DNA from: an uncultured Gemmatimonadota bacterium
Lineage (GTDB): Bacteria > JAAXHH01
Direction of reading: 5' to 3'
DNA length: 64,000 bases
Assembly: GCA_951812955.1 (NCBI GenBank)
Contig: OX638340.1
Coordinates: 64,001-128,000 of the forward strand
Shown: positions 1-64,000 of the stretch, in pieces
How the letters are laid out: every line of letters starts with the position of its first letter
How positions within the stretch are numbered: position 1 is the first letter of the stretch
Made by a program: the position numbers and the translations under genes
The notes under the pieces: model-generated
Told to the model about the DNA's origin: nothing
The model's input: only the letters and a program-made list of their open reading frames with translations
The model's database searches: none

Positions 1-943
1 GGGAGGCGGCCGTTCGATCATCCTGAATGGCCATCTCGATACGGTCGGAGTCGACGGCATGGACGATCCGTTCCGACCGAGGGTCGAAGGCGGCAGAATG
101 TACGGCCGTGGCACAATCGACATGAAAGCGTCAATCGCCGCGATGATGGCCACTTTGGCCAGGGTGCGGAGAAACCCGTTGAGAGGGAACGTCGTCATGA
201 CGGCTGTCGCCGACGAAGAGGCCTACAGCGTCGGCACCACCGCCGTGCTGGACAGCGGCGTGACGGCTGATGCCGCCATCGTGACCGAACCCACAAGCGG
301 GGACGTCGTCGTCGCGCACAAGGGATTCTCATGGGCCGACGTCATCGCCCAGGGTCGCGCCGCCCATGGCTCCCTGCCGGCCGAGGGGCTCGATGCCATC
401 ACGAAGATGGGTGCGTTCCTTCAAGGGCTTGAAAATCTCCAGGCCGAATTGCATAAACACCCGGGTGATCCTATGCTCGGACCGGGTTCGGTTCATGCTT
501 CGACGATCAGCGGCGGCCGTGAAATGTCGAGTTATCCCGCGACCTGTCACCTCGGCGTGGAAAGGCGCACGATCCCGGGTGAGACCGCCCGGGACTTCAT
601 TGCGGAGCTGGAAGGAATCGCCGAACGGTGCCGCCAGGCCGATCCGGGTTTCCAGGCCGAGATCACTCTGACCTTCGATCGACAGCCATTTTCGATTGAG
701 GCAGATCATGAAATCGTCGAGCTGGTCAGGACGGTCGCTACGGAGACAACCGGTCGAGCGCCAGACATATGCGGGAAAGCCGGCTGGATGGATGCCGCGC
801 TGCTGAGCGAGCGCTCGATTCCGACCGTTATCTACGGTCCGGCAGGAGGCGACTTCCACGGGGATAACGAATGGGTGGACCTGGCGTCGATCGAAGTGTG
901 CGCCGATGTCCTCACAGATGTTGCCAGCGAGTTCTGTGCATGA
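1..943 (+). CDS. M20-family metallopeptidase/deacylase (ArgE/DapE-like), 5' end cut by window edge
   Basis: The frame is open from nt 2. The upstream in-frame peptide reads ...ILNGHLDTVGVDGMDDP, which is the M20 His-x-Asp metal-binding motif, ahead of the first in-window ATG at 59. The rest of the 294-aa ORF has M20-like acidic/His residues (VADEEAYS, VAHKGFSWA). Confidence 0.75.
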   Translation, partial: GGGRSIILNGHLDTVGVDGMDDPFRPRVEGGRMYGRGTIDMKASIAAMMATLARVRRNPLRGNVVMTAVADEEAYSVGTTAVLDSGVTADAAIVTEPTSGDVVVAHKGFSWADVIAQGRAAHGSLPAEGLDAITKMGAFLQGLENLQAELHKHPGDPMLGPGSVHASTISGGREMSSYPATCHLGVERRTIPGETARDFIAELEGIAERCRQADPGFQAEITLTFDRQPFSIEADHEIVELVRTVATETTGRAPDICGKAGWMDAALLSERSIPTVIYGPAGGDFHGDNEWVDLASIEVCADVLTDVASEFCA

Positions 944-972
944 CCGGGAGCCCGGGGCGCGATGCACGAACC

Positions 973-1092
973 ATATATCCAGATTAAACTCATCCAAAAA
1001 CATGGCGCCAAGATTCCGGGGTTTTATTGGGTACGGGTATGGTTCGGAACTGATCAGACTTGACAACAACTTAGTTCAGAGATTAAACTGAT
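973..1092. repeat. Pair of about 14-bp direct repeats (AGATTAAACTCATC / AGATTAAACTGATG) about 100 bp apart at the GC-drop boundary
   Basis: The repeats were read directly at about 975-988 and 1078-1091. They sit just after the M20 stop codon, where base composition becomes AT-richer. Confidence 0.3.
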
Positions 1093-1622
1093 GTACAAAT
1101 AACTTATAGAACGCGTCCAGGCCGTTCTCGCCTGGGCACTTGTATTTACACCGTAACAGGATCAGGCGGAACGATGATTCGGACGGTAAGACGCGGTATC
1201 GGTACGGTCGTGATTTGGTTGATCACAACGCTGGTTCGATTGGGGAAACGGTTAATGCGGAATCGGAAACGAGGCGTTGCCTAGCGGAGGATGTGGCGCG
1301 GGCAGCACGGTAGGCAACGAGGGTCGAACCGGAAATCGGATGACGATTGGCAAACGGCCGGTAGTAACGTTAATCACCGATACGATATGCCAGCCGGGGG
1401 GGTGGTACAATACCCGGCGGCGATACAATAGCCGACTACCACATCGAGTATGACTCGCGAGATGGGACCACAAAAGGCGGAAGGATTCGCCGGTTGTGGT
1501 TTTTTTTGTGCGTGGATCCCGGCTCGGTACCTTAGTCATCAAACAGCGTACTTATTCCGAGAACTATACCGATGCTTCCGCTCAATAGATATATAGTCGA
1601 CATACAAAACCATATTGAGACT

Positions 1623-2693
1623 CTATTGACGAGCATTCGTCAGGTCTTCCAATTCATCTTCTTTGTAGGTGGCAGGTACCCATTCACGCGACAGGTATGG
1701 CTTGTCAATTTCGTCCAACTGTAATGCATCACGGTACCATTTGGGTAGGCCAGCTGTCGGCGGATTATCTGGATGGTAAATCGGCCGGTTCCATTGCGGC
1801 ATGCCGACTTCCGGCCAATGATCCTTGTCGTACTTCATAGGATATACCCACCAGAGTCCCAAATTAGATTCAACCAGGAAAATCTCGTCAGGCAAATAAG
1901 TACGCCCAGCAAGTAGAGTTGGTAACTGGTTCCCGATGAGGTCGAATCTCGTATGAGCTGCGTCCTGGCTTTCTAAAACCAGGACGGTTCGTGCTCCATC
2001 AGCACGACACTTCGCCAACTTTGGAAACTTGTCAGCAAAAGCTCTACGGATCCGTTCCGTCCGACAGCTTTCCAAGTCTTCGGGATAGTCAAGTACCGTT
2101 TGAACAAAGCCCGGCTTTCGTCCTGCCTTAATCCCATTCCGCCACCTCAGCAATTCGACTGTACAGTTTATACACGAGAGATCGTCTTTGATGCTATCGT
2201 CGGGAAAACAGTAAAGGCTGATTGGGATTCCATGGCAGTCGATAGGTAAAGACAGTAAGGTATTCCTCTCGTACATGGTCTGGGCACTGCTTAGAATCCA
2301 TTCGGCAAGGTTCTTCAAAGCCCTAACTCGTTTGACTTTCCCCCTGGGCAGACAAACATCTGTTGGTACTTGAAGCACGTAGTACATGGGATCTGGTAAC
2401 TGGCCGGCGAGGCTTTGTATCAAGTACTGTCTAATCTCCACGACGGTTAACTCAGTTTTAATATTGTTCTCAAAGGGTTCAATTATTGTGTGCTCAATCG
2501 CGTATTCTTGTTCACCCAATTTCATACGCAATTCCACTGGCGGCCCTACTCGATCACTCTCAGGATGACGTATTTCAGATCGTTTCTTCCGAGTGCGTCT
2601 TTCCATAGTCTTCACAACCGCGTCGCACGCCTTGCCCTCGTTTTTAGGTACGATTACGTGCGGTTTACTGTATGGAGTCTCGTTATTCTTCAT
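1623..2693 (-). CDS. Hypothetical protein (356 aa), no recognisable domain; island gene
   Basis: Long ORF with AT-richer codon usage like its neighbours. I could not recognise any conserved motifs. Confidence 0.5.
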   Translation of the reverse strand: MKNNETPYSKPHVIVPKNEGKACDAVVKTMERRTRKKRSEIRHPESDRVGPPVELRMKLGEQEYAIEHTIIEPFENNIKTELTVVEIRQYLIQSLAGQLPDPMYYVLQVPTDVCLPRGKVKRVRALKNLAEWILSSAQTMYERNTLLSLPIDCHGIPISLYCFPDDSIKDDLSCINCTVELLRWRNGIKAGRKPGFVQTVLDYPEDLESCRTERIRRAFADKFPKLAKCRADGARTVLVLESQDAAHTRFDLIGNQLPTLLAGRTYLPDEIFLVESNLGLWWVYPMKYDKDHWPEVGMPQWNRPIYHPDNPPTAGLPKWYRDALQLDEIDKPYLSREWVPATYKEDELEDLTNARQ

Positions 2694-3149
2694 CGTTTCC
2701 TAATCTAAATGTAATTAACGGAAAATCGCTGTTGATGGCTGAGTCAGACCCTTTCACCAGTCTTCCGATCCGGTAGCCTTCTGTAGCCTTCTACTGATTA
2801 CAACTTCCAAACCTAATCCAGGAGCCATGCGCCTTGTGGAGATTGCCCCTCTGCAGTAGGGCGGCAGGTCACGAAAGAATCCGTGGACCACTCCAGTAAG
2901 ATTTCACGTAGCATCGCCTACTCGCCCTGACTGTCAAATGCAACCTAGCCATCGGTAACACCAAGCGTGATTCACTAAAGACGGTAAGCCCATGAAGTCT
3001 TCACGGTTCAAAGAAACTCCGAATTCCCTTATCTACGGGTTTTAAAGGGTTATGTAGGGGAGGTGTTGGCAACTGCTAATGGATGTTTCAGAGGGTGGGA
3101 ATGCGGTGTTGAGGCAACTCATAATAGTCCTGGTGATATCTAATCCCCA

Positions 3150-3635
3150 TCACAAGTTGTTTGTACGTCGGAGTAATTTGGATGATACCCAACTCCATGC
3201 TTTCCAAACAAACGAGGTTTTAGTTAGTAAGCCTTGCTCTTTATCAGTCTCCATACGGTCATCGGAGTTGAAAAACCGGTTGATTTCCAATCTATGGTTA
3301 CTTCGCTCCTCAAGAATCTCACGTGTAGACCATCGGCGTGACCAATGAACTTTGTTATTTTCGATCCAATAATGTGATTGACACTCCTCACTCCAATTTC
3401 CCACAGAGGGCCGGAGACTTATAGATAACCCATTGTAAATAAACGCCCACCCAGTGGGATGTAACGGTGTGTTTATCTCGCTACCACACCCACATGCACA
3501 TTTATGGATTACAGTACGGTACTTCAGCGAAATGTAAATTCGACCGTCTTCTAAACGGTTGGGTACAACATCCGAGAAGACCGGGGTAAATTCAGTCGTT
3601 TTTGAAGACCGTTCTAATCGTTTTGTTTTGCACAC
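3150..3635 (-). CDS. Cys-rich small protein (161 aa; CACGCGSE...LHPTG), possible Zn-binding or E2-like partner of the E1-like gene
   Basis: Its start overlaps the last 22 nt of the upstream E1-like gene, suggesting translational coupling. It has a CxCxC cluster followed by an HPT-G motif and a further Cys/His pair (ECQSH). The size is E2-like, but there is no canonical HPN-x8-Cys arrangement. Confidence 0.45.
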   Translation of the reverse strand: MCKTKRLERSSKTTEFTPVFSDVVPNRLEDGRIYISLKYRTVIHKCACGCGSEINTPLHPTGWAFIYNGLSISLRPSVGNWSEECQSHYWIENNKVHWSRRWSTREILEERSNHRLEINRFFNSDDRMETDKEQGLLTKTSFVWKAWSWVSSKLLRRTNNL

Positions 3636-4831
3636 TCGACGTAGTCCCGGTTTATTATCTTGTTTCCGTCCATTATATATCCGGAATCACCCTCATGAAC
3701 TAAGTCTTGAAATACACCTCGGATTTTCTTCCATTTTATTACTGCCAATGCTGCATTGAGGGCGTTTAGTTCTGCCAATTGTATGTTTCTTTCGTACTCT
3801 CCAACATCTCCTCCTGCCATATCGATACGATTCTTCTCTGTCACATGGCCCCTATTGCCCGGTTCACTAGTAGTCGTTCGGAGTATCCCGCCTAGTCTAT
3901 CTCCTTCACGATAAATCCCCATCCCGGTATCAATACAAACGCTCTCGGCATCTTCGCAAATCCTAAATATAGATTGTTTTATGGCATGGCCATCAATACA
4001 CAGGAAAACTGTATCGTGTCCTTTTAACTCATTAACGTTTTCCTCCACAATCTTAGTGGGATGTGCAACAATACCGCGACGCATACGACTGTAGCGTTCG
4101 AAATGAAACTCTGATTTGATGGGGCCTCCTTCCAATTCTTCAACCGCTACTGCTCCCGGTGCTCGAAATGAGTTGTGCTGAAGAAAACGGTCATCGTCAT
4201 ACAGATGGATCTCTTTAACCCATGTCTTAGCAACATAGTCGAGAACGTAAGCCCCGGTCCCACCTAAACCAACAATTGCTACAGTCTCCCCTTCCAATCT
4301 CGAAGATATATCTGTTGTATTTTGACGGGCTGACGCTGTTTCCATAAACGCGAATACATTCGAATTGCTCTCGGATTTCGCGACTTTCCACTTCTGCGCC
4401 GACGTTGACGAGTCGATTTTCCTAGCTTCTCGCGTTATGATTTCAATATAGGTTCTTACTTTGTGTTCATAATCTATGTACCGCCCGCCTTCCGGCTTGG
4501 CTGAAAACATATAGGTTAACTTTAGACCATTGCTCAGAATCTGGTTGTGGCCGCTTTCACCCAGAACCTCAAGCTTCTGTGAATTCCCGTCATACGGAAA
4601 TTCTCCTGTCCAATAGGCCACGTGGTCACCTGGTTGACTAGTTCTCTCGCCTCTGAGGTCAAGTTGCATTACTAATGTTGCCTCTGCAATTCCTCCAACA
4701 CTGGTAACATAAGGCACATCTTGTATTAGAAGGTAGCCATCTATAAATCGGATTGTATATCCGGATTCCTCTATGCGTTTCAGATCCGTATTACGAGCGA
4801 TCAGTGCGTGTGACATTGAATACTGTCCCAT
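3614..4831 (-). CDS. ThiF/MoeB/E1-like adenylyltransferase with an unrecognised ~170-aa N-terminal domain
   Basis: Residues ~175-405 show the Rossmann motif VAIVGLGGTGAYVLDYVAK, an acidic/Arg-finger segment YDDDRFLQHNSFR, a VFLCIDGHAIKQ segment, and downstream Cys residues (ICEDAESVCIDTG), as in E1/ThiF enzymes. The N-terminal 170 aa contain no Cys and match nothing I recognise. Confidence 0.7.
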   Translation of the reverse strand: MGQYSMSHALIARNTDLKRIEESGYTIRFIDGYLLIQDVPYVTSVGGIAEATLVMQLDLRGERTSQPGDHVAYWTGEFPYDGNSQKLEVLGESGHNQILSNGLKLTYMFSAKPEGGRYIDYEHKVRTYIEIITREARKIDSSTSAQKWKVAKSESNSNVFAFMETASARQNTTDISSRLEGETVAIVGLGGTGAYVLDYVAKTWVKEIHLYDDDRFLQHNSFRAPGAVAVEELEGGPIKSEFHFERYSRMRRGIVAHPTKIVEENVNELKGHDTVFLCIDGHAIKQSIFRICEDAESVCIDTGMGIYREGDRLGGILRTTTSEPGNRGHVTEKNRIDMAGGDVGEYERNIQLAELNALNAALAVIKWKKIRGVFQDLVHEGDSGYIMDGNKIINRDYVECAKQND

Positions 4832-5060
4832 CCTTTATCTTCACATTTTCGCCTTCGCTCAAACCACCTTCTTGTTCACGTCCACCACCTTCATAAAACA
4901 GCACTGTGTAACTAATTAAAGCGCCACGACCACCATCCGGGTAAGCTAAATCCACTATTTCGTCAAAAGTCACTTCGTCATGGTCTACGGTGTACGGACG
5001 TGCATTGATTATGATATCAAAACCCTTGTTCTCTAGACTTTGCTGAGGTTCTTTTTCCAT
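4791..5060 (-). CDS. Small beta-grasp/ubiquitin-like protein resembling prokaryotic 'multi-ubiquitin' domains (~89 aa)
   Basis: The segment FDIIINARPYTVDHDEVTFDEIVDLAYPD fits the xIxVNGxxxxVxxxxIsxxEIxxLA pattern of multi-ubiquitin (PF14452-type) beta-grasp domains. The start was chosen at the internal ATG (nt 5060), which is preceded by AAGGAGG 14 nt upstream. The longer ORF from 5147 lacks an RBS and would overlap the upstream gene by 58 nt. Confidence 0.5.
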   Translation of the reverse strand: MEKEPQQSLENKGFDIIINARPYTVDHDEVTFDEIVDLAYPDGGRGALISYTVLFYEGGGREQEGGLSEGENVKIKDGTVFNVTRTDRS

Positions 5061-5089
5061 ATTAATGGCTTCCGCCTCCTTATCGGGAT

Positions 5090-5629
5090 TCAGGCTATGT
5101 CCCTGATGCCCAATGTCAACCCTCCTGAGCGAACGAATTCCCTCCATAGAGGTGACAACAATTGAGCTGCAACTGGAGCTTCACGAGAAGAAAGTATAAT
5201 TTGTAATTCTCTCCTTTCATCTAAAGGTGCCTCTTTCCATATATTGTACAAATCCCAGCAGTTTCCGTCCGTCAAAATACCGTACCTTACCCCGACCTCA
5301 GTACAGTATGTCAACATCTGAGTGCGGTGTGTGTTGAGATCCTCGTTCAGTTTTTTTGCCTCGACTAGAACCAGTGGCTTTCTATCTTCTCCAAGTAATG
5401 CGTAGTCAACACGCTGATTCGCTTGATTTCCTGTACGGAATTCAACTTCTACATGCTCTACGATGCTAACGTCCCAAGCAAGGGCTTTCAATACCGGATC
5501 CACTAATACATTCCTTGTCCTTATCTCATTTTTCTGGAGGTATTCTCCGTGTTTTACTATTACCTCACGTGCTCGTTGTAGCGTGCTTACCAAGGGTTCT
5601 AACAAATCAGTCATAAACTCCCTCACCAC
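5090..5629 (-). CDS. PD-(D/E)xK restriction-endonuclease-fold protein (179 aa), candidate nuclease effector
   Basis: RVDYALLGEDRKPLVLVEAKK gives the D...(D/E)-x-K catalytic signature of the Mrr/PD-(D/E)xK nuclease fold. It is the first gene of the minus-strand operon that continues into the Ubl-like and E1-like genes. Confidence 0.5.
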   Translation of the reverse strand: MVREFMTDLLEPLVSTLQRAREVIVKHGEYLQKNEIRTRNVLVDPVLKALAWDVSIVEHVEVEFRTGNQANQRVDYALLGEDRKPLVLVEAKKLNEDLNTHRTQMLTYCTEVGVRYGILTDGNCWDLYNIWKEAPLDERRELQIILSSREAPVAAQLLSPLWREFVRSGGLTLGIRDIA

Positions 5630-5982
5630 TAAGTGAGCGATTCCCCAGTTGAACTTCTCTACTATAATATACGGCTAGCGGATCTGTACATATTACTTAA
5701 CGTATGATTCGTATGGAACTCTGTCAAATAGATTTCAACTTGAATACAATGTCATTGCTGAATAGATCGTAGCCATATCTCATCTACACCATTGAGTAGC
5801 ATATTGGATTACGCGCGGCGGTTTGGTAATATCGCGCATTCAGGTAGTTGGCGATGCACTTGGCACGCCGCACGGTCCCTGCAGATACGCCACAGAGCCA
5901 ACTCAGGCATGCACGAGTCATTTAACATCAGCCCTAGAAAATGCCCTTGACATCATATGATTTATGAGTCATGTTATGATGT

Positions 5983-6351
5983 ATGAAATGGGAAGTCGAT
6001 TTCCATCCGGCGTTTGATCCCGAGTTTGCCGCCATGGCACTGAAGGTGCAGGACGAACTGCTTACACAAGCAAAGCTCTTGGAGGAGTTCGGACCAACAT
6101 TAGGTCGTCCGCGGGTGGATACGCTAAATGGTTCGCGGCATGCTAATATGAAGGAACTTCGTTTTACTATGACTGGCGGAGTCTGGCGGGTCGCATTTGC
6201 TTTCGACCCCGAACGTAAGGCCATGCTACTGGTTGCCGGCGATAAATCGGGAGTCGGTGAACAACGGTTCTACCAGCAACTGATCAGGAAGGCGGATCAC
6301 CGCTTCGATCTACATCTTGAACTGTTGAAAGCTGAGAGGAGGCCAAGATGA
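5983..6351 (+). CDS. Type II toxin, RelE/ParE-superfamily (HigB/Gp49-like) killer protein
   Basis: A 122-aa protein with ...KELRFTMTGGVWRVAFAFDPERKAMLLVAGDKSG...RFY..., the typical HigB/Gp49 core. It is followed by an HTH antitoxin gene that overlaps it by 4 nt. Confidence 0.65.
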   Translation: MKWEVDFHPAFDPEFAAMALKVQDELLTQAKLLEEFGPTLGRPRVDTLNGSRHANMKELRFTMTGGVWRVAFAFDPERKAMLLVAGDKSGVGEQRFYQQLIRKADHRFDLHLELLKAERRPR

Positions 6352-6698
6352 GTACGTTGACGGACAGAATGGACAAGCTGTCCCCGTCCCGACGGAAGAA
6401 GGTAGAAGAACGGGCCAGGGCGTTGATCGCCGAAGAAATGTCGCTACGGGACTTGCGCAAGGCTCGAAAGCAGACGCAGATGCGGGTCGCCGAGAAGCTC
6501 GGGATCAATCAGGAAAACGTGTCCCGCCTTGAACAGCGCAGTGATCTCTTGATTTCCACCCTCAGCGGCTATGTCGAGGCGATGGGGGGTAAACTGAGTC
6601 TGGTGGCGGAGTTTCCGGACCGGCCGCCAGTGGCGCTGACTGGCATTGCGGCACTCGACGACCTTTTGGAGCGGCCTGCAGAATCTCGTACCGGATGA
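6348..6698 (+). CDS. XRE-family helix-turn-helix antitoxin (HigA-like)
   Basis: A 116-aa protein with an HTH segment (LRKARKQTQMRVAEKLGINQENVSRLEQ). The toxin-then-antitoxin order matches HigBA. Confidence 0.65.
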   Translation: MSTLTDRMDKLSPSRRKKVEERARALIAEEMSLRDLRKARKQTQMRVAEKLGINQENVSRLEQRSDLLISTLSGYVEAMGGKLSLVAEFPDRPPVALTGIAALDDLLERPAESRTG

Positions 6699-6964
6699 AG
6701 AGAGGATCGCGATATGGTCGCAGGCGGGTCGCTAAACGTCGAAAACACACCGGTTCCCGGGTGTCGCGAATCTCAGATTTGGGATATATAACTACAGTGA
6801 GGCGGGACCGGCCTTGGCCTTAGTGGCAAAACGCCTACGATCGATCAGTTCGCATTCCACGCTTGTGAAGATTCTCTTGCACAGCACGTTGTCATAGTAG
6901 TCGTTTACCGAGCCCATAGATGGCCAGATGCCAGCCGTGCAAACCGGTGCCCGTCGGAGCGAAC

Positions 6965-8140
6965 TCATCCACTAGGCGTTCGTCCACCGACCTCCGTCGA
7001 GATTTGTAGAATATACATCAGTGACGGATCGGATTTGAGGAGAATGGCCCGCAGCTGTTCGTCGGTTAGCTTTGTCTCCAATTCGTGGACCCGGTTGAAA
7101 AACTCGATCAGCTTCACCAGTGCTTTGGTGTCTTGGATCACGAATTCAGACAGCGGATCGTTGTACAACTCCCGACAGACGTACAGTACCCTCGCTCGAC
7201 GGGTTGGCTTGCCCTCATGTAGCAGATCCTTCTGATTAGCTAGGCTCAGAATCCATGCAGTAACTAGATCGTCGGGGGCTAATCGTCGGAGCAAATGGTT
7301 CCACAGCTCCCTGAGGGAGGTCAGAATGTGCCGTGCCCGGTCGGCACTGTTTCCATTCAGGGCATCTCGAGCGCCGATGTATGGCCCAGCGAGACTTGGA
7401 TCGACCTGTTGCAGCAGAATGATGCAGTCGGATGTTTCTAACTCTGCCTCGGCGACAAACTGGAATTCCGTTTCGGCCTCTTCTTCGTCCCGTTCACCCC
7501 AGGGGCGAAGAGTTTTGAGCGCGAAGCTGGTAGTGTAGATTTCACGAGTGGCGCCTGGCAAAACGAAAGCAGGTAAGCGCGTAATGTCCGAGACCTCCCG
7601 CAGTGAACCGGCCAAACTTCCATATGAGGCAGCCACCTGGGCAATCGAACTCTCCAGCCCTGAAATGGCGGGCATCTTGATTTGGAATTGACTCCCTATG
7701 GCCTTGAAATCGATGTTCGCCATGAGTCGTTCCGTGGCGATCAATTGCAAAGAAGTATCGCCCAGGGCCAACTTAGCGGATGCTTGAAGCTGGAAAAGTT
7801 GGGAAACTCCCTGTTGAAGAAGATTCGACTGGTCAAGCCAGGATTCATGAGTGGTATGCAGACTCTCGGCAATCCAGTTAGAAGCGGTAGTCTGTTTGAT
7901 CACATCATGCCAGTGTTGATTGGCGTTGGCGATCTCTTTAATCCCGGCCACTGCTTCAGGTATTTCGAGGGCACGACTGATTTCCATTTGATGGAGACGG
8001 AATGGTTCTATCGTGCGTTCTAACTGTTCTATAACGCCTAGGTAGGATGGCTTGGCCAAACGGTTGGAAGCCTCCATGTCCTGACGGAGTTTGCCGATGG
8101 CGGATTTTGCGGACATCAGATCTTCGGAGAGAATATCCAT
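6965..8140 (-). CDS. Hypothetical protein (391 aa), no recognisable domain; island gene
   Basis: Long ORF in the AT-richer island, between the TA pair and HerA. No motifs recognised. Confidence 0.5.
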   Translation of the reverse strand: MDILSEDLMSAKSAIGKLRQDMEASNRLAKPSYLGVIEQLERTIEPFRLHQMEISRALEIPEAVAGIKEIANANQHWHDVIKQTTASNWIAESLHTTHESWLDQSNLLQQGVSQLFQLQASAKLALGDTSLQLIATERLMANIDFKAIGSQFQIKMPAISGLESSIAQVAASYGSLAGSLREVSDITRLPAFVLPGATREIYTTSFALKTLRPWGERDEEEAETEFQFVAEAELETSDCIILLQQVDPSLAGPYIGARDALNGNSADRARHILTSLRELWNHLLRRLAPDDLVTAWILSLANQKDLLHEGKPTRRARVLYVCRELYNDPLSEFVIQDTKALVKLIEFFNRVHELETKLTDEQLRAILLKSDPSLMYILQISTEVGGRTPSG

Positions 8141-8223
8141 ATTTTGATGTTAGTCCCGGAGTTGTCAAATTGCAAGGCTGTGTGGATGTTTGGGTATGCT
8201 GGTACCTTCAACCTCAATTGAAA

Positions 8224-9915
8224 TCATCGGCGCTGATATCTCCAACGCTTAACAACATCTTGAATTTCCGAGTCAGGAGTTGCATCGTTTTGCCACCCCT
8301 TATCGAAGTCAATGTCATTTGATTTCGGTAGCTGATCAGGATTTAAATCACGTATTAGGATGCGCGACGGCAACATTGCAGCTTGGCCAACGAAAATTGC
8401 CTCTTGCCTCCGTAAACCAGAAAGCATCTTTGTCAGACCAGACATCGAATCTGGTAGAATGGATCGAACATGCTCCCTGTCGGCGTCATTGGTGATTCGC
8501 ATAACAATCCAGCTATTGCATTGTGAAAGAACCGTTGCCTCAACTTCGCTTGGGCGCTGGGATACCAACAGGAGCCCTACACCATACTTTCGACCTTCCT
8601 TAGCAACACGCCTGATTGCTTCTTGAGCAGCCTCATATTGCGCTTCGCCCCGATTTGGAACGTAGCGATGAGCTTCTTCACATACCAGTAAAACTGGGTC
8701 AGATTCGCGCTCTGATTGGGTTTGCCAAATCTTCAGATTGAATAAAGTTCGAGCAATTACCGCACTTGATACACCGGCTACTTCATTGGGGACACCGGAC
8801 AGATCTACTATTCTTGGTTGAGACCCATCCCCGATAAGTTGCTTGATAACAGTAAGAAAAGGATCGTTATTTTCCCATTCTGACATCATGAATCGGAGTC
8901 GAGCATCGGTCATTAAGACTTCGAGTTTTTGGAGTATCGAGTTATGAGAATCTTGTTTGCTGAGCGCAGTTGGCTTATCCGCTTCAATCTTTTCTATAAG
9001 CCTCGATAACTTGTATGGTACGGGGGAATCAACAGTTATGAGATTGACATCAAGACCTAGCTGATGCGCACCTTCTTCGCGGGCGTAGATTAAGGCTCTC
9101 TTTACGATGTTAGCTTGTGAGGTCGCAACAAATTCAGTTCTTCCGATCAACAAGGCAACCGTCTCTTGAAAGTTCAAGAGCCAGTATGGAAGTGTTAGTG
9201 TTCCGTCATCAGAGGAAAGTTTAGTATGATCAGTAAATGCGCTGCCGTATTCACCATGGGGGTCGAGTATAATAACCCTGGGCTTCCATTTCGTATATGA
9301 TCTAGTGTCACCTCTATCAAGAATACTGTGAATGATAGCTGCGACCGTACCTGACTTGCCAGCGCCAGTGGAGCCGAGAACGGCTGTGTGTTTACCAAGT
9401 AGTTCATTCAAATCTGCAAAACATGGGGTCCCGCCTGAACCTACATGCTGCCCGAGCTGAACAACGGCACTTTTCGCTTTCCCGTAAATAAAACGCAATT
9501 CAGCTTTTGGAGTCAGATAGACAGTTTGCTGTGGGAGTGGATAGGTTGATACCCCACGTTCAAAAAAAAGCTTCCATTCACTAGATGTCCCATGAATCCA
9601 TTCGCCTTCGCCGAACAGGTCTGCTTCGACGATTCTTTCATCCGAAGATGATGCTGACACCAATCCTCGTTCTGCTTGAAATTCTGATTTCATCCTTAGT
9701 CGGCCGACCAACGCGTAGACGGTTTGACGCCCGAAATGGACTTTGACAATGGAACCAAATTGTCCGATGGGATAGGTTTCTCCCGCATACACACGCGAGA
9801 GTTCAGAAAGAGTCGGATTTAACTCGGCAACAAGGTGAGATCCATCAACTTCAATTATCTTGCCGATTGCCAGATTCTCAATTGGCTCATTGGGATTGCG
9901 AGTCGAAACACTCAT
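8224..9915 (-). CDS. HerA/FtsK-like (DUF87) ATPase, partner of SIR2 (SIR2-HerA defence system)
   Basis: Walker A is LGSTGAGKSGTVAAII and Walker B/DEAH-like is LLVCEEAHRY. The 563-aa size and the 4-nt overlap with the upstream SIR2 gene match the SIR2-HerA arrangement. Confidence 0.75.
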   Translation of the reverse strand: MSVSTRNPNEPIENLAIGKIIEVDGSHLVAELNPTLSELSRVYAGETYPIGQFGSIVKVHFGRQTVYALVGRLRMKSEFQAERGLVSASSSDERIVEADLFGEGEWIHGTSSEWKLFFERGVSTYPLPQQTVYLTPKAELRFIYGKAKSAVVQLGQHVGSGGTPCFADLNELLGKHTAVLGSTGAGKSGTVAAIIHSILDRGDTRSYTKWKPRVIILDPHGEYGSAFTDHTKLSSDDGTLTLPYWLLNFQETVALLIGRTEFVATSQANIVKRALIYAREEGAHQLGLDVNLITVDSPVPYKLSRLIEKIEADKPTALSKQDSHNSILQKLEVLMTDARLRFMMSEWENNDPFLTVIKQLIGDGSQPRIVDLSGVPNEVAGVSSAVIARTLFNLKIWQTQSERESDPVLLVCEEAHRYVPNRGEAQYEAAQEAIRRVAKEGRKYGVGLLLVSQRPSEVEATVLSQCNSWIVMRITNDADREHVRSILPDSMSGLTKMLSGLRRQEAIFVGQAAMLPSRILIRDLNPDQLPKSNDIDFDKGWQNDATPDSEIQDVVKRWRYQRR

Positions 9916-11072
9916 CTTTCACCTCCAAGCAGGCGGGTCAAGTTTTCAAATTTCCACCAAAGTAGGTCGGTGTCGGATGGTGCTTTTTTGCTGCCGTGAA
10001 AGAAGCCAAGATTAGCAAAAATAAGTACTTGCTCGGTTATGGAGTCATCATCATGCCATCTCTTAAGTAGGCCTTTTGGTTCATCATCAGAGGTAAACAC
10101 CACGACGGTAAGACGACCGTCAGATTCACGTAACGCCCGGTCGATTTCGAGATTGATGTGTGAATCACCAAAGCGGTACCCGCACGTAATCAGTATTTTT
10201 TGCGAACCTGAAACAGCCGTTAGTGCTTTCCGCCCATATTCTGCCAATTGAGCATAGGGGTCTCTTTGAGTTTCACGGTATTTGGTGGATGCTGGCCAAA
10301 TGAGAATCTTGTTTTTACCCCCGGATTGTACTTTGACATTACCGGAAACTCGGCGAGGGAGTGGATCACCATCGAACTCGCACCAGTTTATTGAACCGTG
10401 CAGTTTGAAGATCCTCGACGAGAGTCCATCACGCTCAAAATCCGCAGGATTCCACCATCCGGTGACTCCGCCTTCCAGACCATCTGAAAAGGAAACTCGC
10501 TCAAGCGCGAGTGCATCTTCAAGAAGCGTGTCGTAGTTGAGGCAGAGATAGTCCACACGATCAAAGTTGCCCGTTTTACCAGGCCGAATTGGGCGATGAA
10601 CCGCCTTTACGAATTTGCGATGAACCACTACATCGATTTGCTCGTCATTGTGCTCGATTATATTGGAAATGATACGCTTTATATCTTCTGCAGATTCCCT
10701 TAGTTGCTGGCCAGAATATCGATTGTCTTTGATAGTGATCTGGTCATCGGTTGCGCCTCGCTCCGCCCTTCTTTCAGCGATGGCCAGAAGGTCGATTATT
10801 TCACTAAGGTAGTCCTCAATATCTGGATCACTCGCACCGGTGAAACCTTCCTTAATTCCCTTGAGGATCTCTGTGGTATAGTCACTCAAAGCACCTATTT
10901 CCAGTACTTTAGTAGTTAGTTCTTCCATCAATGGTAAACCCGCGCATTTGCTACAACCTGCACCAATTAGGAACACTTTCCCATGCTGGACCATAAGTTC
11001 GTCTAGCGTATCATAAGCTTCAACTAATTGAGGGGTATCCCATATTGCGTCAAGATTGTCAGGTGCGCTCAT
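9912..11072 (-). CDS. SIR2-family (NAD+-consuming) protein of a SIR2-HerA defence pair
   Basis: The NAD-binding GAGxS motif is VFLIGAGCSKCAGLP. The catalytic Asn/Asp is LCLNYDTLLED and the catalytic His is KLHGSINW. The protein is 386 aa and sits immediately upstream of HerA, overlapping it. Confidence 0.75.
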   Translation of the reverse strand: MSAPDNLDAIWDTPQLVEAYDTLDELMVQHGKVFLIGAGCSKCAGLPLMEELTTKVLEIGALSDYTTEILKGIKEGFTGASDPDIEDYLSEIIDLLAIAERRAERGATDDQITIKDNRYSGQQLRESAEDIKRIISNIIEHNDEQIDVVVHRKFVKAVHRPIRPGKTGNFDRVDYLCLNYDTLLEDALALERVSFSDGLEGGVTGWWNPADFERDGLSSRIFKLHGSINWCEFDGDPLPRRVSGNVKVQSGGKNKILIWPASTKYRETQRDPYAQLAEYGRKALTAVSGSQKILITCGYRFGDSHINLEIDRALRESDGRLTVVVFTSDDEPKGLLKRWHDDDSITEQVLIFANLGFFHGSKKAPSDTDLLWWKFENLTRLLGGER

Positions 11073-11340
11073 ATTAACCCTTTCTCATTTTATCATACTC
11101 CAATTTCCTGACTTCATTGCTATTCATGTGTCGCTATGCCATTAACTTCAACAACACGTCGTCTAGACCAAACCGATCATTCAAGGATTTAGCTATCCGA
11201 ACGAGTTTCGGACTTGGTCCGGAGTAAATAGAGAATCAGTCGCCCAAAGTGAGAGAATGTGTGACGGACAGGGAAAATCGACGATGTGGAACGGTTGTTC
11301 GAGAGGACATTAACAGACGCAATCTCTTAGAAACAAGTGC

Positions 11341-11389
11341 AAAAAACCCGTCATCCCCGAGAATGAGCCAGACCCTAGAGAGACGGGTT
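11341..11389 (-). terminator. Hairpin plus U-run terminator just 3' of ssrA (bidirectional hairpin)
   Basis: An 8-bp stem AACCCGTC (11345-11352) pairs with GACGGGTT (11382-11389) across a roughly 29-nt loop. On the minus strand it is followed by TTTTTT (plus-strand A6 at 11341-11346). On the plus strand it is followed by TCTTTTT. Confidence 0.4.
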
Positions 11390-11402
11390 GTCTTTTTAGA
11401 AT

Positions 11403-11766
11403 TGATGGAGGTGGGGGGAATCGAACCCCCGTCCGAAAGTGCCTAAGCGGAAACTTCTACATGCGTAGCCTGTTGTTTAATCTCGTTCCGGAGAACTCCA
11501 GCAGGCAGGATTTAACCGGAACCAGCCTCAGTTGAGTCTCGCCTGGCGCCCTGAGGCGCGACGCCCGGCCAGCCTGCTTTATCGACGCTTTTGACCATCC
11601 CGCAGGCGGGGCTGATCAAAAACGGGCCGGCCTAAGTTACCTTAGGCAGCCATTGCATACGAAGGTTCGTCTGCAGATAAATTGTTCCCAATGGTTTTAC
11701 GAGGTTATCGGGGACCTCGGCACGCGATTCCCGCCGCATCCACTCCCGTCGAATCCTTTCACCCCC
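11403..11766 (-). ncRNA. ssrA: tmRNA (ssrA)
   Basis: The reverse complement begins GGGGGTGAAAGGATTCGACGGG... and ends ...GGACGGGGGTTCGATTCCCCCCACCTCCA. This gives a tRNA-like acceptor stem with a G3:U70 wobble (the Ala identity element) and a T-arm. The internal frame ...GCA GAC GAA CCT TCG TAT GCA ATG GCT GCC TAA (ADEPSYAMAA-stop) is followed by a helix-5-like GCCTAAG/CTTAGGC stem. CCA is not encoded. Confidence 0.85.
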
Positions 11767-11775
11767 ATGTCAAAG

Positions 11776-11804
11776 AACATAGGCCATTTGGGCGCTTCTG
11801 TCAA
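11776..11804 (-). promoter_or_regulatory. Sigma-70-type promoter for ssrA (TTGACA-N17-TATGTT)
   Basis: On the minus strand, TTGACA (11799-11804), a 17-nt spacer and TATGTT (11776-11781) are read. The -10 element ends 9 nt before the mature tmRNA G1. Confidence 0.5.
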
Positions 11805-11880
11805 ATTCGCCCGGCCGCGATGGTTCGGTTGCATCATGATACGGCAGCACCATGGTACGGCTGCATCGCGGTTTGGCCAG

Positions 11881-11953
<73 letters not shown>

Positions 11954-11959
11954 ATTCCA

Positions 11960-12032
11960 TGAGCGCGGAAGGAATCGAACCTTCGACCCACAGATTAAAA
12001 GTCTGTTGCTCTGCCAACTGAGCTACGCGCCC
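11960..12032 (-). tRNA. tRNA-Lys (anticodon UUU)
   Basis: The reverse complement is GGGCGCGTAGCTCAGTTGGCAGAGCAACAGACTTTTAATCTGTGGGTCGAAGGTTCGATTCCTTCCGCGCTCA. It has a cloverleaf with anticodon loop CTTTTAA. Confidence 0.85.
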
Positions 12033-12045
12033 TCGCAGGCGTAGC

Positions 12046-12074
12046 ATAATAAGCGATTACACCTACTTCGTCAA
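12046..12074 (-). promoter_or_regulatory. Sigma-70-type promoter for the tRNA-Lys pair (TTGACG-N17-TATTAT)
   Basis: On the minus strand, TTGACG (12069-12074), a 17-nt spacer and TATTAT (12046-12051) are read. The -10 element lies 13 nt upstream of tRNA nt 1. Confidence 0.45.
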
Positions 12075-12131
12075 CCGATTTCCGGTTAGGACAGGATGGC
12101 CAATGAGCACGAACGCGGGGCCCGCGAAACC

Positions 12132-13409
12132 TTACATGAAAATGGTCGCGTCTCGATGCGAACCCACGGAAACGAGGTCCACTTTGGCCTTCACCAGTTC
12201 CGATATGCGCTCGATGTATGCCTGGGCTTCCTTCGGCAATCCGTCCCAGGTCCGTATGTGGCCGGTGGGCCGATCCCAGCCCTCCATCTCCTCGTATACG
12301 GGCTCGCATCGGCGCAGGACGTTCGCGTCGTTGGGCAGATGAGGGACCACCTCGCCGTTCAGCCTGTATCCGACGCACAGCCTCAGCGTCTGGAGCGTGT
12401 CCAAGGTGTCGAGGCGGGCGAGGGCCAGCCGGTCGATGCCGTTCACCATGACCGCGTAGCGAACCACCATGGCGTCGAACCAGCCGCACCGGCGCGGGCG
12501 GCCCGTCGTAGCGCCGAATTCACCCGCCATGCGCCGGAATTCGTCTCCCCACCTGGAAGGAAACTCAGTGGGGAAGGGGCCGTTGCCTACCCGGGTGGTG
12601 TAGGCCTTGGCCACGCCGATGACTTCGTCGATGCGGGTGGGACCGACGCCGGCGCCCATGCAGGCGGCACCCGTGGTCGTGTTGGAGGACGTGACGTAGG
12701 GATAGGTCCCGTGGTCCACGTCCAGCAGGGTGCCCTGGCTGCCCTCGAACAAGATCTCCTTGTCGGCATCAATAGCGTCGTTGAGATATTCCGACGTATT
12801 CGTCACGAATGGACCGATCCGGTCAGCAAATGCCATGTACTCCTCGATGATCCGGTCGGCGTCGAGCGTCTCGGCCTGGTATATGGCGTCGAGAATCCTG
12901 TTCGCCTCGTCGATATTGCGCTGAAGCTTCTCGCGAAGCACGGACCGATCGTGCAGGTCGCCGATGCGAATACCCTTGCGGGCAGCCTTGTCCGCATAAG
13001 CGGGACCGATACCCCTTCCCGTGGTACCGATCCGCTCTTCCTCCTGCAACTGTTCTTCCCCGACCCGGTCGATCAGCTTGTGGTACGGCATGATAACGTG
13101 GGCGTTGTGGCTGATGAAAAGGCGTCCCTCCACGTCGATGCCGTGAGACCCGAGCATCTCGATCTCTTCCATCAGCGCTTCCGGATCGATCACCGTGCCG
13201 TTGCCGATGACGCAGGCCTTGTCCTGCCGGAGGATGCCGACTGGTATGAGGTGGAGGATGTACTCCTGGTCTCCGATCTGAACGGTGTGCCCGGCATTGG
13301 CCCCGCCCTGGAACCGCACGACGATATCGGCCCGCTCACTCAGGAAATCGACGATCTTTCCCTTGCCTTCATCTCCCCACGCTGCGCCTACGAGTATGCG
13401 AACGGCCAT
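12132..13409 (-). CDS. purA: Adenylosuccinate synthetase
   Basis: The N-terminus reads MAVRILVGAAWGDEGKGKIVDFLSERADIVVRFQGGANAGHTV and the protein is 425 aa. Confidence 0.92.
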   Translation of the reverse strand: MAVRILVGAAWGDEGKGKIVDFLSERADIVVRFQGGANAGHTVQIGDQEYILHLIPVGILRQDKACVIGNGTVIDPEALMEEIEMLGSHGIDVEGRLFISHNAHVIMPYHKLIDRVGEEQLQEEERIGTTGRGIGPAYADKAARKGIRIGDLHDRSVLREKLQRNIDEANRILDAIYQAETLDADRIIEEYMAFADRIGPFVTNTSEYLNDAIDADKEILFEGSQGTLLDVDHGTYPYVTSSNTTTGAACMGAGVGPTRIDEVIGVAKAYTTRVGNGPFPTEFPSRWGDEFRRMAGEFGATTGRPRRCGWFDAMVVRYAVMVNGIDRLALARLDTLDTLQTLRLCVGYRLNGEVVPHLPNDANVLRRCEPVYEEMEGWDRPTGHIRTWDGLPKEAQAYIERISELVKAKVDLVSVGSHRDATIFM

Positions 13410-13847
13410 CTTTCTTCCATCTCCCTGTTGATTCCCGGACTGTCTGAATCCCGCTTCGAAGTCGACCGGTATCCGGGTCCATAAACAATAAAAGGGCGAG
13501 TCATAAGACCCGCCCTCAAGACCGTTAGATCTTACAGTTCATTGTATGCGGTATGGGCGTGGGAGGTCAAGAAAAAAACGGCTGAAAAACGGGCAGGTTC
13601 ACGGTACCGGCGCGCCGCCGAATAGATCGGTTGACATTCGCGCCGTGGGTGATACTAATGCATGTTATACATTAATCGGGCGGTAACATAGTTTGTAGCG
13701 GATTGGATTGCGGCCGGACGCGGGCTGGGAGCGTGCAGCAACGCAGCTGGACACGGACCATAAGCGGATTGTGTCACGGCCGGATCCAATCTGGGAGCAT
13801 GGCCGTACTTGCCCCATCCCAATAAGAACAGAAAAGAGAGCCTTCCC

Positions 13848-14654
13848 ATGTACGCATGCATCAACGGCGCGACGACCATGCCCTATACCCTGGAGCAGGA
13901 CCTGGCCGCCGCGGCGACGGCGGGTTTCGAAGCCGTCGAAATCTGGTCCAGGAAACTCGACGCGTACCTGGAGGAACACGATTCCGTCGAGTTGAAAGCA
14001 CTCCTGGACTCCCACGGGTTGTGCGCGGCCTCGCTCTGTCCCTACGGGCTGGTCGGTTTCGCCGACAACAGGAAAGAACTGGAATCAATCGAACGTGCGG
14101 CGACGGTCGCCGCGGCGATCGATTGTCCGGTCCTCCTCGTCTGCGCCGACGCGCCTCCGAAGGGCATGGACAGGGATGAAGCCTTCGATACCATGGCAGC
14201 CGCGGCCCGGACATACGCCGAACGGGCCGCCGCCCACGGGGTGAAGATCGCCATCGAACCCCTCGGACGCCATCCCTTCATCCCCGGTCCCCGCGAGGCC
14301 CTGGAGGTGATCGATCGAGCCGGACACGGCAGCCTGGGGCTGATGATGGATTTCTTCCACTACTACAAGTCGGGCGTTACATTCGAGGACATACGGGCGA
14401 TCCCCGCCGAACTGCTGCTGATCGTCCACGTGGACGACTGCGAGGATCTGCCGGCTGAATCGTTGACCGACCAGCATCGTGTCTACATGGGCGAGGGCGT
14501 GCTGCCCCTGCGGAATATGCTGGGTGCGCTCCGTGAAAAGGGCTACTCGGGCGCCCTGTCGGTCGAGATCTTCCGGGAGGAATACTGGAAGAATTCCCCT
14601 GTGGAAATTTCCACCTCAGCTAAGGCTGCCTACGACCGGATGATGGAGGCTTGA
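13848..14654 (+). CDS. Sugar phosphate isomerase/epimerase (xylose-isomerase-like TIM barrel)
   Basis: AP-endonuclease-2/xylose-isomerase-like TIM pattern (EIWS..., IEPLG, FHYYKSG, VHVDD). The ATG at 13848 is preferred over the TTG at 13809 reported by the ORF caller. Confidence 0.7.
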   Translation: MYACINGATTMPYTLEQDLAAAATAGFEAVEIWSRKLDAYLEEHDSVELKALLDSHGLCAASLCPYGLVGFADNRKELESIERAATVAAAIDCPVLLVCADAPPKGMDRDEAFDTMAAAARTYAERAAAHGVKIAIEPLGRHPFIPGPREALEVIDRAGHGSLGLMMDFFHYYKSGVTFEDIRAIPAELLLIVHVDDCEDLPAESLTDQHRVYMGEGVLPLRNMLGALREKGYSGALSVEIFREEYWKNSPVEISTSAKAAYDRMMEA

Positions 14655-14760
14655 GTCCGGCACTTCGTTTAACCTTAGTATCCGCAATCCAGGTTGGCCA
14701 TTCCACTACCGGCCCGGCAACGGGCCATAGGACCGCCAGCCGCCCGAAAGCCTGAAGGGC

Positions 14761-16278
14761 CTACTCCGCCAGTGACTTCCGGTACCGCAGGTTCAGGGAC
14801 TTCGGATGGGCGGCGCGGGCCTCGTCGAGCCGGCTCACCGGTGTGGTGTGGGGGGCGTTCCGGACCAGGTCCGGATCCTTCTCCGCCTCTTCGGCAATAG
14901 CGAGCATGGCGTCGATGAACCGGTCGATGGATTCCTTGCTTTCGGTTTCCGTGGGTTCGACCATGGCCGCCTCGGGAACGATGAGCGGGAAGTAGATCGT
15001 CGGCGCGTAGAAACCGTAGTCGAGCAGGCGCTTTGCGATGTCGAGCATCCTGACGCCGTGTTCACGGAACCGGGTGCCGGAAGCCACGAACTCGTGCTGG
15101 CAGGGCACTTCGGCGGGGATGGGCGTCTCCTTCTGGGTTCCGTGTAACAGGACGGTCCGGGGGTAATGGCGCTCCAGGCGACGCATGATGTAGTTGGCGT
15201 TCAGGATGGCGTTCTCGCTCACCTGGCGCAGGCCGTCGGGACCGTTGGCCCGGATGTAGGCGTAGGCCCGAACCATCATGCCGAAGCTCCCGCCGAAACT
15301 GCGCACGCGGCCGATGGATTCCGGCCTGTCGTAGTCGAGCCTGTACGCGTCGCCGTCCTTCACCGGCAGAGGCGTCGGCAGGAAGTCGACCAGGTCGCTC
15401 CGCACGCCGACGGGACCGGCACCAGGTCCTCCGCCCCCGTGGGGCGTGGAAAAGGTCTTGTGCAGGTTGAAGTGAACGACGTCGAAACCCATGTCGCCGG
15501 GCCGGGTGATGCCCAGAACGGCGTTCAGGTTCGCCCCGTCCATGTAGAGCAGGGCCCCCGCGTCGTGGACGATGTCCGCGATGGTGCGGATTTCGGATTC
15601 GAACAGGCCCAGTGTATTAGGATTCGTGAGCATGAAGGCGGCCGTTTCTTCGTCGATCAGTTCCGCCAGCCGTCCGGTGTCCACGAGTCCGTGGGCATTC
15701 GTCGGTATCTGTACCGTATCGTATCCCACCAGCGTGACACTGGCCGGGTTGGTGCCGTGGGCCGAATCGGGGATGATGACCTTGCGCCGGGCGTGTCCGC
15801 GGCGCTCGTGGTAGGCCCGCATGATCATCAGGCCGGTCAGTTCGCCGTGGGCGCCGGCCGCGGGCTGCAACGTGACCCCGTCCATCCCCGCGATTTCCGC
15901 GAGATCACTCGACAGTTCGTAAAGTAGCCGCAGGCTGCCCTGGCAGGTCTCGTCCTGCTGCAGAGGATGCAGCCGCGCGAACCCCGGCAGGGCCGCCATG
16001 TCCTCGTTGACCTTCGGATTGTGCTTAATGGTGCACGAACCGAGGGGATACATGGCCCGGTCGGGATGGTAGTTCAGGGTGGACAGCCGGGTATAGTGGC
16101 GGACGACGTCGACCTCGCTGACCTCGGGCAGATCAGGGGCCGCGGTCCGGATATCCGATTCGGGCAGGTAGGTAGAAATCGGCTTGACCGGCACGTCCGG
16201 CGCGGGCAGCCTGACGCCCCGTCTACCGGGGGAGCTCAGTTCGAAAATCAGCGGTTCCGACAATGGGTGTCCTCTCAA
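14761..16278 (-). CDS. gcvPB: Glycine dehydrogenase (decarboxylating) subunit 2
   Basis: ...[12 protein letters not shown]... and [19 protein letters not shown]..., with the PLP-Lys region. The protein is 505 aa. Confidence 0.92.
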
Positions 16279-16281
16279 TGC

Positions 16282-17631
16282 TCAGCTGAACCGGCCCAGG
16301 GCTTCGACGAGCCGGTCGATCTGCGAACGCGTTCGTCTTTCCGTGACCGCGATCAGCAGGCCGTTGTCCAGTTCAAGCGACGGGAAGCGTGCCAGGTCGA
16401 CCCCGGCCAGCAACCCTTCGTCAGCGAGCCGGGTCACGATCTCACCTGCAGGCGCCGGCGTCCGTACCGCGAATTCCTTGAAGAACGGCCGGTCGAATGC
16501 GAGCTCGTAGCCGGGCAGCCTGGTAATCCGTTCGGCCGCGTAGTGGCTCTTGTGGAGACACAGCTCCGCGACTTCTTTCAACCCCTGTTTTCCGATCAGC
16601 GAAAGGTAGATCGTAGCCATCAGAGCGTTGAGCTGCTGGCTGGTGCAGATGTTCGACGTCGCCTTGTCCCGGCGGATGTGCTGTTCGCGGGCCTGCAGCG
16701 TCAGGACGAACCCCCGGCGATCCTCCTGGTCGACGGTCTGCCCCGCGATGCGGCCTGGCATGCGCCGGACGAAGCGGTCCCGCGCTGCGAAGAATCCCAG
16801 GGCCGGTCCGCCGTAGCTCACCTGGTTGCCCATGGATTGGCCTTCCCCCACGGCGATGTCCGCGCCGTAGGCACCCGGCGATTCGATGACGCCGAGGGAA
16901 ATCGGGTCTACGGCCATGACCAGTAGGGCGCCCGCGCCGTGAACGACCCGTTCCAGGTCCCCCATGGATTCCAGGCAGCCGTAGAAGTTGGGATGCTGGA
17001 CGATGACGCAGGCCGTGTCGTCGTCCAGGGCGGACGCCAGCCGGTCGGGATCCAGCGTGCCGTCCGTGCAGGAAACCGTCTCCACCCGGATGCCGGGCCC
17101 GTGGGCGTAAGTACGGACTGTTTCGACGTAATGGGGGTGCAGGCTGCCCGCCAGGATCACGCGGTCGCGCCGCGTCGCCGCGCGGGCCAGCATGGCCGCC
17201 TCCGCCGCCGCGGATGCGCCGTCGTACAAGGAGGCGTTGGCCACGTCCAGGCCCGTCAGTTCGCAGATCATCGTCTGGAACTCGTAAATCCCCTGGAGCG
17301 TACCCTGGCTCACTTCCGGCTGGTAGGGCGTGTAGGAAGTCAGGAATTCCGAGCGGCCGGCAAGGTGGCCTATGGCGCTGGGAACGAAATGATCGTACAT
17401 GCCGCCGCCCACGAATGAAGCCAACCGGTCGGCCGAATCGTTACAGGCGGCCATCTCGCCCATCGTGTCGTGGAGCTCGAGTTCCGAAAGGGCGGGGGGG
17501 AGATCCAGCGGACCGTCGAGCCGAACGTCTTTCGGGATGACGCTCAGCAGCTCTTCGACAGAATCGATGCCGATAGCGGCCAACATCGCCTGCCGGTCGG
17601 CATCTGTATTGGGTATGTACGCCATGGACAC
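16282..17631 (-). CDS. gcvPA: Glycine dehydrogenase (decarboxylating) subunit 1
   Basis: A 449-aa protein with a typical GcvPA N-terminus. It lies immediately upstream of gcvPB. Confidence 0.9.
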   Translation of the reverse strand: MSMAYIPNTDADRQAMLAAIGIDSVEELLSVIPKDVRLDGPLDLPPALSELELHDTMGEMAACNDSADRLASFVGGGMYDHFVPSAIGHLAGRSEFLTSYTPYQPEVSQGTLQGIYEFQTMICELTGLDVANASLYDGASAAAEAAMLARAATRRDRVILAGSLHPHYVETVRTYAHGPGIRVETVSCTDGTLDPDRLASALDDDTACVIVQHPNFYGCLESMGDLERVVHGAGALLVMAVDPISLGVIESPGAYGADIAVGEGQSMGNQVSYGGPALGFFAARDRFVRRMPGRIAGQTVDQEDRRGFVLTLQAREQHIRRDKATSNICTSQQLNALMATIYLSLIGKQGLKEVAELCLHKSHYAAERITRLPGYELAFDRPFFKEFAVRTPAPAGEIVTRLADEGLLAGVDLARFPSLELDNGLLIAVTERRTRSQIDRLVEALGRFS

Positions 17632-17650
17632 TCCGCGGTGACCGGCCGCC

Positions 17651-18031
17651 TCAGGCGCCGGTGAAGGAACTGTAGTCCGCGGCGGTCATCAGGCTTGTGA
17701 ATGCGCCCGCGTCATCTACCTGGAGCTTGATCATCCATCCGTCGCCGTAGGGGTCCTGGTTGACTGCTTCCGGGTTGTCTTCCAGGTCGTCGTTGACCTC
17801 CGTCACGGTCCCGCCCAGCGGACTATAGAGGTCCGAAACGGTCTTCACGGCCTCCACCGCCCCGAAAACGCCCATCTCGGCCACGGTATCGCCTTCCGTG
17901 GGCAGTTCCACGAAGACGATGTCGCCGAGTTCGGATTGCGCGAAATCGGTGATGCCGACGGTGGCGATGTCGCCCTCCATGCGCACCCACTCGTGTTCGG
18001 AAGAATAGCGGAGATCCGAGGGCGTGTTCAT
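17651..18031 (-). CDS. gcvH: Glycine cleavage system H protein
   Basis: MNTPSDLRYSSEHEWVRMEGD...VELP..., containing the lipoyl-Lys motif (EAVKTVSDLYSP). Confidence 0.92.
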   Translation of the reverse strand: MNTPSDLRYSSEHEWVRMEGDIATVGITDFAQSELGDIVFVELPTEGDTVAEMGVFGAVEAVKTVSDLYSPLGGTVTEVNDDLEDNPEAVNQDPYGDGWMIKLQVDDAGAFTSLMTAADYSSFTGA

Positions 18032-18117
18032 ACGTTCCTTTCTCCGGCGTTTCGGTCCGTTGCGGGCCGCTTCCGCCGGTCAAATCTTCAACTCAGGGGT
18101 ACACACCGGTCATATTG

Positions 18118-19464
18118 TCAACTCAAGTGGCTCATCGATTCAACGAAGGCCGTATCCGCCTCCCCGGAACGGAAGGTCGGGTGCTTCAACATGTACTGAT
18201 GGAACGGTATCGTCGTGTTGATGCCTTCGACGATGAACTCGTCCAGGGCCCGTTCGGCCCGTGTAAGCGCTTCCTCCCGGTCCTTTCCCCAGACGATCAG
18301 CTTCGCCAGCATGGAATCGTAAAACGGCGTGACGACATACTGGGCGTACACGTGGCTGTCCACCCGCACACCATAGCCGCCCGGCGTGTGAAAACTGGTG
18401 ATCTCTCCCGTGGAGGGCATGAAGTTCCGGTCCGGGTCCTCGGCGTTGATCCTGCATTCGATGGCGTGTCCACGCAGTTCAACGTCTTCCTGCGAGAACC
18501 CCAGGGGACAGCCCGCGGCGACGCGGATCTGTTCCTTGACCAGGTCCTGTGAAACGACCATTTCCGTCACGGGATGTTCTACCTGGATTCGCGTGTTCAT
18601 TTCCATGAAGTAGAACTGCCGGTCATCCGTCACCAGGAATTCCACGGTGCCGGCGTTTTCATAGTCGATGGACCGTGCCGCTCTCAGGGCCGCGTCGCCG
18701 AGACCGGACCGCAGTTCGTCGTCTACGAAGGGGGAGGGCGACTCTTCGATGAGCTTCTGCCGTCTCCGCTGAATCGAGCAGTCCCGCTCGCCCAGGTGGA
18801 CCACCTGGCCGTGCTGGTCGCCCAGGACCTGCACCTCGATGTGCCGGGCTTTCTCGATATATCGTTCCAGATACAGCGCGGAATTGTTGAACGCGTTCTG
18901 GGCCTCCCGGGAGGCCTGCCGGAAGGCTTCTCGCAGTTCGTCGGCGTTGCGCACGATGCGGATGCCCCGTCCGCCGCCGCCTGCCGAAGCCTTGATCACC
19001 AGGGGGAAACCGATGTCCTCCGAGGCCGCCAACGCCGCATCCTCGTCGGCCACGGTGTCCTCAGTCCCCGGAATGGTGGGCACGTCGGACGCCGCCACCG
19101 TCTTCCGCGCTTCGGCCTTGTCGCCCATGAGGCGGATGGCCCTCGACGCCGGTCCGATGAAGGCAATGTCGCAGGATTCGCACACTTCGGCGAAGTGGGG
19201 GCTTTCGGAAAGGAATCCGTACCCGGGATGCACAGCTTCGGCGTTCATGATTTCCGCCGCGCTGATGATGCGGGGTATGTTCAGGTAACTGTCGTTGGGC
19301 GAGTTACTGCCGATGCAGACCGCCTCGTCGGCGAAGCGTACGTGGAGAGAGTCCTGGTCCGATTCGGAGTGGACGGCCACCGTCGCGATATTCAACTCTT
19401 TGCAAGAGCGGATTACGCGCAGGGCGATCTCGCCGCGGTTTGCGATGAGGATCTTCTGGAACAT
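18118..19464 (-). CDS. accC: Acetyl-CoA carboxylase, biotin carboxylase subunit
   Basis: MFQKILIANRGEIALRVIRSCKELNI... with an ATP-grasp domain. The protein is 448 aa. Confidence 0.92.
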   Translation of the reverse strand: MFQKILIANRGEIALRVIRSCKELNIATVAVHSESDQDSLHVRFADEAVCIGSNSPNDSYLNIPRIISAAEIMNAEAVHPGYGFLSESPHFAEVCESCDIAFIGPASRAIRLMGDKAEARKTVAASDVPTIPGTEDTVADEDAALAASEDIGFPLVIKASAGGGGRGIRIVRNADELREAFRQASREAQNAFNNSALYLERYIEKARHIEVQVLGDQHGQVVHLGERDCSIQRRRQKLIEESPSPFVDDELRSGLGDAALRAARSIDYENAGTVEFLVTDDRQFYFMEMNTRIQVEHPVTEMVVSQDLVKEQIRVAAGCPLGFSQEDVELRGHAIECRINAEDPDRNFMPSTGEITSFHTPGGYGVRVDSHVYAQYVVTPFYDSMLAKLIVWGKDREEALTRAERALDEFIVEGINTTIPFHQYMLKHPTFRSGEADTAFVESMSHLS

Positions 19465-19470
19465 CGATGC

Positions 19471-19938
19471 CTATGCCGGTTCGATCAGAAACAACGGTTG
19501 GCCGTATTCGACGGGCTGGGCGTCTTCTACCAGGATGGCCATCACCCGTCCGTTCAATTCGGACTGGATGGGGTTCATCAGCTTCATGGCTTCGATGATG
19601 CACAGCTGTTGGCCGGCACTGATCCGGTCCTGCTCCTTTACGAAGGGCTCGGCTTCAGGTTCGGATGACCGGTAGAAGGTGCCCACCATGGGCGAGGTCA
19701 CCTCGATATAAGTACTGTCGGCGGAATCTGCCTGACCGTTATCCGACGGGCTGCTTGCCGCGGGCGTAGCGGCGGCCGGCGCATGGGCTTCCGCCGCGGG
19801 AGCGGGAACGACGGCCGCTGTCGTGCCGGGCGCCATTCGGACGACCCGGATCCTGCGGTCGCCCTCGGCCACCTCGACCTCCAGGATGTCGGTGTCCCGC
19901 AACGACTCGATCAGCTTGAGCACCTCATCGATTCCCAT
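19471..19938 (-). CDS. accB: Biotin carboxyl carrier protein
   Basis: The C-terminus carries ...[15 protein letters not shown]..., the biotinyl-Lys EAMKLM motif. Confidence 0.9.
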
Positions 19939-19984
19939 GTCTGACTCCTCGGTAGGGCGGTTACACCCACTATCGGTAGGGCGG

Positions 19985-20542
19985 TTACACCCGCTCTACG
20001 TACTCCCGGGACCGCGTATCGATGCGCAACACGTCGCCCGGGTTAATGAACAGCGGGACCTGAACCACGGCGCCGCTCTCGAGCGTGGCCGGTTTGGTGC
20101 CTCCCGACGCGGTATCGCCACGGACGCCCGGGTCGGTCTGCGTCACTTCCAGCTCGATGAAATTCGGCATCTCAATGCCCACGACGCCCTGGTCCGCGGT
20201 GAGCAACTCGAGCGTCATGCTGTCCTTGATGTAATCTTTATTGTCGCCGATGATTGCCGCGCCTACCGGTACCTGTTCGTAGGTCTCCAGGTCCATCATG
20301 TAGTACATGTCGCCGTCGGCGTACTGGAATTGGGCCTTGCGCCGTTCCACACGCACGTCTTCCAGCTTGTCCGAGGCCTTGTAGGTCTTATCGATAACGG
20401 ACCCGGTGTGGAGATGTTTCAGGCGGGTGCGCGAAAAGGCCGTCCCCTTGCCAGGCTTGATGTGTTCGCAACCCGTGATGAAGTATATGGACCCATCAAT
20501 CCGTATAGCCATACCGGTGCGCAATTCCGTAGCGTTTACCAT
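19985..20542 (-). CDS. efp: Elongation factor P
   Basis: [44 protein letters not shown]..., a typical 185-aa EF-P. The ORF caller's longer N-terminal extension runs through tRNA-His and is rejected. Confidence 0.9.
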
Positions 20543-20661
20543 TTGATTCGGCGGGTCTCCTTGACCAGCCCTGTCGGCTGGTACGCGAAAACCGGGTAAT
20601 CGGCGGATATACGGCGCGCCGAGGATCCTGTCCGGACGGGAAGAATACATCCCATTTGCAG

Positions 20662-20736
20662 GGTGGGCAACGGGATTCGAACCCGCGACCTCCAGAGCCA
20701 CAGTCTAGCGCTCTAACCAACTGAGCTATGCCCACC
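20662..20736 (-). tRNA. tRNA-His (anticodon GUG) with encoded G-1
   Basis: The reverse complement is G-GTGGGCATAGCTCAGTTGGTTAGAGCGCTAGACTGTGGCTCTGGAGGTCGCGGGTTCGAATCCCGTTGCCCACC-C. The anticodon loop is CTGTGGC, and the extra 5' G pairs with discriminator C73. Confidence 0.85.
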
Positions 20737-20758
20737 ATCACCGACGAATGGAGCAAGC

Positions 20759-20788
20759 AATATAGGCGCGATACCAAACTTCTGTCAA
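20759..20788 (-). promoter_or_regulatory. Sigma-70-type promoter for tRNA-His/efp (TTGACA-N18-TATATT)
   Basis: On the minus strand, TTGACA (20783-20788), an 18-nt spacer and TATATT (20759-20764) are read. It shares the TTGACAGAAG context with the ssrA promoter. Confidence 0.45.
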
Positions 20789-20892
20789 GGGATTTGTCCG
20801 AGATCCGGCACCCGTTCGGCGAGGTGGCGAGGCAAGGTCTTCGTTCCATGTCCGGCCGCCGAATTCACGCGGAGCGTAACGGGGGAAACCGC

Positions 20893-21789
20893 TCAAAATC
20901 GCCCACTCCGGTCCGATGCGCCATCATCCGATGCGCCATCCTTCGAAGCGCCATCTATTGATTCGAAGACCGGCGCCGCCTCTTCAAGGGGACGTCGGAC
21001 GACGGTTTCGGGCAGGCGCACGTCGATGTCCGCCGGCTTCAATCCGCGATTGACCGACTGCGTCCGGTAGTTCAACTCGAACGTCCCCGCTTGATGGCCC
21101 TCGCGGGTTATCCGGATGCGGTCTGGTCTCCAGATCCCATTCCGTCTGCGAAAGCGTTCGTACGTCCTGGTGACGGTTGCACGGTTCACAGGAGATTCCG
21201 ACACCTCCCGCGTGACCGACATGGTCTTCGTGTCGATCCACAGCGATCTCCGGCCGTTGCCGACCACGAGCGTGACGGCCGCCGAACCTCCGTCCTGGCG
21301 GTAGTCCGCTACGGGCAGCCCGCCGTATCTTCCCGGCGCTACGGTCCCGGTCACGGCGGCGCGCACGTCCTCCAGGGTCAGGTCCAGACCGGGAATGGTG
21401 GCGTCGCCTGTCCCGACCGTGCCTTCGAACACCGTGTTTTCCCGGGGTATGTACAGACGTACCTGGCGGTCGTGAATGAGGAGAACGGCGAGGATCTGGA
21501 AGAGGGATCCATGCACGTCGATACGGAATCGCGCCGGGTTGAGATATCGAATTCGAAGCGATGCGCGGCCCCGGCGGTTCGCGAAGGATGTCTCGACAAC
21601 CGCACTGCCCCTGAAATCCTGAAGGCGCGCGGAGGCCGCATCGATCTCCCGCAGAAGCATTTCGACCGGTAATTGAGGCGGCGCTGCGGCCGGCGGCCGG
21701 CAGGACAGCAACAGGAGGCCTATGCTGGCGAGCAACCAGGATCGGCCGGCCCGGTGCGGGCCATGCGGACCGGGCGTCTTACCTTGCAT
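20893..21789 (-). CDS. Lipoprotein (signal peptide plus lipobox LLLSC), LolA-like/DUF4292-like, downstream of the TPR protein
   Basis: N-terminal signal peptide with a Cys lipobox. The C-terminus has DGAS(K/D)DGASD repeats, encoded by a 15-bp tandem repeat at about 20911-20955. It overlaps the upstream TPR gene by 11 nt. Confidence 0.6.
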   Translation of the reverse strand: MQGKTPGPHGPHRAGRSWLLASIGLLLLSCRPPAAAPPQLPVEMLLREIDAASARLQDFRGSAVVETSFANRRGRASLRIRYLNPARFRIDVHGSLFQILAVLLIHDRQVRLYIPRENTVFEGTVGTGDATIPGLDLTLEDVRAAVTGTVAPGRYGGLPVADYRQDGGSAAVTLVVGNGRRSLWIDTKTMSVTREVSESPVNRATVTRTYERFRRRNGIWRPDRIRITREGHQAGTFELNYRTQSVNRGLKPADIDVRLPETVVRRPLEEAAPVFESIDGASKDGASDDGASDRSGRF

Positions 21790-24097
21790 CCTGGAGTTTT
21801 TGCAGAATCTCTTCGGATTCCTCGGGGGTTATGTCTTCCATCTCGAGGGCGCGCTCCCAGAAACGGACGGCGCGATCGCGCATGCCGAGCTGATTGTAGA
21901 TGTCTCCGAGGTGGTCGTGCACCGTCGCGCTGGTGTCTTCGAACTGAATGGCTTTTTCCACATACAGCCGCGCATTACGGTAGTCGCCCTGCCTGTAATA
22001 CACCCATCCCAGGCTGTCCAGGAACGCTCCGTTCTCCGGGCTCTGCTCGAGCGCTTTTTCGATCATCACCTTGGCTTCTTCGAGCCGCAGGCCCCGGTCG
22101 GCCAGGATATAACCCAGGTAGTTCAGCGTGTAAATGTCGTCGGGATCGATTTCCAGGGCGGTCTCGAAGGTGGCCACGGCTTTCTCGAACTGTCCCGACT
22201 GGTCGTAGTTCTGCGCCAGCAGGAAGAGGAGGCGGTGATGTCCCTCGAACCGATCGACCGCTTCTTCCGCGATCTCGATGGCCTCCTCGTAATGCTTCTG
22301 CTCCGTATGGGCGTAACCCAGGTAGAACCACAGGTCGGGGTTTCCGGGAACGATTTCCAATCCGTCGCGAAGGACCTGGATGCCGACTTCGTAGTCCTCC
22401 TGGCGCAGATGGGACAGCCCCAGATTCACCCACCCTCGTCCGTCGTTCGGATTGAGATCCACGACCTTTCGGAATTGTGCGACGGCCTGGTCGAAATCCT
22501 CCCTGGACATGTAACTGACGCCCAGATACAGGTAGAGCTCGGGAATCTCGGGAAGGATCGACATGGCCTGGGTGAGCACGCTTTCCGCCTGTTCGAACTT
22601 GTCCTGCCGGAGGTAGGCCAGGCTCAGGCTGATCCATCCGCGGGGATCATGGCGATTGATGTTTATGCTTTTCTGTGCCTGATCGATGGACTTGTTGTAC
22701 ATCTCGTTATCGAGATAGACGTTCGCCAGGTTCAGGCGCAGGGTGACGTCGTCCGGCAACGATTCCACGCCTTCATGCAATGCGGCGATTCCGTCCTGCG
22801 TCCGTCCTTGTTCCATGAGGGCGTAACCCAGCGAAATCCAGCTTCTGCCGTGGGTGGGATCCGCTGCGATGGCCGACCTGAACGCGTCGACTGCGAGGGG
22901 ATAGGCGCCGGATTCCTGGTATACGAATCCAAGGTGCAGGTAGAGGTCGGCGTGCTCTCCCAGGATGCCCAGGCCGTCTTTCAGTGCGGTCTCGGCCCGT
23001 TCGGCATCCCCGGCGCCGCGGTACGCCAGTCCGAGGCTGATCCGGTATTTCACTTCTCTTGCGTCCAGCGAGATTGCTTTCTTCAGCGGAGCCACGGCCT
23101 CTTCCGGCCTGTCCTGGGTGAGCAGCACTTCTCCCATCGTTCCGTGGAGCACGGCCGCGTCGGGATGTAATTCCAGACCCTCGCGCAGGGTAGCCAGCGC
23201 CTGCTCGGTCTCGCCGAGGTCCTGGTAGGCGTCGCCCAGTTCCGCCCACAGATCCGGAGACGTCCGGTTGTGCTCGAGCAGCAGCCGGTACTCTTCGGCC
23301 GCTTCGCCCGGCCGGCCGAGGAACTTCAGGAGGAGCGCGAGCCGGCGCCGCAGGTCCGCTTCCCGGTCGGGCCCCAGCGCGATAATCTCCCGGTACATGA
23401 CAACGACCCTGTCCCACTGCCGTCTCTCCTCGTAGATCTCCGTCAGGCCTATCCTTGCGGGAATCGAATCGGGATAGTCGTCCAGCACTTTCCGCAACGC
23501 GATGACCGCCTTGTCATACATCCCTCTCCTTTTGTAGGCGTCGGCCAGTTTGAAATGGAATTCAGGATTGCGCGGCGCCAGGCGGCTCAGCGTTTCAAGT
23601 TCCCTGAGGACGGCTTCCGGGTCGTTCAATCGGTCCGCCAGCTGGGAAAGGGCGATATGGGCCTCGATGTGGTTCGGCTCCAGCGTGACGGCCCGTTCGA
23701 ATGCGGCCCGGGCCGGCAGGTACTTGCCCAGGTCGGCTTGGCACTTCCCCAGCACGACCCATGATTCCGTTGCTGTCGAATCGAGGGCTACCGCCGTCCG
23801 GGCGTGCCGCTGCGCCTTGTCGCGGTCGAATACCCGGTAGAAGTTCACGGCGAGCGCGGTGTGGATTTCCGCGGACGAGGGATCGAACTCGAGCGCCTGT
23901 AGATAGGATTTGATTGCGTTATCCGTATCGTTCTGGGCGTCGTAGAGGCCGCCCCGGGCGTAATGCTCCAGGGCCTTGGCCCGGTCTTCCTGGCCATGTA
24001 CATTGCCCTGGGGACACAGGGCGGTCAGCGCCATGAAGACGAGTAGGGCGTACCACCGGGCCGGACCGAACTTGACCGGTCTTCTTCCCGCCCGCAT
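21779..24097 (-). CDS. Secreted tetratricopeptide-repeat (TPR) protein (~770 aa)
   Basis: More than 15 recognisable 34-aa TPR units (W-LG-Y...A...F..AL...P). The signal peptide follows the Met at 24097, which I take as the start over the upstream ATG at 24145. Confidence 0.75.
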   Translation of the reverse strand: MRAGRRPVKFGPARWYALLVFMALTALCPQGNVHGQEDRAKALEHYARGGLYDAQNDTDNAIKSYLQALEFDPSSAEIHTALAVNFYRVFDRDKAQRHARTAVALDSTATESWVVLGKCQADLGKYLPARAAFERAVTLEPNHIEAHIALSQLADRLNDPEAVLRELETLSRLAPRNPEFHFKLADAYKRRGMYDKAVIALRKVLDDYPDSIPARIGLTEIYEERRQWDRVVVMYREIIALGPDREADLRRRLALLLKFLGRPGEAAEEYRLLLEHNRTSPDLWAELGDAYQDLGETEQALATLREGLELHPDAAVLHGTMGEVLLTQDRPEEAVAPLKKAISLDAREVKYRISLGLAYRGAGDAERAETALKDGLGILGEHADLYLHLGFVYQESGAYPLAVDAFRSAIAADPTHGRSWISLGYALMEQGRTQDGIAALHEGVESLPDDVTLRLNLANVYLDNEMYNKSIDQAQKSININRHDPRGWISLSLAYLRQDKFEQAESVLTQAMSILPEIPELYLYLGVSYMSREDFDQAVAQFRKVVDLNPNDGRGWVNLGLSHLRQEDYEVGIQVLRDGLEIVPGNPDLWFYLGYAHTEQKHYEEAIEIAEEAVDRFEGHHRLLFLLAQNYDQSGQFEKAVATFETALEIDPDDIYTLNYLGYILADRGLRLEEAKVMIEKALEQSPENGAFLDSLGWVYYRQGDYRNARLYVEKAIQFEDTSATVHDHLGDIYNQLGMRDRAVRFWERALEMEDITPEESEEILQKLQDAR

Positions 24098-24119
24098 GTG
24101 TCCGCCCGTCGTCAGGCGA

Positions 24120-25442
24120 TTATCGGAATATCCGTGTAATATCATTGAATACCACGAAAACCATCAGCACCAGCAGCAGGGCCATGCCCGTCTGCTGCCA
24201 TATAAGCCGGTACCTCAGGGAAAGCGGACGCCGGAGCACTTTCTCGACGCCCAGGATGAGCAGTTGGCCGCCGTCGAGCGCAGGAATGGGCAGCAGGTTG
24301 AGAATGGCGAGGTTGATGCTCAGAAAGGCCATGAAGCTGAACAGACTGCTGGCTCCCTGGCGGGCGCTGTCTCCCGCCATCCTTGCGATGGCGATGGGGC
24401 CGCCCACCGAGTCGGTGGACACCTCCCCCAGGACCAGTTTCTTGACGAATCCGAGTATGGTGTAGGTGACGTTGACCAGTTGCGTCCCCGCCAGTCCGGC
24501 GGAGGAGACCAGCCCCGCAGGACTGCGTTTGATATGATCCTGCTGGGTTATGCCGATCTGGCCGATATCGATCACGTCTCCGGTCTCGCGGTCCAGGTCC
24601 TGGGCCGTGATGGGTATGACGATCACCTGGTGGTACTGGCCGTTTCGTGTCCAGGACACCGTGGTTTCCATGCCCGGACGGACGCGTATCAGTTCGACCA
24701 TTTCGTACCACTGCGTGACCGGGGCGCCGTTTACCGAGGTAATGACGTCCCCAGACCGCAGGCCGGCCTTCTCGGCTGGAGAGTCCGGGATGACTGAGCT
24801 CACGGCCGACGCGCGGAAATAGTCCAGGCCGGCCAGGCGTTCCGCCGCGTCGTCGCCGCCGTACCGTACTTCTAACGCGCGTTCCTGTCCCTCCCGCTGC
24901 ACTTTCAGATCGAGGGACGCCGCCGTGCCGGACGCGAGCCGTTCCCTTACATCCTCCCACGTATCGACGGGCGCCTGGTCGATCTCGAGGATTTCATCGC
25001 CGACCTGCAACCCCGCCGCCGCGTAGGGGCTGGCGTTTTCCACCCGGCCAACCGTGGTCGTATCGACGAGCATCACGCCCATGGTCGCGTAGAACAGCCA
25101 GAAGATGATGAAGGCGAGGACGAAATTCATTCCGGGACCGGCCGCGATGACGAAGGCACGCGCTCCCACGGACTTGGATTGGAATTCCCAGGGCTCGTTC
25201 CCGTGCTCTTCTCCATCGGCATCGGGCTGCTCTCCGGCCATTTTCACATACCCACCCAGGGGGATCCAGGAGATGCAATACTCGGTGTCTCCTATGGTCT
25301 TTCCGATCATCTTGGGCGGGAATCCGAGAGAGAACCGCTCCACCCGGATGCCCATGCGCTTGGCGGCCAGGAAGTGACCGAGCTCATGGATGAAGACCAG
25401 CAGCCCCAGGACGAATATCGCCGATAACACGGTTGTCAACAT
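24120..25442 (-). CDS. rseP: RIP zinc metalloprotease RseP (site-2 protease, M50 family)
   Basis: HExxH is HELGHFLAAK near the N-terminus. PDZ-like segments and an LDGG motif are present. The protein is 440 aa and follows dxr. Confidence 0.9.
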   Translation of the reverse strand: MLTTVLSAIFVLGLLVFIHELGHFLAAKRMGIRVERFSLGFPPKMIGKTIGDTEYCISWIPLGGYVKMAGEQPDADGEEHGNEPWEFQSKSVGARAFVIAAGPGMNFVLAFIIFWLFYATMGVMLVDTTTVGRVENASPYAAAGLQVGDEILEIDQAPVDTWEDVRERLASGTAASLDLKVQREGQERALEVRYGGDDAAERLAGLDYFRASAVSSVIPDSPAEKAGLRSGDVITSVNGAPVTQWYEMVELIRVRPGMETTVSWTRNGQYHQVIVIPITAQDLDRETGDVIDIGQIGITQQDHIKRSPAGLVSSAGLAGTQLVNVTYTILGFVKKLVLGEVSTDSVGGPIAIARMAGDSARQGASSLFSFMAFLSINLAILNLLPIPALDGGQLLILGVEKVLRRPLSLRYRLIWQQTGMALLLVLMVFVVFNDITRIFR

Positions 25443-25545
25443 GCCTGCTTCTCCGTTCTAGTCTTGCCGTTTGCGATGCGTTCACCCGGCGTCGCCCGCG
25501 AGGACGCCTGCCCGGATGCCAGAGTGAATATAAGGGTGTGCGGTG

Positions 25546-26733
25546 CTATCCGGCAATCAACTTTTCCCTGCAGTACGTCCTGGTCCACCGGTCCGCCGCC
25601 ACGATGGATTCCAACGTAACCGGTGCCGCGCTACCCGGGGCTGCCCCGTGCCGGTCGCTACCCGGTGCGGCCCCGTGCCGGTCCATGGCATCGGCGATGA
25701 TGCGTGGTATGTCGTTAAACCCGATCCGCTGCTGGAGGAAGGCCTCGACGGCCACTTCGTCGGCCGTGCTCAAAACGGCGGGCAAGGTGGACCCGCGGCG
25801 GATGGCGTCGTAGGCGAGACCCAGGCAGGGAAACATGGCTACATTGGGCGGATCCAGTGTCAGGGACCAGTGCCGCGTGATGTCGAACCGGGGCCACGGT
25901 GTTTCCAGGCGTTCCGGGTACGAGAGGGCATACTGGATCGGTATGCGCATGTCGGTCGGACCCATCTGGGCCAACAGCGATCCGTCTACCATCTCTACCA
26001 TGGAGTGGATGATGGACTGCGGATGGATCACCACGTCGATCTTCGACACGGGGAGGCCGAAGAGCCAGTGGGCCTCGATGACCTCGAATCCCTTGTTCAT
26101 GAGCGTGGCGGAATCGATCGTGACCTTCCGTCCCATGTTCCACGTGGGATGGTTCAGCGCTTCTTTCGACGACATCCGCGACAGTTCATCCGGGTCGCTG
26201 TCGCGAAAGGGTCCGCCCGATGCCGTCAGGACCACGCGCTCGACCCGGTCCGGGTCCTGGCCGGACAGGCACTGGTGCACCGCGCAGTGTTCGCTGTCCA
26301 CGGGCAGGATCTCCACGCCGTGGCGACGCGCCGCCGCCATGACGATCTCCCCGGCCATGACCAGGATCTCCTTGTTGGCCAGTCCGATGGTCTTGCCCGC
26401 TTCGATCGCCCTCAGCGTGGGCACCAGCCCCGCGCTGCCCGGAAGGGCGCTGATAACCAGGTCCACGTCAGGATGGGTGACCGCTTCGATCAGTCCCTCC
26501 ACACCCGTGTGGATCGATGGCGCGCCGGCGCCGCGGGCAAGCGCTGCCGCCCGTTCCGCGTCGTGGACGGCGATCATGCGCGGGCCGAACCGCGCGATCT
26601 GCCGCTCCAGCAGATCGACCCGGCTATGGGCGGTAAGGCTGTGCGCCGCGTACCGGTCCGGGAAGGCCGCGATGACCTCCAGCGTCTGCGTGCCGACTGA
26701 ACCCGTCGAACCCAGGATGGCGATTTGCTTCAT
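25546..26733 (-). CDS. dxr: 1-deoxy-D-xylulose 5-phosphate reductoisomerase
   Basis: MKQIAILGSTGSVGTQTLEVI.... The C-terminal tail carries the duplicated DRHGAAPGS peptide. Confidence 0.92.
   Translation of the reverse strand: MKQIAILGSTGSVGTQTLEVIAAFPDRYAAHSLTAHSRVDLLERQIARFGPRMIAVHDAERAAALARGAGAPSIHTGVEGLIEAVTHPDVDLVISALPGSAGLVPTLRAIEAGKTIGLANKEILVMAGEIVMAAARRHGVEILPVDSEHCAVHQCLSGQDPDRVERVVLTASGGPFRDSDPDELSRMSSKEALNHPTWNMGRKVTIDSATLMNKGFEVIEAHWLFGLPVSKIDVVIHPQSIIHSMVEMVDGSLLAQMGPTDMRIPIQYALSYPERLETPWPRFDITRHWSLTLDPPNVAMFPCLGLAYDAIRRGSTLPAVLSTADEVAVEAFLQQRIGFNDIPRIIADAMDRHGAAPGSDRHGAAPGSAAPVTLESIVAADRWTRTYCREKLIAG
25630..25683. repeat. 27-bp in-frame tandem duplication inside the dxr 3' region
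   Basis: GCTACCCGGGGCTGCCCCGTGCCGGTC is followed by GCTACCCGGTGCGGCCCCGTGCCGGTC. This encodes DRHGAAPGS twice. Confidence 0.6.
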
Positions 26734-26759
26734 GGCTTCAGTTTACTCCGATCGAGGTG

Positions 26760-27602
26760 TCAGCCGACGGCGTAGGCCAGGTAGTAATACACGAAAGGCG
26801 CCGCGAAGAAAACGCTGTCGAACCGGTCCAGTATCCCGCCATGGCCCGGTATGAGGCTAGAAGAATCCTTCAGGCCCGCGTCCCGTTTCACCAGGGACTC
26901 CGCCAGGTCGCCCACTTGGGCGACGATGCCGCCCGCCGCGCCCAGGACGACGCAGTGCAGCGGACTGAGAAAGGGAAACAACGCATATTTGAGCGCGAAC
27001 ATGAAGGCGACGGCGCCGATCAGCCCCCCGATGGCGCCCTCGACGGTCTTGCCCGCGCTGACGCGGGGCAGCAGCTTGCGGCGACCCATCAACCTGCCGG
27101 TAAAGTAGGCGAAGGCGTCGTAGGACCATGGTATGGCGAATGCGAGGAGGACCGGTGCCATGGCCCGGCCTCCCCATGCCGTGACGTCCGGATCGACGAT
27201 GGGCCAGCTGCCCAGGAGGATCAGGTGGCTGCCTAGCAGGCCGATGTAGACGACGCCGAAAACCGTGGCCGCCACGTTATGGAAGTGGGAATGCGCGCCT
27301 TTCCTGAATATCTCCGAAGTGGCGGTCGTAAGCAGGAGGACTGTGAGGATCAGCGGGGCGTGGTTGCCCGCTTCAAGCCAGGCGTCGAGACACAGCAGGA
27401 AAACCGCGGGTACGCCGATGTACCTGTTAGGCGCTGTGTCCCTGGCCGCTGCGATTCCGTGGAATTCGCGCAGGCCGAAGAGCACGACGAGGGTGACGAA
27501 CACGAAGAGGCCCGTTCCGCCCATCCAGCAGAGGAACACGATGCACGGGACGAATACCACGCCCACGATGACACGGACCCACGTCTCCGCGAAGGCGGCC
27601 AT
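26760..27602 (-). CDS. cdsA: Phosphatidate cytidylyltransferase
   Basis: A multi-TM protein with the C-terminal CTP-transferase signature ...IPGHGGILDRFDSV.... Confidence 0.9.
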   Translation of the reverse strand: MAAFAETWVRVIVGVVFVPCIVFLCWMGGTGLFVFVTLVVLFGLREFHGIAAARDTAPNRYIGVPAVFLLCLDAWLEAGNHAPLILTVLLLTTATSEIFRKGAHSHFHNVAATVFGVVYIGLLGSHLILLGSWPIVDPDVTAWGGRAMAPVLLAFAIPWSYDAFAYFTGRLMGRRKLLPRVSAGKTVEGAIGGLIGAVAFMFALKYALFPFLSPLHCVVLGAAGGIVAQVGDLAESLVKRDAGLKDSSSLIPGHGGILDRFDSVFFAAPFVYYYLAYAVG

Positions 27603-27616
27603 GGAGATCCACTCCG

Positions 27617-28396
27617 TTACGTGTTGTGAGAAGAGACCTGCTCGCCGGTCCGACCGAAACGGCGTTCTCTCGACTGGTAATCCCTGACGGCCGCGATGAA
27701 ATGGCTGCGTGTGAAATCGGGCCAGAGGACCGGTGATACCAGGATTTCGGTATAGGCCAACTGGTAGAGCAGGAAGTTGCTGATCCGCATCTCACCGCTG
27801 GTCCGGATCAACAGGTCCGGGTCGGGAAGGTGCTCCGTGTACAGGTAGGAAGCAAAAAGTGTTTCGTCGATGGCTTCCGGATCCAACCTGCCTGCCTGGA
27901 CGTCCAGGGCGATACATTGCGCGGCTTCGACGATCTCCTGCCTGCCGCCGTAATTCAAGGCGAAATTCAACAGAAGGCGGTCGTTGCCCGCCGTTTGCTC
28001 GGTTATCTGACGTATGACCTGACGATTGGATTCCGGTAGTTCGTCCCACCTGCCCAGGAAGGAGACCCGGATCCCGTGTGTGCTGGCTTCCTCGAAGGCG
28101 CCCTGGAGCGATTCGACGATCAACCGCATGATGGCGGCGACTTCCCGCCTGGGCCGGTTCCAGTTCTCGGTGGAGAACCCAAAGAAGGTGAGGATCCCGA
28201 CACCGAACTCCCCTGCACACCGGATCATTTCGCGAACGGACTTCACCCCCGCGGAGTGTCCCTGGTCCCGCGCGAGCCCCTGCTTCTTCGCCCATCGCCC
28301 GTTGCCATCCATGATGAACGCGATGTGGCGGGGCATGCGCTCCGGATGCAATCCTTCTTCCGAGACCGCCCGGTCTTGCTCTGCGTCTCGACCCAC
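27617..28396 (-). CDS. uppS: Isoprenyl transferase (undecaprenyl-diphosphate synthase)
   Basis: HIAFIMDGNGRWAKK...GH... Confidence 0.9.
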   Translation of the reverse strand: MGRDAEQDRAVSEEGLHPERMPRHIAFIMDGNGRWAKKQGLARDQGHSAGVKSVREMIRCAGEFGVGILTFFGFSTENWNRPRREVAAIMRLIVESLQGAFEEASTHGIRVSFLGRWDELPESNRQVIRQITEQTAGNDRLLLNFALNYGGRQEIVEAAQCIALDVQAGRLDPEAIDETLFASYLYTEHLPDPDLLIRTSGEMRISNFLLYQLAYTEILVSPVLWPDFTRSHFIAAVRDYQSRERRFGRTGEQVSSHNT

Positions 28397-28449
28397 GTCA
28401 CCCCCGTAAGGCCGCCGGCGGGTATGGACCCTGAATGGCCGGATTCCGC

Positions 28450-29028
28450 CTATATCTCCAGGATTTCCTGTTCTTTTGCCGATATGGCGCTGTCGATGGA
28501 GGAGATATGCTGGTCGGTGAGATCCTGGATGGTTTTCTGATGCCGTTTGCTTTCATCTTCCGACAACCGGTGGGCTTTCTCTTCGGCCTTGATGCGCTCG
28601 TTCATTTCCCTGCGGACGTTTCGGATCCCGATCTTGCTGTCCTCGCCGAGTTTCTTGATCAGTTTCACGTATTCGTGCCTGCGCTCTTCGGTCAGCGGAG
28701 GTACCGGCAGGTGAATCACGTTGCCGTCGGAATTCGGCATTAGTCCCAGGTCGGACGTCTGGATGGCCCGGACGATTTCGTTGATCATCTGCTTGTCCCA
28801 CGGCTGTATCGAGATCGTGCGGGCGTCCGGCGTGTTCACGGTGGCGACCTGGTTGATGGGCGTCATGGTCCCGTAGGCTTCGACCTGGATGTTGTCCAGC
28901 AAAGCCGGATTGGCCCGGCCGGCCCGGACGCCGGCGAGTTCCGTGCGCAGCACCTCGACGGACTGATCCATTTTTCGATTGGTCTCTTTGATGATCTCAT
29001 TCGCTTCCACGATACACCTCACTGGCAT
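28450..29028 (-). CDS. frr: Ribosome recycling factor
   Basis: ...EANEIIKETNRKMDQSVEVLRTELAGVRAGRANPALLDNIQVEAYG.... The long ORF-caller N-terminus, which overlaps tsf, is rejected. The start is either the ATG at 29028 or the GTG at 29007 (AGGTG SD). Confidence 0.85.
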   Translation of the reverse strand: MPVRCIVEANEIIKETNRKMDQSVEVLRTELAGVRAGRANPALLDNIQVEAYGTMTPINQVATVNTPDARTISIQPWDKQMINEIVRAIQTSDLGLMPNSDGNVIHLPVPPLTEERRHEYVKLIKKLGEDSKIGIRNVRREMNERIKAEEKAHRLSEDESKRHQKTIQDLTDQHISSIDSAISAKEQEILEI

Positions 29029-29071
29029 CGGAAAACCGGCATCGATCCTGCCGGTTGGGATGTTCGGTTCG

Positions 29072-29668
29072 CTATTCTCCGCCCAGTTCGTACCGGACGA
29101 ACCGTCTGACCATGATATTCTCGCCCAGGGTGGCCACCGCCTCCGTGACCAGCTCCCGCACCGTCTTGTCGGTATCCCGGATGAACGGCTGTTCCAGGAG
29201 ACAGTTTTCCTGGTTGAATTTCTCGATCTTCCCCTGGACGATCCGGTCGATGATATGGTCCGGCTTGCCCTCGTTCCGGGCCTGATTCCGGTAGATCTCC
29301 CGCTCTTGTTCCAGGACGGCTTCTTCAATCTGGTCCCGGTCCACGGCGATAGGACGCGTGGCCGCCACTTGCATGGCGATATCCCGGGCCAGGGTTTGGA
29401 AGGACTCGTTCCGGGCGACGAAATCGGTTTCGCAGTTGATCTCGACCATCGTGGCGATTCGGCTGCCGGGATGGATATAGGTATGAATGATGCCTTCTTT
29501 CGCTTCCCGCGCGCTTTTCTTCGACGCCGCCATGATGCCTTTTTCTCGCAGGAGCGTGACCGCCTGCTCGATACTGCCGCCGGACTCTTCGAGGGCCCGC
29601 TTGCAGTCCATCATCCCGGCGCCGGTCTGGTTCCTCAGGGTCTTTACGTCACTTGCTGATATAGTCAT
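29072..29668 (-). CDS. tsf: Elongation factor Ts
   Basis: MTISASDVKTLRNQTGAGMMDCKRALEES... Confidence 0.9.
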   Translation of the reverse strand: MTISASDVKTLRNQTGAGMMDCKRALEESGGSIEQAVTLLREKGIMAASKKSAREAKEGIIHTYIHPGSRIATMVEINCETDFVARNESFQTLARDIAMQVAATRPIAVDRDQIEEAVLEQEREIYRNQARNEGKPDHIIDRIVQGKIEKFNQENCLLEQPFIRDTDKTVRELVTEAVATLGENIMVRRFVRYELGGE

Positions 29669-29793
29669 GAATGCATATCACTCTTAGCGAATGCGGAACA
29701 TCCGCTACGGCCGCCTTTCTCCGGCCACGTATCCGGCTTCGGGCTCGCTCCTCGAATTCCTCGATTTCCTCGACCGGTTCTTCGTATCCGGTT

Positions 29794-30543
29794 TCAGGCT
29801 TGCTCCTCGACTTCTTCGACTTCCTCGACCGGTTCCTCGTCCGAGGGAACGGGCCGGCCGGAGTTGCGCAGCCCTTCTTCCACGGCGCTCGCGACGACTT
29901 CCGTGATGAGGCCGATGGACCGGAGGGCGTCATCGTTCCCCGGTATGGGATAGTCGATCAGGTCGGGGTCGCAGTTCGTATCCAGAATGCTGACGATTGG
30001 GATCTCCAGGGTATTTGCCTCCGCAACCGCGATACGTTCCTTCCGGGTGTCCACCACGAAAATGACACCGGGCAGGTCGCGCATGTCGCGGATTCCGCCC
30101 AGGACCTTCTGAAGGCGATCGCGCTCCTTTTCCAGGCTCGCGGCCTCCTTTTTCGTGAGCGCCGCCATGGTGCCGTGTTCTTTCATTTTCTCGAGTTCTT
30201 CCAGGCGTTTGACGCTGGTCTGGATGGTCTGGAAGTTCGTCAGCATGCCACCGAGCCAGCGCTCCGCGACGTAGAACATGCCGCACCGCTGCGCCATTTC
30301 GATAATGATGGGCCGAGCCTGCTTCTTCGTACCCACGAAGAGGACGGACTGCCCTTTCTCGACGGCCGTGCGCACGGCTTTGTACGCGATTTCGATCTGA
30401 CCGAGCGTCTTCTTCAGATCGATGATGTAGATATTGTTGCGCTCGGCGAATATGAACTGTTTCATCTTCGGGTTCCAGCGTCGGGTCTGGTGACCGAAGT
30501 GAACGCCGGCGTCAAGTAATTCCTGAATGGTCGGAATCCCCAT
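29794..30543 (-). CDS. rpsB: 30S ribosomal protein S2
   Basis: [27 protein letters not shown]... Confidence 0.92.
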
Positions 30544-30595
30544 TGGCGGCTCTGATCTCCTTGTCTGGCAGGCGGATCGGCCTGCGTCCCGTGAA

Positions 30596-31000
30596 TTAAC
30601 GCTTCGAGAACTGGAACCGCTTCCGCGCGCCGGCCAGTCCGTATTTCTTGCGTTCCTTGATACGTGAATCCCGCGTCAGCATGCCCGCTTCGCGCAACGG
30701 GGTGTGCAGGCTTTCATCCATGTCCTTAAGCGCTCTCGCGATTCCGAGCCTCAGCGCCCCGGCCTGTCCGGTCTTGCCTCCGCCGAAGGTCCGGGCAAAC
30801 ACGACCACCTGGTCGTTCATTTCGGTGAGCACCAGGGGTTCCTCGATCGCGGAGACGAGGCCGGCCCGGTCGAAGTATTCGATCAGCGGCTGGTCGTTGA
30901 CCTGGTGGCTCGCTCCCTCCTTCTTCGCGCGCAGCCACACCTTGGCGACGGCACGTTTCCTCCTGCCCACCGCGTGGTGTCCATGGGTATCCGAATTCAT
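30596..31000 (-). CDS. rpsI: 30S ribosomal protein S9
   Basis: The C-terminus reads ...[16 protein letters not shown]. Confidence 0.92.
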
Positions 31001-31019
31001 GCTTCGTTACGCTCCTTTT

Positions 31020-31448
31020 TTATAATTCCAGCGCGACCGGTTTCTGGGCGCTGTGGGGGTGTTCCGCGCCGGCGTACACGCGGAGTTTACGGAATATCTG
31101 CCGGCCGAGGGCGTTGTGCGGCAGCATGCCCTTGATGGCCATGCGCAACACGCGATCCGGATGGCGGGCGGCCATTCGCTCGTAACTGATTGCCTTCAGG
31201 CCGCCGGGATAGCCGCTGTGGCGATAGTAGATCTTGTTCTGTGGCTTCTTGCCGGTCAGGACCACCTTTTCCGCGTTGATGACGATGACGTGGTCGCCGG
31301 TATCCAGGTGCGGCGAGAAGATCGGCTTGTGCTTGCCGCGCAGGATCTTGGCCACTTCGCTGGCCAGCCTGCCGAGCACCTTGCCGTCGGCGTCCACGAC
31401 GTGCCAGTCGCGCTGCAGGTCTTCTTTCTTAACAGTCGGTGTATTCAT
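31020..31448 (-). CDS. rplM: 50S ribosomal protein L13
   Basis: M...[36 protein letters not shown].... The start is set at the internal Met. Confidence 0.9.
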
Positions 31449-31465
31449 GAATGGTACACGCTCCT

Positions 31466-32536
31466 TTATCCGGTAGCGGCCGGTTGCCATGCGTGGTGTG
31501 ACAACGCGGCGAGACTTTCGGCGTAGGGCCGCCTGGCCACACCGCGTTCAGTGATGATCGCAGACACGTAACGGGCCGGAGTTACGTCGAATGCGGGATT
31601 GTAAACTTCCACCTCTTCGGGCGCGTTGCGTCCGCCCGGCCCCTGGCTGATTTCAGCGGCATTGCGCACTTCGATCGGGATCTCGCTGCCCGACTCGATG
31701 GACAGGTCGATCGACGAGAACGGCGCCGCCACGTAAAGGGGCACGTCGTGCGCATCGGCCAGCACGGCCACGCCATAGGTGCCGATCTTGTTGGCGACGT
31801 CGCCGTTGGCGGCCACACGGTCCGCGCCGACGATCACGCAGTCGATTCGGCCTTCCTTCATGACCTGCGCGGCCATGCTGTCGCAGATGAGCGTCACGCC
31901 GACTCCGGCCTGGGCCAGTTCCCAGGCAGTCAGCCTGGCGCCCTGGAGGACGGGTCTCGTTTCATCCGCGTACACGTGTACGCGCTTTCCTTCATTGTGC
32001 GCCTGATACACCACGGCGAGGGCCGTACCCACACCCGATGTGGCGAGCGCGCCGGCATTGCAATGGGTGAGCACGCTCTGGCCGGACCGCAGCATGGCCG
32101 CGCCGTGTTCACCGATCAGGCGGCAGGTACGCTCGTCCTCCGATTGTATCGCCTCGGCTTCTCTGAGCAGGGCGCGCTTGATGTCCTCCACCGGCGCCTC
32201 ACGTTGTTCCAATGCGGTCCGGCGCATGCGTTCCAGGGCCCAGAACAGGTTCACCGCCGTGGGACGGGTCGCAGCCAGCAGGTCCACGGCCTCGTCGACC
32301 TCCCGGCTGAAGGACAGGTATTCGTCCGCGCCGCTTTTCCGGACGCCGAGTACGACGCCGTAGGCCGCGGCGACGCCAATGGCCGGCGCGCCGCGCACTT
32401 TCAGCCCTTTGATGGCCTCCGCCACGGATTCGATATCCCGGCAGTGCGCGTAGACCACTTCACCGGGCAGGCGCGTCTGGTCCAATAGTACCAGCACGCC
32501 TTCGTCGCGGTCCCACCGTATGGTCGTGAAATTCAT
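31466..32536 (-). CDS. mtnA: Methylthioribose-1-phosphate isomerase (eIF-2B alpha/beta/delta family)
   Basis: ...[23 protein letters not shown]...[14 protein letters not shown]... Confidence 0.85.
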
Positions 32537-32567
32537 GACTGCAACGTCTCTCCCGGGTTGATTCCGG

Positions 32568-33467
32568 TCAGGGCGTAATCATCTCCAGGAACCGGGCGTG
32601 CCGGTCCGCAATCTCTTCTTCGGTGAGCGATACGAGCCGCCGGACACTGAAGTCTTCCACGTTGAAAGAAGCCATGACGCTTCCGTGCACCATGGCGCGT
32701 TTCAGTGCGCCGACGCCCCTGTCGCCCGACTGGGCGAGATAACCCATGAAACCGCCCGCGAAGGTGTCCCCGGCGCCCGTCGGATCTACCACGGAGGTCA
32801 CGGGGTATGAAGGGATGCCGTACCAGGCGTCGCGGGTACAGAGCGTCGCGCCGTGCGCACCTCTTTTGACGACTACGGCCCGCGGTCCGAGCTCCAGGAT
32901 CCGTTCCGACGCCCGTACCAGGTTGTTGTCGTCCACCAGTTGAAGGGCCTCCTGGTCGTTGATGATCAATACGTCCACCCGGCTGAGCGTCGACAGCAGG
33001 GACGCCCGGTTGCCACTGATCCAGAAATCCATGGTGTCGCAGGCGACGATTCCGGGACGGTCCGCCTGGGAAAGCACTTCGCGCTGCAGGTCCGGGTCGA
33101 GGTTCGCCAGAAATACGTGATCGTGCGCACGGTGCCGGTCCGTCAGTACGGGTTTGAATCCGGAAAACACGTTCAATTGCGTGTCGATCGTGCGCCGGTC
33201 GTTCATATCGGCGGCGTATTCGCCTGCCCAGCGGAAGGTCTTGCCTTCCTTTATCTCAAGTCCCGATATGTCGACCTGTCTCTCCCGCAGGAAATCCAGG
33301 GACTCCAGGGGAAAGTCGTTCCCCACGACGGCGATGACGTCTACCGGCGCGTAGAAACTCGCGGCAGCCGAAAAATAGGTCGCCGAACCCCCGATCGCGT
33401 CGTTTGCTTCTCTTTCGGGCGTTTTCACAGAATCGAACGCTACCGAACCGACTACGAGAACGCCCAA
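32568..33467 (-). CDS. PfkB-family carbohydrate/nucleoside kinase
   Basis: Ribokinase-like fold with N-terminal GVLVVGSVAFD and the C-terminal ...DPTGAGDTFAGGF... anion-hole motif. Confidence 0.8.
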   Translation of the reverse strand: MGVLVVGSVAFDSVKTPEREANDAIGGSATYFSAAASFYAPVDVIAVVGNDFPLESLDFLRERQVDISGLEIKEGKTFRWAGEYAADMNDRRTIDTQLNVFSGFKPVLTDRHRAHDHVFLANLDPDLQREVLSQADRPGIVACDTMDFWISGNRASLLSTLSRVDVLIINDQEALQLVDDNNLVRASERILELGPRAVVVKRGAHGATLCTRDAWYGIPSYPVTSVVDPTGAGDTFAGGFMGYLAQSGDRGVGALKRAMVHGSVMASFNVEDFSVRRLVSLTEEEIADRHARFLEMITP

Positions 33468-33470
33468 TCC

Positions 33471-33908
33471 CTATGCCTCGCTTTCCAGCGCGTCCACCAC
33501 GTCTTCGGGAACGCCCGCATCCGGCCGGCGGATAATCTCACCCGTTACCGCGTCCGTCGAGACCTCGACCCGGGGCGCGTCTCCCCAGAGTCGTTCGAGT
33601 CCATAGAAAGCGCGGACTTCGTCTCTGAACACGTGTATTACCACGTCCACGTAGTCAAGCAGGACCCACCGCCAGCTCTGTTTGCCCTCCGAATGCCAGG
33701 GCGCCGTATCTCGCTCCTTGAGGTCTGCCGTTACCTGCTCGACGACCGCCTTGATCTGCGGTTCGGAACCGGCAGTCCCGATGACGAAGTAGTCCGTGAT
33801 GGAGGATAGCCCCCTGAGATCGATAATCATCACGTCGACCGCATTCTTGGCCAGCATGGAAAGGGCGGCCTGCTCAGCGATTTCTTGCGATGCCAACGCC
33901 ACGGTCAA
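33471..33908 (-). CDS. rsfS: Ribosomal silencing factor RsfS (Iojap)
   Basis: ...VMIIDLRGLSSITDYFVIGTAGSEPQIKAV... and ...WVLLDYVDVVIHVF. Confidence 0.88.
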   Translation of the reverse strand: MTVALASQEIAEQAALSMLAKNAVDVMIIDLRGLSSITDYFVIGTAGSEPQIKAVVEQVTADLKERDTAPWHSEGKQSWRWVLLDYVDVVIHVFRDEVRAFYGLERLWGDAPRVEVSTDAVTGEIIRRPDAGVPEDVVDALESEA

Positions 33909-34441
33909 TCGTTCTCCTCGTAAAACAGCAGTTCACCGTAGTCTCTGCCGATCACCACCGATACGTCCACCAGGCGATCCTCATTACGCTGGAGCAGGAC
34001 GTGATGGGTGCCCAGTGCATTCCCGACCGCCCTGGCGGCCTGGGACGGGCCATCCGTTCCCCTGCGGTCCAGCACCACCGTTTCCCGGTAACCGAAATGA
34101 TCCGCGTTGTCGATATTGACCACGTCGAATCCCCGTTCCCTGAGGAAACGCATGGCCAATTGTCCGATACCCCGTTCCCCGCAACCATTCAGGACCTCCA
34201 CCTGCACCTGAAAGGCCGAGGGGTCTATGACCGCCGTGTCTGTACGTTCGGCGGATGAAGAAAATGCGGACGAAGTCGCCACCGAGTAGACCAGATAGGC
34301 GTTCAGTCCGATCAGGATAATGATAACGCCTTCGAGCAGCCGGACGCGCCAGCGGCCACCGGGCCCGCGCCCGTCCGAAACGGCGTCCCGCCTGTTCGCG
34401 GAGGGTTTGATGACTTTTCTCGCCATGGCAAAAGCCCACAC
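33905..34441 (-). CDS. LytR/CpsA/Psr C-terminal-domain (LytR_C) protein
   Basis: A single TM segment, then ...VQVEVLNGCGERGIGQLAMRFLRERGFDV..., a typical LytR_C domain. Confidence 0.65.
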   Translation of the reverse strand: MWAFAMARKVIKPSANRRDAVSDGRGPGGRWRVRLLEGVIIILIGLNAYLVYSVATSSAFSSSAERTDTAVIDPSAFQVQVEVLNGCGERGIGQLAMRFLRERGFDVVNIDNADHFGYRETVVLDRRGTDGPSQAARAVGNALGTHHVLLQRNEDRLVDVSVVIGRDYGELLFYEEND

Positions 34442-34716
34442 GGTTCACGTCCTGAAAATGGCCTGTACCGGGACCGTGGGACAATAGATCTTTAGCTTTC
34501 CAAAGAATACCGGGGAGCGAACTAGGGGAATACACCAGGAAGGGAAACATAGGCAGGGTACCAACAGTGTTTCATTGACCAGTTCCTTTCACCATGCGAT
34601 CCCCCTTTGTATCCCGGTCTCGACGTAATCCCGCCTGTCCGATCGAACCCTGGTTCGACAGGTGGAATTCGATTCGCTTTCCAGACCCCTATATATACAG
34701 ATGTAAGGGTATGGTG

Positions 34717-35529
34717 TCAACTCTTTTTTGCCTGGTTCGAGGCGTCACGCGGTCCGGTTGCGCAAGGCCTTTCGCGGGCGCGTTCACGCAGCCGGGATTC
34801 GGCCTCCGACAGGTGCTCCGGGGTGTTTATCCCGACGGTCTCTTCCGGCATCCCGGCCGGTGCGTCCGCTATGGGACTGCCCTGTCGCCGGAGTATCTCG
34901 ATGGTATCCGTCAGATAGAACTCGCCCTGTCTGTTTTCCGGAGTCAGTTGATCCAGCGCCCGCAGCAGCAGGGAGGGCTCGAAACAATAGGTGCTGGTGT
35001 TGATCTCCCGAAGGGTCCGTTGTTCCGCCGTGGCGTCCTTCTCCTCTACGATCCGGTCGATGCGTCCCGCGCCGTCGCGCAGGATGCGGCCCAGGCCCGT
35101 GGGATCGCTGACGTGGGCGGTTAGTACCGAGGCCGCGGCACCGTTCCGGCTATGGGCATGAATCAACGACTCCAGGGTGGAGCGACGGATCAGCGGGGTA
35201 TCGCCGGCCAGGACGAGGACGATGCCGCTTTCACCGGCCAGCAGGGGAACGGCCTGTTGCACAGCGTGACCCGTGCCCAGTTGTTCGTTCTGCACGGCGA
35301 ATTCCACAGGCCAGCCGGCGAGGGCGCGCTTCACCGCGTCCGCCTGGTGGCCAACGATGACGATGACCCGTCGCGGGCGAAGCGCAAAGGCGGTCTCGAG
35401 CACATGGTGGATGAGCGGCCTGCCGTTTAGTCTGTGCAGCACCTTGGCCAGGTCGGATCCCATCCGGGTACCCTTTCCCGCCGCCAGAACCACCGTGATC
35501 AGGTCGCTGTTTCCTTCTGCCATGGACAC
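34717..35529 (-). CDS. Sugar-1-phosphate nucleotidyltransferase, GlmU N-terminal-like (no acetyltransferase LbH domain)
   Basis: LAAGKGTRM, QLGTGHA, LAGDTPL and EFYLTD are all GlmU pyrophosphorylase-domain motifs. The protein is 270 aa and ends before any hexapeptide repeats. Confidence 0.75.
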   Translation of the reverse strand: MSMAEGNSDLITVVLAAGKGTRMGSDLAKVLHRLNGRPLIHHVLETAFALRPRRVIVIVGHQADAVKRALAGWPVEFAVQNEQLGTGHAVQQAVPLLAGESGIVLVLAGDTPLIRRSTLESLIHAHSRNGAAASVLTAHVSDPTGLGRILRDGAGRIDRIVEEKDATAEQRTLREINTSTYCFEPSLLLRALDQLTPENRQGEFYLTDTIEILRRQGSPIADAPAGMPEETVGINTPEHLSEAESRLRERARERPCATGPRDASNQAKKS

Positions 35530-35534
35530 TCCGG

Positions 35535-36029
35535 TTATGGGTCGGCAACACGGCGGACGAGATGGTCCACCGGTTTCAGGTCTTCCAGCAGGTCCGATAC
35601 GGTTCGCCCGTGTACGGGGTGGACCAGGTCCGGCTGGATCTCCGCCAGGGGTGCGAGTACGAAGGCGCGCTCCGCCATGGCCGGATGGGGCAGGGAAAGC
35701 CGGGGAAGATCGAGCACCAGGTCATCGTAGATCAGCAGGTCGAGATCGATTTCACGGGGTCCGTTCTTCCAGGTCGCGGTCCGACCCAGGCGCTCTTCGA
35801 CTTTCTTCAAAGCATCCAGCAGATGCGGGGGCGACAGCGTGGTGTCCAGCAGGACGGCCCCGTTTATGAAATCCGCCTGGTCAGCGTAGCCTACCGGCCG
35901 GGTTTCGTACCATGAAGAGCCCTTCACCACCCGGATACCGGAATGTCCGGCCAGTTCGGAAACCGCCTGCCGGCACCGCCCGATCCGATCCCCCAAGTTG
36001 CTGCCCAGTCCCAGGGCGGCTGACGCCAT
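35535..36029 (-). CDS. folK: 2-amino-4-hydroxy-6-hydroxymethyldihydropteridine pyrophosphokinase (HPPK)
   Basis: MASAALGLGSNLGDR...WYETRPVGY...DLDLL.... The start is the internal Met at 36029. Confidence 0.85.
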   Translation of the reverse strand: MASAALGLGSNLGDRIGRCRQAVSELAGHSGIRVVKGSSWYETRPVGYADQADFINGAVLLDTTLSPPHLLDALKKVEERLGRTATWKNGPREIDLDLLIYDDLVLDLPRLSLPHPAMAERAFVLAPLAEIQPDLVHPVHGRTVSDLLEDLKPVDHLVRRVADP

Positions 36030-36058
36030 TTCACACCCTACCGGCCGGTACCTTCGTT

Positions 36059-36430
36059 CTACCGGCTCCGGTTCAATTCGACCTCCACGGCTCCAAAACG
36101 CAGCGCCCTGGCTACCGCGGGTTTGCGCAGTCTGACCACGACCTGTTCCACCTGCGGATAGGACGACAGCAAATCGTCCGCCACCCGGCCGGCGACCGCT
36201 TCCAGGAGCCGGCACGGCTCACCGCCGAGTATGTTTCCCACGCGCAGGCGTACGTCCGCATAGTCGACGGTGTCGTCCAGGCAGTCCGAGCTCGAAGGTA
36301 CGGACAGGTCCATGCGCAAGGCCACATCGGCCTCGAATACCTGTCCGCGTGTTCGTTCCCGTCCAGTTGCACCGTGATGGCCAAATGCGCGGATATCCCG
36401 CAATCTGATCCAGTCTACCGGCATGGACAT
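36059..36430 (-). CDS. folB: Dihydroneopterin aldolase
   Basis: ...IRLRDIRAFGHHGATGRERTRGQVFEADVAL.... It lies directly upstream of folK. Confidence 0.85.
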   Translation of the reverse strand: MSMPVDWIRLRDIRAFGHHGATGRERTRGQVFEADVALRMDLSVPSSSDCLDDTVDYADVRLRVGNILGGEPCRLLEAVAGRVADDLLSSYPQVEQVVVRLRKPAVARALRFGAVEVELNRSR

Positions 36431-36437
36431 GATCCGA

Positions 36438-37676
36438 TCAGGCGAGACTGACCGCGGGGAATGCCCGCTTGCGCAACCGGAAACGGGACATCAGCCGGTC
36501 CATGCGTTCCAGTACGGTCTGAATCTGGGACTCGTCGCCATTGAGGGCTATCCGGACGTATCCTTCGCCGTATTCACCCAGGTACGCACCAGGCACGACG
36601 AAAACGCCTGCCTTGCGCAGCAGGATGCTGAATCGAACGGAGGAATAGCGGGGCGGCACGGGAAGCCACACGTAAGGGCCTCCCCGGGGCGTTCGCAGTT
36701 TCCAGCCGATTTCGCGCAGTCCCGAGACCATCTGATCGCGCCGCGACTGGTATGTCGAGACCACCTCTTCGGCGTGCCGGTTCAAATCCGGTAACACCGC
36801 GGCCGCCGCTGCTTCGAAGGCGGGAAGCAGCGGAGCGTGCATGTGGGAGGTCAACTGGGACATGGCGGCCAGCGCGGAAGGATTGCCTACGGCGATGCCC
36901 AGGTCACGAAAAACGCCACCGGGCAGCATGGCGAGGGAGAACAGTTCGATGCCCACGTTCATAGCGCCGGGAGTCTGCAACAGGCTGGGGGCTTGGATCC
37001 CGTCGTACGTCAGCAAGTGCTGGGTGGCGTCGTGACAGACGATGATATTGTGCCGGCGTGCGAAATCCACGAGTTCCCGGTAAAACGAGTGGTCCGCCAC
37101 GGTCCCGGTGGGATCGTTCGGATATCCGACGTACATCAGTTTTGCCTGCCCGGCGACACGGGTATCGATTTGTTTCAGATTGGGCAGGAAATCGTTCCGG
37201 CCGTGCAGGGGATAGGCCTGGACCTGACCGTTCGCCAGTACAGTTCCGGTTCTGTAGGCCGGGTGGGAAGGGTCGGGGATCAGTACGGTTTCGCCGGGAT
37301 TGACTAACGCCATGGCCACGCTGGCCGGTCCCAACGCCGTACCCGCGAAAGGCAGGATATGCAGGTCCGGATCGATATCCACGTCGAACCGGTAGGCGAA
37401 CCAGTTGCTGAATACCCTGCGGAACCCGTCGCCGGCGAGCGGACCCGCTTCGGCAGGATCCACCGGACTATCCGCCACGACCGCGCCGGCCGCTTCGGTG
37501 ACAATCCGTTCAATGGTCTCGTGATGGATGGGGGTATCGGCGAAACCCGTGGTGAGGTCAATGGGTTCGATCCCCCTGGCGGCCAGTCTTCTCAGATACC
37601 GTGAATGTTCCAGGGGCCGGTTCAGCGGGACCCGGTGAAGCCGTTCCGCGCGTTCTATGACCATCGGGTTTCTCAT
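36438..37676 (-). CDS. PLP-dependent class I/II aminotransferase
   Basis: ...YVGYPNDPTGTV... and a surrounding fold-type I pattern. The protein is 412 aa. Confidence 0.75.
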   Translation of the reverse strand: MRNPMVIERAERLHRVPLNRPLEHSRYLRRLAARGIEPIDLTTGFADTPIHHETIERIVTEAAGAVVADSPVDPAEAGPLAGDGFRRVFSNWFAYRFDVDIDPDLHILPFAGTALGPASVAMALVNPGETVLIPDPSHPAYRTGTVLANGQVQAYPLHGRNDFLPNLKQIDTRVAGQAKLMYVGYPNDPTGTVADHSFYRELVDFARRHNIIVCHDATQHLLTYDGIQAPSLLQTPGAMNVGIELFSLAMLPGGVFRDLGIAVGNPSALAAMSQLTSHMHAPLLPAFEAAAAAVLPDLNRHAEEVVSTYQSRRDQMVSGLREIGWKLRTPRGGPYVWLPVPPRYSSVRFSILLRKAGVFVVPGAYLGEYGEGYVRIALNGDESQIQTVLERMDRLMSRFRLRKRAFPAVSLA

Positions 37677-37832
37677 GGCCTCTCCGTCGCTCTGGACCTG
37701 TCTCCGACAAACCGCCTGTCTACCGGGAAATATAGAAGCAGGCTATGTCCGCAGCAAGAAAAAACCCCCGATGCCGCCACCGGGGGTTTTTCGTGAACCG
37801 GCCGTCGACCGGTCCCTCGTTTTATATCCCGC

Positions 37833-39464
<1,632 letters not shown>

Positions 39465-39576
39465 CTATGATTCCCCGGATGATTCCGGGCGTTTCTGATC
39501 GAGGTGAACCGGCGTGGCCGCACGCACTTTTTGATTCACCTAAATACTTATATCTACAACAAGTAGCAACTCGATA

Positions 39577-39603
39577 TTAGCAGTCGATCGTCCAGTCTGC
39601 TAA
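39577..39603. promoter_or_regulatory. CIRCE-like inverted repeat (TTAGCAG-N13-CTGCTAA) upstream of groEL
   Basis: TTAGCAGTCGATCGTCCAGTCTGCTAA sits about 120 nt upstream of the groEL start. It resembles the HrcA operator TTAGCACTC-N9-GAGTGCTAA. Confidence 0.45.
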
Positions 39604-39677
39604 TATAGGAAAGGTCGGATGGGAATGCAAGGTTTTTTTGTTTGTGACGGCGAACGAACGGGGGATGGATCGAGGTA

Positions 39678-50325: not shown

Positions 50326-52020
50326 CTACGTTTGCTTTCCGTAGCGCTCCAGATACCTGTTTTCCGCTTCGATCGTCCCGATTAGAAGGATCTCGCACCC
50401 GGTGGCCAGTTTCATCGACGGAGGGGGACTCACGATACTCTCTTTGCCGGTGAAAACGGCCGTGATGTAACAGCCTGTCTCCGGGTAGATCTGAGAATCG
50501 GCGATGGTCTTGCCGGCGAGTTCTCTGGGAAGCCTGACCCGGAAGAAGTTCAACCCTTCCGTGATCATGACGATGTCGTTTCGCTTGAGCAGGTTCAGGA
50601 TGATGTTGGCGCCCATGGAAGCGTAGGACATGACGAAGTCGGCCCCCGCCCGGTGAAGCGCTTCCACGTTCCGTTCCTGTTTCGCCCGCGTGATGATCTG
50701 GATATCCGGCCGCAGCTTGCGGCAATATATCGTGAGATAGATGTTCATGTCGTCTTCATGGGACGTGATGATGACGGTCGGCGCATCCATGAGGCCGGCC
50801 TTCTTCATCGTCTCGATATCCGCGGCGTCACCCAGTACATAGTGTTTTTCGTTCCGGATCCGGTCGGGCTGCTGCTCGATGATCCGGTAGTCCAGCCCTC
50901 GCTCCACGAGCGTGCCGCCCGCCGAGCGTCCCACGCGTCCTCCGCCGATGATGACGATCGGCGGATCGGAAACGTTGTAGATGGCGAAAAGTTCATTATA
51001 GGAGATGATCTGGCTTTCCGTGCCCATGAGCACCAGGATCATCCGTTCGGTCAGCGGCGTGTCGGGCGCGATCACGCGGAACCTGCCCCGCTCCCATACA
51101 CCGACGACCGTGACGCCGGTCAGTTCGCGCAGACGCGTTTCGCGCAGGGTCTTTCCGATGAGAGGGGTATCCACGATACTCGCGTCGGCTACCATAAGAT
51201 CTTCGACGTTTCCGAGTACGTGAGACATGGAATCCACGCTCGAAGCGAGCCGTGCGAGGAGCTGCCCCATCTGCTGCCCCAGCTGGATCACGTGGGTGCA
51301 GCCCGCCAGTTCGAGGATATCCACGGAGTCGGGTGAGTTCGCCGTGGCCAGGATGGGGATGTCTTTATTGGTATTCCGGATCGTGAAGGCAATGCTGGTG
51401 TTCAGGGTATCCTTTCCCGTGGCGACGACGAGTGCGGCCTGGTCCACGTTCGCGTGCCGGTAGGTCTCCGGGTTGTCCAGGTCGCCGTACACGACATTCA
51501 GCCCCCTGTCGTGCAGGATCAGCGATTCATCCAGTTCGGGAATGATGAATACGTATTCGTTTCCGTATTGCTTGAGCCTGGAAGCGAGGGCGCTCGTCAC
51601 CTCGTCGTAATTCGTGATGACCACGTGATCTCGGAAAGTCGGATCCAGCGTGCGCGGCGCACGGGCGATGGAATGCGCGCTGAGCCAGGGGCGATAGATA
51701 AACTCCACGAAGGCGACGGGAAGAACGATGATGAGTGTAGTCAATCCGGTCAGCAGGACGCACATGGAAAAGACGCGGCCCAGGTCGCTGGTGAATATGA
51801 CATCGCCGTACCCGAGCGTGGTCATCGTGGTCAGCGTCCAGTAAAATCCGGTGAACCACGTATGATCCCGTCCTTCCATGGCCTGAAGCTCGTGAAAGAG
51901 GACGGTGTAGACCAGCATCAACAGGAAGAGGAAGATGAAAAACCGATAGAAGAACTTCAGGTTTCCCGATCCGATCGTGGTGCGCAACACACCCAGGTAC
52001 TGTCTGTAGAAGGTCTGCAT
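50326..52020 (-). CDS. RCK/TrkA-gated potassium channel (2-TM pore plus two RCK domains)
   Basis: The selectivity filter is TTLGYGDV after two N-terminal TM helices. Two Rossmann-type TrkA-N segments are present (IIGGGRVGRS..., and a second GxGxxG-like region). Confidence 0.8.
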   Translation of the reverse strand: MQTFYRQYLGVLRTTIGSGNLKFFYRFFIFLFLLMLVYTVLFHELQAMEGRDHTWFTGFYWTLTTMTTLGYGDVIFTSDLGRVFSMCVLLTGLTTLIIVLPVAFVEFIYRPWLSAHSIARAPRTLDPTFRDHVVITNYDEVTSALASRLKQYGNEYVFIIPELDESLILHDRGLNVVYGDLDNPETYRHANVDQAALVVATGKDTLNTSIAFTIRNTNKDIPILATANSPDSVDILELAGCTHVIQLGQQMGQLLARLASSVDSMSHVLGNVEDLMVADASIVDTPLIGKTLRETRLRELTGVTVVGVWERGRFRVIAPDTPLTERMILVLMGTESQIISYNELFAIYNVSDPPIVIIGGGRVGRSAGGTLVERGLDYRIIEQQPDRIRNEKHYVLGDAADIETMKKAGLMDAPTVIITSHEDDMNIYLTIYCRKLRPDIQIITRAKQERNVEALHRAGADFVMSYASMGANIILNLLKRNDIVMITEGLNFFRVRLPRELAGKTIADSQIYPETGCYITAVFTGKESIVSPPPSMKLATGCEILLIGTIEAENRYLERYGKQT

Positions 52021-52261
52021 GGTTAATTCGGGTTTAATGGTTATGGTTCACGTCGAGACGCGATGGCTCCTGCCCGCATCGCGCGTCGGCACCAAGAGCT
52101 ACCAGTCTAAATCCATCCTTGCCCACTGTCAAGCCCGCACGGGAAGCCCGTGGTCGAATTGCCTTGAGCCGTTACCGCATACCGCGTCGAGCCCGAAACC
52201 GGGTTGCCGCGTCTTTTTCTCCTTGCTCCACTACATACTGTTCCTGTAATCTGCCAGATGA

Positions 52262-52470
52262 ATACAGCGGCCTGCCCCGGCCCGCTCGGTTCGCCCGGCT
52301 CGTTCAGTCCTGCCGGCTCGCTCGGTTCACCCGGCTCGTCCGGCCCGCCTGGCTCGTTCAGTCCTGCCGGCTCGTCCGGCCCGCCCGGCCCGCCCGGCCC
52401 GCCCGGTTCGCTCGGATCGTTCGGTCCGGCTCGGTTCGTCCGGCCTGCACGGTTCGGTCGGCCCGCTCAG
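52262..52470. repeat. GC-rich degenerate tandem repeat (CCGGCTCGTYCGGYCCGCC-like units, including CCGGCCCGC x4)
   Basis: Read directly. One frame translates as a Gly-X-Y-rich collagen-like stretch (ORF 52204..52515) and another as an Arg/Pro-rich peptide. It lies inside a 540-bp divergent intergenic region. Confidence 0.6.
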
Positions 52471-52559
52471 TCCGGCCGGGTACCGGACGGTTCGGCCGCG
52501 TCACGGACGTCGTAAGGCATGTTTCATTCTCTCATTTCTAATGAACGGAAGCGTGGACC

Positions 52560-53930
52560 ATGAACAACGTCATATCCTATCTCGAGTCCCAACGATCCCA
52601 GGCACTTGACGGCTTGAAGGAGTTCCTCCGCATTCCGAGTGTGAGCACCCATCCCCACCACCGCGAGGACCTGCACCGGTGCGCCAGGTTCGTCGCCGGC
52701 GAACTGGAAGGGATCGGCATGCGCAACGTAGCGGTGAACCCAACGCCCGGCCATCCCATTGTGACGGCGGACTGGCTGGATGCGCCCGGTAAGCCCACCG
52801 TGCTCCTGTACGGCCATTACGACGTCCAGCCGGCGGAACCCATCGAGTTGTGGGAGAGTGATCCCTTTGATCCCGTGGTTCGGGGCGACAACCTGTATGC
52901 TCGCGGATCGACGGACGACAAGGGACAGGTGTGGGTCCACGTGAAGGCCCTGGAAGCCCACCTGCGGGAAAACGGCCGCCTCCCGGTGAACGTCCGCATG
53001 CTGATCGAGGGGGAGGAGGAAGTGTCGAGCGAGAACCTGGAAGCCTACCTGGAGGCCCATAAAGCCGAGCTGGCGGCGGACGTGGTGGTCATTTCCGACA
53101 CGTCCATGCTGGACTACGAGCGGCCCTCCATCGGTTATGCGTTACGCGGCATGGCCTACATGGAGATCCGGATCGAGGGGCCCAATAAGGACCTGCATTC
53201 GGGAGTCTACGGCGGCGCAGTGCCCAACCCCCTCAACGTCCTCTCCGAGATGCTGGGCAAGATGGTGGACCGTGACGGAAGGATCACCGTACCCGGGTTC
53301 TACGATGATGTCTTGCCCTTGAGAGACGAAGAGCGGGAATCACTTGCCGCGCTTTCCTTCGATGAGGAGGGATTCGCCGGAAAGCTGGGCCTGCCGCATG
53401 CCACGGGCGAAAAGGGATACTCGACCGTGGAACGCCTCTGGGCGCGGCCCACGCTGGATGTGAACGGGATGCTTGGGGGATTCACGGGCGAAGGGTCGAA
53501 GACCGTGATTCCTTCGAAGGCCATGGCCAAGGTGAGCATGCGCCTCGTGCCGGACCAGGACCCCGAAAAGATCGTACGGACCTTCACGGACTACGTAAAA
53601 TGCCTTGCGCCACCCTCGGTCAAGGTGGAAGTCATCTGCCACGGCACGGGGAAGCCGGTCCTCACGGCGCGGGATCATCCCGCGGTTACAGCCGCGCACA
53701 AGGCCATCGCCAGGGGCTTCGGCAAGGAACCCGTGTACATCCGGGAAGGCGGCAGCATCCCGGTAGTTGCCATGTTCGAGGAGAAACTCGGCCTTCCGAC
53801 CGTCCTGATGGCCTTCGGCCTGCCAGACTGCGACGCCCATGCGCCGAACGAGAAGTTCCACTTGCCCAATTTCTACCGGGGAATCGACAGCGCGGCCTGG
53901 TTCTACGAGGAATATGGCCGGGTCCGATGA
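52560..53930 (+). CDS. M20-family dipeptidase/peptidase
   Basis: ...LLYGHYDVQPAEP...ARGSTDDKGQVW...E(E)...H.... The protein is 456 aa. Confidence 0.85.
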   Translation: MNNVISYLESQRSQALDGLKEFLRIPSVSTHPHHREDLHRCARFVAGELEGIGMRNVAVNPTPGHPIVTADWLDAPGKPTVLLYGHYDVQPAEPIELWESDPFDPVVRGDNLYARGSTDDKGQVWVHVKALEAHLRENGRLPVNVRMLIEGEEEVSSENLEAYLEAHKAELAADVVVISDTSMLDYERPSIGYALRGMAYMEIRIEGPNKDLHSGVYGGAVPNPLNVLSEMLGKMVDRDGRITVPGFYDDVLPLRDEERESLAALSFDEEGFAGKLGLPHATGEKGYSTVERLWARPTLDVNGMLGGFTGEGSKTVIPSKAMAKVSMRLVPDQDPEKIVRTFTDYVKCLAPPSVKVEVICHGTGKPVLTARDHPAVTAAHKAIARGFGKEPVYIREGGSIPVVAMFEEKLGLPTVLMAFGLPDCDAHAPNEKFHLPNFYRGIDSAAWFYEEYGRVR

Positions 53931-54084
53931 CCCGGTTACCGCTATGGGCATCGGGTCCGGTCTTTATCTAATCCACCTACAGTCTTCTGGATTTATGGGG
54001 ATGATTCGGCGCGATTTTGCGTGGTGTCTCGACCCGGCAGTCTATGCGTCTGGTCCCGGCGGCTAATGCGTCTGGTCCGAAACG

Positions 54085-55398
54085 CTAAGCTGACTGTCCG
54101 GCCCTTCCTGCGGCGGCCCGTTGCTCCATGGCGTTCACGGAAGTTGCCACGGCGGCGTCGCCCGTGACGTTTACCGCGGTTCGGCACATGTCGAGTATGC
54201 GGTCGACGCCGAGGATCAATGCGATGCCTGCGGCCGGTACGCCGATGGTCTCGAGGATGATGATCAGCATGATGATGCCCGCGCCGGGTACCGCGGCGGT
54301 GCCGATAGACGCGAGTACTGCCGTGAGGACGATCTGCAGCTGCGCCGTCATATCAAGACCCAGGCCAAGAGCCTGGGCGATGAACACGGCGGCAACGGCC
54401 TGGTAGAGTGCGGTGCCGTCCATGTTGATCGTGGCGCCGAGAGGCAGAACGAAGGAGGAGACCTCCTTGGAGACCCCGAGATTCCGCTCGCTCATCTCCA
54501 TCGTGACGGGCAGCGTGGCCCCGCTGGAACTCGAGGAGAAAGCCAGGAGTTGGGCCGGTGCGATCCCCCTGAAGAAGCGTCCGATCTTCATGTTGGAGAA
54601 GATTTTCAGCAGAAGCGGATAGGTGACGATGCCGTGGACCAGCAGCCCCAGGAGGACTACCAGGCAGTAAAAGCCAAGGGCCCCAAGGAGTTCTCCGACA
54701 GCTGACAGGTCGTCTCTGGCCACCTGGTTGATGGTCTTGGCGATCAGCGCAAATACCCCGATGGGGGCGACGACCATGATCATGTGCACGATCTGGATGA
54801 TGACCGACGTGAGCCCTCCGAAGAAATCAACCAGGGGTTTGCCCTTGTCGGACGGGATCAGTACCAGGGCGATGCCGAAGAGGATGGAGAAGAAAACGAC
54901 CTGAAGCATGCGACCGTTGTTGCTCAGGGCACCGAAGATGTTGTCTGGTGTCATGTCCACGAAGACCTGTAGCGGACCGCGATCTCTGGCCGTTTCGGCC
55001 CGCTCCATGTCCGATTCCGCATCGGACTGGTAGGCCGCCTGCAACTGTTCCTGCAGCCCCTGGGGCACACCGGTACCGGGTTCGAGCAGGTTGACCATGA
55101 CAAGTCCGATGGTCACGGAGACGGTCGTTGTGAGGATGTAAATGGCGATCGTCCTTCCCCCGATGCGCGATAACTTCTTCACGTCCGAGAGGGAAGCGAT
55201 GCCCATGATGAGCGAGCCCAGCACGAGGGGTACGGCGATGACCTTGAGCAGGTTGAGGAAGATGTCGCCGAAGGGCGTGATCCAGTCCTCTGTGAATTGG
55301 CTCCAGCCCATGGCCGCGGAAAGGATTCCGTACAGCCCTCCGAGGATCAGGCCGATGATGATTTTCCAGTGCAGGGGGAGGCGCCACAGGTTCATCAT
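54085..55398 (-). CDS. Sodium/proton:dicarboxylate (glutamate/aspartate) symporter, DAACS family
   Basis: A 437-aa polytopic protein with a GltP/GltT-like pattern (...GLDMTAQLQIVLTAVLASIGTAAVPGAG..). Confidence 0.8.
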   Translation of the reverse strand: MMNLWRLPLHWKIIIGLILGGLYGILSAAMGWSQFTEDWITPFGDIFLNLLKVIAVPLVLGSLIMGIASLSDVKKLSRIGGRTIAIYILTTTVSVTIGLVMVNLLEPGTGVPQGLQEQLQAAYQSDAESDMERAETARDRGPLQVFVDMTPDNIFGALSNNGRMLQVVFFSILFGIALVLIPSDKGKPLVDFFGGLTSVIIQIVHMIMVVAPIGVFALIAKTINQVARDDLSAVGELLGALGFYCLVVLLGLLVHGIVTYPLLLKIFSNMKIGRFFRGIAPAQLLAFSSSSSGATLPVTMEMSERNLGVSKEVSSFVLPLGATINMDGTALYQAVAAVFIAQALGLGLDMTAQLQIVLTAVLASIGTAAVPGAGIIMLIIILETIGVPAAGIALILGVDRILDMCRTAVNVTGDAAVATSVNAMEQRAAAGRAGQSA

Positions 55399-55443
55399 GT
55401 AAGGTCTCTCCGGGGTATATACAGACGAGTATTTGCGGACAGG

Positions 55444-56445
55444 CTATACGGGAACGTCGTGGAACAGACTCTGGACTGTCCGAACCAATTTCTCTTCGTC
55501 TGGAATGGTTTCAGGTTCCAGGCCAGGGCTGAAGGGTACGGGTACGTCCATGGCGCCCAGCCGTTTGACGGGGGCGTCGAGGTAATCGAAGGCCTCGTCG
55601 GAAATCCTGGAGGCCAGTTCACCGGTAACTCCGTAGCTCTGGTAGGCTTCGTCGATCACTACGGCGCGGCTGGTCTTCTGCACGGATCGCACAATGGTTT
55701 CCATGTCCAGAGGGGACAGCGTCCTGGGGTCGACCACTTCGACGCTGATCTGTTCCTGCTCCAGCATGTCCGCAGCCTTAAGCGCGGTATGCACCATGCT
55801 CGAAGTGGCCACGATGGACACGTCGCTTCCTTCCCGTTTTATGTCGGCCACACCGAAGGGGATGGTATAGTCGTCGTCATCCGGAACCGGACCCTTCAAG
55901 GCGTACATCATCTTGTCCTCATAGATCACGGTGGGGTTATCGTCGCGAATGGCGGTTTTGAGCAGTCCCTTCAAATCGGCCGGCGTGGAAGGGATGGCCA
56001 CCTTGACGCCGGGTATGTGAGACAGCCAGGCCTGCAGGCTTTGGGAGTGCTGGGCCGCCGAGGAGCGGCCCGCCCCGATGGTGGTCCGTATGGTTAGCGG
56101 CACGCTGGCCTGTCCGCCGGTCATGTAGCACATCTTGGCCGCCTGGTTGACGATCTGGTCCATGGCGATGGTGATGAAGTCGCCGAACATGATCTCGACG
56201 ATGGGCCGCATGCCCGTCAGGGCCGCGCCTACGCCCGCTCCCATGATGCCCGCTTCCGAGATGGGCGTGTCCCGCACCCGGTCGTCGCCGAATTCGTCGA
56301 GCAGTCCCACGGTGACCTTGAAGACTCCGCCGGCCGCGGCGACGTCCTCGCCCATGAAGAAGACGGTTTCGTCCCGCCGCATCTCCTCCGCAATGGCCTC
56401 TCGGACCGCTTCCCCGTAAGTGATTACGCGTTCAGGCGTAGACAT
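55444..56445 (-). CDS. 2-oxoacid (pyruvate/acetoin-type) dehydrogenase E1 component, beta subunit
   Basis: A transketolase-like pyrimidine-binding and C-terminal domain pattern (...GEDVAAAGGVFKVT..., ...IPFGVADIKREGSDVSIV...). It is followed by the alpha subunit, with a 14-nt overlap. Confidence 0.85.
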   Translation of the reverse strand: MSTPERVITYGEAVREAIAEEMRRDETVFFMGEDVAAAGGVFKVTVGLLDEFGDDRVRDTPISEAGIMGAGVGAALTGMRPIVEIMFGDFITIAMDQIVNQAAKMCYMTGGQASVPLTIRTTIGAGRSSAAQHSQSLQAWLSHIPGVKVAIPSTPADLKGLLKTAIRDDNPTVIYEDKMMYALKGPVPDDDDYTIPFGVADIKREGSDVSIVATSSMVHTALKAADMLEQEQISVEVVDPRTLSPLDMETIVRSVQKTSRAVVIDEAYQSYGVTGELASRISDEAFDYLDAPVKRLGAMDVPVPFSPGLEPETIPDEEKLVRTVQSLFHDVPV

Positions 56446-57472
56446 GATCGGTCACCTCGTCGGCCACGGGATAGGGGGACTCCTTCGCGAATTCCACGGC
56501 GTCTTCCACCAGCCCGGTGATGGTGGCGTCGATGGTATCCAGTTCCGTTTCGTCCACCATGCCCGCCTTCATCATGCGCCGGGCGAAGCGTGGTATGGGG
56601 TCGCGGGCGAGCCAGGTGTCGGTCTCCTCCTGGGTCCGGTAGGTCTTCTCCGGATCGCCGTCGCCCACGTGATGGCCCCGGTACCGGTAGGTCTTGTTCT
56701 CGATCAGGCAGGGGCCTTCGCCGGCACGGGCCCGCTTTACCATCTCCATCGCGGTCTGGTGTACCGCAACCGCGTCGTTACCGTCCACTACCACGGCCGG
56801 CATGTCGAATCCCGCGGCACGCTCGGCCACGTGTTCCCGGACGGCCGTAACGTCACTGGCCGCGGTGTATTCTCCGTAATGGTTGTTCTCGCAGACGAAT
56901 AGCACGGGCAACGACCAGACGGACGCCAGGTTGGCGGATTCCAGAAAGGCACCCTGGTTGATGGCGCCGTCGCCGAAGAAGCACACGGCCACCTGCCCGC
57001 TGTTGCGCATCTTGCCGCTCAGGGCCGCGCCGGTCGCCATGCCCATCCCGCCTCCCACGATCCCGTTGGCGCCGAGAATCCCGAGACTCATGTCGGCGAT
57101 GTGCATGGTTCCGCCCTTCCCCCGGTTGTAGCCGTCCACCTTGCCCATCATCTCGGCCATCATGCGGTCGACCTTGCCGCCCTTGGCGATCAGGTGGCCG
57201 TGGCCCCGGTGGGTACTGGTCAGGTAGTCGTCGTCGTTCAGAGCGGAACAGATGCCCACTGCCGAGGCCTCCTGCCCGATGTAGAGGTGGGCGAGGCCGC
57301 GCATCAGCCCCTGCGTGTAAATCTCCAGCACGGCTTCCTCGAACCGCCGTATGGTCAGCATTTTTTCGTAGATTTCCCTGCTCAGCGATTCGTTCAGCGG
57401 CAACGTCCCTTCGTCACTGGACGTGGTGATTATTTCCAGGGATTCCGTCATGTCTCGAACGCTCCATGGCAA
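56432..57472 (-). CDS. 2-oxoacid dehydrogenase E1 component, alpha subunit (TPP-binding)
   Basis: The TPP motif is ...VCFFGDGAINQGAF.ESANLA.... The protein is 346 aa. Confidence 0.85.
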   Translation of the reverse strand: MPWSVRDMTESLEIITTSSDEGTLPLNESLSREIYEKMLTIRRFEEAVLEIYTQGLMRGLAHLYIGQEASAVGICSALNDDDYLTSTHRGHGHLIAKGGKVDRMMAEMMGKVDGYNRGKGGTMHIADMSLGILGANGIVGGGMGMATGAALSGKMRNSGQVAVCFFGDGAINQGAFLESANLASVWSLPVLFVCENNHYGEYTAASDVTAVREHVAERAAGFDMPAVVVDGNDAVAVHQTAMEMVKRARAGEGPCLIENKTYRYRGHHVGDGDPEKTYRTQEETDTWLARDPIPRFARRMMKAGMVDETELDTIDATITGLVEDAVEFAKESPYPVADEVTDHVYA

Positions 57473-57617
57473 AGAGGCGAAACCGGTGGTATAGCCAAAA
57501 ATTCGGTACGAACGAACTGTCCCATAATACGGGAGGGCGGCAGGTCAGGCAAGAGGAAAATACCCGTGCGAACCTATGGTTCATTTCGTTCGTTAACGCC
57601 GGCTCTCGCGCGTTCGT

Positions 57618-58253
57618 TCAGCCGGTTCGATCCGGCGCGAGACTCCGGTTGAGCCGCTGAATCAGCGGCGGGGCGAAGAGAATCATCAGGATGGTCTCGG
57701 GGACGACGACACTTGCGTTGTACAACAGGGCGTAAAGCCATGGCGCCGTCCATTGCTGGAGCAGGGGCGCAAGGGTGATTCCGGTGTAATCCCGGATCAG
57801 TTCGTATACCTGCCGGTTCAGTTCGGGCGGGGTAAAGGCCGCAAAATACACCGCGCCGGACACTACGTGGCTCGCCAGCCGGAGTATGCAGGCCACCGTG
57901 ATCCCCAGCCGGGGCCAGCCGGGGAAGTACCCTATGATCCCCAGCATGGCATAGGGAAGAAGGTAATCCAGCGCGACCTGGATTGGGTGCAGGACGACGG
58001 GATCGATGATCAGCGTGACGAGACCTGCGGCGAGCCCTCCGGCCATGCCCGCCCTGGGTCCGTGCGAGATCGACAGGTAGATCAGAGGAAGGATCTTGAG
58101 CGACAGCGATCCGCCCCAGGGCAGCCGGTACAGGCGGATGAAACCGAGGAGGACCGCGAGGGCAACCGCCACGGCCATTGCGGTCAGTCGGCGCGTGCCG
58201 CCGGCGCTACTTGCCGTTTGTGGATTCGCTTTCTTCGGGCTCGGGCTTGCCAT
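57618..58253 (-). CDS. Small polytopic membrane protein, ECF-transporter S-component-like (possibly a vitamin/thiamine-type substrate-binding component)
   Basis: Five to six hydrophobic helices in about 190 aa. The true start is probably the Met at 58178, since the ORF caller's N-terminus overlaps the LonN gene by 47 nt. Confidence 0.4.
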   Translation of the reverse strand: MASPSPKKANPQTASSAGGTRRLTAMAVAVALAVLLGFIRLYRLPWGGSLSLKILPLIYLSISHGPRAGMAGGLAAGLVTLIIDPVVLHPIQVALDYLLPYAMLGIIGYFPGWPRLGITVACILRLASHVVSGAVYFAAFTPPELNRQVYELIRDYTGITLAPLLQQWTAPWLYALLYNASVVVPETILMILFAPPLIQRLNRSLAPDRTG

Positions 58254-58869
58254 GTCCGTTCATTTCGGCCAGGCGCTTCATCTTTTCCTGCTTGTCCAAC
58301 TTCCCCATCGTCTCGAGGAGCGCCGTGTCGAGTTTCCTTATCCGTGCGGTGGTCGAAGTCAGCTCCAGCAGGGACTGCCGCTCCCGCAGGACCATGTCGA
58401 TCGTCGACGCGATGATGAAGGAGAAGTGCACCGGGTCGAAGATGCCGCGGACGGCGCCCACCCCCCTGGTCTGCAGTCGTATCATTTTCTGGTAGGCATC
58501 CAGGACCTTCTTCAGGAGGTCGGATGGGATGTCCTCGCTGTCGTCGTCGAAGTATTCGACTGCGGCTTCCAGGTAGGACTCCCGGTTGAGCACGTCGAGG
58601 ACCCGGAACCGCCTGCGTCCCTCGGTGAGTATGTCCATGTTCCCGTTTTCGAACTGCCTGAGGATCTGCGTGATCCGGGCCGTGCAGCCCACCTGGCACA
58701 ACTGGGTTTCATGCAGGAGCAGAATGCCGAATTCCAGTTTCTCATCGAGGCATTTTTGAACCATTTCCTTGTAGCGCGGTTCGAAAATGTGAAGGTGCAG
58801 GGGCATGCCGGGAAAAAGTACGGTATTGAGCGGGAAGAGCGGGATCTCGGGTGAGTTCATAGAGTTCAT
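58207..58869 (-). CDS. Lon N-terminal (LonN/PUA-like substrate-binding) domain protein, stand-alone
   Basis: ...IPLFPLNTVLFPGMPLHLHIFEPRYKEMV... is the canonical LonN motif. The protein is 220 aa with no AAA+ or protease domain. Confidence 0.8.
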   Translation of the reverse strand: MNSMNSPEIPLFPLNTVLFPGMPLHLHIFEPRYKEMVQKCLDEKLEFGILLLHETQLCQVGCTARITQILRQFENGNMDILTEGRRRFRVLDVLNRESYLEAAVEYFDDDSEDIPSDLLKKVLDAYQKMIRLQTRGVGAVRGIFDPVHFSFIIASTIDMVLRERQSLLELTSTTARIRKLDTALLETMGKLDKQEKMKRLAEMNGHGKPEPEESESTNGK

Positions 58870-59090
58870 CGCGGTGTGTGTTACGGGAAAGGGTGCGGTG
58901 AGCGGTACGAGAAAACGATGCGGATTCCCACTGATCTAATAGACTGCGAACGCGGCCCGGCGGGTAGCGATATCGGGAATCGCCGCACGGGAAACAGTGT
59001 CAGCGGGACATGCGAATCTTAATTGGATACCGTCGGAGATGTCAATGGAATTCGGCCCGCTTTCCGGTGTTTCACGGGGCCAGTTCCTGC

Positions 59091-59118
59091 TTGACGACCC
59101 CCCTGCCGCAGCTATATT
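59091..59118 (+). promoter_or_regulatory. Candidate sigma-70 promoter (TTGACG-N16-TATATT) upstream of the mutase gene
   Basis: TTGACG at 59091-59096 and TATATT at 59113-59118, about 65 nt before the ATG at 59183. A GGCCC/GGGCC hairpin lies just upstream of it. Confidence 0.3.
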
Positions 59119-59182
59119 ACGGTGTTGCTCGCGGGTATAACTGAAATAGTTTGGCGCAATTAAGTCATGTCTGGCGGTCGCG

Positions 59183-60829
59183 ATGGACGGAAGTGGAAGA
59201 AGCGGAAAGTCTAAAGAAGAGAAGAAGGACAACCGTCCTCTTCGAAAGCCATCCTTCACCAATATCTCGGGATCTCCCGTGGAGGGGCTGTACACGTCCG
59301 GGCGCCGGTCCGGTTCCGGCTATCTGCGCGACGAGGGTTATCCGGGACAGTTCCCTTACACGCGCGGGATCCATGCAACCCTTTATCGCGGCAGACCCTG
59401 GACCATCCGGCAGTTCTCCGGCTTCGGTTCCGCGGCGGATTCCAACACCCGTTTCAAGTTTCTCCTGGAACAGGGACAGGATGGCCTTTCAGTGGCTTTC
59501 GACGTGCCCACCCTGATGGGTTTCGATTCCGATCATCCGTCCTCGGAAGGGGAAGTGGGGGTCTGCGGGGTCGCCGTCGATACGCTGGAGGACATGGAAA
59601 CACTCTTATCCGGCATTCCGCTGGACCGGATAAGCACGTCCATGACCATCAACGCCCCCGCCGCGGTGCTGCTGGCGATGTACCTGGCCGTGGCCGAGAA
59701 AAGAGGGATCCCCTGGACCGCGCTGAGGGGCACGCTGCAGAACGATATTCTGAAAGAGTACATCGCCCAGAAGGAGTGGATCTGCCCACCCGCTTCGGCA
59801 TTGAAGTTCGTTACCGATACGGTGGTCTTTTGCACGGAGCGGGTTCCTCAGTGGAATCCCGTCAGCATCAGCGGATACCACATCCGGGAAGCGGGCGCGA
59901 CGGCCGCCCAGGAACTGGCGTTCACGCTGGCGGACGGGTTTGCCTACGTCGACGCCTGCGTCGACGCCGGTCTCGAAGTCGACCGGTTCGCTTCACGCCT
60001 GTCCTTCTTCTTCAACGCCCATATCGATTTCTTCGAAGAGATCGCCAAGTTCCGTGCCGCCAGGCGGATCTGGGCGCGCCACATGCGCGGGCGGTACGGC
60101 GCCCGGTCCGAACGGTCCTGGGCGCTGCGTTTCCATACCCAGACCGCGGGGTGCAGCCTGACCGCCCAGCAACCGGAGAACAACATCGTGCGCACGGCCG
60201 TCGAAGCGCTGTCCGCGGTGCTGGGGGGCACCCAGTCGCTACATACCAACGCACTGGACGAAGCCTATGCGCTGCCATCGGAAAAGGCGGCCCGAATCGC
60301 CGTGCGGACCCAGCAGATCATCGCCAGCGAGACCGGCGTGACCGATACGGTCGATCCCCTGGGTGGATCCTACTACATCGAGTCCCTCACCGACCGGCTG
60401 GAAGAGGAGGCCGAGGCCTATTTCAAGAAGATCGACGGCTTCGGGGGCATGGTTGCGGCCATCGAAGCGGGGTTTCCCCAGCGCGAGATCATGGCCGCGG
60501 CAAGCCGGTACCAGGCGGAGATCGAAAACGGGGAAAGGACCGTCACCGGCGTAAACGATTTCATCTCCCCTGAGGACAGCGACATCGACACACTTCGCAT
60601 CGACCCGCGCATCGAAAGGGAACAGCGTAGCCGTCTCGATTCGGCGCGACGGCGGCGGAACGACCTGAAAGCAGGCGAGGCTCTCGATGCACTGGGTATC
60701 GCGCTAAGGAGCGGAGCGAACATCATGCCGCCCATGCTGGCCGCGGTAAAGGCCTGCGCCACGATCGGGGAAATCGTAGGCGTGCTGCAGGAAGTGCACG
60801 GGTTGTACGAGGAACCCGTGGTGTTTTAG
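59183..60829 (+). CDS. Methylmalonyl-CoA-mutase-family catalytic (TIM-barrel) subunit without a B12-binding domain
   Basis: ...[73 protein letters not shown]..., a classic MCM substrate-domain core. The protein ends at 548 aa with no DxHxxG B12 motif. Confidence 0.85.
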
Positions 60830-60892
60830 GTCGCACCGGTGTTTCCGCCGGGCGCCATGTCTTACGTCGTAACACAAAAGGAAACCGACGAC

Positions 60893-62074
60893 ATGCCTCG
60901 TATCAGAAAGGGACTGTCCACCCGCTCCGTGCACGGAGGGGAGCACCGCGACAAGCCGTTCTCCTCGGTGACCAATCCCATCGTCCAGACGTCCACTTAT
61001 GTATTTCAGAATACGCAGGAACTAATCGACTATACGACCGGAGGGGTCGACCGGGAAGAATACGGGCGCTACGGCAACCCCACCAAGTCGGTGGCGGAGC
61101 GCAAAATTGCCGAATTGGAAGGTGGAGAGGAAGCCGCTCTTTTCTCATCGGGCATGAGCGCGTTCACTTCCGTATTGCTCGCCATGCTTTCAACCGGCGC
61201 CCACGTGATCGTCATGGACGAATGTTACCGGCGCAGCCGCCAGTTCTGCAGGCAGATACTGCCGAGATACAATATCGACGTGACCTTCGTGAAGACGGGC
61301 GATTACGACGAACTCGAATCCTCGATCAACGACAAGACCCGACTCATCGTATCCGAATCTCCGACGAATCCGTACCTGAACGTGATCGATCTGGAGAAGG
61401 TAACGGAGATCGCCGCCAGGCACCGGGTCAAGGTGTTGATCGACGGCACTTTCGCCACGCCCTACAACCAGAAGCCCCTGGATTTCGGAATCGACCTCGT
61501 GCTTCACAGCGCCACCAAGTACCTCGGAGGGCACAACGACCTGCTTTCCGGCGCCATCGTGGGCAGCGCTTCCCTCATTTCCGCAATACGCGAGTTCCGC
61601 GACGTCACGGGCGGAATAGTCGACCCGCACGGCGCGTACCTGCTGATCCGCGGACTGAAGACCTTCGCTCTGCGGATGGAACAACACAACGCGAACGGCC
61701 TCGCCGTCGCCCGTTACCTGGACGGCCATCCCCGTATCCGGAGGACCTACTATCCCGGTCTGGAAAGCCACGCGGGCCATGAAACGGCGCGCAGGCAGAT
61801 GAGTGGATTCGGCGGGGTGGTGAGCTTCGAAGTCGACGGCGACATGGAAACGACTATCCGCTTCATCGATGCGATGCGCATTCCCTATATCGCGCCGAGC
61901 CTGGGCGGCGTGGAGAGCCTGATCGAACAACCCGCCATCATGTCGTTCTATGAGATGGACCGGTCCGAACGCCTGGAGATAGGCATCAAGGACGAACTCG
62001 TCCGGTTTTCCGTGGGCATTGAAAACGCCGACGATTTGATCGCCGACCTGGAACAGGCCCTGGGGAAGATCTAG
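60893..62074 (+). CDS. PLP-dependent Cys/Met-metabolism enzyme (cystathionine gamma-synthase / beta-lyase / O-acylhomoserine sulfhydrylase family)
   Basis: The PLP-Lys motif is ...LHSATKYLGGHND.... The start is the ATG at 60893, preceded by AAGGAAA. The ORF caller's GTG at 60839 is less likely. Confidence 0.85.
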   Translation: MPRIRKGLSTRSVHGGEHRDKPFSSVTNPIVQTSTYVFQNTQELIDYTTGGVDREEYGRYGNPTKSVAERKIAELEGGEEAALFSSGMSAFTSVLLAMLSTGAHVIVMDECYRRSRQFCRQILPRYNIDVTFVKTGDYDELESSINDKTRLIVSESPTNPYLNVIDLEKVTEIAARHRVKVLIDGTFATPYNQKPLDFGIDLVLHSATKYLGGHNDLLSGAIVGSASLISAIREFRDVTGGIVDPHGAYLLIRGLKTFALRMEQHNANGLAVARYLDGHPRIRRTYYPGLESHAGHETARRQMSGFGGVVSFEVDGDMETTIRFIDAMRIPYIAPSLGGVESLIEQPAIMSFYEMDRSERLEIGIKDELVRFSVGIENADDLIADLEQALGKI

Positions 62075-62163
62075 ACTGCGCAGGCCTGTCGAAGGCGTTG
62101 CTGGCCTGTCGAAGGCGTTGCCGATCGGTAGTAGGCGTTGTTGGCCCGTCGACTGTGCAGGAA

Positions 62164-62235
62164 CTCCGGGGCCAGGATTCGAACCTGGATAGCCAGAACC
62201 AAAATCTGGTGTCCTGCCAATTGAACGACCCCGGA
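62164..62235 (-). tRNA. tRNA-Gln (anticodon UUG)
   Basis: The reverse complement is TCCGGGGTCGTTCAATTGGCAGGACACCAGATTTTGGTTCTGGCTATCCAGGTTCGAATCCTGGCCCCGGA plus discriminator G. The anticodon loop is TTTTGGT. Confidence 0.85.
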
Positions 62236-62239
62236 TTAT

Positions 62240-62590
62240 TCACGGTCCGGTCGGTGTCACGGACCGTAAGACTTCCACTTGCGAGGCGATCTCGCACGCC
62301 CCCGTTTCCGCATCTCTTTCAGCCCGGTACCGGAGCACGGTGTCGGCGGTGATTTCCAGTGTGTCACGTGCGACGCCTGAACAGGTGGGCGATTCCACCG
62401 ACATGATCTGGGTCCCGGCCTTCACGGATCGGAACTCCGTATACGCGCCTACCGGCAGTCCCCTCGTATCACCCGCCAGGTCGACCCGAATGGCTTCGGT
62501 ACTTTCCAGTGTATTGTAAACGGTCAGTACGAAGGAGTCTCCGCCCCCGCAGGAGGCGTACAGAAATGCCGTGACGAACAGGGCAAACAT
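62240..62590 (-). CDS. Small lipoprotein (lipobox LYASC)
   Basis: MFALFVTAFLYASCGGGDS... gives a signal peptide plus Cys lipobox, about 115 aa mature. Its stop lies 5 nt from the tRNA-Gln 5' end. Confidence 0.55.
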   Translation of the reverse strand: MFALFVTAFLYASCGGGDSFVLTVYNTLESTEAIRVDLAGDTRGLPVGAYTEFRSVKAGTQIMSVESPTCSGVARDTLEITADTVLRYRAERDAETGACEIASQVEVLRSVTPTGP

Positions 62591-62855
62591 GCTGCCGGCT
62601 CGTCTGGGTGCAGACCCTGATCCTTCGATTCCATCCATGACTGTACCCGAGACCGTTCCGTCGGGTGCTTTGCGCAAACACCGGGCACCTTCCCCACGGC
62701 GCGGCTTCCGACAGTTTCCTGCGCACCGAGATTCCTGCGGTGCGGCTCAATCTACCCGGACCGGTGCCGTATGTCAATCGGAAGTTGACCGCCAGACCGC
62801 GTAGACCGGCGGCCTGCCTTGGCCCTCTGACCGGCGGCCAGCCTGGGCCTGCGAT

Positions 62856-62897
62856 GACCGTACCTGCGTTCCCGTTATGACCGTACCCCGGTTCCCG
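62856..62897 (+). promoter_or_regulatory. Two tandem 20-bp direct repeats (TGACCGTACCYSSGTTCCCG) upstream of the SBP promoter, candidate regulator binding site
   Basis: Copies at 62856-62875 and 62878-62897 differ at 3 positions. They lie about 30 bp upstream of the -35 element. Confidence 0.35.
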
Positions 62898-62927
62898 CGT
62901 TCGCCCGTGTCCCCGGGCGTAAACAGC

Positions 62928-62956
62928 TTGACAGGATCTCTGATCGATTGTAAAAT
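62928..62956 (+). promoter_or_regulatory. Near-consensus sigma-70 promoter (TTGACA-N17-TAAAAT) for the SBP gene
   Basis: TTGACA at 62928-62933 and TAAAAT at 62951-62956. The ATG is at 63012. Confidence 0.5.
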
Positions 62957-63011
62957 GTTGGTACTCACACGTTTCCCTCCTACACATAGTGGTACTTCAG
63001 GCGGTATTTTC

Positions 63012-64000
63012 ATGCTGAAGGCACGGCATTTCCCGGTCAATCACCTGTTTGCCTGCACGTTGATGCTGGGACTGTCCCTTTTGTCCAGGCCTGATGCGGC
63101 ACGCGGTCAGAGTCCGGAGCAGCAGGTCCGCCCGGTCCTGCAAGGCGGTACGGTCACCATCGGCAAAGTGGCCGCAGGGGATCTCACCTTCCACCCCCTG
63201 TTCAACAGCCTGGGGGTGGAGAGAGAAATAGCCTCGTTGATCTACGGGGAAGGCCTGCTTCGCGTAGATGATTCAGGCATGCCTGCGGACGGGCTGGCCT
63301 ATCTGCCCATTAAGCTCTCAGGCGGCCGCGATTGGGTGTTCCGGCTCAAGCAGGATATTGAATTCCACGATGGGGAGCCGTTGACCGCCGCCGACGTGAT
63401 CTTCACGTACACCCGGTACAAGTCCTCCAGGGTATATGATCCCGTCTTTCACCGATATTTCCAAAACATCGAGCGGATAACCGCCCTCGATCGACAGACG
63501 GTCCGGATCATCATGAAGTCGCCGATCGAATCTTTTCCCAATCGGCTGGCGGCCCTGCCCATTTTGCCCGGGCACCAGATGGGCCGCGGCCTTTTCGCCG
63601 ACGCCGGTGCGCATCTGGAAACGACCCGCCCCATCGGACTGGGACCTTACCGCGTCGAGTCATGGCCCGTCAGCGATACGGTGACGCTCGCGGCCAACGA
63701 AAGCTGGCACCGGGGCCGCGCGAATCTGGACAGGGTGGTTTACCAATTCTACCCTACTTCAGAGTCCCTGCAGGCGGCCTTTATCGTGCGGGAGGTGGAT
63801 CTTATCGAGGTGGAACGAGACGGCACGTTGAAGGAACTGAAGCGGGCCCGTTCCGATGCGAGGATACAGGCGATCGTGCCTGGCAGCCGCGCTTTCTCCG
63901 CGGTCTTCTACAATAACCGGCATCCGATTCTTTCTAACACGGCTATCCGACGCGCGCTGACCTATGCCACGAACCGTCAGCGAATACTGGACGAGGTGCT
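63012..64000 (+). CDS. ABC transporter substrate-binding protein, family 5 (peptide/nickel/opine type), 3' end beyond window
   Basis: Signal peptide MLKARHFPVNHLFACTLMLGLSLLSRPDAA. The family-5 SBP motif is ...IEFHDGEPLTAADVIFTY.... The frame stays open to the end of the window. It is absent from the supplied ORF track because it has no in-window stop. Confidence 0.8.
   Translation, partial: MLKARHFPVNHLFACTLMLGLSLLSRPDAARGQSPEQQVRPVLQGGTVTIGKVAAGDLTFHPLFNSLGVEREIASLIYGEGLLRVDDSGMPADGLAYLPIKLSGGRDWVFRLKQDIEFHDGEPLTAADVIFTYTRYKSSRVYDPVFHRYFQNIERITALDRQTVRIIMKSPIESFPNRLAALPILPGHQMGRGLFADAGAHLETTRPIGLGPYRVESWPVSDTVTLAANESWHRGRANLDRVVYQFYPTSESLQAAFIVREVDLIEVERDGTLKELKRARSDARIQAIVPGSRAFSAVFYNNRHPILSNTAIRRALTYATNRQRILDEV

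Follow-up and report, generated by a model that had tools for sequence, protein, structure and literature searches.

How did about 10 kb of AT-richer DNA come to lie beside the tmRNA gene (ssrA) of a Gemmatimonadota genome, and did it arrive in one insertion or piece by piece? A stretch of 64,000 nucleotides containing the locus was analyzed (hereafter the window). The preliminary description had proposed a low-GC block of roughly 10 kb, to be checked by a GC and tetranucleotide profile, and on that profile a 10.4-kb island stands apart from the rest of the window. GC is 0.478 at positions 956-11401, versus 0.626 at 1-955 and 0.622 at 12100-64000 (47.8% versus 62.2% for the whole rest of the window). 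The ten island genes have a GC3 of 0.40-0.57, with the exception of an HTH gene (0.70), whereas six flanking housekeeping genes reach 0.71-0.83. Measured in 4-kb windows against the rest of the window, tetranucleotide distances span 0.033-0.049 in the island and stay at or below 0.019 in all windows from 12 kb onward, the island values being 2-4 times those of any other stretch. GC is uneven within the island, reaching 0.50-0.57 across 5750-7750, which holds a toxin-antitoxin (TA) pair and a gene for a 391-aa protein. The composition switch is real and far beyond chance, and this DNA was acquired horizontally and consists of stacked anti-phage and toxin-antitoxin cassettes.

On the left, the window start cuts through an ArgE/DapE (M20) deacylase gene, whose 3' part (59-943, plus strand; NCBIfam TIGR01910, E 5.6e-55) forms the flank. 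Its composition is host-like (GC 0.62, GC3 0.71), and its homologs are 76-91% identical, several of them carrying the NCBI names Gemmatimonadetes or Gemmatimonadota. On the right lies ssrA (11403-11766, minus strand; ARAGORN; Rfam RF00023, 196 bits) with its 3' end pointing toward the island, followed by tRNA-Lys(CTT) and tRNA-Lys(TTT), both on the minus strand like the tmRNA, and then by purA. Comparison with relatives places the left edge at 956, 13 nt past the M20 stop at 943, and the right edge at 11401/11402, 3 nt beyond the tmRNA 3' end. The block had earlier been described as running from just after the M20 stop to the ssrA terminator, with a start near 1100 that is about 150 nt too far right. 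The last 40 nt of ssrA are identical or nearly so in three related loci (L081, L082 and L084), and every relative diverges from the window precisely 3 nt beyond the gene's 3' end. Given this right edge, the bidirectional hairpin terminator at 11341-11397, which now ends ssrA, belongs to the variable DNA. It is part of an island-borne non-coding segment (11169-11401) that is not homologous to the ssrA-downstream DNA of L081, L082 or L084; in L098 and L103, homologs of 70-77% identity occur close to pP_pnuc_1 genes, and weaker copies in L104 and L119 were picked up by nhmmer.

The relatives compared are about 83-96% identical at the nucleotide level and are not same-species strains. A search for an empty ssrA-adjacent site, suggested in the preliminary description, found one in the closest comparable relative, L081 (flanks 88% identical), where the M20 stop codon is followed by 307 nt and then ssrA; this 'empty' site could be a secondary deletion. 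In five other relatives (L082, L083, L084 and L175 among them), the interval flanked by these core genes is filled with different cargo; its occupants include AbiE, a type I RM system, IS elements, an MNT/HEPN-like pair and small ORFs, and the contents differ in all seven loci. AbiE sits left of M20 in L084 and M20 is duplicated in L081; the hotspot may therefore extend leftward beyond the window, which begins inside M20.

Parts of the island recur in relatives, each with its own distribution. The stretch 956-2782 is found in place in L084. L093 shares 295-1537 and 5757-9965 without 1538-5756, and L090 shares 1604-2760 and 2964-6708, beyond which it has another gene. The comparisons with L090 and L093 put module breakpoints at 1520-1537, 2760-2964, 5756, 6708 and 11401. 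Identity to L093 is uneven along the shared stretches (TA pair 96%, 391-aa gene 81-85%, HerA gene 92-96%), and the modules common to relatives are also low in GC. Judged from these alignments, the island is a mosaic of at least five separately distributed modules and not one 10-kb insertion. The preliminary description had held that the same genes, syntenic in relatives, would indicate ancestral DNA; since individual modules are common to L084, L093 and L090, such synteny exists for single modules in single relatives, but never for the whole island.

The first module (956-1527, plus strand) is a conserved non-coding unit and a candidate RNA of about 410 nt, with a promoter-like site at 1060-1089 (10 of 12 positions match) and a hairpin terminator at 1468-1507. 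It contains no ORF with a family match and has no Rfam match. It is present in L084/L085 and L093 and missing in L081. Positions 1146-1310 are almost invariant, while adjoining M20 coding DNA is about 91% identical; four compensatory pairs, one of them in the terminator stem, and a fold z-score of -2.5 were found. Module 2 is ORF356 (1623-2693, minus strand; 356 aa), for which a restriction-endonuclease-like (PD-(D/E)xK) fold is predicted. It has no Pfam, NCBIfam or PADLOC match, is one of at least 224 members of a family without a Pfam match, and recurs in several relatives.

The remaining genes had been called from the sequence as an E1/ubiquitin-like/nuclease module, a HigBA-like pair and a SIR2-HerA pair. 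Each call was confirmed, respectively by HSDR_N/PD-(D/E)xK, Multi_ubiq, DUF6791 plus ThiF and DUF6527 matches, by Gp49 and HTH family matches, and by PADLOC, DUF87 and solved-complex matches. The first of these modules is a minus-strand set of four genes, predicted from gene overlaps and 29-nt gaps to form one operon. A PD-(D/E)xK (HSDR_N-type) nuclease comes first (5090-5614; PF04313/PF13588, E about 3e-7), with its D...ExK motif conserved. BubA (4791-5060; PF14452, E 3.6e-14) is a ubiquitin-like protein of 89 aa with a single beta-grasp domain; the window shares both this length and the C-terminus ...FNVTRTDRS with L090, L091 and L092. BubBD (3614-4816, its start placed at the second Met following the relatives' calls) is an E2-E1 fusion of DUF6791 (PF20590, E 1.4e-41) and ThiF (PF00899, E 8.2e-13), and the closest solved structure is Citrobacter BubCD. 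Its Ser105, Lys107, His118, Arg218 and Tyr341 are invariant in the same four loci and lie one residue off the published E. coli S106/R219/Y342. BubE (3150-3635; PF20137, E 9.9e-23) is a DUF6527 Zn-finger serine protease of Type II Bub, a family whose function is described in bioRxiv 10.1101/2024.11.21.623953. Its CxCxC ... PSVGNW ... CQSH motifs are likewise kept in all four, and tblastn found further homologs in L173/L174. Nuclease homologs (93, 68, 63 and 51% identity) lie directly upstream of BubA-BubBD-BubE in L090, L091, L092 and L173/L174, in mutually unrelated neighborhoods, so that the four-gene operon is seen in five independent contexts. By the published Bub chemistry (bioRxiv 10.1101/2024.11.21.623953), BubA would be adenylated by the E1 half of BubBD and then handed via Tyr and Ser oxyesters to a target, from which BubE would remove it. 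The nuclease is a fixed Bub partner and probably acts as effector or as regulated target.

The operon resembles Type II Bub (6E/DUF6527) operons (bioRxiv 10.1101/2024.11.21.623953 and 10.1101/2024.11.21.623966) in its single-beta-grasp BubA, BubBD fusion and DUF6527 BubE, in having the BubBD Ser/Lys/His and Tyr at published positions and in lacking a JAB peptidase. Unlike them, it has a PD-(D/E)xK nuclease fixed as first gene in the island's clade (the word 'nuclease' is absent from the main text of both preprints), a BubA C-terminus ending in ...TDRS and not in Gly, and no adjoining CapW/BrxR or CapH+CapP regulator. The nuclease-Bub cassette is a modestly novel variant.

To the right of this operon lies the plus-strand TA pair, comprising a Gp49/HigB-like toxin (5983-6351; PF05973, E 2.2e-19) and an HTH-XRE antitoxin (6348-6698; HTH_37/HTH_31), whose genes overlap by 4 nt. 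Matches of 64-70% nucleotide identity on alphaproteobacterial plasmids are annotated as RelE/ParE toxin and XRE regulator, and the pair recurs in L083, L090, L093 and L175. It is predicted to be a HigBA-like addiction or regulatory module.

The last cassette is on the minus strand. A SIR2-like NADase partner of HerA (9912-11072) matches the PADLOC SIR2 model PDLC04088 over its full length (E 1.7e-68), PF13289, and the SIR2 from a solved SIR2-HerA structure (8w9l, E 1.1e-12). The stop codon of its gene overlaps by 4 nt the start of the gene for the HerA ATPase (8224-9915; PADLOC HerA PDLC04105, E 1.6e-138; DUF87, E 4.7e-34), which matches HerA chains from solved structures of SIR2-HerA complexes (E 1e-60 to 1e-70). 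The third gene (6965-8140) encodes a 391-aa helical protein with a C-terminal, HEPN-like pP_pnuc_1 domain (PF18165) carrying an Rx4H motif, RELWNH. This protein and ORF356 had been described as two unrecognizable large ORFs; both can now be placed, the 391-aa protein by its PF18165 match and ORF356 by its family and predicted fold. HerA lies directly upstream of the 391-aa gene in eight other loci, six of which also have SIR2, and on this gene order the three form a conserved cassette. The HerA ring would bind SIR2, and phage infection would lead to NAD+ depletion and DNA nicking and so to aborted infection, as in the mechanism given in the available text of PMC11514289, PMC11472057 and PMC13434337. 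The HEPN-like protein is a probable RNase-type accessory effector. Adjacent genes, overlapping stop and start codons and strong model and structure matches are shared with these two-gene systems; unlike them, as the available text of the same papers presents them (two-component), the island has a conserved pP_pnuc_1 gene after HerA. The SIR2-HerA-HEPN cassette is a modestly novel variant.

The preliminary description had reported neither a recombinase nor an att repeat, and both searches, including a check of the left boundary, were indeed empty. The last 19-24 nt of ssrA do not recur anywhere in the 64 kb with up to 3 mismatches allowed, no direct repeat was found at the island boundaries, and neither the ORFs nor stop-free fragments of intergenic DNA yielded a tyrosine or serine recombinase; seven related loci had no integrase within their 10-kb flanks. 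One trace of mobility is present, a decayed IS3-family (rve) transposase C-terminus (about 6801-6935, minus strand) where the TA module meets the SIR2-HerA cassette (junction 6708-6965). The stop-free 56-aa fragment at 6795-6962 matches 557 plasmid records (tblastn; best E 3e-10, 57% identity), and several among the matches listed are annotated as IS3 family transposase. The relic aligns with the L084 IS3 transposase around its YDN...E motif. The hotspot of L084 holds intact IS256- and IS3-type transposase genes, and homology with L090 stops at 6708.

These data bear on whether a single integrative island, or a satellite or prophage remnant, entered ssrA through a tyrosine integrase and later lost the integrase and distal att site, the modular differences arising afterwards. 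tmRNA 3' ends are classic integrase targets, the junction falls exactly there in four of four comparisons, the native terminator of L081/L082 is replaced here by island DNA, and, as might be the case for the end of an element, unrelated metagenome loci contain homologs of the ssrA-proximal 230 nt. Against this, the island has no integrase, integrase fragment or ssrA repeat, none of the examined related loci has an integrase, module distributions and breakpoints are independent, phage and conjugation genes are absent from the island, and no relatives of the Bub or HerA genes were found on viral contigs. We consider such an origin unlikely. An integrase may nevertheless have mediated an older entry at the 3' end of ssrA, as divergence 3 nt past the tmRNA end and an island-borne terminator are also the expected trace of integrase insertion into ssrA.

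It is highly improbable that the island is ancestral DNA of atypical composition, deleted in some relatives. L084 carries module 1 and ORF356 in synteny, with an identity (85-91%) close to that of the flanks, and several relatives have the TA pair and ORF356. Yet GC3 lies 20-40 points under that of host genes, seven loci have seven different contents, and counterparts of the SIR2-HerA-HEPN and nuclease-Bub cassettes, 63-94% identical at the protein level, lie in unrelated contexts without a nearby tmRNA. This patchy distribution suggests that cassette gene phylogenies are incongruent with those of the flanking core genes. Slightly less credible still is an assembly chimera joining low-GC contigs of another organism to a Gemmatimonadota scaffold. 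The source is apparently environmental, all of the closest relatives come from metagenome assemblies, and the SIR2-ssrA junction (11176-11402) is supported by no independent contig; yet most junctions are reproduced by independent contigs from other samples, M20-module 1 in L084 and L093, module 1/ORF356 in L084 (with an IS), ORF356-Bub-TA in L090 and module 1...TA-391aa-HerA-SIR2 in L093.

The interval from the ssrA 3' end to M20/DLH is probably a chromosomal defence hotspot of this Gemmatimonadota lineage, holding five separately acquired modules here. The claim of acquired defence and addiction DNA at an ssrA hotspot without integrase or att repeat is upheld by its foreign composition and by the variable site in relatives. 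From the patterns in eight loci, we infer that whole cassettes would be swapped by homologous recombination, with one anchor in ssrA and the other either in M20/DLH or in a shared internal module (module 1, ORF356 or the TA pair). IS-driven insertion and deletion at module junctions may also contribute, and cargo turnover would proceed without a resident site-specific recombinase.

Integrase-borne genomic islands and prophages are established occupants of the ssrA 3' end, reportedly described by Williams in 'Traffic at the tmRNA gene'. The island resembles them in its insertion point at the tmRNA 3' end and its foreign DNA downstream of ssrA, and differs from them in having no integrase, duplicated ssrA 3' segment, or phage or transfer genes. 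It is instead an ordinary kind of defence hotspot, built piecemeal and not by a single integrase-driven insertion. Its closest known analogue is cDHS2 of Pseudomonas aeruginosa, an ssrA-flanked core defence hotspot in which, in the available text of Johnson et al. 2023 (PMC10250203), 47% of sites have no detectable mobile gene and IS3-family genes are the commonest transposase or mobility genes. Unlike cDHS2, the island belongs to the phylum Gemmatimonadota, its flanking core genes are M20/DLH and purA, its site is sampled in about eight loci and not in hundreds, and it carries Bub and SIR2-HerA variants that the same portion of PMC10250203 does not show for cDHS2. Like cDHS2 as presented there, it lies between the tmRNA gene and conserved core genes, has a GC content below that of its host, and holds cargo that is hypervariable among relatives, ranging in size from near-empty to many kb.

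The DNA between the M20 deacylase gene (59-943, plus strand, cut by the start of the window) and the tmRNA gene ssrA (11403-11766, minus strand, tag EPSYAMAA, 3' end towards the block) is an AT-richer block of 10.4 kb, referred to here as the island. GC content was 0.478 in 956-11401 vs 0.626 in 1-955 and 0.622 in 12100-64000, and a higher-GC shoulder was seen inside the island at 5750-7750. GC3 was 0.40-0.57 in nine of the ten island genes (0.70 in the HTH gene) and 0.71-0.83 in six flanking genes, and the tetranucleotide distance to the rest of the window was 0.033-0.049 within the island and at most 0.019 everywhere from 12 kb on. Because GC, GC3 and tetranucleotide distance all set the block apart, they confirm the abrupt switch to AT-richer DNA noted in a preliminary description; the extent proposed there, 1100-11400, holds for the composition block, except that the true left edge lies about 150 nt further left. 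All ten island genes are on the minus strand apart from a toxin-antitoxin (TA) pair. Beyond the tmRNA, the order is tRNA-Lys(CTT), tRNA-Lys(TTT), purA, a TIM-barrel isomerase gene, gcvPB, gcvPA, accC and onward. An exact-sequence look-up of the SIR2 and GcvPA proteins matched no record.

M20 homologs place the host in Gemmatimonadota, and relatives of the locus were found via these homologs and their contigs; a scan of the genome collection with purA, saturated by the universal motif WGDEGKGK, returned relatives at 56% identity or less. In four related metagenome loci (L081, L082, L084 and L175), the core flanks are ssrA, two tRNA-Lys genes, purA and gcvP on one side and M20, Aminotran_5 and DLH on the other; in a fifth, L083, the M20/Aminotran_5/DLH side alone is visible. 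L081 (88% nucleotide identity in M20) runs from the M20 stop codon through 307 nt to ssrA, carries no cargo, and aligns with window 1-955 and 11400-13577 and with nothing in between. The empty ssrA-adjacent site expected of an insertion is therefore represented among the relatives, and the other four loci hold other cargo. In L082 (M20 89% identical at the amino acid level), M20, Aminotran_5 and DLH are followed by 1.8 kb of small ORFs and ssrA; after DLH, L083 (86%) has Gp49/HTH-like remnants, a 470-aa ORF and a type I RM system with AAA_13, and L175 (83%) has an HTH fragment, a homolog of the 356-aa protein ORF356 and small ORFs, then ssrA. The closest relative, L084 (91-96% nucleotide identity), reads DLH, AbiE, M20, a non-coding unit (module 1), IS256, ORF356, IS3, a truncated nuclease gene, small ORFs, an MNT/HEPN-like pair and ssrA. 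The M20 gene has itself moved: the order is M20, Aminotran_5, DLH and cargo in L082, L083 and L175 (with ssrA beyond where the locus reaches it) and DLH, M20, cargo and ssrA in the lineage of the window (L081 and L084). M20 sequence in L081 lies at 6582-7529 and 10195-11149, one copy being a fragmented duplicate left where the gene formerly stood. It may thus be DLH, to the left of the window, that truly bounds the hotspot on the core side.

The best-supported reading of the island is a chromosomal defence hotspot that swaps its cargo one cassette at a time. The cargo varies among relatives, is rich in defence and TA genes, and has a GC content below that of the host. L084 has window 1-1520 and 1528-2782 in common with the island, with 2783-11401 replaced. 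The homologous locus L093 shares 295-1537 and 5757-9965 and carries an unrelated 309 nt in place of 1538-5756, a block around which no direct repeats were found; L090, another such locus, shares 1604-2760 and 2964-6708 and has a HEPN_LA2681 gene instead past the TA pair. Identity to L093 is mosaic (TA pair 96%, 391-aa gene 81-85%, HerA 92-96%), and this mosaic, together with eight loci from different species-level lineages, is only suggestive of turnover by transfer or recombination. Homologous recombination anchored in flanks and modules, combined with IS activity, would account both for the breakpoints and for the mosaic pattern of identity, with no need of a resident recombinase. An ancestral origin of the block within the lineage, which the preliminary description would have recognized by the same genes lying in synteny in relatives, is unlikely; single modules are indeed shared (L084, L090 and L093), and the rest differ or are missing. 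It is also unlikely that the island was joined to its flanks as an assembly chimera.

Less probably, the first occupant of the site came into ssrA by means of an integrase that has since disappeared. Such an entry would also fit the junction, which lies exactly at the tmRNA end: on the ssrA side the window, L081, L082 and L084 match exactly as far as ...CCACCTCCA-TCA and bear no relation to one another beyond it, so that foreign DNA starts at the tmRNA 3' end, as in ssrA-targeting islands. It would fit the island-borne terminator of ssrA as well. No tyrosine or serine recombinase was found among the ten annotated island genes, in stop-free intergenic fragments or in any related locus examined, and no direct repeat was found at the island boundary. 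With up to 3 mismatches allowed, the last 19-24 nt of ssrA occurred once in the 64 kb, with no att copy, which agrees with the earlier impression that both an integrase and a second copy of the tmRNA 3' end are missing. A 20-nt inverted repeat (1327-1346 and 12068-12087, 95% complementary) that brackets the tRNA-ssrA-island block was considered as a recombination site and judged coincidental, because neither L084 nor L081 conserves both copies together, and one of the two overlaps the tRNA-Lys promoter region. A search at the distal island end for a leftover of the L081 ssrA-downstream spacer and terminator gave just 10-11-nt chance matches.

Traces of IS activity were observed within the hotspot. 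Translation of intergenic DNA revealed a stop-free 56-aa fragment (6795-6962, minus strand) that lies immediately downstream of the 391-aa gene, right against its stop codon. It had no Pfam match and was detected by tblastn, matching 557 plasmid records (best E 3e-10, 57% identity); several among the plasmid matches listed are annotated as IS3 family transposase, and the fragment can be aligned with the IS3 transposase of L084 over its YDN...E catalytic region. It is a decayed remnant of the C-terminal part of an IS3-family transposase. The relic sits between the breakpoints at 6708 (L090) and 6994 (the edge of the SIR2-HerA cassette), and live IS256 and IS3 copies occupy the same hotspot in L084. 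The last ~9 residues of the 391-aa protein are unlike those of most homologs, a difference that suggests a reshaping of the 3' end of the gene by the IS event.

Two non-coding units lie near the ends of the island. Module 1 (956-1527, core 1146-1310; 12512-13085 in L084 and 4869-5435 in L093) has a promoter-like site at 1060-1089, a hairpin terminator at 1468-1507 and four compensatory pairs. It is conserved above the adjoining M20 coding DNA, with ~160 nt that hardly vary among three genomes, and Rfam gave no match for it; it is a candidate RNA of ~410 nt. A recurrent breakpoint lies just 3' of its terminator (1520-1537) in L084 (an IS256 insertion), L090 and L093, and this strongly conserved unit marks a recurrent recombination junction. 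At the other end, 11169-11396 is a 230-nt segment that extends from the SIR2 promoter region to the tmRNA 3' end and includes the terminator now serving ssrA. Homologs at 70-77% identity occur in L098 (1841-2100) and L103 (7676-7799), unrelated metagenome contigs that likewise carry pP_pnuc_1-family genes, with weaker nhmmer matches in L104 (7476-7657) and L119 (9589-9809). In L098, L103 and L119 the homolog is preceded by sequence ending ...TCCCTCCACCA; no tRNA or tmRNA was found beside the homologs by ARAGORN or Rfam, and the adjoining RNA-like sequences had no Rfam match. The segment may represent the end of an element or encode a small RNA.

The SIR2 (9912-11072, minus strand; PADLOC SIR2, E 1.7e-68) and HerA (8224-9915, minus strand; PADLOC HerA, E 1.6e-138) genes are adjacent with a 4-nt overlap, and their proteins match chains of solved SIR2-HerA complexes in the PDB. 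A SIR2-domain gene side by side with a HerA-type ATPase gene identifies a putative SIR2-HerA defence system. SIR2-HerA is described, in three reports, as a phage-triggered NADase/nickase complex leading to abortive infection (PMC11514289, PMC11472057, PMC13434337), and as a family member the island system would act in the same way. The 391-aa protein (6965-8140, minus strand) matches PF18165 (pP_pnuc_1, 'predicted pPIWI-associating nuclease') at its C-terminus. Its family is large, with 1250 representatives, several of them fused to HsdS specificity subunits; the protein is all-helical with invariant R270, H271, S275, R277 and H352; the family consensus SLRELWxH is an Rx4H motif (the HEPN superfamily hallmark being Rx4-6H in a four-helix domain). 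Across 80 metagenome loci, the gene of this family usually stands last in a same-strand operon, with unrelated housekeeping genes downstream. The preceding gene, scanned in 57 cases, encoded an SbcC/AAA_23-type ATPase (19), a DEAD/ResIII helicase (9), GmrSD (7) or HerA (4). Several different defence NTPases are in this way followed, in final position, by one very widespread HEPN-like gene. HerA (88-94% protein identity) lies directly upstream in eight loci, six of which also have SIR2 (79-85%). Because HerA and SIR2 precede the 391-aa gene in these loci, with nucleotide homology covering window 6994-11176, the three genes travel as one cassette in this clade. The pP_pnuc_1 family also keeps 70-79% identity over dozens of metagenome contigs (L093-L172) of varied sources, gut, sediment and Tara Oceans samples among them, with varying upstream partner genes. 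Such strong conservation despite differing partners suggests a recent wide horizontal spread of the 391-aa family gene alone.

ORF356 (1623-2693, minus strand) has no Pfam, NCBIfam or PADLOC match; it and the 391-aa protein are the two ORFs earlier called unrecognizable. At least 224 homologs are detectable, none with a Pfam domain, and the confident AlphaFold model (pLDDT 83, pTM 0.76) predicts a nuclease-like (restriction-endonuclease-like) fold. Homologs occur in the same hotspot (L084, L175 and L090) and in another defence island (L088), beside Hachiman, an XhoI RM system and PIN toxins, tying this family to defence islands. Some 200 nt within the ORF356-BubE spacer (2761-2963) are missing in the otherwise collinear L090, homology to L084 stops at 2782, and this stretch gave no repeat or family match. 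The TA pair (5983-6698, plus strand) consists of a Gp49/HigB-like toxin gene (PF05973, E 2.2e-19) followed, with a 4-nt overlap, by an HTH-XRE antitoxin gene (HTH_37/HTH_31). A RelE-fold toxin gene in this arrangement points to a HigBA-like type II TA system, and plasmid homologs are annotated as RelE/ParE + XRE. Because matches in the plasmid collection were limited to the TA pair and a weak one for SIR2, no vector is named for the island genes.

A PD-(D/E)xK (HSDR_N-type) nuclease gene (5090-5614) forms a tight four-gene minus-strand operon with overlapping Bub genes: BubA (Multi_ubiq, PF14452; 4791-5060), BubBD (DUF6791+ThiF, PF20590+PF00899; 3614-4816) and BubE (DUF6527, PF20137; 3150-3635). 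With BubA, BubBD and BubE and no JAB peptidase, the module is classified by gene content as a Type II Bub operon, as defined in bioRxiv 10.1101/2024.11.21.623953 and 10.1101/2024.11.21.623966. BubBD has the Type II residue set (an E2 Ser with Lys and His, an adenylation Arg, and a crossover-loop Tyr replacing Cys), and Ser105, Lys107, His118, Arg218 and Tyr341 are invariant in four aligned sequences; S105/R218/Y341 are one residue off the published E. coli S106/R219/Y342, to which they were mapped by position and motif rather than by alignment. BubE retains the zinc ligands CxCxC...C and the Ser/His dyad. BubA lacks a C-terminal Gly for adenylation, ending in an invariant ...FNVTRTDRS in all four aligned loci (the window and L090-L092); a conserved C-terminal Gly is recorded for Type I BubAB and is not stated to be a defining trait of Type II. 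Adenylation would act either on a non-Gly carboxylate or on a tail first trimmed by BubE. Bub conjugation carries BubA by way of Tyr and Ser oxyesters, and BubE undoes it (bioRxiv 10.1101/2024.11.21.623953); as family members, the enzymes here would conjugate BubA by the same route, with BubE in the reverse role.

Nuclease homologs at 93, 68, 63 and 51% identity (L090, L091, L092 and L173/L174) each lie directly upstream of BubA-BubBD in otherwise unrelated neighborhoods, and BubE, uncalled in some of these loci, was located there by tblastn. A further homolog (45%) in L084 is truncated by an IS3 element. No relatives of BubBD or HerA were found in viral contigs, and the word 'nuclease' is absent from the main text of both Bub papers. 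With five independent contexts, the nuclease gene is locked to the Type II Bub operon and is a candidate effector for a pathway without a known phenotype. We hypothesize a role for the nuclease partner in the Bub operon and for the HEPN-like third gene in the SIR2-HerA cassette. It is possible, if doubtful, that the nuclease-Bub cassette is a distinct Bub subtype, with the nuclease as an effector switched on or off by Ubl conjugation or as the conjugation target, and that in parallel SIR2-HerA-HEPN-like is a three-component variant with the widely shared terminal HEPN-like gene as a plug-in second effector. If true, the reading of the nuclease would provide a first concrete output of the Bub pathways; their discoverers left the biological role open.

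The proposal of acquired defence and addiction DNA at ssrA is broadly correct; the locus is of a known kind and contains recognizable systems and two variant cassettes, nuclease-Bub and SIR2-HerA-HEPN-like. The island illustrates, with defined breakpoints, how cargo turns over one cassette at a time; its contents are more useful than the island itself, and both variant cassettes merit experiment. Compared to ssrA-targeting integrative islands, the junction at the tmRNA 3' end is alike, whereas the recombinase and the ssrA 3' repeat are missing here. The ssrA-flanked core defence hotspot cDHS2 of Pseudomonas aeruginosa has the position at ssrA, low GC and hypervariable cargo in common with the island; 47% of cDHS2 sites are without mobile genes and IS3 transposases predominate (PMC10250203), both of which are paralleled in this hotspot. 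The pattern of an ssrA-flanked, often integrase-free core defence hotspot, earlier documented in Pseudomonas, thus reaches Gemmatimonadota, a modest gain.

What the first reader, a model, noticed from the sequence alone, without database searches (positions are those of the whole stretch)
3150..5629. Compact four-gene operon: PD-(D/E)xK nuclease, multi-ubiquitin-like beta-grasp protein, E1-like enzyme with novel N-domain, and Cys-rich protein — candidate undescribed Ubl-conjugation defence module
Four minus-strand ORFs are packed tightly. The nuclease-like gene ends 30 nt before the Ubl-like start. The Ubl-like gene overlaps the E1-like gene by about 40 nt, and the E1-like gene overlaps the Cys-rich gene by 22 nt. 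The module sits inside a low-GC island alongside SIR2-HerA and a TA pair. The combination is the core of a bacterial ubiquitination-like system in the style of Bil/Bub/6E operons: a ThiF/E1 adenylyltransferase, a beta-grasp protein matching the multi-ubiquitin pattern (IIINARPYTVDHDEVTFDEIVDLA), and a probable effector nuclease with D...EAK. However, I see no JAB/JAMM deubiquitinase (no E...HxH...S..D motif in any of the four proteins). The only E2-sized protein has an atypical CxCxC...HPT-G arrangement rather than HPN-x8-Cys. This gene content and order does not fit the described Bil, Bub, CBASS-Cap2/Cap3 or 6E architectures as I know them, so it may be a new variant. It may even work differently, for example the Cys-rich protein acting as a Zn-ribbon adaptor instead of an E2.
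Basis: partly seen in the sequence, partly recalled or inferred. Interest (0 to 1): 0.85.

Follow-up and report, generated by a model that had tools for sequence, protein, structure and literature searches.

The report
Type II Bub operon plus nuclease
This is a bacterial ubiquitin-like protein-tagging operon of an already published kind (Type II "Bub"), not a new system, but here and in its closest relatives it carries an extra small DNA-cutting enzyme gene that I did not find mentioned in the literature I could read.

Summary
The four minus-strand ORFs are real and tightly packed. The claim that they fit no described architecture is wrong.

Three genes are a textbook Type II Bub operon (formerly "6E.2/DUF6527"; Ye, Gong, Chambers & Corbett):
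- bubA is a single beta-grasp Multi_ubiq Ubl ending in T-D-R-S.
- bubE is DUF6527. The "Cys-rich protein" is the Zn-binding Ser-His protease and deconjugase, not an E2 or an adaptor.

Type II Bub typically lacks JAB. All published catalytic residues are present: E2 Ser110, crossover-loop Tyr346, Arg223, and in BubE Cys46/48/50/85, Ser77 and His88.

The fourth gene is the part I could not find described. It is a 174-aa stand-alone HsdR-N-type PD-(D/E)xK nuclease with an intact D...EAK...QxxxY site.
- It lies directly upstream of bubA in 6 of 8 close relatives examined.
- It lies downstream of bubE in a distant clade (3 of 80 genome loci).
- Starting from the nuclease, all four homologues I looked up lie within about 4 kb of Bub genes.
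- It has co-diverged with BubBD.

Its role (effector, sensor or target) is unknown. The biological function of Bub itself is unproven.

The parts
5090..5614 (-). Stand-alone HsdR-N-terminal-type PD-(D/E)xK nuclease gene, 174 aa (the ORF extends to GTG 5629). It is the first gene of the operon. Predicted catalytic residues in 174-aa numbering: Asp70, Glu85, Lys87, with Gln99 and Tyr103 forming a QxxxY motif.
   Evidence: - Pfam HSDR_N E 2.8e-7 and HSDR_N_2 E 3.7e-7, both above gathering score.
- NCBIfam: aligns to residues 3-111 of EcoAI-type HsdR.
- D, E-A-K, QxxxY and LT[DN]G..W are invariant in 10 Bub-linked homologues, and the start codon is supported by the alignment.
- The exact 174-aa product is on record.
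- Conserved next to Bub genes.
4791..5060 (-). bubA: ubiquitin-like protein, 89 aa. It has one Multi_ubiq beta-grasp domain after a short N-terminal tail, and its C-terminus is ...VTRTDRS.
   Evidence: - Pfam Multi_ubiq E 3.6e-14, full profile.
- Aligns to the third beta-grasp of the solved E. coli ZDHYS365 BubA (PDB 9cd2, E 5e-7) through to the shared C-terminal TD[KR]S.
- 91 of 93 Type II BubA homologues end in Ser.
- AAGGAGG lies upstream of ATG 5060.
- The exact 89-aa product is on record.
3614..4816 (-). bubBD: E2-E1 fusion, 400 aa (405 aa if read from the upstream ATG at 4831).
- E2-like domain: about 4382-4816, with the catalytic Ser codon at 4504-4502.
- E1 adenylation domain: about 3617-4309, with GLGGTG, the Arg codon at 4165-4163 and the crossover-loop Tyr codon at 3796-3794.
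   Evidence: - Pfam DUF6791 E 1.4e-41 plus ThiF E 8e-13.
- NCBIfam NF004805, 434 bits against a cut-off of 352.
- Full model: Foldseek top hits are Citrobacter BubCD, then UBA5/ThiF/SAE1.
- Ser110, His70, Arg223, Tyr346 and the GxGGxG glycines (G188, G190, G191, G193) are invariant in 94-96 of 96 homologues.
- The Ser-Arg-Tyr spacing (113 and 123 residues) is identical to the published E. coli S106/R219/Y342.
3150..3635 (-). bubE: DUF6527 Zn-binding serine protease and deconjugase, 161 aa.
- C4 zinc site: Cys46, Cys48, Cys50, Cys85.
- Ser77 (codon 3407-3405) and His88 (codon 3374-3372) form the dyad.
- C-terminal aromatic/hydrophobic tail: FVWKAWSWV.
   Evidence: - Pfam DUF6527 E 1e-22. The precomputed Pfam annotation now names PF20137 'BubE'.
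- These residues are conserved in 90-92 of 92 homologues.
- 42% identical to the E. coli ES2 protein that RefSeq calls 'ubiquitination-like system serine protease family protein'.
- Function is taken from Ye et al..
5615..5982 (.). Intergenic region between the operon and the divergent Gp49/HTH pair. This is presumably the promoter/operator region of the four-gene operon.
   Evidence: Position only. One sigma-70-like match on the minus strand (5690-5661, 9 of 12 positions), but the number of such matches in the region is no higher than in shuffled sequence. This part is inferred.

Best explanation
[quoted passage not shown] It is extended at its 5' end by a dedicated stand-alone PD-(D/E)xK nuclease gene. 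It sits in a low-GC defence island beside the tmRNA gene of a Gemmatimonadota genome.

Mechanism of the core. These steps were shown biochemically for homologues by Ye et al. and are inferred here from conserved residues.
1. The BubBD dimer uses ATP to adenylate the C-terminal carboxylate of BubA, which here is a serine.
2. The invariant crossover-loop tyrosine (Tyr346 in 405-aa numbering) takes BubA as a tyrosyl oxyester.
3. BubA passes to the invariant serine (Ser110) of the N-terminal E2-like domain.
4. BubA is then transferred to a lysine of a target. No cysteine thioesters are involved.
5. BubE, a Zn(Cys4) protein with a Ser77-His88 dyad, cleaves BubA conjugates and so restrains or resets the pathway.

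The nuclease (inferred).
- It is co-transcribed and has been co-inherited with the Bub genes.
- It keeps an intact active site.
- It most likely acts as the DNA-directed arm of this subtype. My preferred reading (about 40%) is an effector, or a conjugation-controlled toxin, whose activity is gated by BubA attachment and BubE removal.
- Less likely readings are a DNA sensor or recruiter, or a partner with only a loose functional link.

The biological output is probably anti-phage or stress defence. That has not been demonstrated for any Bub operon.
For: Identity of the core:
- Pfam architecture Multi_ubiq / DUF6791+ThiF / DUF6527 with no JAB equals the published Type II Bub definition.
- BubA aligns with the solved E. 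coli Type II BubA through to its last residue.
- Fold searches return Citrobacter BubCD for the E1 and Citrobacter BubB for the N-domain.
- Every published catalytic residue is present and invariant.
- The gene order bubA-bubBD-bubE was found in 78-79 of 80 genome loci, and the 26-nt bubA/bubBD overlap in most of them.
- Three E. coli chromosomes carry the same trio next to an integrase and a tRNA-Leu gene.

Nuclease linkage:
- It lies directly upstream of bubA in 6 of 8 close-clade contigs with otherwise unrelated flanks.
- Spacing to bubA ranges from a 4-nt overlap to 54 nt.
- It lies downstream of bubE in a separate BubBD clade, L014/L020/L069.
- Reciprocal search: the word-seeded search found only 39 nuclease homologues. 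All 4 others I looked up lie within about 4 kb of Bub genes.
- Pairwise identities of the nuclease and BubBD correlate at r 0.95 over 12 loci.
- The catalytic D/ExK/QxxxY residues are invariant.
- In L091 an HTH+M78 (CapH/CapP-like) regulator sits divergently upstream of the nuclease gene. This places the nuclease inside the regulated unit.

Defence context:
- Here: SIR2-HerA and a toxin-antitoxin pair.
- In relatives: GmrSD, type I and type ISP restriction-modification, AbiTii, HEPN, Vsr and KAP NTPase genes.
Against: - No biochemistry or phenotype is available for this locus.
- Ye et al. and a 2026 EMBO J paper state that no Bub operon has yet been shown to protect against phage.
- The nuclease is absent from about 96% of sampled Type II Bub loci (3 of 80) and from all 128 plasmid-borne copies. 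It is therefore not needed for core Bub function.
- Two close-clade loci, L092 and L095, lack it.
- The correlation of identities uses non-independent pairs. It would also arise from simple co-transfer of neighbouring genes.
- Nothing computed here shows a physical or regulatory interaction between the nuclease and BubA, BubBD or BubE.
- The E1 half of the full-length model was of low confidence (pLDDT below 50 for residues 305-405).
- I could not read the supplementary operon tables or the final journal version of Ye et al.. The nuclease association may therefore already be recorded there.
Confidence: 0.8

Rival explanations
1. The operon is an ordinary three-gene Type II Bub system. The nuclease gene is only a hitch-hiking neighbour, for example an orphan restriction-type gene in the same mobile block, with no functional tie to Bub.
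For: - Most Type II Bub loci lack the nuclease (3 of 80 genome loci; none of 128 plasmids).
- Defence islands pack unrelated genes together.
- Stand-alone HSDR_N proteins occur in many unrelated contexts at about 30% identity, for example next to ParA/ParB genes on the Thermomicrobium plasmid.
Against: - The nuclease keeps its place beside Bub genes while all other flanking genes change.
- It occurs in two different positions, 5' of bubA and 3' of bubE, in two separate BubBD clades.
- Nuclease-first look-ups always led back to Bub.
- There is a 4-nt overlap with bubA in L091.
- Its active site is invariant.
Confidence: 0.15
2. The biological role is not anti-phage defence. On this reading Bub plus the nuclease acts in a general DNA-damage or stress response, or as an addiction or maintenance module for the mobile island.
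For: - No Bub operon has been shown to protect against phage.
- CapP-like M78 peptidase genes flank 42 of 93 loci.
- The module travels on plasmids and tRNA/tmRNA islands.
- A toxin-antitoxin pair lies next to it here.
Against: - Neighbouring genes here and in relatives are overwhelmingly known defence genes.
- The related Bil and CBASS-Cap2 pathways are anti-phage.
- This reading is not exclusive of the biochemical mechanism in the best explanation.
Confidence: 0.3
3. One reading: an undescribed Ubl system with an E1 but no E2 and no deconjugase, in which the Cys-rich protein serves as an atypical E2 or a Zn-ribbon adaptor.
For: - No Cys-type UBC motif and no JAB motif occur in any of the four proteins.
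- PADLOC 2.0.0 (2023) has no model matching BubA or BubE.
Against: - The E2 is the N-terminal domain of the E1 protein.
- The Cys-rich protein is BubE, an experimentally shown Ser-His protease whose cysteines form a structural C4 zinc site.
- The architecture is published as Type II Bub.
Confidence: 0.02
4. A ThiS/MoaD-type sulfur-carrier system for thiamine or molybdopterin biosynthesis.
For: The E1 domain matches ThiF and MoeB weakly, and ThiF and MoeB structures appear among the fold hits.
Against: - Scores are far below the ThiF/MoeB family cut-offs (29 bits against 275).
- The beta-grasp protein ends in Ser, not Gly-Gly.
- The E1 is fused to an E2-like domain.
- A DUF6527 protease is present.
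- No thiamine or Moco genes are nearby, and the context is a defence island.
Confidence: 0.01

Closest known systems
Type II Bub operon (6E.2/DUF6527) of E. coli ZDHYS365: BubA, BubBD, BubE. Sources: Ye, Gong, Chambers, Corbett, bioRxiv 10.1101/2024.11.21.623953 (later Nat Struct Mol Biol 2026) and Gong et al., Structure 2025.
   Same: - Same three genes in the same order, with the same 26-nt bubA/bubBD overlap in the E. coli ES2 copy I read.
- E2-E1 fusion without catalytic cysteines.
- Ser, Arg and Tyr residues at identical spacing.
- BubA ends in TD[KR]S.
- BubE has the C4 zinc site and the Ser-His dyad.
- No JAB.
- Located in a mobile island at a tRNA or tmRNA gene.
   Different: - BubA here has one beta-grasp domain (89 aa), whereas the E. 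coli protein has three.
- BubBD is only 40% identical to the E. coli ES2 protein.
- This operon and its clade carry an additional PD-(D/E)xK nuclease gene. It is not mentioned in the text of the preprint.
- No CapW, CapH+CapP or CapK+CapS regulator was found here. The neighbour is instead a divergent Gp49/HTH pair.
Type I Bub operon of Citrobacter sp. RHBSTW-00271: BubAB, BubCD, BubE. PDB 9ea4, 9ea5, 9eae, 9eav.
   Same: - Same oxyester chemistry through Tyr and Ser.
- Same BubE family.
   Different: - Type I fuses the Ubl to the E2 and a JAB peptidase to the E1, and its BubA ends in Gly after processing.
- Here the E2 is fused to the E1, there is no JAB, and BubA is made with a free C-terminal Ser.
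Cap2 (E2-E1 fusion) and Cap3 of Type II CBASS
   Same: - E2-E1 fusion architecture.
- A dedicated peptidase acts as negative regulator.
- Defence-island setting, and CBASS operons commonly include nuclease effectors.
   Different: - Cap2 uses catalytic cysteines and conjugates a CD-NTase rather than a Ubl.
- Cap3 is a JAB peptidase.
- No CD-NTase is present here.
- PADLOC E1-E2 models match only part of the E1 half, and only weakly (E 1e-6 at best).
N-terminal nuclease domain of Type I restriction HsdR subunits and stand-alone 'HsdR N-terminal domain-containing proteins' (Pfam HSDR_N, HSDR_N_2)
   Same: - PD-(D/E)xK core with D...ExK plus the QxxxY motif.
- Aligns to residues 3-111 of EcoAI-type HsdR.
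- A genuine HsdR in L038 was picked up by the nuclease profile.
   Different: - Only 174 aa, with no helicase or translocase domains.
- No HsdM or HsdS partner genes.
- Where its context could be read, this subfamily lies next to bubA-bubBD-bubE rather than restriction-modification genes.

Membership tests
Type II Bub (6E.2) operon | Ubl (BubA) with a Multi_ubiq-type beta-grasp domain | tested here: met
   Pfam Multi_ubiq E 3.6e-14 over the full profile. It aligns with the solved E. coli Type II BubA, PDB 9cd2, at E 5e-7 through to the C-terminus.
Type II Bub (6E.2) operon | E2-E1 fusion protein (BubBD) | tested here: met
   - DUF6791+ThiF architecture.
- The E1 half matches Citrobacter BubCD best.
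- NCBIfam NF004805 scores above its cut-off.
Type II Bub (6E.2) operon | No catalytic cysteines. Instead an invariant E2 serine with a nearby Lys and His, and an invariant crossover-loop tyrosine | tested here: met
   - Ser110 in 94/94, His70 in 93/93, Lys112 in 91/94, Lys124 in 91/94 and Tyr346 in 96/96 homologues.
- The E2 domain and the crossover loop of the window protein contain no Cys.
- The Ser-Arg-Tyr spacing equals that of the published S106/R219/Y342.
Type II Bub (6E.2) operon | Adenylation-competent E1 (nucleotide-binding glycines, Arg finger) | tested here: met
   The G188, G190, G191 and G193 glycines, Asp212, Arg223 and Lys239 are invariant in 96/96 homologues. Catalysis itself was not tested.
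Type II Bub (6E.2) operon | DUF6527 protein (BubE) with a C4 zinc site and a Ser-His dyad | tested here: met
   - Pfam DUF6527 E 1e-22.
- Cys46/48/50/85, Ser77 and His88 are conserved in 90-92 of 92 homologues.
- The hydrophobic C-terminal tail is present.
Type II Bub (6E.2) operon | Typically no JAB/JAMM peptidase, and gene order bubA-bubBD-bubE | tested here: met
   No JAB hit in 10 ORFs. The order was found in 78-79 of 80 loci and the 26-nt overlap in most of them.
Type II Bub (6E.2) operon | ATP-dependent BubA conjugation through oxyester intermediates, and BubE-dependent deconjugation | not testable with these tools
   Shown for the E. coli and Citrobacter homologues by Ye et al.. Here it is inferred from conserved residues only.
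Type I Bub (6E.1) operon | Ubl-E2 fusion (BubAB) and JAB-E1 fusion (BubCD) | tested here: not met
   BubA is a free-standing 89-aa protein. The E1 carries an E2-like N-domain, not a JAB domain.
Bil (bacterial ISG15-like) operon | [quoted passage not shown] | tested here: not met
   There is no JAB. There is one adenylation domain. The E2 is fused and uses Ser.
Type II CBASS Cap2/Cap3 | CD-NTase substrate, Cys-dependent E2-E1 (Cap2), JAB peptidase (Cap3) | tested here: not met
   No CD-NTase or JAB was found among the neighbours. PADLOC E1-E2 models hit only part of the E1 half, at E 1e-6 or weaker.
ThiF/MoeB sulfur-carrier adenylyltransferase systems | Full-length match to ThiF/MoeB equivalogs, a Gly-Gly-ended ThiS/MoaD partner, and a biosynthetic neighbourhood | tested here: not met
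   29 bits against a cut-off of 275 for TIGR02356. BubA ends in Ser. The context is a defence island.
Type I restriction-modification HsdR | Nuclease domain followed by SF2 helicase/translocase domains, with HsdM and HsdS partners | tested here: not met
   The protein has 174 aa and matches only the N-terminal nuclease part of the HsdR models. No HsdM or HsdS was found among the ORFs tested.
PD-(D/E)xK nuclease superfamily (HSDR_N / HSDR_N_2) | D...(D/E)xK catalytic core; the HsdR type also has QxxxY | tested here: met
   Pfam scores are above the gathering thresholds. D, E-A-K and QxxxY are invariant in 10 homologues. No structure model was made and no activity was tested.

The most novel reading that the evidence does not exclude
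A sub-lineage of Type II Bub operons has recruited a dedicated HsdR-N-type PD-(D/E)xK nuclease as an integral fourth component. The nuclease would be the pathway's effector, or a toxin switched by BubA conjugation and BubE deconjugation.

This would be the first Bub system with an identifiable output. It would link Ser/Tyr-oxyester ubiquitin-like conjugation to DNA cleavage.

A second, unrelated PD-(D/E)xK-containing protein (M78 peptidase, UvrD helicase and PDDEXK_1 nuclease) occupies the same upstream position in another Bub clade. This hints that DNA-processing partners are a recurrent feature of Type II Bub.
Probability: 0.35. Interest if true: 0.65.

Novelty: new variant of a known kind. 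Interest (0 to 1): 0.42.

Why it matters
Bub pathways are a recently described third branch of bacterial ubiquitin-like conjugation, with unusual Ser/Tyr oxyester chemistry. Their targets and biological role remain unknown. The discoverers report that no Bub operon has yet protected E. coli from phage.

The three-gene core here adds nothing new. However, a clade in which the operon always travels with a small, catalytically intact nuclease offers a concrete handle on the open question:
- a candidate effector or substrate to test for BubA modification;
- a simple read-out, DNA cleavage or toxicity;
- a compact four-gene cassette to clone.

If the nuclease is instead an unrelated passenger, the locus is simply one more member of a widespread, already characterised family. 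That family had more than 5,000 homologues in the capped search and is present on 128 plasmids.

Tried and rejected
- **PADLOC 2.0.0:** no models for BubA or BubE, and only weak E1-E2 hits. Uninformative because the library predates Bub.
- **Full-length BubBD model:** mean pLDDT 64.6, with the C-terminal E1 half unreliable. I used it only for the E1-family match.
- **Metagenome scan with the single BubBD protein:** returned only 7 distant loci. Close relatives had to be reached through exact-protein look-ups.
- **Catalytic numbering against an E. coli sequence:** direct blastn found nothing. A Vibrio intermediate reached three E. coli genomes. Their BubBD differs from the published ZDHYS365 protein by small indels, so equivalence rests on identical Ser-Arg-Tyr spacing and on invariance.
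- **Island attachment-site repeats:** none found.
- **Promoter and terminator scans:** no better than shuffled sequence.
- **Nuclease-Ubl fusion proteins (Rosetta-stone evidence):** none among the longer nuclease homologues.
- **Literature limits:** the final NSMB paper, Chambers et al. 2024 and the supplementary tables could not be read. Text searches of the preprint for nuclease, effector, helicase and accessory found nothing.
- **L095:** the 165-aa ORF upstream of bubA is not a diverged nuclease.
- **L038:** the jackhmmer hit is a genuine full-length HsdR 3 kb away, not a Bub partner.

Full report
**Observation**

Each belongs to a protein family at a significance far beyond chance:
- 5090-5629: HSDR_N (E 2.8e-7) and HSDR_N_2 (E 3.7e-7), both above the gathering score.
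- 4791-5147: Multi_ubiq, E 3.6e-14.
- 3614-4831: DUF6791 (residues 16-165, E 1.4e-41) plus ThiF (177-304, E 8e-13).
- 3150-3635: DUF6527, E 1e-22.

Homologue alignments move three start codons inward:
- The nuclease starts at ATG 5614 (174 aa).
- The Ubl starts at ATG 5060 (89 aa), with AAGGAGG upstream.
- The E1-type gene starts at ATG 4816 (400 aa).

Products with exactly these sequences are on record for this genome, on a 3.81-Mb contig. With these starts the spacing is as follows:
- The nuclease and Ubl genes are 29 nt apart.
- The Ubl and E1 genes overlap by 26 nt.
- The E1 and DUF6527 genes overlap by 22 nt.

- GC is 0.44-0.56 over roughly 1-12 kb, against about 0.6-0.68 beyond.
- SIR2 and HerA match PADLOC models at E 1.7e-68 and 1.6e-138.
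- A Gp49/HTH pair is present.
- The island abuts a tmRNA gene (11406-11766) and two tRNA-Lys genes.

PurA in the flank clusters with Gemmatimonadota MAG proteins, so the host is a Gemmatimonadota bacterium.

**What it is**

A full-text search for DUF6527 led to two papers from the Corbett laboratory. They define "Bub" (bacterial ubiquitination-like) operons, previously called 6E or DUF6527.
- Type I (6E.1) has a Ubl-E2 fusion, a JAB-E1 fusion and a DUF6527 protein.

That is exactly the content and order of genes two to four here.

**Membership tests**

*BubA.* It aligns with the solved E. coli ZDHYS365 Type II BubA (PDB 9cd2, E 5e-7) to the very last residue. The window ends ...FNVTRTDRS and the E. 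coli protein ends ...FYVTQTDKS. Across 93 Type II loci, 91 BubA proteins end in Ser, with consensus T-[DV]-[KRQ]-S.

*BubBD.*
- NCBIfam NF004805 matches end to end at 434 bits, against a cut-off of 352.
- The full-length AlphaFold model was confident only in its N-terminal half. Even so, Foldseek ranked Citrobacter BubCD structures first (E 4e-9), ahead of UBA5, ThiF and SAE1.
- A separate model of residues 1-172 reached pLDDT 83.6 and pTM 0.78.
- The "novel N-domain" is therefore the E2.

*Catalytic residues.* In 96 aligned BubBD sequences, using 405-aa numbering:
- Ser110 in F-S-x-K-P is invariant (94/94).
- His70 is invariant (93/93).
- Lys112 and Lys124 are each present in 91 of 94.
- Arg223, Tyr346 and the G188, G190, G191, G193 glycines are invariant (96/96).

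The intervals Ser-Arg (113 residues) and Arg-Tyr (123 residues) equal those between S106, R219 and Y342 of the E. coli enzyme. Mutating those residues abolished conjugation there. The E2 domain and the crossover loop of the window protein contain no cysteine.

*BubE.* In 92 aligned sequences, Cys46, Cys48, Cys50 and Cys85, Ser77 (in P-S-[IV]-G-N-W) and His88 (in C-x-S-H-Y) are conserved in 90-92. They correspond to the C4 zinc site and the Ser-His dyad that Ye et al. showed to be needed for cleavage of BubA conjugates. The aromatic and hydrophobic C-terminal tail they describe is also present.

*Gene organisation.*
- The order bubA-bubBD-bubE holds in 78-79 of 80 loci fetched from GTDB genomes, and the 26-nt overlap holds in most of them.
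- It also holds in an E. coli chromosome, where the trio lies beside an integrase and a tRNA-Leu gene.
- There RefSeq already names the third protein "ubiquitination-like system serine protease family protein".
- The family is on 128 PLSDB plasmids and in no phage genome of the collection.

**The fourth gene**

The nuclease is the only part not covered by the published description. It is a stand-alone HsdR-N-terminal-type PD-(D/E)xK protein. D (in V-D-Y), E-A-K, Q-x-x-x-Y and L-T-[DN]-G-x-x-W are invariant in all ten Bub-linked copies aligned. It aligns to residues 3-111 of EcoAI-type HsdR.

*It is rare in the family at large.*
- It is present in 3 of 80 GTDB loci (L014, L020, L069).
- In those three it lies downstream of bubE on the same strand.

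*It is common in the window's own clade* (BubBD 59-89% identical).
- Eight contigs were examined by exact-protein look-up.
- Six have it directly upstream of an 89-93-aa bubA: L088, L089, L090, L091, L093 and L094.
- Flanking genes differ in every case.
- L092 and L095 lack it.
- Spacing to bubA ranges from a 4-nt overlap (L091) to 54 nt.

*Further points:*
- On an NJ tree of BubBD, the "upstream" and "downstream" arrangements fall in two separate clades.
- A search starting from the nuclease found only 39 homologues at 46-93% identity. This search is seeded on shared words, so it is not exhaustive.
I take this to mean they sit on the same contigs, though I did not read those contigs directly.
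- The four homologues I chose because they did not match in this way all turned out to lie within about 4 kb of Bub genes: L096, L097, L098 and L099.
- Pairwise identities of the nuclease and BubBD correlate at r 0.95 over 12 loci, and r 0.86 within the close clade. The pairs are not independent, so this is descriptive only.
- On plasmids only generic relatives at about 30% identity occur, in unrelated contexts.
- In L091 an HTH+Peptidase_M78 gene, resembling the CapH/CapP regulators known to control Bub operons, lies divergently upstream of the nuclease gene rather than of bubA. This places the nuclease inside the regulated unit.

I conclude that this nuclease subfamily is a genuine accessory component of a minority of Type II Bub operons. 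The preprint text contains none of the words nuclease, effector, restriction, helicase or accessory. Its supplementary tables and the journal version were not available to me, so priority cannot be excluded.

**How it most likely works**

The following steps were shown for homologues and are inferred here.
1. The BubBD dimer adenylates the BubA C-terminus.
2. Tyr346 of the crossover loop forms a BubA~Tyr oxyester.
3. BubA passes to Ser110 of the E2 domain, probably of the opposite protomer.
4. BubA is then transferred to a lysine of a target.
5. BubE reverses the modification.

The nuclease's role is inference only. Being co-expressed and catalytically intact, it could be any of:
- an effector or toxin whose activity is gated by BubA conjugation and BubE removal (my preference, about 40%);
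- a DNA sensor or recruiter;
- a conjugation target.

The biological role of any Bub operon is still open. Both Ye et al. and a 2026 EMBO J paper state that phage protection has not been demonstrated.

The defence-island setting supports a defence or stress role but does not prove one.
- Here the neighbours are SIR2-HerA and a toxin-antitoxin pair.
- In relatives they include GmrSD, type I and type ISP restriction-modification, AbiTii, HEPN, Vsr and KAP NTPase genes.

**Verdict**

- The core is an ordinary member of a published and widespread family.
- The nuclease-bearing subtype is a modest new variant. It could serve as an experimental entry point to the unknown function of Bub.

Noticed in passing
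L073 1746-5201 (+), with equivalents in 16 of 93 Bub loci (Bradyrhizobium, Mesorhizobium, Xanthobacter, Bosea and others): A protein of about 1,150 aa lies 45-84 nt upstream of bubA on the same strand. It combines Peptidase_M78 (IrrE/CapP-like), a UvrD helicase and a C-terminal PDDEXK_1 nuclease. This is a second, unrelated PD-(D/E)xK-containing partner in the same position as the window's small nuclease.
   Followed up: partly
window 4791-4799 (last residues of bubA), and 93 loci: 91 of 93 Type II BubA proteins end in Ser (T-D-[KR]-S), not the Gly usual for ubiquitin-like proteins. The solved E. coli BubA also ends in Ser. The passages of the preprint I retrieved discuss only the C-terminal Gly of Type I BubA.
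   Followed up: partly
window 6965-8140 (-): A 391-aa protein with a C-terminal pP_pnuc_1 domain ('predicted pPIWI-associating nuclease', E 1e-20) lies directly after SIR2 (9912-11072) and HerA (8224-9915) on the same strand. No Argonaute/PIWI family was hit among the island ORFs I scanned. It may be a third gene of the SIR2-HerA system.
   Followed up: no
window 1623-2693 (-): A 356-aa ORF lies 457 nt downstream of bubE with no Pfam, NCBIfam or PADLOC match. A homologue lies in the same position in L088 (4885-5673), the closest relative.
   Followed up: no
window 5983-6698 (+) and L088 1091-1575: A Gp49 (HigB-like) / HTH pair lies divergent from the operon. L088 is collinear with window 1625-5956 and 6256-6740 at 85% nucleotide identity but lacks most of the Gp49 toxin gene while keeping the HTH region. 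The HTH protein, which has a weak capH hit at E 0.006, might therefore be the operon's regulator rather than just an antitoxin.
   Followed up: partly
L089 4089-4565, L090 7206-7652, L091 7197-7643, L094 6194-6670, L096 7010-7459: Intact bubE ORFs (E 1e-55 to 1e-61 against the family profile) are missing from the called-gene lists of these public contigs. bubE may therefore be systematically under-annotated.
   Followed up: partly
window 11406-12032 (-): A tmRNA gene and two tRNA-Lys genes lie at the high-GC/low-GC boundary. This is a classic island integration site, but no flanking direct repeat and no integrase were found in the island. ORF 6792-6968 looks like a transposase remnant; this is from reading its translation only.
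   Followed up: partly
L092 3607-4632 (-): In a close-clade locus without the nuclease, a 341-aa DUF4325 protein lies divergently upstream of bubA. Its translation appears to begin with an HTH-like segment (from reading it only). This is reminiscent of the CapK regulators reported next to Bub operons.
   Followed up: no
L097 5001-5879 (+): A 292-aa variant of the Bub-linked nuclease has an extra C-terminal region of about 130 aa with no Pfam match. It lies 3.5 kb from bubE-bubBD on the opposite strand.
   Followed up: no

Follow-up and report, generated by a model that had tools for sequence, protein, structure and literature searches.

A cysteine-free domain on a bacterial E1-like protein is probably the serine-type E2 half of a Type II Bub fusion

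What kind of domain precedes the ThiF core of an E1-like protein if it does not contain a single cysteine? This question is raised by a 64,000-nt stretch of DNA from an uncultured Gemmatimonadota bacterium (hereafter the window), whose ORF list includes a 405-aa E1-like protein encoded on the minus strand (3614..4831). A preliminary description of the sequence had flagged its first ∼170 residues as a cysteine-free domain of unknown type and had considered an inactive UEV-like E2, a target-recognition domain or something new. A distinct domain ahead of the ThiF core was indeed borne out: the only cysteines of the ORF are C278, C292, C299 and C400, leaving residues 1-277 without any, well beyond the segment first flagged. 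Taken by itself, this absence is statistically unremarkable. At the cysteine frequency of 1.0% in the long ORFs of the window, the probability of finding none is ∼0.18 for 170 aa and ∼0.06 for 277 aa, and the observation gains meaning only because of the E2/E1 context. Pfam assigned DUF6791 to residues 16-165 (E 1.4e-41) and ThiF to residues 177-304, and both ThiF motifs quoted in the preliminary description were recovered, GLGGTGAY at residues 188-195 and YDDDRF..HNSFR at residues 211-223. Residues are numbered here from the first codon of the ORF, and the coordinates of all main features are collected in Table 1.

Table 1. Coordinates of the bubBD locus in the window; the last two rows give positions in related loci, each preceded by its locus number
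Feature	Coordinates	Strand	Remarks
bubBD, E2-E1 fusion gene	3614..4816	-	400 aa counted from Met6
BubB-type E2-like domain (predicted UBC fold), the cysteine-free domain	4382..4816	-	ORF residues 6-150
Linker, residues 151-175, predicted disordered	4307..4381	-	pLDDT <50 in both models
BubD-type E1 adenylation domain, ThiF/MoeB/UBA5-like, residues 176-405	3617..4306	-	Pfam ThiF
His70 codon, invariant His of the E2 domain	4622..4624	-	75/75 diverse relatives
Ser110 codon (Ser105 from Met6), motif MFSAKP, putative catalytic Ser	4502..4504	-	aligns with S106 of E. coli BubBD
Lys112 codon, companion Lys of Ser110	4496..4498	-	aligns with E. coli K108
Arg223 codon (HNSFR), adenylation-site Arg	4163..4165	-	aligns with the Arg of QQHNSFR in E. 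coli BubBD
Tyr346 codon (GEYERN), crossover-loop Tyr, putative E1 catalytic residue	3794..3796	-	aligns with the Y342 position
bubA, single β-grasp Ubl, 89 aa	4791..5060	-	Pfam Multi_ubiq; Met30 of ORF 4791..5147
bubE, DUF6527 serine peptidase	3150..3635	-	Pfam DUF6527, E 1e-22
HSDR_N-like PD-(D/E)XK gene, 179 aa	5090..5629	-	Pfam HSDR_N and HSDR_N_2
PD-(D/E)XK gene, loci with the gene upstream of bubA	L001 5230-5724; L081 1943-2458; L082 2098-2619; L083 4200-4760		
PD-(D/E)XK gene, loci with the gene downstream of bubE	L020 7680-8204; L027 7706-8080		

The type of the domain could be named. Its DUF6791 match coincides with the E2 half of a known fusion, BubB of Type II BubBD, and the product passed the full-length NCBIfam model PRK06153.1-4 (NF004805) with 434 bits at a cut-off of 352. 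No literature was found under the name 'DUF6791'; searching for 'DUF6527', the family of the adjacent gene, led to papers on Bub, the bacterial ubiquitination-like operons formerly called 6E/DUF6527 (Ye, Gong, Chambers, Corbett, 10.1101/2024.11.21.623953). In their Type II form, these operons encode the Ubl BubA, the E2-E1 fusion BubBD and the DUF6527 protein BubE, usually without a JAB peptidase (10.1101/2024.11.21.623953). We consider it highly probable (roughly 0.88) that the gene is a Type II bubBD and that its cysteine-free half is a BubB-type E2 with a diverged UBC fold, its chemistry being transferred from the E. coli and Citrobacter systems. The protein aligned end to end, collinear from residue 1, with BubBD of E. 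coli ZDHYS365 (WP_063617865.1, from the former 6E.2/DUF6527 operons) at 36% identity (E 1e-78), and the two proteins agree in length and in their E2-E1 fusion architecture. The E. coli sequence, read by machine from Table S2 of the paper (PDF), contains errors, with a numbering drift of 1-2 residues. The preliminary description had started from the premise that BubCD carries a cysteine-dependent E2, which did not survive comparison with the Bub paper: BubCD is a fusion of a JAB peptidase to the E1, and the E2s of Bub systems use an invariant serine (10.1101/2024.11.21.623953).

That serine sits at the structural place of the E2 cysteine (S333 in Citrobacter BubB, S106 in E. coli BubBD), its companions being Lys and His in Type II and His and Asp in Type I; Bub E1s have a crossover-loop tyrosine that is invariant, Y370 or Y342 (10.1101/2024.11.21.623953). 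In E. coli BubBD, the substitutions S106A, R219A and Y342F each led to loss of the BubA conjugate, and mutation of K108 left the in vitro product undisturbed (10.1101/2024.11.21.623953). By alignment, S110, K112, R223 and Y346 of the window protein would correspond to E. coli S106, K108, the adenylation-site Arg and Y342, the machine-read E. coli text showing V at the tyrosine position. We scored the conservation of these residues in 121 close sequences and in 75 diverse relatives at ∼30-50% identity. Ser110, the residue apparently standing in for the E2 catalytic cysteine, was kept in all 121 close sequences and in 73 of the 75 diverse ones, with Cys in the remaining two. Its likely companions were also retained: position 112 was Lys in 114 and Arg in 7 close sequences, and Lys in 70 and Arg in 3 diverse relatives (K/R in 73/75), and His70 was present in every sequence of both sets. 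A second histidine, His123, was found in 120/121 close and 26/75 diverse sequences, and either His70 or His123 may be the published 'invariant histidine' of Type II BubB. The alignment of homologues that had been proposed as a check thus delivered conserved candidates for catalysis (Ser110 in 73/75, Lys112 in 70/75), and no invariant cysteine column was present among the 75 diverse relatives.

The E1 half conforms to the same pattern. Arg223, which also aligns with the arginine of BubCD that corresponds to R227, was kept in 121/121 close and 75/75 diverse relatives, and Tyr346 in 120/121 and 72/75, respectively. Tyr346 lies at the end of a loop (residues 305-350) to which AlphaFold assigned low confidence, and this crossover loop is presumably flexible; residues 300-352 of the ORF contain no cysteine. 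Judging from the alignment, the E1 would therefore combine the crossover-loop Tyr and the adenylation Arg without a catalytic Cys. Because Ser110, Arg223 and Tyr346 align with residues required in E. coli BubBD and are near-invariant, the best reading is that the E2 domain would be active via oxyester intermediates rather than being an inactive UEV. In the type systems, such intermediates were inferred mainly from mutants and structures (10.1101/2024.11.21.623953).

An alternative is that the domain is an inert, UEV-like pseudo-E2 that docks BubA or the target, that the E1 transfers BubA directly from the acyl-adenylate or the Tyr ester, and that the serine is structural or helps in positioning. 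UEV domains such as those of TSG101, VPS37A and MMS2 are cysteine-less, inactive E2 variants without a conserved nucleophile. In contrast, Ser110 is near-invariant, the corresponding E. coli residue is needed for conjugation, and both exceptions among the 75 relatives carry at this column a Cys, the classical E2 nucleophile, which is the pattern expected of a nucleophile position. Furthermore, conjugation is lost when E. coli BubBD carries S106A or Citrobacter BubB carries S333A/H335A, and crystal structures show the E1 tyrosine juxtaposed with the BubB serine (10.1101/2024.11.21.623953). We accordingly regard an inert domain as improbable. The earlier suggestion of an 'inactive UEV-like E2' was right about the relationship to E2s and, given the alignment of Ser110 with S106 and its retention in 73/75 relatives, apparently wrong about the inactivity.

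The two exceptions are the cluster representatives P0192 and P0269, in which Cys replaces Ser110 within LCSKP and LCNMP; they appear to be natural thioester-type variants, or reversions, inside an oxyester family. A further cysteine column was seen elsewhere in the domain. Tyr80 (4592-4594, minus strand) stands where a Cys is found in 51 of the 75 diverse relatives, the E. coli protein among them. This residue belongs to an 'xPC' motif located after β-strand 4, ∼30 residues ahead of the Ser column and approximately at the place of the HPN motif in canonical E2s; we saw it mentioned nowhere in the accessible parts of the Bub paper. The 'xPC' cysteine is kept by two-thirds of BubBD proteins, and the clade of the window has Tyr or His at this column. 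The E2 domain described here is wholly cysteine-free because Tyr80 replaces this residue, a state shared by only 10 of the 75 diverse relatives.

The preliminary description had also called for structure prediction and a Foldseek search, and the two diverged in outcome. The AlphaFold2 model of residues 6-175 was confident (mean pLDDT 84, with values above 90 for the majority of the 10-residue blocks as far as model residue 140). In it, two short helices, a β-meander with a hairpin and one long helix precede a disordered linker. The ordered part spans approximately residues 6-150, and residues ∼151-175 form the low-confidence linker. From this model, the N-terminal domain is predicted to adopt a diverged UBC (E2) fold. 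A helical N-terminal extension of ThiF, which had been named as a possible refutation, was ruled out by the model, as the domain is predicted to consist mainly of β-sheet and one long helix in a UBC-like arrangement. Foldseek, on the other hand, returned no significant PDB match for the domain. Similarly, an HMM profile of the domain had zero matches among PDB sequences even at E 10, and hhalign of this profile against the Citrobacter BubB sequence gave a probability of 1%. The kinship between Type I and Type II BubB is one of fold level only. The DUF6791 domain alone retrieved 752 cluster representatives at 50% identity.

For the E1 half, the best PDB sequence match and the best Foldseek match (E 5e-8) were both Citrobacter BubCD, with MccB, TcdA and ThiF among the other fold neighbours. 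These neighbours, together with the failure of sequence profiles to detect an E2, are what could be said for a new, non-E2 target-recognition or regulatory module on a ThiF-type adenylating enzyme with a non-protein product, like MccB, TcdA or ThiF. We find this account very improbable, and the analysis lent no support to the earlier proposals of a 'target-recognition domain' or 'something new'.

The start codon deserves separate consideration. The upstream ATG of the ORF at 4831 lies five codons before Met6 (nt 4816). Met6 is most likely the true start, because nearly all homologues begin with MSHALIARN, the alignment being collinear from Met6, and because the bubA stop is located exactly 25 nt past the Met6-type start in 80/80 related loci. 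The N-terminal domain is translated whichever start is used, and the doubt is limited to the first five codons. An annotation artefact, in which the true start would lie downstream and leave the N-terminal ∼170 residues untranslated, could invoke the overlap of the first ATG (4831) with bubA by 41 nt and the directly abutting AAGGA, yet it is scarcely credible in view of the >5,100 database proteins that share the DUF6791+ThiF architecture at ∼395-400 aa, the collinear alignment and the confidently predicted fold of the domain.

The genomic surroundings match the assignment to Type II Bub. The Multi_ubiq, DUF6791+ThiF and DUF6527 genes all lie on the minus strand, overlapping or abutting each other, and no JAB domain was detected by Pfam in the 8 neighbouring proteins scanned. 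The locus hence combines a Ubl, an E2-E1 fusion and a DUF6527 protein in the same orientation, with no JAB/JAMM peptidase among these neighbours. We recovered the bubA-bubBD-bubE trio in 77-79 of the 80 genome loci compared, which come from many bacterial phyla and some archaeal ones, and the unit also occurred on 128 plasmids. In all 80 loci with a bubA match, the overlap of bubA with bubBD measures exactly 26 nt (4791-4816 of the window, minus strand). A 356-aa ORF (1623-2693, minus strand) was considered as an operon member and rejected, because Pfam, NCBIfam and PADLOC gave no match for it and none of the 80 loci carried a homologue.

The bubA start is likely Met30 at 5060, upstream of which there is an AAGGAGG sequence, and the product is also called as 89 aa in the close relatives L081-L083. 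BubA matches β-grasp 3 of E. coli BubA (PDB 9cd2) up to the C-terminal TDKS and ends here in TRTDRS. All BubA homologues end in Ser, with the pattern T-D/N-K/R/Q-S; Gly is the usual C-terminus of ubiquitin-like proteins. BubE has a putative zinc site (C46/C48/C50/C85) and a putative catalytic dyad (S77/H88), aligned with E. coli and Citrobacter BubE, and is 52% identical to the E. coli protein over the CxCxC...PS..C..H block. A Ser-His dyad and a C4 site have been defined in BubE (10.1101/2024.11.21.623953).

The E. coli Type II system resembles the one described here in several further respects: in both, BubA ends in TD[KR]S, BubE has the C4 site and the Ser/His pair, a JAB peptidase is lacking, and the operon sits at an RNA gene, on an island of mobile or defence type. 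There are also differences. BubA comprises one β-grasp domain (89 aa) in the window and three in E. coli, the E. coli BubBD has the 'xPC' Cys in place of Tyr80, and the PD-(D/E)XK gene upstream of bubA is an addition to the E. coli arrangement. Moreover, no CapW or CapH/CapP regulator is adjacent in the window, where a divergent Gp49/HTH pair is found instead.

Two other classes of E2/E1 systems fit less well. In Type I Bub, E2 and Ubl form one fusion protein (BubAB), and the E2 is freed by a JAB peptidase that is fused to the E1, whereas here the E2 is fused to the E1. In agreement with this, we found no JAB match, a UBC-like N-terminal domain and a stand-alone BubA of 89 aa, and the Type I BubB of Citrobacter sp. 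RHBSTW-00271 (PDB 9eav chain D, 9eae) showed 11% identity and no sequence-profile relation to the domain. CBASS Cap2 is likewise an E2-E1 fusion (PDB 7to3), but it uses catalytic cysteines, acts in CD-NTase conjugation rather than on a Ubl and is paired with the JAB peptidase Cap3. The window protein differs in its cysteine-free E2, and neither a CD-NTase nor a JAB gene was present among the scanned neighbours. PADLOC (2023), which has no Bub model, gave only weak Cap2-type 'E1-E2' matches on the Rossmann region; these Cap2-type and 6A-MBL/Pycsar-ligase matches covered E1-domain residues only (at most ∼132-296) at E 1e-6 or weaker.

A fourth gene accompanies the operon in the clade of the window. 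It encodes a PD-(D/E)XK protein with the motif residues D75 and E90-x-K92 and lies directly upstream of bubA in the window and in L001 and L081-L083. In two more distant Bub operons (L020 and L027), it is located directly downstream of bubE. The gene, with a product of ∼175 aa, is always co-oriented with the Bub operon, and no more than 3 of the 80 genome loci have it. The operon table of the Bub paper contains no column for it, and the terms 'nuclease', 'HSDR' and 'restriction' were not found in the supplements of that paper. From its position and orientation, we take it to be a clade-specific fourth operon gene, whose product may serve as an accessory effector or be a target of conjugation.

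The operon is embedded in a low-GC island (∼45-49% compared to ∼62%) at ∼1.1-11.3 kb of the window. In the GC profile of positions 1-12000, the low-GC segment (∼45-54% in a genome of ∼62%) is bordered by a tmRNA gene with the tag EPSYAMAA and by two tRNA-Lys genes (11406-12032, minus strand), and the entire stretch has the look of a genomic island that was inserted at ssrA. Bub operons have been reported in mobile or defence loci (10.1101/2024.11.21.623953), and the island setting agrees with this. The same island carries a predicted SIR2-HerA defence system (8224-11072, minus strand), with SIR2 at 9912-11072 and HerA at 8224-9915 (PADLOC E 1.7e-68 and 1.6e-138, respectively). A 391-aa protein (6965-8140, minus strand) has a C-terminal pP_pnuc_1 domain, a predicted pPIWI-associated nuclease (E 1e-20); no Argonaute or pPIWI gene was evident among the ORFs listed beside it. 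Divergent from the Bub operon, a Gp49/HigB-like gene (5983-6351) and an HTH gene (6348-6698) overlap by 4 nt on the plus strand. This pair is probably a toxin-antitoxin module rather than one of the CapH/CapP or CapW regulators that are frequent with Bub operons. At L083, an HTH-Peptidase_M78 gene is found upstream.

How might such a system work? Domain identity, fold, operon structure and residue conservation come from the analysis of this locus and its relatives; the chemistry and the direction of transfer are carried over by homology. ATP-dependent Ubl conjugation has been demonstrated only with the Bub systems of Citrobacter and E. coli (10.1101/2024.11.21.623953). By analogy, the C-terminal ThiF-like domain would bind BubA and adenylate its C-terminal residue with ATP, Arg223 being in the active site. 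Tyr346 on the flexible crossover loop would then attack the acyl-adenylate to form a BubA~Tyr oxyester, from which BubA would move on to the E2 domain, where Ser110, with Lys112 and an invariant His nearby, would take it up as a BubA~Ser oxyester. BubA would finally be handed to a lysine of a target, and BubE, as a zinc-stabilised Ser-His peptidase, would remove BubA conjugates. Because the defence island adjoins tmRNA, the biological role is probably in defence or stress response; anti-phage protection has so far been reported for no Bub operon.

Overall, what first appeared to be an unknown cysteine-free domain on an E1 resolves into the probable serine-type E2 of the Bub pathway, a pathway with a cysteine-free oxyester chemistry that is already in the literature (2024-25). 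The locus is thus one more example of Type II Bub, located in a defence island at tmRNA. Beyond the single case, the comparison points to family-wide regularities: the C-terminal Ser of BubA, the fixed 26-nt overlap of bubA and bubBD, and the rare Ser-to-Cys variants. The conserved PD-(D/E)XK partner gene could help to identify targets or effectors of Bub systems. A bolder proposal, that the clade represents a distinct four-gene Type II Bub variant in which the PD-(D/E)XK nuclease is a BubA-controlled effector or target and the E2 lacks the 'xPC' Cys, is doubtful at present. An E2 domain that is naturally free of cysteine, as in 10 of the 75 relatives, supports the view that Cys is dispensable. 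Should other Bub E2s make use of the 'xPC' cysteine, for instance at the position of the HPN motif, this clade would represent a naturally occurring form of the chemistry that is entirely independent of cysteine.

Follow-up and report, generated by a model that had tools for sequence, protein, structure and literature searches.

A SIR2 gene followed by a HerA gene, spanning positions 8224-11072 of the 64,000-nt stretch of DNA analysed here (the window), raises two questions: what kind of system does this pair encode, and how did it come to occupy its present site? The SIR2 protein contains all three motifs quoted for it in an earlier sequence-based note (GAGxS, LNYDTL and KLHGS), with the GAGCS loop at residues 37-41, LNYDTL starting at 178 (N179/D181) and KLHGS starting at 223 (H225). 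These motifs align with catalytic residues that mutation has proved essential in solved systems: N179/D181/H225 match N163/D165/H212 of Paenibacillus SIR2 (8W9L), and H225 matches H287 of S. aureus Sir2 (8YHX). Pfam SIR2_2 (PF13289) matches the protein at 6.6e-12, and PADLOC profile PDLC04088 covers residues 21-382, equivalent to its full length, at 1.7e-68. The protein has five cysteines, and its single CxxC (C40/C43) falls within the nucleotide-binding GAGCSKC loop; it thus lacks a four-cysteine zinc ribbon; the earlier note had named a CxxC Zn-ribbon as the mark of a generic sirtuin deacetylase. A profile search of the PDB at E<=1 returned only HerA-partnered chains (8W9L, 8YHX and 8J4U). 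Similarly, Foldseek searches with an AlphaFold2 (AF2) model of SIR2 (pLDDT 66, with active-site segments below 50, and hence used for fold ranking and not for active-site geometry) placed SIR2 chains of SIR2-HerA systems at ranks 1-29, followed by DSR2 and SPARSA at E ~1e-2 and the canonical sirtuin Hst2 at 0.37. Judged by profile and predicted fold, the specific relatives of the protein are the HerA-partnered SIR2s rather than sirtuins or the ThsA, DSR and SPARSA proteins.

Table 1. Coordinates of the SIR2-HerA pair and surrounding features in the window.
Feature	Position	Strand	Basis
Third co-oriented gene, 391 aa, Pfam pP_pnuc_1 (PF18165), all-helical	6965-8140	minus	Pfam 9.8e-21
HerA-to-third-gene spacer, 83 nt	8141-8223	minus	no terminator-like hairpin on minus strand
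HerA/FtsK-type hexameric ATPase gene, 563 aa	8224-9915	minus	ORF, motifs, Pfam, PADLOC
ATGA stop/start overlap (SIR2 stop with HerA start), 4 nt	9912-9915	minus	direct sequence reading
SIR2_2-family NADase-type gene, 386 aa	9912-11072	minus	ORF, motifs, Pfam, PADLOC
3'-end remnant of BrxA-like (BREX) gene	11134-11176	minus	blastn, DNA alignment, translation
tmRNA gene	11406-11766	minus	ARAGORN
Low-GC, strain-variable island holding the module, ~10 kb	~1,000-11,400		45-54% GC vs backbone 60-65%

The HerA protein carries Walker A GSTGAGKSGT from residue 181 (GSTGAGKS at 181-188, including K187), a Walker B-type CEEAH at 412-416 within CEEAHRY, and VSQRP at 451-455; the first two of these had been quoted in the earlier note, and both align with solved HerAs. 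Pfam DUF87/HerA (PF01935) matches it at 4.7e-34, and PADLOC PDLC04105 covers residues 14-562 at 1.6e-138. Solved relatives include 9C1M (2.1e-70), 8WIV (4.2e-68), 8XAU (4.3e-62) and 8J4U (1.2e-32). The alignment to 8WIV spans residues 16-308 and 331-561, with GSTGxGKS, EEAH and SQRPSE all matched, and the protein has the N-terminal barrel, Walker A/B motifs and arginine-finger region of a SIR2-HerA system HerA. Its K187 is the counterpart of Paenibacillus HerA K173, mutation of which to alanine (K173A) abolishes defence (PMC11472057). The two genes share the four-nucleotide ATGA, as noted earlier, with a GGAGG 7 nt 5' of the HerA start, and this overlap suggests that SIR2 and HerA are translationally coupled. 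The SIR2-then-HerA order is common to all related loci examined (20+), and the ATGA overlap is kept in all relatives examined.

By sequence, then, the pair has every element of a SIR2-HerA system in the broad sense: a SIR2_2 protein with the N/D/H residues, a HerA ATPase, and adjacent, co-oriented genes with SIR2 first. This broad-sense system corresponds to PADLOC SIR2-HerA and is reportedly the one described as 'SIR2+HerA' by Gao et al. 2020. The earlier note's view that this is a known rather than a novel system is borne out by PADLOC, Pfam, the catalytic alignment and gene order together. At the same time, both proteins score far below the cut-offs of the narrow NCBIfam models: SIR2 reaches 41 bits against 500 for SIR2_antiphage (NF042942), and HerA reaches 174 bits against 800 for HerA_antiphage (NF042943) and 300 against 850 for its top model, HerA_antiphage_2. 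These scores place the pair outside the narrow equivalogs, and we assign it, from sequence comparison, as a new member and divergent lineage of the known SIR2-HerA anti-phage family.

HerA homologues also act in archaeal double-strand-break repair, and the genes could in principle encode a housekeeping end-resection helicase and a sirtuin deacetylase with no role in defence. The NCBIfam model helicase_HerA does match at 8.5e-39, as does 4D2I at 5.2e-20, and a HerA-family ATPase is what the window has in common with the archaeal HerA-NurA(-Mre11-Rad50) module. However, the score against the repair-HerA model NF040819 (133 vs 970 bits) is far below its cut-off and far weaker than the matches to anti-phage HerAs, the island around the pair contains no NurA, Mre11 or Rad50 gene, the SIR2 protein is of the zinc-ribbon-free SIR2_2 type with canonical sirtuins only at the Foldseek E-value given above, and the pair sits in a low-GC, strain-variable island. 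We consider a housekeeping role extremely improbable. Mre11/Rad50-like genes do occur in relatives such as L001 and L034, where a long SIR2-HerA is followed by SbcD/SbcC genes and then by a PF18165 gene.

We compared the pair with the three solved SIR2-HerA systems, and by sequence the closest is that of Paenibacillus sp. 453MF (8W9L, 8WIV, 8WLD; PMC11472057), likewise composed of a SIR2 gene followed by a HerA gene. Its SIR2 matches that of the window with a phmmer E-value of 1.1e-12, a profile E-value of 3.3e-18 and a Foldseek E-value of 1.5e-12 (TM 0.55-0.60); the HerA match extends across the HAS-barrel and ATPase domains; and the catalytic N/D/H, the Walker A lysine, EEAH and SQRP all align. 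The two systems differ in that SIR2 identity is only ~21% in the structural alignment, HerA is 563 aa in the window versus 696 aa in Paenibacillus, and the window lineage is accompanied by a PF18165 gene. The S. aureus Sir2-HerA system (8YHO, 8YHX; PMC11514289) aligns at H287 and at the GxGxS loop, with a SIR2 profile E-value of 2.1e-16, and is more distant in HerA (3.1e-26); SaSir2 is a dimer lacking the C-terminal helix (PMC11514289).

Farthest of the three is E. coli Nezha (Sir2-HerA; 8J4U, 8SU9; PMC13434337), which shares the two-gene architecture and fold. Its Sir2 is detected by profile (9.8e-06) and by Foldseek (~1e-9), with no single-sequence phmmer match at E<=0.01, and its HerA ranks fifth among solved HerAs. 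The label 'Nezha-type' in the earlier note is thus apt as a loose synonym of SIR2-HerA, but in the strict sense (E. coli cluster 1) the window pair falls outside Nezha by sequence, with neither protein close to EcSir2 or EcHerA. Sir2-HerA lineages separated by this distance are classed as distinct types rather than variants of Nezha (PMC13434337). The window HerA is in fact slightly closer in sequence to the DUF4297-partnered HerA 9C1M, its best match, than to any SIR2-partnered one. The partner in DUF4297-HerA systems (9C1M, 8XAU; bioRxiv 10.1101/2024.10.24.620088, PMC11291478) is a DUF4297 (Cap4-like) nuclease, whereas that in the window is a SIR2_2 protein; no DUF4297 match was found among the island ORFs scanned, placing the pair outside that type.

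Two features that the earlier note missed bear on the origin of the pair: a third, PF18165-family gene downstream of HerA and, upstream of SIR2, a 3'-terminal remnant of a BrxA-like gene. Together, they indicate that the pair is a mobile cassette from a BREX-associated slot. The remnant consists of the last 13 codons of the BrxA-like gene, which read RFGLDDVLLKLMA-stop in the window and RYGLDDELLKLKA-stop in the related locus L016. In blastn alignments, the window and L016 are homologous from this remnant through to the end of the third gene, and the last ~30 nt of the 83-nt spacer are homologous to the spacer of an 'empty' site in which BrxA and PF18165 adjoin directly. The dS values of the three genes versus L016 are similar (0.80, 1.05 and 0.82), arguing that they were inherited as one block. 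We propose that this block, which comprises the final BrxA-like codons together with SIR2, HerA and PF18165, arrived as a unit from a defence-cassette slot at the 3' end of BREX or restriction-modification (R-M) arrays on integrative elements, to lie now in a low-GC island beside the tmRNA gene.

The earlier description of a high-GC genome fits the backbone (~62% GC, range 60-65%) but not the pair itself, which has 46-47% GC. The island begins ~230 nt past the tmRNA 3' end, near which the homology of L008 to the window also starts (at 11422), and it bears a ubiquitin-like conjugation operon, a HigBA-like pair and an HSDR_N nuclease-domain protein. Its content varies among close relatives: L007 lacks window positions 2673-6800 and L046 lacks 1538-5756. 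Low GC content, the adjoining tmRNA gene, the variable content and these neighbouring genes agree with the earlier reading of the region as a defence island. Between window positions 900 and 11800, we found neither a direct repeat of the tmRNA 3' end nor an integrase.

With BrxA cut to 13 codons, DUF2188 and the BREX genes missing and no mobility gene left, the block might instead be a dead, decaying fragment of a former BREX island. Against this, the three ORFs are intact with their catalytic residues kept, dN/dS is 0.05-0.29 versus several relatives including the closely related L007, and L007 and L008 each carry an intact copy of the trio at this very site. We regard decay as very unlikely.

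We next consider the third gene, whose family marks the slot. Across 110 related loci, PF18165 comes last in the gene order, and wherever the locus could be classified it directly follows an interchangeable defence cassette: SIR2-HerA, Hachiman, an SbcCD-type module, a GmrSD-type system, Wadjet or a NERD helicase. In one locus the slot is empty: BrxA and PF18165 adjoin, with no cassette between them. These arrays often lie downstream of BREX, and the cassettes with PF18165 occupy the 3' end of type 3 BREX (BrxHII-PglZ-BrxA), type 1 BREX (PglZ-BrxL) and type I R-M arrays, with DUF2188 following PF18165 in most loci and integrase or relaxase genes just past PF18165-DUF2188. In blastn alignments, the slot edges are sharp, falling at the BrxA stop codon and at PF18165 codons 3-4. 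Site-specific, integron-like cassette ends were considered and rejected, since the different cassette types share no motif upstream of PF18165; the 'empty-site' spacer retains its two ends only in the SIR2-HerA type. This arrangement resembles the auxiliary or 'backup' effectors embedded in BREX and R-M loci (PMC12839542), and GmrSD-type and Schlafen-type modules are found at the same position as the PF18165-linked cassettes. The BREX genes of the window are gone. The text of PMC12839542 makes no mention of PF18165/pP_pnuc_1, of the BrxA/PF18165 slot, or of SIR2-HerA or Hachiman cassettes there.

Is PF18165 then a working part of the system? It could be a functional partner in a three-component system, acting perhaps as a nuclease or backup effector, or else as a sensor that serves any cassette lying upstream. 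In the window it lies on the same strand as HerA, 83 nt away with no terminator-like hairpin between them, and elsewhere the gap to the upstream cassette gene is often just 7-30 nt. The window spacer does contain a promoter-like TTGACA-16-CAAAAT at 8168-8141. The SIR2-HerA-PF18165 order is kept in L007, L008, L009, L016, L017 and others; at least 16 loci, spread over several phyla, retain the trio. The gene's dN/dS is 0.15-0.29 and, on these sequence comparisons, it is under purifying selection, also here where BREX and DUF2188 are gone. In 53 diverse family members, five residues (R270, H271, S275, R277 and H352) never vary, which suggests an active site; fusions of some members to HsdS imply physical coupling to DNA-surveillance complexes, and auxiliary 'backup' effectors have precedent in BREX and R-M loci (PMC12839542).

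Several observations nonetheless count against an obligate partnership. SIR2-HerA cassettes 59-77% identical to that of the window occur without PF18165 (L010-L015, L126 and L127), either standalone or inside type I R-M operons, making PF18165 probably a co-travelling neighbour. The cassettes that precede PF18165 belong to at least six unrelated types, and one locus has none; the PF18165 tree does not follow cassette type, and the characterised SIR2-HerA systems function as two genes (PMC11472057, PMC11514289, PMC13434337). On this balance, a dedicated three-component system seems distinctly unlikely. A related proposal makes PF18165 a shared terminal component, a backup effector or guard co-transcribed with any DNA-surveillance cassette in the slot; it covers SIR2-HerA, Hachiman, SbcCD-type, GmrSD-type, Wadjet, BREX and type I R-M systems, and we view it as a tentative, rather unlikely reading. 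Under this reading, the window would hold a previously undescribed three-component SIR2-HerA variant, and the BrxA/PF18165-DUF2188 site would be a dedicated defence-cassette exchange platform on integrative elements.

We strongly favour a model in which the pair is a two-gene SIR2-HerA abortive-infection system, a self-sufficient mobile cassette with PF18165 as its neighbour. Most likely, PF18165 would be transcribed along with the pair as a neighbour or auxiliary gene, without being an obligate subunit. By analogy with the Paenibacillus, S. aureus and E. coli systems, HerA would form a hexameric ATPase/translocase ring onto which a SIR2 oligomer docks. Assembly together with a phage-derived cue would then trigger NAD+ hydrolysis by SIR2 through N179/D181/H225, with the ATPase, helicase and nuclease activities of the complex switched on alongside. 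As NAD+ is depleted, the infected cell would stop growing before phage release. Assembly, activation and NADase activity are predicted here from solved relatives, and infection-triggered NAD+ depletion and phage resistance are likewise expected from the characterised systems (PMC11472057, PMC11514289, PMC13434337).

The Pfam name pP_pnuc_1 refers to a pPIWI/pAgo-associated nuclease. We rejected such an association for PF18165, as no PIWI or Argonaute match occurs among the window island ORFs or annotated neighbours in related loci; the protein's sole PADLOC link is a weak Aga_Nuclease match (3.8e-07). A toxin-antitoxin pairing with DUF2188 is also unlikely, at least with PF18165 as the toxin, because DUF2188 is missing from the window while PF18165 is intact and constrained. 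A full-text literature search returned nothing on pP_pnuc_1/PF18165, and a search of a plasmid collection returned only four remote matches (27-28% identity). The AF2 model of the protein is all-helical and confident (pLDDT 87), and no structural relative was found for it in the PDB. Given these features, the invariant Arg and His residues, the HsdS fusions and the size of the family (1250 clusters at 50% identity), PF18165 is a widespread, uncharacterised family that is amenable to experiment and a candidate for an auxiliary role in defence.

For its part, the pair extends a well-studied family by a divergent environmental lineage, one nearer the Paenibacillus prototype than E. coli Nezha. 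Its context, the slot with PF18165, is the more useful result: one SIR2-HerA cassette occurs in three settings, namely the sharply bounded BrxA/PF18165 slot with its highly conserved PF18165 gene, type I R-M operons and standalone loci. This is a direct view of how whole defence systems move as cassettes from island to island and across phyla.

The ORF listing places two minus-strand genes, SIR2 first and HerA second, exactly where the earlier note had put them. The sequence also bears out their claimed 4-nt overlap: the SIR2 TGA and the HerA ATG overlap as ATGA, with a GGAGG 7 nt upstream of the HerA ATG. We recovered every motif quoted for the SIR2 protein (GAGCS at residue 37, LNYDTL at 178, KLHGS at 223) and for HerA (GSTGAGKSGT at 181, CEEAHRY at 412). 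Tested against the alternative of misplaced motifs in a generic zinc-ribbon sirtuin, the motifs align; since the sole CxxC among the five SIR2 cysteines sits within the glycine loop, the protein lacks a sirtuin-type zinc ribbon.

Features in and around the SIR2-HerA module of the window
Feature	Position	Strand	Remarks
356-aa ORF	1623-2693	-	
Ubiquitin-like conjugation operon	3150-5147	-	three genes
DUF6527	3150-3635	-	ubiquitin-like operon
DUF6791+ThiF E1-like protein	3614-4831	-	NCBIfam PRK06153-type, 434 bits
Multi_ubiq	4791-5147	-	ubiquitin-like operon
HSDR_N / PD-(D/E)XK-type protein	5090-5629	-	179 aa, domain only
Gp49/HigB-like toxin gene and HTH (HigA-like) gene	5983-6698	+	4-nt overlap
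PF18165 (pP_pnuc_1) ORF	6965..8140	-	391 aa, Pfam 9.8e-21
HerA-like ORF	8224..9915	-	563 aa, ORF listing
SIR2-like ORF	9912..11072	-	386 aa, ORF listing
BrxA-like BREX gene remnant	11134-11176	-	43 nt, 13 codons, upstream of SIR2
tmRNA and tandem tRNA-Lys (CTT, TTT)	11406-12032	-	tag peptide EPSYAMAA predicted by ARAGORN; island boundary

Pfam assigns the two proteins to SIR2_2 (6.6e-12) and to DUF87, the HerA central domain (4.7e-34). The PADLOC check proposed in the earlier note showed SIR2-HerA models covering both proteins end to end (SIR2, PDLC04088, 1.7e-68, residues 21-382; HerA, PDLC04105, 1.6e-138, residues 14-562); both score far under NCBIfam equivalog cut-offs. A single-sequence search of solved structures with SIR2 returned only 8W9L (Paenibacillus sp. 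453MF, 1.1e-12) and 8YHX (S. aureus, 1e-09). A profile built from 30 relatives and searched against the PDB at E<=1 matched exactly three sequences, all HerA-partnered SIR2s: 8W9L (3.3e-18), 8YHX (2.1e-16) and E. coli Nezha 8J4U (9.8e-06). The AF2 model of SIR2 has moderate confidence only (pLDDT 66), yet each of its 29 best Foldseek matches is a SIR2 chain from a SIR2-HerA complex. Paenibacillus ranks first (1.5e-12, TM 0.55-0.60), E. coli next and S. aureus third; DSR2 and SPARSA (~1e-2) and a canonical sirtuin (0.37) rank lower. SIR2 N179, D181 and H225 align with N163, D165 and H212 of the Paenibacillus enzyme, its putative catalytic residues according to the authors (PMC11472057), and H225 also aligns with SaSir2 H287, whose mutation abolishes NADase activity (PMC11514289). 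HerA aligns with the anti-phage HerAs 9C1M (2.1e-70), 8WIV (4.2e-68), 8XAU (4.3e-62) and 8J4U (1.2e-32) across Walker A, the EEAH Walker B region and SQRPSE; its K187 is the equivalent of Paenibacillus HerA K173, and mutating that lysine to alanine (K173A) abolishes defence (PMC11472057). By sequence, a DUF4297-partnered HerA is marginally closer to the window HerA, whose own partner, unlike in that system, is clearly SIR2_2. Overall, the Pfam, PADLOC and solved-structure alignments identify the pair as a true, if ordinary, SIR2-HerA system that adds a member to an established family, as the earlier note had claimed.

Its label "Nezha-type" holds as a loose synonym of SIR2-HerA but not in the strict sense. 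The Paenibacillus prototype is the nearest of the three solved systems to the window proteins, and Nezha, the name of the E. coli system of 8J4U (PMC13434337), is the farthest. Because Nezha is the most distant and lineages this divergent from it are classed as separate types (PMC13434337), "SIR2-HerA" is the correct name.

The conserved catalytic and ATP-binding residues, full-length homology and operon structure give a sequence-level footing for a mechanism that we infer by analogy with the solved relatives (PMC11472057, PMC11514289, PMC13434337). A HerA hexamer would bind a SIR2 oligomer, and this assembly, together with a phage cue, would release SIR2 NADase activity; NAD+ would then collapse and infection would abort. 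The cues of the E. coli type III system are SSB-like proteins and DNA ends, and are ATP-gated.

Further interest attaches to PF18165, which travels with the pair and marks a cassette slot. PF18165 follows HerA on the same strand after 83 nt; we found no terminator-like hairpin on the minus strand of this spacer and one promoter-like match, of a kind no commoner here than by chance. The SIR2-HerA-PF18165 order is kept at the same chromosomal site in the close relatives L007 and L008, and recurs in a relaxase-carrying element (L009), in a Kiritimatiellia MAG and Desulfobulbus rhabdoformis (L016, L017) and in eight metagenome loci. SIR2-HerA cassettes that lack PF18165 (SIR2 identity 77%, 73%, 66% and 59%) are either nested within type I R-M operons (L126, L011-L015) or free-standing (L127, L010). 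Because cassettes with 59-77% identity occur without PF18165, the pair is an autonomous cassette to which PF18165 is non-obligate. In the R-M loci, the cassette sits between hsdS and hsdR, with YhcG, HSDR_N, RhuM/Fic and AAA_14 genes alongside in L011-L015.

Using PF18165 alignments, we collected 30 genome loci, taxonomically labelled and from many phyla, and 80 unlabelled metagenome loci. Identity to the window copy is 48-79% across the 110 loci, mostly 68-79%, and about 90% among most other copies. PF18165 is the last gene of its array, always on the strand of the preceding gene and often just 7-30 nt from it, and the preceding module varies by locus. Directly upstream we found (genome, metagenome loci) window-type SIR2-HerA (3, 8), Hachiman HamA-HamB (5, 13), GmrSD-type HEC-05 (4, 7), a NERD/UvrD helicase (2, 1), Wadjet JetABCD (1, 1) and an SbcD-SbcC-like pair following PDC-S06, an LmuB-like ATPase or a long SIR2-HerA (5, 20); one locus has no module (0, 1), and the rest are too short upstream or unclassifiable. 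That one locus (L050:6116-8086) shows the slot "empty": a BrxA-like gene, 81 nt, PF18165 and then DUF2188. Six loci (L001, L026, L034, L059, L063, L079) carry a five-gene array of long SIR2 (~447-470 aa), long HerA (~711-735 aa), SbcD-like, SbcC-like and PF18165 genes, resembling the archaeal HerA-Mre11-Rad50 neighbourhood with SIR2 replacing NurA.

Farther left of the cassettes lie several kinds of defence array: type 3-like BREX genes (BrxHII-PglZ-BrxA-like), type 1 BREX genes (PglZ-BrxL), subunits of type I R-M (HsdR in L017; HsdM in L119 and L120) or other helicase systems. On the right, the usual next gene is DUF2188, and P4-type integrases, a TraI_2 relaxase or a NikA-relaxase-primase set follow within 1-3 kb. 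When L016 was compared by blastn with 18 further loci, homology ended sharply at the BrxA-like stop codon, restarted at PF18165 codons 3-4 and extended ~520 nt past PF18165; PF18165 and DUF2188 are each followed by an additional insertion point. The PF18165 tree shows the cassette types dispersed among its branches. The site is a slot, within the cargo of integrative elements, where cassettes are exchanged by recombination, with PF18165-DUF2188 as its constant right flank.

The window's module retains traces of this setting. Its blastn homology to L016 runs from 11176 to 6999, and the BrxA-like remnant translates to RFGLDDVLLKLMA-stop, compared with the L016 BrxA-like C-terminus RYGLDDELLKLKA-stop; the remnant is a scar of the module's earlier BREX neighbourhood. 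Over its final ~30 nt, the HerA-PF18165 spacer matches the empty-site spacer of L050. Measured against L016, SIR2 (0.80), HerA (1.05) and PF18165 (0.82) show comparable synonymous divergence, and the three genes were therefore inherited as one block. All are under purifying selection (dN/dS 0.10-0.20, 0.05-0.15 and 0.15-0.29, respectively). The window keeps neither BREX genes nor DUF2188 nor any mobility gene.

The PF18165 family comprises 1250 clusters at 50% identity (E<=1e-3). Five of the ten longer members that we looked at carry N-terminal HsdS (type I R-M specificity) domains; the sole Pfam family that recurs among members is PF18165 itself. R270, H271, S275, R277, P289, W296 and H352 are invariant in 53 diverse members. 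NCBIfam holds no model for the family, PADLOC gives just a weak Aga_Nuclease match and, despite the Pfam name, we found no Argonaute gene near the copies examined. PF18165 may serve DNA-surveillance defence arrays as an auxiliary gene, comparable to the "backup effectors" that PMC12839542 lists for BREX; that paper's text names neither PF18165 nor the BrxA/PF18165 slot. It may equally be just the first backbone gene beside a cargo slot. L119 (4548-12151) carries a distant member (49-50% identity), with a type I HsdM and a Schlafen/AlbA_2-HATPase_c_4-wHTH protein ahead of it and a reverse-transcriptase gene behind.

The earlier note's reading of the neighbourhood as a defence island gains support from base composition and variable cargo. 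The pair (46-47% GC) sits within a 45-54% GC stretch from ~1,000 to 11,400 in a 60-65% GC backbone, the module lies ~230 nt from the tmRNA gene 3' end, and the other cargo varies among close relatives; neither an integrase nor a tmRNA 3'-end repeat was found at the island. L007 and L046, which are syntenic relatives, lack the ubiquitin-like operon; the operon is therefore strain-variable cargo, probably another defence-type module. Its Multi_ubiq ORF start is overlapped by the 3' end of the HSDR_N gene, whose product is just the N-terminal domain of type I restriction R subunits. Between the operon and PF18165 lies the HigB/HigA-like pair, which L046 has too. On the tmRNA side of SIR2-HerA, L008 (2864-8559) encodes a 1227-aa SIR2_2-domain protein and a DUF4238 protein, both absent from the window. 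The 356-aa ORF, with no match in Pfam, NCBIfam or PADLOC, is conserved in L007 and L008 (86-87% nt), where it directly follows an N6_Mtase fragment after PF18165.
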